UHGV virus genome: UHGV-1960391
Source: a virus
DNA: 9,574 bases
Strand: one strand, 5' to 3'
Shown here: positions 1 to 9,574 of the stretch, one piece after another
How the letters are laid out: each line of letters opens with the position of its first letter
Position numbering within the stretch: the stretch's first letter is position 1
Program-made: the position numbers and the translations under genes
Notes under the pieces: model-generated
Told to the model about the DNA's origin: nothing
Database searches by the model: none
The model's input: only the letters and a program-made list of their open reading frames with translations

Positions 1-786
1 GGAGTTCAGGGAGGAACCGCCGGAAGTGCTGCCACCGGAGGAACCGCCGGAAGTGCTGCCACCGGATGAACCGCCGGAAGTGCTGCCACCGGATGAACCG
101 CCAGAAGTGCTACCACCGGATGAACCGCCAGAAGTGCTGCCACCGGACGAACCGCCGGAATTATCACCACCGTCAGTATTACCGTTATTCCCTTTATCAT
201 CAGTATCTCCGCTATCACCTTTATCTTCTGTATCTTCTTTATCAGAATAAGCCGGATCAACAGTTACAGGTTTCCAGGTAGCGGTACAAGAATCTGTACC
301 ATCGGGACAAATAATAGCAACACCCGTTGCCTCATAAATGCATCCATGAATGGTGACATATTTATTCCCTTTATCATCCTTATAAACACCTGACAAAGAA
401 ACATTACTAAGCTCAGGACGGGATAAACAAACCTCTTCCGTGGGTTTAGCTGAATACGAAGCACCAAAATATTGACCGTAAAAGCTATCCTTACACTGAG
501 AATAAACCTTAACACCATCCTCAAAATGGTAAGACTTATAAGAGATCCAGTTACCTGTAACCAGTAAAAATGGCATACCCAAAAGATGATTAGTATCGCT
601 GTAAGACGTAGTACAATAAAACGTATCACCTGAGCAGGATGCATATCCAGTAGTACAGGGTGGAGCTACACCGGCCCTTGCAACACGGGTACCGGAACCT
701 GCATCACCAAGAAATTCTGTCGTTGAAGCTGCATATGCAGAATTAAATGAAAAAACAGCAACAAGGAAAATAAATATATATGCCAA
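1..786 (-). CDS. Minor coat/adsorption protein g3p (pIII)-like, N-terminal 262 codons only; C-terminal part lies beyond the window start
   Basis: Hand translation of the minus strand from TTG at 786..784 (preceded by GGGGGTGAG, in-frame TGA just upstream) is open to position 1. It gives a signal-peptide-like N-terminus (LAYIFIFLVAVFSFNSAYA), a Cys-rich domain, a segment VYKDDKGNKYVTIHGCIYEATGVAIICPDGTDSCTATWKP resembling the Ff g3p N1 domain as I recall it (VWKDDKTLDRYANYEGCLWNATGVVVCTGDETQCYGTWVP), then an acidic stretch and (GGSSGGSTS)n linker. Not in the ORF track because there is no in-window stop. The TTG start is unverified. Confidence 0.7.
   Translation of the reverse strand, partial: MAYIFIFLVAVFSFNSAYAASTTEFLGDAGSGTRVARAGVAPPCTTGYASCSGDTFYCTTSYSDTNHLLGMPFLLVTGNWISYKSYHFEDGVKVYSQCKDSFYGQYFGASYSAKPTEEVCLSRPELSNVSLSGVYKDDKGNKYVTIHGCIYEATGVAIICPDGTDSCTATWKPVTVDPAYSDKEDTEDKGDSGDTDDKGNNGNTDGGDNSGGSSGGSTSGGSSGGSTSGGSSGGSTSGGSSGGSTSGGSSGGSTSGGSSLNS
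14..170. repeat. About 5.5 copies of a 27-bp tandem repeat (GAACCGCCGGAAGTGCTGCCACCGGAT) encoding the Gly/Ser linker of the left g3p
   Basis: Directly visible near-identical 27-bp units at 14-40, 41-67, 68-94, 95-121, 122-148, with a partial sixth unit; the repeat likely continues beyond the window start. Confidence 0.85.
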
Positions 787-802
787 GACTCACCCCCTGA
801 AT

Positions 803-833
803 AAGCAAAAAAAGCGCCCCGCAGGGCGCTGTT
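803..833 (-). terminator. Rho-independent terminator downstream of the pVIII-like gene (minus strand)
   Basis: Inverted repeat AGCGCCC-cgca-GGGCGCT (813-830); on the minus strand the stem-loop is followed by a run of about 8 T (complement of the A-run at 804-812). Position matches the strong terminator after gene VIII in Ff phages. Confidence 0.6.
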
Positions 834-845
834 GTTAAATAACTA

Positions 846-1106
<261 letters not shown>

Positions 1107-1113
1107 TTAAAAA

Positions 1114-1284
1114 TTAATTAACAACATCGCTGAACATCCGGCAGACCAGAGTGAAAATAACACCAAGGCCAAAACCAAGAAGCCAGCAGACAATCCAGAC
1201 ATACAGAACGGCCCAGTAAAGCTCCCCGTCCTGTACACCAGAATTTATTGCGGATAAAACACCGCTGAAATCGAATTCAGTCAT
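1114..1284 (-). CDS. Small hydrophobic protein, candidate minor virion protein (pVII/pIX position)
   Basis: Track ORF 1114..1317; I favour the internal ATG at 1284 (MTEFDFSG...WAVLYVWIVCWLLGFGLGVIFTLVCRMF), which overlaps the upstream stop as ATGACTGA. One predicted TM helix; function assigned by position only. Confidence 0.4.
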   Translation of the reverse strand: MTEFDFSGVLSAINSGVQDGELYWAVLYVWIVCWLLGFGLGVIFTLVCRMFSDVVN

Positions 1285-1417
1285 AATAACGCTGAACAGT
1301 AATGATTTGTGAGTCACAGGCGCGAATCAGTTTTATTCCGATGCCAAAACCTGAAGAGAATAAAATCATTGCAGGCGCAGCGAATAAAACAAAGTTAAGA
1401 AAATCAGCGTCAGACAT
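1277..1417 (-). CDS. Small hydrophobic protein, candidate minor virion protein (pVII/pIX position)
   Basis: Track ORF 1277..1471; I favour the internal ATG at 1417 immediately after the upstream stop (MSDADFLNFVLFAAPAMILFSSGFGIGIKLIR...). Hydrophobic core with GIGIK motif; function by position only. Confidence 0.35.
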   Translation of the reverse strand: MSDADFLNFVLFAAPAMILFSSGFGIGIKLIRACDSQIITVQRYYD

Positions 1418-1421
1418 ATCA

Positions 1422-1847
1422 TCAGCCTTTTTCTTTACCTGCGGGCAGTGCACCCAGTGGCTGACCGTCAAAACGTTTCATGGAGCCGGAAATAAAACGA
1501 TACCAGACGCCATGACGTTCAGAGCCTGTTGCCCATGAATTCACATCCACCGTGAGATAAACAGGTTTACCCTTCAGGTCAGGACATGAATTAAAAAATT
1601 TAAAATCCTCCTCAGTACAGGAAAAGCGCTCATGCTCCTCACGACGGACTTTTAATTTTTTGTCCTCATACGGATAGGCAATAACAATGGCATATTTGGG
1701 TTTAGCCTCAGGGTTATAATGAGTACCACCGGGCTTTAACTCCTCATCATTTATAACAGTGGCGTGAATAAAATATCCCGCCATTGTCATACCTGCGGTA
1801 AAACCATCAGGGGAAGGAAACGGAAAGCTGTCGTAAATTTGATTCAT
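1422..1847 (-). CDS. Hypothetical 141-aa protein in the gene V position (possible ssDNA-binding protein; unproven)
   Basis: Complete ORF with good RBS (GAGGAG about 8 nt upstream of ATG at 1847), directly downstream of Rep. No motif I can recognise; larger than Ff gV (87 aa). Confidence 0.6.
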   Translation of the reverse strand: MNQIYDSFPFPSPDGFTAGMTMAGYFIHATVINDEELKPGGTHYNPEAKPKYAIVIAYPYEDKKLKVRREEHERFSCTEEDFKFFNSCPDLKGKPVYLTVDVNSWATGSERHGVWYRFISGSMKRFDGQPLGALPAGKEKG

Positions 1848-1877
1848 AAATCAGACTCCTCAATGTTAAAAATTCAG

Positions 1878-3970
<2,093 letters not shown>

Positions 3971-3983
3971 TGGAGATGGGCGA

Positions 3984-4166
3984 ATGAAAAGAAAGGCAAT
4001 AGCAATTACAGAATCAACATATCTGGATATTACTAGAATAGCCCTTGAGATAAGCCAAAAAACAGGGCAAATAGTTACATGGTCGGAAGTTGTACACTTT
4101 ATGATAAAAAACTACTTAAACGACGCAAAACAAGACATGATCCACCAAAGAAACCAAAAAAAATAA
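3984..4166 (+). CDS. Ribbon-helix-helix (CopG/Arc/MetJ-like) DNA-binding protein, candidate phage repressor/regulator
   Basis: 60-aa ORF with SD GGAG about 8 nt upstream. Sequence MKRKAIAITESTYLDITRIALEISQKTGQIVTWSEVVHFMIKNYL fits the RHH pattern (basic N-term, alternating beta-strand AIAIT, helix A, G-x turn, helix B). Divergent from Rep, the arrangement of rstR/rstA-like control modules. Confidence 0.55.
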   Translation: MKRKAIAITESTYLDITRIALEISQKTGQIVTWSEVVHFMIKNYLNDAKQDMIHQRNQKK

Positions 4167-4208
4167 CATCGTAGTTACCTATAGATACGAAGATTGCTAA
4201 GAAGCAAT

Positions 4209-4364
4209 ATGCAGACAACCAGTGACTTAATTCTTGACCTGCTGATAAAGCATTTTGTTGTGGATAGCATTACAGGCATGACGATGTTCGGCCTGATAAC
4301 GCTTGTTCTTCCGTTGGTGATGACCATACACGACAAAATGAACAGGCGCACAGACTCCTTTTAA
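4209..4364 (+). CDS. Possible small membrane protein (51 aa), below the ORF-track threshold
   Basis: Hand-translated: MQTTSDLILDLLIKHFVVDSITGMTMFGLITLVLPLVMTIHDKMNRRTDSF*; weak RBS (AAGAAG); hydrophobic C-terminal half; ends 5 bp before hairpin A. Confidence 0.25.
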   Translation: MQTTSDLILDLLIKHFVVDSITGMTMFGLITLVLPLVMTIHDKMNRRTDSF

Positions 4365-4369
4365 GATTC

Positions 4370-4463
4370 AGTGCGCACAATGACGTTATGTGTAAAAAGG
4401 CCGCTGCGGTGGAAAGTATCGCAGCGGCCTTTTCAACATAACGCGTGTCACATTATGCGCACT
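4370..4463. other. 94-bp imperfect palindrome A with dif-like XerC/XerD-arm motifs at both ends (candidate folded attP / origin hairpin)
   Basis: AGTGCGCACAA-TGACG-TTATGTGTAAA ... GGCCGCTGCG-loop-CGCAGCGGCC ... TTTCAACATAA-CGCGTGTCACA-TTATGCGCACT. Outer arms resemble E. coli dif (GGTGCGCATAA-TGTATA-TTATGTTAAAT, recalled), with asymmetric central regions (5 nt vs 11 nt). Confidence 0.5.
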
Positions 4464-4554
4464 GTTATAGCAGTTATCGATAAGACAAAAAGATACCCCA
4501 TCACCATAAGAAAAATACATGAGAAAAAAACAAATAAATCATCACGTTAAAAGC

Positions 4555-4648
4555 AGTGCGTACAAGAGCGTTATGTGTAAATCGGGCGCGGCGATCGCCA
4601 TTTTCGCCGCACCCGATTCAACATAACGGCATATACCTTATACGCACT
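4555..4648. other. 94-bp imperfect palindrome B, paralogue of A with compensatory substitutions (candidate folded attP / origin hairpin)
   Basis: AGTGCGTACAA-GAGCG-TTATGTGTAAA ... ATCGGGCGCGGCGA-loop-TCGCCGCACCCGAT ... TTCAACATAA-CGGCATATACC-TTATACGCACT. Same length and same end motifs as A; central stem sequence differs entirely but remains self-complementary. Confidence 0.5.
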
Positions 4649-4918
4649 GCAATGAGATGCGGTAAAAACAGACTGAAAGCCACATCGAATCCTCACCAGA
4701 ACGCTGTAAATCATCAATTCCATCAACATGCCACATCAATGCATGGACGACTCACGCCTTGCGTCGTTCGTCTCGCTGACTGCCCGTTTAAAGGCGGTCT
4801 GGCAGGCGGCGCGTTGCGCTGTCTCCTGCTGCTCTGTCATCTCTCACTGGCTTCGGCGGGCTGACAGCTGCGTCACATGAAACATCATCATGCCGCCTTC
4901 CATGCCGCTGGCGCGGCA

Positions 4919-7236
<2,318 letters not shown>

Positions 7237-7244
7237 TCACCCGT

Positions 7245-7535
<291 letters not shown>

Positions 7536-7548
7536 TCACCACCTGATA

Positions 7549-9238
<1,690 letters not shown>

Positions 9239-9252
<14 letters not shown>

Positions 9253-9430
9253 GACCACCCCCAAAATCAAAAGAGAAAGGCTTAACAATGTTGCGAAAAT
9301 CACGGTCAGAAACTTCTGAAACAGATGAAACAATATAATCATCAACAGTTATATTCTGTCGTTCGATAATTTTTTCTATCTTCTTTATTACATCAACGGG
9401 TATTTGTAGCCGGATTTCTGTCTTTTGCAT
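9239..9430 (-). CDS. Hypothetical small protein, possibly ribbon-helix-helix-like, between terminator and g3p
   Basis: 63-aa ORF; MQKTEIRLQIPVDVIKKIEKIIERQNITVDDYIVSSVSE fits a beta-strand/helix/helix pattern; weak RBS; 3' end overlaps the preferred g3p start by 14 nt. Confidence 0.3.
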
Positions 9431-9526
9431 AAAAACTCACATATTACTCTTAAAACCCATAACACAACAAAGCCCACAAAGAGAGCCGTACATCATGAAA
9501 ATAAATTCCCACATAAAGAACTCCGA

Positions 9527-9550
9527 TCAAAAAAGGGCGGATATCCGCCC
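9527..9550 (-). terminator. Rho-independent terminator (minus strand), presumably ending an upstream coat-gene transcript outside the window
   Basis: Perfect palindrome GGGCGGAT/ATCCGCCC (9535-9550), followed on the minus strand by TTTTTT (complement of A-run 9528-9534). Confidence 0.55.
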
Positions 9551-9574
9551 TTCCCCATAAAAACAACTCAGATA

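Follow-up and report, generated by a model that had tools for sequence, protein, structure and literature searches.

A probable gene III of an E. coli filamentous prophage, with an Ff/IKe-type N1 domain behind a candidate host-range domain

The minus-strand reading frame at the beginning of the window (by which we mean the whole stretch of 9,574 nucleotides analysed here) is in all probability the 5' two-thirds of gene III of a temperate filamentous phage, the gene whose product, g3p or pIII, sits at the virion tip and serves adsorption and entry. This phage would lie as a prophage in a chromosome of the E. coli type, with a filamentous prophage of another kind as its neighbour, and we put the probability of this reading, gene and setting taken jointly, at roughly 80%. 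The gene class itself is ordinary, being that of inovirus gene III, and the order of the domains is already known from IKe and I2-2. What appears to be new, as judged from sequence comparison and a predicted structure, is a first domain that is restricted to E. coli and has no fold relative, together with the fact that a prophage which integrates at dif, and has a Rep closest to those of VFJ, fs2, and CTXphi, carries an entry module of the Ff/IKe kind.

Minus-strand translation of 840-1 reads TGA, V, and L (TTG) and runs on as 262 sense codons from the TTG at 786-784 to base 1, with no stop codon on the way. The reverse complement and the frame used in the initial annotation, which had been made by reading the DNA alone, were therefore correct. 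The peptide quoted there, VYKDDKGNKYVTIHGCIYEATGVAIICPDGTDSCTATWKP, matches the retranslation exactly, but it occupies residues 134-173 (nt 268-387) and had been placed slightly off, at about residues 133-172 and nt 270-390. The features of this gene and of its surroundings are collected in table 1.

Table 1. Features of the g3p gene, its product, and the neighbouring prophage genes, in positions of the window
Feature	Position	Strand	Remarks
g3p (attachment / minor coat protein) gene, 5' part	1..786	-	belongs to the downstream prophage; open at the window end
TTG start codon	784..786	-	sole in-frame start past the TGA two codons upstream
Shine-Dalgarno-like GGGGGTGAG	789..797	-	GGGGG core ends 6 nt ahead of the start codon
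Intrinsic-terminator-like hairpin AGCGCCCTGCGGGGCGCT and T-run	806..830	-	between g8p stop and g3p start; kept in relatives
Signal peptide, residues 1-19 (MAYIFIFLVAVFSFNSAYA; AYA↓A cleavage motif), predicted	730..786	-	hydrophobic core, then A-x-A
N-terminal domain, residues 20-113; putative primary-receptor-binding	448..729	-	four invariant Cys: 44, 51, 58, 98
N1-type domain, residues 114-178	253..447	-	Cys 120/149/160/167; homology to Ff/IF1/IKe N1
Acidic Asp/Lys/Gly spacer (PAYSDKEDTEDKGDSGDTDDKGNNGNTDGGDNSGG)	161..252	-	includes a degenerate 27-bp repeat, 173-235
Gly/Ser linker start, 27-bp repeat, (GGSSGGSTS)n	10..160	-	5.6 copies, 95% matches, cut by the window end
80-aa major coat protein	1088-846	-	second gene group
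G5P-like protein	1847-1422	-	second gene group
GPA-family replication protein, Rep (PF05840; P2 gene A-type)	3890-1878	-	second gene group
dif-like site, 11-nt central region	4461-4429	-	AGTGCGCATAA-TGTGACACGCG-TTATGTTGAAA; found by eye
dif-like site, 11-nt central region	4657-4625	-	AGTGCGTATAA-GGTATATGCCG-TTATGTTGAAT; found by eye
Secretin	6178-4919	-	first (upstream) gene group
Zot-type g1p	7233-6175	-	first (upstream) gene group
DUF2523 g6p-like gene	7532-7245	-	first (upstream) gene group
598-aa ORF in g3p position of the upstream prophage	9345-7549	-	repeat 7913-8165: 12 bp, 21 copies, (Gly-Thr/Ser)n

The assignment is carried by residues 114-178, which we regard, on the strength of sequence similarity and of the predicted fold, as a genuine Ff/IKe-type g3p N1 domain. 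When the first 202 residues were compared with every PDB sequence by phmmer, the significant matches were all g3p entries, namely the TolA-binding domain of IKe (4eo1, E=5e-11, over residues 114-176), fd N1 (1fgp, 1.3e-8, the fd/M13 set of 1fgp, 2g3p, 1g3p, and 1tol ranging from 1e-8 to 1e-6), and IF1 N1 (2x9a, 9e-5). The Pfam family PF05357 (Phage_Coat_A) matches residues 110-158 with 30.8 bits, its gathering score being 20.8. A tblastn search with the same 202 residues against a phage collection of 50,697 records (2.3 Gb) found gene III of Ff, IKe, I2-2, and Erwinia PEar phages only, with E=1e-4 to 2e-6, and there was no match to a Vibrio or Yersinia phage among these records. Matches to PHROG attachment-protein families cover residues 92-246 only, and the homologous stretch lies at profile positions about 132-259 of phrog_4150 and phrog_22527.

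The resemblance to N1 that had been noticed from the Cys, ATGV, and TW positions thus proves significant on alignment to M13, fd, and IKe g3p. The ATGV and TW-P (TW(K/V)P) motifs are common to this domain and Ff N1, and identity to the solved TolA binders is 39-41% (41% to M13 N1). The pairs in fd are Cys7-Cys36 and Cys46-Cys53, and the four cysteines of the domain align with these positions and are invariant in 11 relatives. Given that fd N1 has two disulfides (PMC10424213), the corresponding pairing is probable in the present g3p. An AlphaFold model superposes on 4eo1 at 1.3 A, and its predicted fold is that of N1, with TM 0.83-0.85 to IF1 N1; this AF2 model was built from an alignment of only 11 sequences, and one built from a 4-sequence alignment (pLDDT 38.9) was discarded.

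The gene is intact in relatives, where it is encoded between g8p and g6p/Zot as a protein of 528 aa (L001:12315-13901) or 537 aa (L006:3685-5298). The order of genes in the complete relatives is g8p, terminator, g3p ORF, g6p, Zot, and secretin. In CP027550 the 528-aa ORF has a TTG start and a Gly/Ser linker of ~200 residues, its C-terminal domain lacks Cys and has a hydrophobic helix at its end, and the genes that come next encode a g6p-like protein of 120 aa and Zot. An IMG/VR genome of 8,294 bp has a single such g3p, of 537 aa. The full-length gene, whose recovery had been proposed as a check, is thus available through these relatives, the window copy itself still ending at base 1. Position among the coat and g6p/g1p genes, a signal peptide, a Gly-rich linker, and a C-terminal hydrophobic anchor are all as in inovirus gene III, the anchor helix being read from the full-length relatives, beyond the window. 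The proposal that the gene is g3p is therefore borne out by the N1 homology and by the location between g8p and g6p in relatives, and we take the identity and the position of the gene as established.

Ahead of the N1-type domain are 113 residues, made up of the 19-residue signal peptide and a 94-residue domain. IKe and M13 g3p have signal peptides at the equivalent position; the one here has an n-region without a basic residue, and cleavage is predicted at AYA↓A. The domain that follows had been described as a Cys-rich domain of roughly 110 residues that is absent from Ff. Its extent and its absence from Ff hold, but "Cys-rich" overstates the case, as there are 4 Cys in 94 residues; these four are kept in all 11 aligned relatives. 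The domain has no match in Pfam, PHROGs, or NCBIfam and none in a profile search of PDB sequences, and comparison of its predicted fold gave no relative. Homology to the first domain of IKe, as in an IKe/I2-2-type g3p, was not found either, the hhalign probability being 0.08% with no match in fold.

When 1.84 billion representative proteins were searched exhaustively with phmmer, three true clusters emerged, with identities of 93%, 65%, and 42%, all of them g3p proteins with the same two-domain order. Two further matches (P0009 and P0010) were set aside as spurious, being repeat proteins matched over ~40 residues. A word-based search from the 42% relative added a third lineage, and IMG/VR contributed six true loci; the IMG/VR locus L012 was rejected because its match lies on the strand opposite to a 2143-aa ORF. 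All members that bear organism names are E. coli. A scan of GTDB species representatives, one genome per species, with the first-domain alignment returned no relatives, and among complete E. coli genomes the variant in the window is found, over at least 80% of the query, in 4 of 5426. The first domain is limited to about four E. coli prophage lineages, and no relatives in sequence or fold were found elsewhere.

The initial annotation also stated that the domain order differs. This is true with respect to Ff, where N1 comes first, but not with respect to IKe and I2-2, which have the order seen here. In the translation of IKe gene III the TolA-binding domain (the 4eo1 sequence) occupies precursor residues 133-194, as against 114-178 in the present protein. 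The first domain of IKe g3p is an N-pilus-binding domain. The architecture of the present protein, as far as its sequence can be aligned, is IKe-like with a new first domain.

Comparison among the relatives shows that the first domain is hypervariable and is exchanged by recombination. Between A and C, identity is 26% in the first domain, 60% in N1, and 50% in the C domain; between B and C it is 34% in the first domain and 88% in N1, B being partial and its C domain left out. Across lineages, no other part of the protein is as conserved as the N1-type domain, which has 55-88% identity and a dN/dS of about 0.3. Synonymous divergence does not agree between the two domains: for L014 versus L008, the first domain is saturated in dS and N1 has 0.16, and for the window versus L005 the values are 0.78 and 0.21, respectively. 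This discordance argues for recombinational cassette exchange of the first domain. Pairs at moderate distance have a dN/dS of 0.26-0.35 in each of the two domains, which indicates purifying selection on a functional coding sequence. Near-identical pairs show a first-domain dN/dS of 1.65-1.87 and 0 replacements in N1, the substitution counts behind these values being small.

Based on its position, its variability, and the analogy with other g3p proteins, the first domain most likely binds the primary receptor and acts as a host-range module. A different role has been considered, in which the domain is a regulatory cap that masks the TolA site of the N1-type domain, as fd N2 does, while the primary receptor is recognised elsewhere or is not needed. 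We consider this unlikely, since a domain with a regulatory function alone should hardly vary and be exchanged more than any other part of the protein, although fd N1 and N2 do interact (PMC10424213) and a pTM of 0.74 for the two-domain model gives a hint that the two are placed in a defined way relative to each other. Moreover, the two roles are not exclusive, as fd N2 fulfils both. Building on the receptor-binding role, we advance a more specific proposal that is possible but on balance doubtful: residues 20-113 would form a new receptor-binding fold for a chromosomally encoded E. coli surface structure, not a conjugative pilus, and would be exchanged as a cassette before a constant TolA-binding domain among dif-integrating E. 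coli inoviruses. If this is true, these temperate filamentous phages would possess a natural plug-in host-range system, in which a CTXphi/fs2-like backbone carries an entry module of the Ff type.

Homology also suggests that residues 114-178 bind TolA. The YGT motif, which is implicated in TolA binding by fd N1 (PMC10424213), is YGT in fd/M13 and reads TAT here and SSA in IKe; it is thus not universal within the N1 family. With TAT in its place, binding to TolA could be weak or lacking altogether, and one may ask whether the domain has kept its fold and lost TolA binding, serving as a spacer or binding another envelope protein. Together with the altered motif, the limited identity to the solved TolA binders would be compatible with such a loss. 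We nevertheless find it quite improbable: IKe carries SSA, yet 4eo1 was deposited as a TolA-binding domain, and the conservation and low dN/dS of the N1-type domain are what one would expect of a module whose partner is a conserved protein of the host. We therefore favor retention of TolA binding.

The TTG start is well supported by comparison of gene copies. Between the upstream stop and Met71 the only ATG, GTG, or TTG codon is this TTG, so that the initial reading of a sole TTG start behind a G-rich Shine-Dalgarno sequence stands, and TTG is found at the homologous position in 14 of 14 gene copies, from 11 loci and three lineages. The sequence upstream of it differs in the diverged lineages (AGGAG, 8 nt, and TTG in L013; GGGGGT, 6 nt, and TTG in L014), and an upstream ATG of L008 is ATA in L013. 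The hairpin of the terminator-like element proper lies at 830-813. Gene III of IKe and of M13 starts with GTG rather than TTG, and in IKe a stem-loop is annotated between genes VIII and III, which is the layout seen here. The GTG starts and the IKe stem-loop suggest that a weak start downstream of a terminator is a habit of the family. Expression of g3p is probably kept low, as in Ff and IKe, by a terminator after the major coat gene and a non-ATG start, TTG, behind a good Shine-Dalgarno sequence.

The 27-bp repeat of the linker had been taken for an in-frame variable tract, and the relatives agree: their intact linkers range from 87 to 205 residues, and the 528-aa and 537-aa proteins are exactly one 9-residue unit apart. 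In the tandem prophage copies of L002 (NZ_CP070229) g3p has 469 and 488 aa (10315-11724 and 18702-20168), which shows that its length changes between copies within one array. Window bases 1-9 (GGAGTTCAG, read as ...LNS on the minus strand) deviate from the repeat and from all close relatives, whose alignment to the window ends at base 10. The end of the contig inside the repeat is probably an assembly break. Most database members are likewise "partial" proteins that end within the repeat, and relatives are already present in databases as "hypothetical protein", with PF05357 precomputed.

The repeat also disturbs gene calling. Where the 528-aa ORF of NZ_CP027550 lies intact (L001 12525-13901), RefSeq/PGAP annotates three separate features: a fragment called a "pseudogene"; WP_062865521.1, a spurious product of 187 aa read from the other strand of the repeat; and a "hypothetical protein" for the C-terminal part. 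The window ORFs at 26-250 (+) and 66-281 (+) are repeat artefacts of the same kind. We attribute this fragmentation to the repeat and the TTG start, which would explain a recurring annotation failure that leaves "hypothetical" fragments and contig ends in public genomes. That the prophage is defective and its g3p gene a remnant in decay, with no functional product, is highly improbable, for while the pseudogene call, the truncated window copy, and the rarity of the variant in complete E. coli genomes would agree with decay, the call is a product of annotation, the ORF is intact at 528-537 aa in both tandem copies of CP027550 and in the IMG/VR genome, dN/dS is well below one (see above), the start codon, Shine-Dalgarno sequence, and terminator are kept, and the tandem copies suggest recent activity.

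The long genes of the window are all on the minus strand and fall into two groups with about 1 kb of non-coding DNA between them (table 1); in the second group small membrane ORFs lie between the G5P-like gene and the major coat gene. The gene had been called a second g3p. The window does contain another gene in g3p position, but it belongs to a different tandem prophage and not to the same phage. A duplicate g3p within one phage was rejected, since the 598-aa ORF is unrelated in sequence and the complete relative has a single g3p. The 598-aa ORF has no Pfam or NCBIfam match, and its only PHROG matches are phrog_7187 and phrog_3942 (C-terminus; both of unknown function).

The two dif-like sites are in direct orientation, and a GC-rich hairpin and the word TTTACACATAACG come after each of them. 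A search of the window for the exact E. coli dif sequence, with up to 3 mismatches allowed, found none; in the dif-like sites the central region is longer. The 99.4% identity to the prophage of CP027550 sets in at window 4464, exactly at the second dif-like site, and this switch in similarity marks the junction of two different filamentous prophages. In E. coli 2015C-4136CT1 (CP027550) two tandem 8.25-kb prophage copies lie beside hipA, in the dif region, and are 98.5-99.4% identical to window 10-4464. Window 1-1100 gave no blastn match in the phage collection.

Some further observations concern the neighbouring prophage and the Rep region. The upstream prophage type occurs singly in strain E200139, with a similar Rep module, and is also found single beside an IS110 transposase, away from dif. 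Comparison of window 1429-8481 with L015 (NZ_CM128604) shows that the two prophage types have a Rep/G5P module in common, at ~92% identity, and that their structural and adsorption modules are wholly different. A 60-aa ORF (phrog_2503, of unknown function) at 3984-4166 (+) is divergent from the Rep gene, and region 3892-3980 between the two contains repeated GTTAACA/TTTAACA words (tgttaacagtttaaca ... gtgttaacctgttaacactttaaca). This region and the 60-aa ORF look like a repressor/operator switch of the RstR type.

We propose the following route of entry. A Sec signal peptide would direct the export of g3p, and a C-terminal domain beyond the window, with its hydrophobic anchor, would hold the protein in the virion cap beside g6p. 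The 94-residue first domain, with two putative disulfides, would bind the primary receptor and set the host range. In a second entry step the 65-residue N1-type domain would dock on the C-terminal domain of periplasmic TolA. The acidic spacer and the long flexible (GGSSGGSTS)n linker after it would provide reach, the linker growing and shrinking in frame.

The gene described here bears on how the temperate filamentous phages that integrate at dif in pathogenic E. coli and Yersinia recognise and enter their hosts. It shows one such group, in E. coli, with an Ff/IKe TolA-binding module, so that Tol-dependent entry becomes directly testable in this group. Its small, cassette-like first domain is a candidate host-range determinant and also a candidate for retargeting M13-type vectors through a swap of receptor-binding domains (PMC12477597).

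Among known systems, the closest parallel in domain organization is the g3p of IKe and I2-2 (Lineavirus), where, as here, an unrelated first domain is followed by a TolA-binding domain. In Ff and IF1, on the other hand, N1 is first and the pilus-binding N2 comes after it, whereas in the present protein an additional domain precedes N1 and no N2 homologue is found. A Gly/Ser repeat linker follows in Ff and IF1 g3p, and so it does in the protein described here. The likeness does not extend to the C domain: that of IKe g3p and that of the full-length relative gave a BLASTP E of 0.08, with 22% identity and many gaps, which falls short of recognisable homology. The C domain of fd has a Cys354-Cys371 pair (PMC10424213), which is missing from that of the full-length relative. 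The mismatches in the first domain and the C domain indicate that the protein is only partly an Ff/IKe-type g3p.

The backbone differs as well, being episomal with pII in IKe and Ff and that of a prophage at a dif-like site with a GPA-type Rep here. The gene order g8p-g3p-g6p-g1p-g4p is common to Ff and the present phage group. The nearest phage relatives of Rep are the RstA-like proteins of VFJ, fs2, and CTXphi, at 29% identity. In YpfPhi, TolQRA has been proposed as the entry route and the primary receptor was not found (PMC4266046). CTXphi, fs2, and VFJ, together with the YpfPhi/CUS-1 group, share with the phage described here a Zot-type g1p, tandem arrays in the dif region beside hipA, and dif-like junction sites.

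Follow-up and report, generated by a model that had tools for sequence, protein, structure and literature searches.

A putative OB-fold ssDNA-binding protein in the gene V slot of gpA-type filamentous phages

The virus genome UHGV-1960391 encodes, next to a rolling-circle replication gene, a 141-amino-acid (141-aa) protein that is probably (at roughly 70%) the phage's own ssDNA-sequestering protein, that is, an analogue of the gene V protein with a predicted OB fold of the SSB/PriB type. This reading is supported by the position of the gene, which occupies the same slot as in M13, by synteny in seven divergent loci, and by purifying selection. It is also supported by the OB fold with its SSB-class structural neighbours, by weak matches to the Pfam family PF17426, and by conserved columns of aromatic and basic residues. 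Moreover, the family is restricted to inoviruses, and the block that extends from the replication gene (rep) to the coat gene contains no further candidate for an ssDNA-binding gene. A sequence-only reading of the same DNA had proposed either a divergent ssDNA-binding protein or an RstB-like integration accessory factor, and this proposal gains computational support from a predicted OB fold whose best matches are SSB, PriB, and phage SSBs. The two options are compatible rather than exclusive; RstB of CTXphi has itself been described as resembling ssDNA-binding proteins (PMC3545932).

The stretch of DNA analyzed here, referred to as the window, comprises 9574 nt, and nearly every gene in it lies on the minus strand. 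The coding sequence of the 141-aa protein (1422..1847, minus strand), defined by its open reading frame (ORF), codon comparison, and an AF2 model, runs from an ATG at 1847-1845 to a TGA at 1424-1422 and thus contains 141 codons plus a stop. This ATG is the sole possible start, with an in-frame stop two codons upstream. The strong Shine-Dalgarno sequence that had been claimed for the gene can be read as GAGGAG (1856..1861, minus strand), 8 nt 5' of the ATG. The claim that the product is about 60% larger than the Ff gene V protein (gVp) also holds (141 aa vs 87 aa for M13 gVp, i.e., 62% longer); a length of approx. 140 aa has a precedent in this slot, namely the 144-aa ssDNA-binding protein of Pf1. 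The ORF is a real gene, well beyond a chance frame, because its homologues span 100% to 26% identity and pairwise dN/dS values are 0.08-0.33 among codon-aligned close and intermediate relatives for which dS is unsaturated. In codon-aligned pairs with nearly saturated dS, the ratio is still below 0.65. The gene is under purifying selection.

Directly upstream lies a 670-aa rolling-circle replication gene of the P2 gpA type (1878..3890, minus strand; Pfam Phage_GPA, 2.9e-48; phrog_91, 1.6e-128), whose stop codon (1880-1878) is separated from the ATG of the 141-aa gene by a 30-nt spacer. On the other side, a small hydrophobic ORF of 46 aa (1277..1417, minus strand), which is an annotated CDS in an E. 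coli relative, begins 4 nt past the stop of the 141-aa gene and overlaps by 8 nt a second small hydrophobic ORF of 56 aa (1114..1284, minus strand); both occupy gVII/gIX-like positions. These are followed by the 80-aa major coat protein gene (846..1088, minus strand), assigned by position and by a match to phrog_1646 (E 1.8e-4). The rep-to-coat transcription unit ends in a terminator-like GC hairpin with a T-run (813..830, minus strand), which lies directly 3' of the coat gene and is the counterpart of the terminator that follows gVIII in Ff. The order in the window, i.e., rep, the 141-aa gene, two small ORFs, coat gene, and terminator, equals gII-gV-gVII-gIX-gVIII-terminator in the M13 annotation, so the gene sits in the Ff gene V slot, as the sequence-only reading had claimed, between rep and the small-ORF/coat block. 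A search of the ORFs of the rep-to-coat block with Pfam and PHROGs revealed no second candidate ssDNA-binding gene. The window also contains two different g3p-type genes (1-786 and 7549-9345), one of which is cut at the window edge. Thus, the window covers parts of two filamentous prophages or the junction of a tandem array; the 141-aa gene belongs to the right-hand (rep-to-coat) module.

The same arrangement recurs in distant relatives. In all seven divergent loci inspected (26-48% identity; L026/L027, L028, L029, L113, L114, and L115), the family gene follows a Phage_GPA Rep gene in an inovirus setting, and in some of them one additional small ORF separates the two. Downstream, as far as the contigs permit, these loci carry small ORFs, a coat gene, a long adsorption-type gene, a DUF2523 (pVI-like) gene, and Zot. 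The additional ORF encodes 57-111 aa and is located at 4528-4737 in L028, 3569-3742 in L029, and 2581-2916 in L114; the window has none. In L027 (1153-5326), the gpA-type rep of a distant relative is interrupted by an IS21-family insertion (IstB and transposase), and another filamentous prophage on this contig has a Rep of the Rep_trans type.

At the sequence level, the protein contains no familiar motif, as had been noticed from the sequence alone and as is borne out by Pfam, NCBIfam, PHROG, and PDB sequences. In particular, Pfam and NCBIfam gave no match above threshold, and searches of PDB sequences gave no credible match. The Ff gVp family PF02303 (Phage_DNA_bind) was not matched at E≤0.1; M13 gVp itself scored 1.3e-42 against this profile. 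Comparison of the 20-sequence family profile by hhalign yielded a probability of 0.3% with M13 gVp, 0.3% with VGJphi ORF112 (DUF1293), and less than 1% with the Pf1 gene 5 protein (g5p). The bacterial SSB family (PF00436) was likewise not matched in Pfam, and an alignment of 31 gammaproteobacterial SSB OB domains reached only 0.2% in hhalign. The family HMM matched nothing in the VGJphi genome. No sequence method connects the 141-aa protein to Ff gVp, Pf1 g5p, Pf3 SSB, VGJ ORF112, or bacterial SSB, and the absence of a link to characterized ssDNA-binding families counts against the gene V reading. The remote homology search that had been suggested as a check also found no confident homology to an unrelated family.

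The nearest approach to a known family is PF17426 (Putative_G5P), which matches the 141-aa protein at residues 85-122 only, with 14.9 bits (gathering cut-off 25) and an E value of 0.029. Such weak matches, all below the gathering cut-off, recur in 9 of 16 family members (best E 0.006) over the β4-L45-β5 region of the predicted fold. Members of PF17426 were sought for a profile comparison, but none was found in 401 gammaproteobacterial genomes or in 14 control genomes. In one paper, PF17426 proteins are reported, by annotation, as neighbours of Rep in small rolling-circle replicons (PMC10378824), which is consistent with an ssDNA-related role.

The structural prediction is more informative. A first AF2 model, built from 11 close sequences, was poor (pLDDT 52), and a fold search from it was uninformative. 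The second model, based on an alignment of 20 sequences (A3; 25-100% identity), reached a pLDDT of 78.2 and a pTM of 0.69, with local pLDDT values of approx. 86-92 for residues 21-100 and 88 for residues 121-130. It consists of β1 (20-31), a loop L12 with a short helix (32-51), β2 (52-62), β3 (67-77), a helix (79-86), β4 (95-101), a flexible low-confidence L45 loop (102-115) that contains W105, β5 (approx. 116-124), and a Lys-rich tail (131-141). The protein is therefore predicted to adopt an OB fold of the order β1-β2-β3-helix-β4-β5, in which the helix lies between strands 3 and 4. An OB-fold prediction had been proposed as a check of the ssDNA-binding hypothesis; the model is of this type, and its best structural matches are ssDNA-binding proteins in both libraries searched.

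In a Foldseek search of the PDB, the best 50 matches are all SSB, mitochondrial SSB, PriB, or editosome OB proteins. They include the SSBs of Coxiella, E. coli, Mycobacterium, Streptomyces, Klebsiella, and others, human mitochondrial SSB, Plasmodium SSB, PriB of five bacteria, and trypanosome editosome OB proteins. These 50 matches have E values from 1.1e-3 to 1.6e-2, probabilities of 0.91-1.00, target-normalized TM scores of 0.23-0.58, and rmsd values of 5-7 Å. In BFVD, the named matches are almost all phage single-stranded-DNA-binding proteins (best E 3.2e-4, TMt 0.61). Single Foldseek scores are marginal, and the weight of the prediction comes from the uniform functional class of the matches across two independent libraries. 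Structures of Ff gVp are absent from the best 50 PDB matches; thus, the predicted fold looks nearer to SSB/PriB than to gVp. The fold assignment depends on one AF2 model from 20 sequences, and this single model, together with the marginal E values (~1e-3) and the rmsd of 5-7 Å, counts against the gene V reading.

The family is narrow. The window protein matches phrog_30648 ("unknown function") over its full length (E 2.3e-97), and all distant relatives are assigned to this PHROG and to no other. A profile search of 1.84 billion representative proteins returned nine matches, and three further members came from a word-indexed search of 5.8 billion proteins. Near-identical copies, annotated only as "hypothetical protein", are found in 39 of 5426 complete E. 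coli genomes, always between a "replication endonuclease" and small hypothetical genes and in many cases as part of tandem prophage arrays. Another type, with 57-58% identity, is present in 8 additional E. coli genomes, with up to 11 copies each. The gene also occurs in the genomes of four Xenorhabdus species, as judged by a degenerate DNA pattern that reports presence only and not gene order. No match to the family was obtained in a profile scan of genome contigs with alignment A1, and neither the window protein nor a distant member, used as queries, retrieved any relative from GenBank phages. E. coli IHE3034 and S88, examined for CUS-1/YpfPhi, contain neither the family gene nor any Zot gene.

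Every gpA-type inovirus record recovered from IMG/VR has the family gene. In contrast, a Phage_GPA gene is present in 130 of 401 genomes of Enterobacteriaceae species representatives, and the family is found in only 2 of the same 401; an HMM check of a P2-like tailed-phage locus with gpA detected no homologue of the 141-aa protein. The family is thus a core gene of gpA-type inoviruses and no general partner of gpA. This distribution favours a role connected with the filamentous lifestyle (ssDNA handling, packaging) over a role in gpA catalysis.

It also bears on the strongest rival explanation, according to which the protein is a PriB-like accessory of the gpA-type Rep. Its binding to ssDNA would then take place at the nicked origin, where it would recruit or stimulate Rep or a host helicase, and it would not coat and sequester the entire progeny strand. 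PriB structures score about level with SSB in the fold search, the gene comes directly after a Phage_GPA Rep in all loci examined, and no member was found with another Rep type. Moreover, in a review of YpfPhi, a related phage, the gene after rep was placed in the "replication" module (PMC4266046). However, since gpA is common in genomes without the family and the P2-like locus also lacks it, the 141-aa protein is dispensable for gpA function as such. In one relative, Rep is 77% identical to that of the window and the 141-aa protein is 96% identical, a difference that speaks against close co-adaptation of the two. An accessory of this kind would also leave the phage without any ssDNA-sequestering protein. 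Taken with the distribution of the family, these points make a PriB-like accessory unlikely.

The residue composition of the protein bears on the nature of its ligand. OB-fold proteins stack on and grip ssDNA with aromatic and basic residues. Phe, Trp, and Tyr together account for 20 of the 141 residues of the window protein, and across the family the aromatic columns F16, F26, W105, W115, Y116, and F126 are invariant or nearly so, as are the basic columns K49, K51, K64, R74, and R125. The C-terminus (..RFDGQPLGALPAGKEKG, ending in ..PAGKEKG) is short; its final ~10 residues are predicted to be disordered, and in almost every member this segment is rich in Lys (..AGKEKG, ..ILNKK, ..LQKK). E. 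coli SSB recruits replication and repair proteins via its acidic ..DDDIPF tip; neither an acidic tip of this type nor a Gly/Pro-rich linker is present in the 141-aa protein. The pI of the protein is near neutral (6.4 vs 9.2 for M13 gVp), which is a mild point against the gene V reading.

OB folds also bind proteins and oligosaccharides, which counts against the gene V reading as well. It is therefore conceivable, if still less likely than a PriB-like accessory, that the protein merely fills the slot and binds a non-DNA ligand such as a host protein or an envelope component, acting in superinfection exclusion, assembly chaperoning, or host modulation. Such a role would be in keeping with the functional diversity of OB folds, with the near-neutral pI, and with the lack of sequence homology to any DNA-binding family. 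However, almost all of the proteins that the model resembles in the two libraries bind ssDNA rather than belonging to other OB classes, and the position of the gene within the replication-to-coat unit is conserved. Furthermore, PADLOC found no defence-system match for the protein, and neither a signal peptide nor a hydrophobic segment occurs in its sequence.

Locally, VDVNSWATGSERHGVWY resembles the NSWG...G.WY stretch of aminopeptidase C; a profile search of PDB sequences gave this match an E value of 0.0025 across 66 residues (E 0.21 with the single sequence). The protein might on this basis be a degenerate papain-like (C1 peptidase) fragment, a reading that was rejected and is very improbable. 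The column aligned to the catalytic His is Phe/Tyr in the family, and the Asn of "NSW" is not conserved in distant members (EPASW, LPSAW, QDGSW, KPGAW). The protein also lacks an N-terminal domain with the catalytic Cys, and a papain fold would need more than 141 aa. Finally, the model is an OB fold with no peptidase among the top structural matches. The "NSWxT..G.WY" likeness, which spans window positions 1482-1595 (residues 85-122; PDB 5wdk, 3pw3), is most likely a convergent β-hairpin motif.

Among characterized proteins, Ff gVp (M13/f1/fd; PF02303) is the closest counterpart in position: its gene follows rep and precedes the genes for the small virion-cap proteins and for the coat protein, within a highly expressed unit that ends at a terminator. 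Ff gVp, which binds ssDNA cooperatively as a dimer, is likewise a small all-β OB-type barrel, and the presumed shared role, by analogy, is the coating of progeny ssDNA, which blocks its conversion to the replicative form. In contrast to Ff gVp, with which it has no detectable sequence similarity, the 141-aa protein is much longer, is near-neutral rather than basic, and in its model has the β3-β4 helix that is typical of SSB/PriB-type OB folds. Bacterial and mitochondrial SSBs and PriB, the best structural matches, share with the model the order β1-β2-β3-α-β4-β5 and a long flexible L45 loop with a conserved Trp. PriB itself is a dimer of single OB domains of about 100 aa that works together with PriA. 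However, SSB (PF00436) shows no profile similarity to the 141-aa protein, whose tail is short, Lys-rich, and devoid of a linker or acidic tip, and the 141-aa gene differs from SSB and PriB genes in being phage-encoded and restricted to gpA-type inoviruses.

Two further comparisons concern proteins of other filamentous phages. The Pf1 gene 5 protein (144 aa; phrog_1144) shows that an ssDNA-binding protein of such a length is normal in this slot of inoviruses, but it has no sequence similarity to the 141-aa protein and belongs to a separate PHROG. RstB of CTXphi and ORF112 of VGJphi (DUF1293 / phrog_1410), like the 141-aa gene, come immediately after rep in a filamentous phage. VGJ ORF112 differs in having no sequence similarity to the 141-aa family, which is found only in phrog_30648. 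RstB has been described both as ssDNA-binding-protein-like and as needed for integration (PMC3545932), and by analogy a second, RstB-like role for the 141-aa protein is plausible. Judged by its sequence, the 141-aa family is a separate orphan, distinct from the Ff, Pf1, Pf3, and VGJ/RstB families.

If the protein is an ssDNA-sequestering gene V analogue, its action may be envisaged as follows. The 141-aa protein would be translated from the rep-to-coat transcript at its strong ribosome-binding site. As would be expected from knowledge of the Rep family, the gpA-type Rep would nick the replicative form, and rolling-circle synthesis would displace the plus strand. The 141-aa protein would then coat the displaced strand, presumably via F26, W105, W115, Y116, F126, and other conserved aromatic residues, and K49, K51, K64, R74, and R125 together with the short Lys-rich C-terminal tail would also be used in coating. 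With no acidic tip, the protein would not recruit the primosome or the replisome, and the coated strand would escape host SSB-dependent priming, complementary-strand synthesis, and conversion to the replicative form. As with Ff gVp, by analogy, this strand would subsequently be passed to the Zot/pI-secretin export machine, where the coat protein would replace the 141-aa protein. More speculatively, the 141-aa protein may also protect the ssDNA that serves in XerCD integration, or present it to this reaction, a role that has been suggested for RstB of CTXphi.

A bolder extension of this scheme, possible but doubtful, is that the protein serves as an "SSB decoy" specific to gpA-type filamentous phages. 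In this capacity, it would combine the SSB/PriB fold with a basic tail in place of the acidic tip, outcompete host SSB on the displaced strand, and in this way stop PriA/PriB/primase-dependent complementary-strand synthesis, and it would additionally hold folded dif-like hairpins single-stranded for XerCD integration in an RstB-like manner. If this were true, one protein would couple the choice among replication, packaging, and integration.

An ssDNA-binding protein in the gene V slot is what a specialist would expect and represents no new kind of biology; nevertheless, the assignment is useful for annotation. It proposes a function for an orphan core gene that is known only as a "hypothetical protein" or as phrog_30648 of "unknown function" and that is carried by filamentous prophages in human and animal E. 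coli isolates and in Xenorhabdus. It would also add an independent solution to the inovirus "gene V problem", beside the Ff, Pf1, Pf3, and VGJ/RstB types. As the predicted fold has its closer neighbours in cellular SSB/PriB and not in Ff gVp, the assignment bears on how frequently inoviruses have turned to different OB-fold proteins in order to sequester ssDNA.

Several further observations concern the evolution of these prophages. On a single chromosome, tandem arrays hold as many as 5 copies of the window type, or as many as 11 in the case of the 58%-identity type (e.g., NZ_CP039404.1 2385705-2406412, L001; NZ_AP027790.1), and in some of the tandem E. coli copies the rep, Zot, or g3p genes are frameshifted or truncated. 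The relative in which a Rep 77% identical to the window Rep adjoins a 141-aa gene that is 96% identical (L013 / L074, IMGVR_UViG_2529293142) suggests a recombination breakpoint between rep and the gene in the gene V slot, i.e., module shuffling. Finally, a MAG of Candidatus Endobugula (L045, 2615-2770) contains only a C-terminal fragment of the family (..GIWYRYGHGALRRFDGK..) in a short frame, perhaps what is left of a decayed copy in the genome of this symbiont.

Follow-up and report, generated by a model that had tools for sequence, protein, structure and literature searches.

Two dif-like forked hairpins at a junction of filamentous prophages: one behaves as a CTX-type attachment site, the other seems to have rewritten the dif core in related genomes

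Gene content and hairpin anatomy of the window

The window is a stretch of 9,574 nucleotides of viral DNA (UHGV virus genome UHGV-1960391). Inside it, two different filamentous (inovirus) prophages of an array, X and then Z, meet at an internal junction. Positions 10-4464 are 99.4% identical to one phage type (the region of Z; reference locus L001), and positions 4369-8487 match a second, different phage type at about 90%. Virion genes are present separately on each side of the junction. Both prophages are incomplete within the window, which contains no host DNA and in which no recombinase gene was found; the arrays of close relatives sit at dif. The genes and the non-coding end of X are as follows.

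6-1847, minus strand: other genes of Z (141-aa protein, 80-aa major coat protein, pIII-like fragments)
1878-3890, minus strand: replication endonuclease of Z, P2 GPA-like, origin-nicking (Pfam Phage_GPA 2.9e-48; phrog_91 1.6e-128)
4649-4918, minus strand: non-coding right end of X, from the secretin stop to unit B (from alignments to relatives)
4919-6178, minus strand: secretin (gene IV-like) of X (Pfam Secretin 1.8e-25)
6175-7233, minus strand: Zot/pI-like morphogenesis gene of X
7245-7532, minus strand: DUF2523/pVI-like morphogenesis gene of X
7549-9345, minus strand: pIII-like 598-aa protein, morphogenesis gene of X

Z has virion genes of its own, as the coat protein and pIII-like fragments indicate. 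The secretin protein of X occurs in identical copy on 24 contigs among those read. Every phage gene of the window is read from the minus strand. Ff and CTX phages package a (+) strand of mRNA sense, and by this analogy we take the minus strand of the window as the phage (+) strand, which would put the 11-nt centre described below in the 5' arm of the hairpin, as in CTX attP1.

Neither megablast of the whole window nor blastn of 4340-4700 against 50,697 phage records gave a match, so that collection lacks these prophages; an exact-protein look-up of the 598-aa protein found none, and an Rfam search of the window returned nothing relevant. A scan of the window called no terminator, and promoters were at chance level.

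A direct-repeat search found one family, with two 96-nt copies at 4369-4464 (unit A) and 4554-4649 (unit B) that are 72% identical and start 185 nt apart. The initial annotation had described them as 94-base palindromes (4370-4463 and 4555-4648); both are confirmed, and each extends one base pair further (C...G). Its placement of dif-like forked inovirus hairpins between gene IV (4919-6178) and the replication gene (1878-3890) also stands. The parts of the two units are as follows.

4369-4464, minus strand: unit A, forked hairpin, here the composite X/Z junction (fold z -10.1; identical hairpins at prophage-prophage junctions of relatives)
4453-4463, minus strand: XerC-like arm, 5' arm of A, AGTGCGCATAA
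4442-4452, minus strand: 11-nt bulged centre, 5' arm of A, TGTGACACGCG
4431-4441, minus strand: XerD-like arm, 5' arm of A, TTATGTTGAAA
4395-4433, no strand assigned: inner stem-loop of A, AAAAGGCCGCTGCG / CGCAGCGGCCTTTT, perfect 14-bp stem (4395-4408 / 4420-4433) and 11-nt loop
4370-4396, plus strand: 3' arm of A, AGTGCGCACAA TGACG TTATGTGTAAA, with a 5-nt centre; counterpart of CTX attP2
4465-4553, minus strand: spacer between B and A, about 90 nt, T-rich on the phage strand, unstructured (from the fold of the region)
4554-4649, minus strand: unit B, second paralogous forked hairpin, at the right end of X (fold z -7.2)
4638-4648, minus strand: XerC-like arm, 5' arm of B, AGTGCGTATAA
4627-4637, minus strand: 11-nt centre, 5' arm of B, GGTATATGCCG, starting with G, not T
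4616-4626, minus strand: XerD-like arm, 5' arm of B, TTATGTTGAAT
4555-4581, plus strand: 3' arm of B, AGTGCGTACAA GAGCG TTATGTGTAAA

Each unit is a pair of inverted dif-like sites that pair within one strand, giving a forked hairpin with duplex XerC and XerD arms. XerC- and XerD-like arms had been proposed at all four ends, and the composite motif AGTGCGYAYAA-N5-11-TTATGTKKAA occurs four times in the window, exactly there, and in 0 of 200 shuffles. The centres are asymmetric in both units, as first described: 5 nt on the plus-strand arms (TGACG in A, GAGCG in B) and 11 nt on the minus-strand arms (TGTGACACGCG in A, GGTATATGCCG in B). A chromosomal dif has an 11-bp XerC arm, a 6-bp centre and an 11-bp XerD arm. 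With one centre extended and the other short, none of the four half-sites has this layout and neither half-site of A or B is a usable duplex dif. Searching with E. coli dif at up to 3 mismatches found no true dif in the window.

Both units fold strongly on both strands, as the initial annotation anticipated (z from -7 to -10). As single-stranded DNA, unit A reaches -33.7 kcal/mol on the plus strand (z -7.8) and -36.9 kcal/mol on the minus strand (z -10.1), and unit B reaches -28.7 (z -7.0) and -33.4 kcal/mol (z -7.2). No shuffle equalled any of these values. Folding the whole region (301 nt) gives two independent hairpins and an open spacer (-78 kcal/mol, z -13.1). The inner stems are self-complementary as claimed, over 14 bp at 100% in A and 15 bp at 93% in B, where the loop is 9 nt (4580-4594 / 4604-4618). 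The reported covariation in the XerC arm (C:G in A vs T:A in B) is real. Over nine hairpin variants from different loci, compensatory double changes affect 9 of 37 pairs, including the two centre pairs beside the XerC arm (T:A and G:C in A vs G:C and A:T in B). The inner stem of A is flanked by A/T runs and may thus have a second role as a bidirectional terminator; the terminator scan did not flag it because the loop is longer than 8 nt.

Unit A and the junctions of relatives at dif

Related prophages sit at E. coli dif, between hipA and the ydeQ fimbrial cluster, which agrees with the expected location at dif. Their annotation lists no integrase. Relatives away from dif carry an IS110-family transposase.

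An insertion through unit A can be read from its two ends. On one side, the host XerC arm is joined to the remainder of A, giving a junction of host arm and TGTGACACGCG that is present in relatives; on the other, the phage XerC arm is joined to TGTATA TTATGTTAAAT. CTX-type junctions of this kind were seen at dif in L001, EC12, cM8a, 16F5M1D1 and L095, and in the CUS-1 prophage of UTI89, which has a homologous single hairpin; the wider set of loci with A junctions is L001, L003, L007 and L008 (left ends), L010, L094-L100 and L179. Identical A hairpins lie at the prophage-prophage junctions of L001, L003, L007, L008 and L095, with the host-arm versions at the ends facing hipA; in every array whose start is visible, the host arm joined to the A remainder comes first. 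At the opposite end, terminal copies have A's XerC arm joined directly to TGTATA TTATGTTAAAT and host flank.

Single X prophages show which parts belong to which phage. Loci L094-L100, which share an identical secretin, terminate in unit B, the spacer and AGTGCGCATAA joined to TGTATA TTATGTTAAAT. The one left end visible among them, beside hipA in L095, is the host arm joined to the A remainder. L010 has the same right end, and in EC12 both tandem copies have it, with B and A standing between the identical copies. From the ends of the single X prophages, we assign B and the spacer to the upstream phage, together with the 11-nt XerC arm of A. By sequence comparison, unit A is then a composite junction hairpin, and B is not the neighbour's own attP. 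In the window, which holds no host junction, 4453-4463 is assigned to X and 4370-4452 to Z from the loci of relatives; on the CTX model, 4453-4463 would be the 11 nt that close X, and XerC would be expected to cleave at the 3' end of this arm.

Two apparent variants were set aside. An A-spacer-arm mini-element in L095 proved to be a scaffold gap of Ns. Entry through B was considered for the Y element, a replication protein, an SSB and two small genes with no morphogenesis genes, and was rejected since arrays start with the host arm joined to the A remainder and the first Y copy of L004, which comes after a phage with another type of right end, lacks B. To the left of L102 is an insertion sequence found in 76 contigs.

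The A family is present in 250 of 5426 E. coli genomes, at a median of 2 places per genome, and in all 12 chromosomal loci inspected every copy lies in a prophage array at dif. With B and the spacer confined to 3 of the 5426 genomes, the objection that the units might be a dispersed REP/ERIC-type repeat finds no support. An episomal 9.6-kb circle carries one intact A hairpin.

CTX-type elements have an inverted XerC/XerD site pair, form tandem arrays and regenerate dif at the 3' end, and CUS-1 and Ypf are listed among the CTX-type IMEXs (PMC4266046; PMC4246890). In CTX, the centre is 12 bp in attP1 and 5-7 bp in attP2, and the bases beside the XerC site determine specificity (PMC4246890). In unit A, the 11-nt centre opens with TGT, the same three bases as on the XerC side of the dif centre TGTATA. 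TGT is invariant in the A family (TGTGAC, TGTGAT, TGTGTT and TGTACG, against TGTATA in dif), the XerD side has no homology, and only the first two centre bases beside the XerC arm are paired in the fold. CTX phi of Vibrio cholerae likewise has dif homology only beside the XerC arm, and its attP(+) likewise combines a long and a short centre (12 and 5-7, against 11 and 5 here). The XerC-side crossover, the regenerated dif and the irreversible tandem arrays are also as in CTX phi, although here they are read from junction sequences. The two differ in the interval between half-sites (about 35-40 nt here vs 90 bp in CTX) and in hairpin number, CTX having one, and outside the arms their sequences are not homologous.

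The most similar attP sites described are those of CUS-1 phi (E. coli O18:K1:H7) and Ypf phi (Yersinia pestis), from the same host group and at the same site, dif beside hipA. In UTI89, CUS-1 has the host arm joined to TGTACGACTCG TTATGTTGAAAAGGCCGCTGCG...CGTCATTGTGCGAACC at one end; the opposite end carries a regenerated dif. Comparing the arms with known inovirus attP sites, as the initial annotation had suggested, shows unit A to be 83% identical to the CUS-1 hairpin, with the same inner stem and the same 11- and 5-nt centres. CUS-1 has one hairpin whereas the upstream phage of the window has two in series, and it uses a II/X-type replication protein whereas Z uses a P2 GPA-like nickase. 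Because the CUS-1 prophage of UTI89 bears a hairpin of the same family, unit A can be placed in a known family: judged by its sequence, it behaves as a CUS-1/CTX-type folded attachment site.

Unit B, its spacer and the altered terminal sites

Unit B differs from A in the centre bases beside its XerC arm. Its centre opens with GGT, GAT or GAC, and the first base never matches the TGT of dif, so B should not undergo XerC exchange with dif. Its homology to dif is instead on the XerD side (..ATA). Positions 4-11 of the centre, ATATGCCG, are invariant across all B variants seen. In the duplex 5' arm of B, the pseudo XerD arm, TGCCGTTATGT, matches only about 6 of 11 consensus positions.

B keeps the same neighbours in single X prophages, EC12, Y satellites and L021/L060. 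At least 7 assemblies with identical secretin have a single prophage X with B, the spacer and the A arm at the right end. The last ~24-45 nt of the non-coding end of X (4649-4918), or a close variant, precede every B found, and this end is shared with the Y satellites at 88%. Downstream, no more than 100 nt separate B from an A or, where an array ends, from the fusion of A's XerC arm with dif; at least 4 spacer versions occur (46, 52, 87 and ~98 nt in relatives). The only exceptions are a degenerate copy in L008/L060, after which ~370 nt follow, and the deleted terminal sites described below; the L008/L060 copy has a degenerate 3' XerC arm, as expected of a decaying passenger.

The B-proximal part of the spacer is homologous to the sequence after the attP hairpin of another lineage, L006 (18.5 vs 5.5 +/- 2.1 in 2000 shuffles). 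The 3' half was considered as a remnant of a phage right end, and its homology was insignificant (p = 0.12). The 185-bp segment from the B remainder through the spacer to the A arm is not an independent junction mini-element, as it is part of single X prophages and of both EC12 copies. A metagenome scan with a 17-mer gave mostly chance hits, of which only L021, L048 and L060 were relevant. A literature search found no published description of the double hairpin.

The proposal that both hairpins are CTX-type folded attP sites thus stands for A, from the junctions of relatives, and finds no such support for B, whose centre mismatches dif. A junction of the host XerC arm with the B remainder was found in none of the 5426 E. 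coli genomes or the fetched loci. The attL expected of TLC-like entry via B (pattern GCGCATAATGTATATGCCGTTATGTTGAAT) was absent from the viral contigs and all fetched loci. Since neither was found, B may be inert as an attP.

In four related loci the terminal site is a hybrid: the XerC arm comes from B, the next 6 nt are those that open the local B centre, and the XerD arm is the host's. They show three centre variants (GGTATA, GATATA and GACATA). The fusion in L004, L007 and L102 joins B's XerC arm to GATATA or GGTATA and then to the host's XerD arm. At the ends of L004, L007 and L008, the centre of the dif-like site starts with precisely the bases that open the centre of the local B. In native sites that share this flank the centre is TGTATA (2807 genomes), so B does not appear adapted to an enterobacterial dif with a G-type centre, an option we rejected. 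In a published table of dif sites, GATATA centres belong to distant taxa only (PMC2731167). The crossover fell in the last shared block in 4 of 4 cases, in register 6 nt from the XerC arm. We roughly estimate the chance of this at ~0.01-0.03, a figure to be read with the caution that L004 and L007 are possibly one event and not independent. At least 8 B-bearing prophages keep an unconverted TGTATA terminal site. The altered sites suggest an XerD-side exchange that rewrites the dif core, although they could also come from microhomology-mediated deletion.

Proposed explanation, alternatives and significance

We propose that A is a working attP of the CUS-1/Ypf/CTX type and that B is a second hairpin carried by X, with XerD-side change of dif. 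We give this account as a whole a probability of about 0.7; its enzymology and the origin it assigns to B are inferred from the observed anatomy, folds, junctions of relatives and co-occurrence of B and A. On the circular (+) ssDNA, the two inverted half-sites would pair into duplex XerC and XerD arms with 11 nt opposite 5 nt. Host XerC would cut after AGTGCGCATAA and swap that single strand with the top strand of dif, and replication would then fix the insertion. The expected product has the host arm joined to the A remainder on the hipA side and, opposite, a new dif made of the phage arm, TGTATA and the host XerD arm. The next phage would enter at this regenerated dif, which is how the A of the window would come to consist of the 11-nt XerC arm of X and the hairpin remainder of Z.

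In this account, X runs from the secretin through 270 nt to B, the spacer and the A arm. The most likely origin of B is a neighbouring prophage of the past, whose left end was taken up into the phage genome. Judging by its arms, it keeps everything needed to bind XerCD, yet with a centre that starts with G it should exchange via XerC neither with TGTATA nor with A; this incompatibility would explain its persistence beside A. In the duplex prophage, the 5' arm of B (XerC arm plus 6 bp ending in ATA) apparently recombines on the XerD side with the adjacent regenerated dif. Such an exchange would delete the B remainder, the spacer and the A arm and leave a dif with B's centre.

TLC phi, whose XerD-first integration has been described (PMC9226527), is an analogy for B only. 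The duplex 5' arm of B similarly has a good XerC arm, a 6-bp centre whose ATA matches dif on the XerD side and a poor XerD arm, and the terminal sites keep the centre of the element and the host XerD arm, as XerD-side exchange would give. In contrast to TLC phi, no XafT-like gene was found in the window, the predicted attL was not found and the event looks like a local deletion beside dif, not an integration. For the capture of B, the closer likeness is to the RS1 satellite and CTX hybrids, which also form heterologous arrays at dif; the Y element resembles a satellite. New genomes that span a junction, as in CTX-type hybrids, would account for the presence of B and the spacer in X. In the literature searched, we found no comparable CTX/RS1 case of a retained second complete hairpin.

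The alternative that survives best, though we consider it doubtful, treats B as a neutral fossil. A downstream prophage, since lost, would have passed its left end to the phage genome when rolling-circle replication crossed an array junction, and the copy would persist for no other reason than a centre compatible with neither A nor dif. Ordinary slippage, or deletion over short homology, between two imperfect direct repeats of 18 bp would then have given the altered terminal sites. The homology of the spacer to a phage left end and the decaying B copy of L008 fit this, as do the close relatives L005, L001 and CUS-1, which lack B with no visible defect. Hybrid genomes from tandem elements are established for CTX (Davis and Waldor 2000, cited in PMC4246890). 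A fossil would not be expected to yield crossovers in the last shared block, in register, in 4 of 4 cases. Nor does it account for the invariant bulge, for arms that are intact in most lineages, or for the spread of B to unrelated backbones with as little as 40 nt of upstream sequence.

Conservation could instead mean that B is a fully functional second attP, with A directed at canonical dif and B at dif variants that start with G, including the converted sites, and with arrays such as Y-Y-Y-Y built through B. We think this unlikely, and somewhat more so than the fossil. Across four phage backbones with varying loops and spacers, the hairpin of B stays conserved, as do its two arms and the bulge ATATGCCG, and the two centre pairs beside the XerC arm covary. 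B would be compatible with the terminal sites of L004, L007 and L008, which match the local B centre, and all internal junctions of Y arrays are compatible with entry through B. A dif-like site with a GACATA centre also exists in another organism (L103). Against these stand the absence of host arm joined to B remainder in the 5426 E. coli genomes and the fetched loci, the A remainder at the start of every visible array, and the unconverted TGTATA ends of at least 8 B-bearing prophages. The first G-type site would, in addition, still need another reaction.

A bolder version, which we hold to be improbable, makes B a working second Xer site with which the phage privatises dif, a two-key attachment system. 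Entry would occur through A first, followed by XerD-side loss of the 185-bp B remainder, spacer and A arm, replacing TGTATA with B's GGTATA, GATATA or GACATA. The rewritten site would no longer pair with TGT-type competitors (A-type, CUS-1-like) but would pair with the B hairpin of incoming kin, which would build arrays through B.

The initial annotation had suggested a junction of two tandem prophages, each contributing its own attP. The junction is confirmed, since the window does join two different prophages, but it is very improbable that each brings a complete attP, the upstream phage B and the downstream phage A. A CTX-type junction holds one composite hairpin only, and single X prophages carry both parts, with the host arm joined to the A remainder on the left and B, spacer and A arm joined to dif on the right. 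EC12 has B and A between identical copies and again B, spacer and A arm at the terminal dif.

Ff phages keep intergenic signals between gene IV and the replication gene, where these hairpins also lie, and the inner stem of A is flanked by A/T runs; even so, ordinary inovirus signals (packaging, minus-strand origin, terminators) or a host REP/ERIC-type repeat are hardly tenable and are refuted as the sole explanation by the arm motif (4 vs 0 expected), the host-phage crossovers exactly at the arms, the restriction of the A family to 250 of 5426 genomes and, at the 12 inspected loci, to arrays at dif, the lack of an Rfam match or terminator call in the window, and a better priming-signal candidate at 4849-4919. 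A secondary terminator or packaging role is possible.

Returning to our preferred account, unit A is ordinary and extends the CUS-1/Ypf/CTX class, which integrates folded ssDNA at dif with host XerCD, to a mosaic set of E. coli inoviruses in ~5% of complete genomes. Less ordinary are the conserved hairpin pair with different core specificity and the dif sites that bear the 6-bp centre of the second hairpin: a second hairpin with a different core rides beside A and seems to have rewritten the host dif core in related genomes. The arrays document E. coli satellites and hybrid phages that parallel the interplay of CTX, RS1 and TLC in Vibrio cholerae. If the replacement is truly Xer-mediated, an IMEX can edit the target used by all other IMEXs and by chromosome dimer resolution, and a simple sequence rule would predict which phages stack at a given dif.

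Junction of two prophages

Every credible gene of the window lies on the minus strand, and no recombinase gene was found there. The virion strand of Ff and CTX phages has the sense of the mRNAs; by analogy, the window's minus strand would be the phage (+) strand. In the phage sense, the gene calls and hairpins run as follows:

9345-7549, minus strand, pIII-like protein
7532-7245, minus strand, DUF2523/pVI-like protein
7233-6175, minus strand, Zot/pI-like protein
6178-4919, minus strand, secretin/pIV-like protein, followed by 270 nt
4649-4554, unit B, followed by a spacer of about 90 nt
4464-4369, unit A, followed by about 480 nt
3890-1878, minus strand, P2 GPA-like origin-nicking protein
beyond the nickase gene, minus strand, a 141-aa protein, an 80-aa major coat protein and pIII-like fragments

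The sequence is a mosaic: a prophage of E. coli 377323_2f (L001) shares 99.4% identity with positions 10-4464, and another phage type matches 4369-8487 at about 90%. Its breakpoints fall on both edges of unit A, and each side has virion genes of its own. The window is thus the junction of two different prophages, X (upstream, secretin side) and Z (downstream, nickase side), which bears out the tandem setting proposed in the initial annotation.

Two small ORFs on the opposite strand, 3984-4166 (+) and 4194-4364 (+), end just short of unit A and may be a regulatory or immunity region of phage Z. The first belongs to phrog_2503 (5.6e-27), a conserved phage family of unassigned function, annotated in relatives as WP_021559714.1. 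A stretch of 71 nt on the minus strand directly after the secretin stop (4849-4919; also 2501-2571 of locus L180) has matches of about 80–83% in at least 5000 conjugative plasmids of IncF type from Escherichia, Klebsiella, Shigella and Salmonella. In one such plasmid the match lies about 700 bp downstream of the IncFII repA, a region that carries a primase G-site in R1/R100. The stretch may therefore be a complementary-strand priming signal of the phage.

Unit A as a folded attP at dif

Units A and B are the two copies of one 96-nt direct-repeat family (4369-4464 and 4554-4649; 72% identity, starts 185 nt apart), each an imperfect palindrome. The composite motif AGTGCGYAYAA-N(5-11)-TTATGTKKAA has four matches in the window, exactly the four arms, against 0 of 200 shuffles. 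The plus-strand arms have 5-nt centres, TGACG (A) and GAGCG (B), and the minus-strand arms 11-nt centres, TGTGACACGCG (A) and GGTATATGCCG (B). If the minus strand is indeed the phage (+) strand, each hairpin has its long centre in the 5' arm. As single-stranded DNA, both strands of both units give folds far more stable than those of shuffles (-28.7 to -36.9 kcal/mol, z -7.0 to -10.1), and a 301-nt fold of the region gives two hairpins side by side with the spacer open (z -13.1). The inner stems differ altogether in sequence, yet each is self-complementary: that of A over 14 bp without mismatch, that of B over 15 bp at 93%. Covariation is seen in the two centre pairs beside the XerC arm, T:A and G:C in A versus G:C and A:T in B. 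The dif-like palindromes and the stems that differ yet remain self-complementary, both noticed initially from the sequence alone, therefore hold.

Junctions in relatives point to the function of unit A. Strain 377323_2f has two Z-type prophages between hipA and the ydeQ fimbrial cluster, the dif locus. With a slash for the crossover point, the hipA-side end reads ...GATGCGCATAA/TGTGACACGCG TTATGTTGAAAAGG..., in which a host XerC arm directly precedes the hairpin minus its own XerC arm (the A remainder). The internal prophage–prophage junction is an intact unit A, and the far end, AGTGCGCATAA/TGTATA TTATGTTAAAT plus host flank, is a regenerated dif. The pattern recurs in EC12 (L003), cM8a (L007), O8:H8 16F5M1D1 (L008), the CUS-1 prophage of UTI89 and L095, an assembly with the window's exact secretin in which GGTGCGCATAA/TGTGACACGCG adjoins hipA. 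One intact A hairpin is found on a 9.6-kb circular episome of JNE25-005. The centre opens with TGT in every A variant, like the TGTATA of dif; the remaining bulge varies. A dispersed host repeat can be rejected for the A family, which occurs in 250 of 5426 complete E. coli genomes at a median of two places per genome, within a prophage array at dif in all 12 chromosomal loci inspected.

In CTX phi, the folded attP(+) combines attP1 (12-bp centre) and attP2 (5–7 bp), XerC cleaves at the arm/centre border, replication resolves the product, and the bases adjacent to the XerC arm set specificity; Ypf phi and CUS-1 phi are classed as CTX-type (PMC4246890). A review of Ypf describes XerC/XerD sites in inverted orientation, with dif restored at the 3' end (PMC4266046). 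The CTX phi signature is the one found here at unit A junctions. The UTI89 hairpin is 83% identical to unit A, shares its inner stem GGCCGCTGCG, and has the long centre TGTACGACTCG and short centre CGTCA. Unit A, initially put forward as a CTX-type attP, is thus a new member of the already known CUS-1/Ypf/CTX kind of attP. We infer from sequence that it would depend on XerCD.

Unit B and the altered terminal sites

A CTX-type junction should hold one composite hairpin only, so unit B needs a separate explanation. We traced relatives of phage X through the window's exact secretin and found it in at least seven assemblies (L094-L100) and three IMG/VR contigs (L009, L010, L048). The right end always reads secretin, 270 nt, B, a spacer of 46 or about 96 nt, AGTGCGCATAA/TGTATA TTATGTTAAAT and host flank; the left end, where visible (L095), is a host arm joined to the A remainder. 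EC12 has B, 90 nt and A between two identical copies, B, 90 nt and the A arm joined to dif at the far end, and A alone at the hipA end. Phage X thus has the two hairpins one after the other and uses A to integrate, and the earlier suggestion that each tandem prophage contributed its own attP fails. Window positions 4463-4453 (the XerC arm of A), the spacer and B therefore belong to X, and 4452-4370 to Z.

Spacers between units B and A:
90 nt: window, EC12
46 nt: L009, L010, L048, L094
about 96–98 nt: L097, L100, 700481 (L004)
87 nt, divergent sequence: cM8a
52 nt, unrelated sequence: L021, L060

The pairing of B with a nearby A spans four backbones: X, one GPA-type and one L006-type phage, and Y, a 3.66-kb satellite-like element. 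Exceptions are a degenerate copy in L008/L060, followed by ~370 nt, and deleted terminal sites. B goes with the upstream element: in 700481 the first Y copy stands after a phage with another right end, without B. The B-proximal spacer is homologous to the sequence after the hairpin in L006-type phages (score 18.5 versus 5.5 ± 2.1 in shuffles), so B and its spacer look as if they had once formed the left end of a neighbouring phage. Hybrid phage genomes are known to arise by replication across junctions. Rolling-circle replication across an array junction could have copied B and the spacer into the phage genome, and from the homology we infer such an origin for B.

Several observations speak against B serving at dif as an attP of the CTX type. 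All B centres open with G (GGT, GAT or GAC), and the first base to be exchanged would therefore be unable to pair with dif; no host arm joined to a B remainder was found in 5426 E. coli genomes or in the loci compared; and the 3' arm of one copy (16F5M1D1) has decayed. Constraint on B is favoured by both arms and the bulge ATATGCCG, invariant across lineages with differing loops and spacers, and by the covariation of two centre pairs between A and B. Heterology between A and B would also keep XerC from removing either hairpin of an adjacent pair, and could alone explain why only a G-type copy survives.

In place of phage arm/TGTATA, the terminal dif-like site of four loci opens with a B-type XerC arm and the six leading bases of the local B centre, then continues into the host XerD arm and E. 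coli flank:

GATATA: 700481 and cM8a, local B centre GATATATGCCG
GACATA: 16F5M1D1, local B centre GACATATGCCG
GGTATA: IMG/VR contig L102

The native site with the same flank is TGTATA in 2807 genomes, and centre variants occur only alongside these elements. The opposite array end, where visible (cM8a, 16F5M1D1), is a host arm joined to the A remainder. XerC chemistry always joins the phage arm to the host centre and so cannot make these sites; the crossover lies in register at centre positions 4–7, on the XerD side. In duplex form, the 5' arm of B consists of an XerC arm, a poor XerD arm and, between them, a 6-bp centre whose last bases are ATA. Most simply, the altered sites would result from a deletion between this arm and the regenerated dif 140–190 bp away. 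XerD exchange would begin the deletion, and replication would fix it, given the heterology on the XerC side; the altered sites would then be a trace of B activity. By our rough estimate, random short-homology deletion would place all events in the last shared block with a probability of about 0.01–0.03; 700481 and cM8a may share ancestry. TLC-like entry through B predicts an attL of host arm TGTATA/TGCCG, which was not found among viral contigs or in the loci compared. At least eight B-bearing prophages retain a TGTATA terminal site, so replacement of the dif centre is only occasional.

IMG/VR contig L103 (3300026097_000008, 200-400) has a dif-like site GGTGCGCATAA GACATA TTATGTTAAAT beside repeated TGTGGATAA motifs, with a second about 90 nt downstream, which shows that a GACATA centre is possible with a host-type XerC arm. 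At 8780-8857 of L102, the prophage runs into a sequence that 76 further IMG/VR contigs share and that is presumably an insertion sequence breaking up the phage.

Related elements and novelty

Y (L004 5700-12650, L007 8600-23100) has genes for a II/X-type replication protein, an SSB and two small proteins but none for morphogenesis. At dif it stands in arrays of 2 to 4 copies, each ending in B, spacer and A, and it resembles RS1 or TLC in lifestyle. Away from dif lie two close relatives that combine a GPA-like replication gene with structural genes of the X type (L002 17755-18720, between ybiB and hcxB; L093 2792-3769, at a different chromosomal site). Immediately upstream of the replication gene, both carry a gene for an IS110-family (DEDD) transposase. 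L002 lacks a dif-like hairpin, L093 showed no XerC-arm/centre/XerD-arm site, and the transposase appears to be an alternative integration module in place of the Xer hairpin.

The IncF plasmid NZ_CP078136.1 (L101, 11600-13010) carries a decayed filamentous prophage whose A remainder is fused to an XerC-like arm, ...GAGTACACATAA/TGTGTTACAC, 4 kb from a dif-like site TGTGCGCATAA TCTATC TTATGTTAAAT. These sequences suggest integration at a plasmid Xer site. A prophage of Xenorhabdus griffiniae VH1 (L011, 1560-1650) has the left junction GGTTCGCATAA/TGTGATATGCCG TTATGTTGAAT..., whose bulge combines the TGT of A with ATATGCCG of B, so the hairpin family reaches beyond Enterobacteriaceae.

Neither a second hairpin in series nor dif centres replaced by the element's centre turned up for CUS-1/Ypf/CTX-type phages in the literature searched, and the UP-phi survey of dif-integrated inoviruses in Enterobacterales mentions neither hairpins nor attP. 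The A-type attP is already known; the double hairpin and the apparently element-derived dif centres are the less ordinary part.
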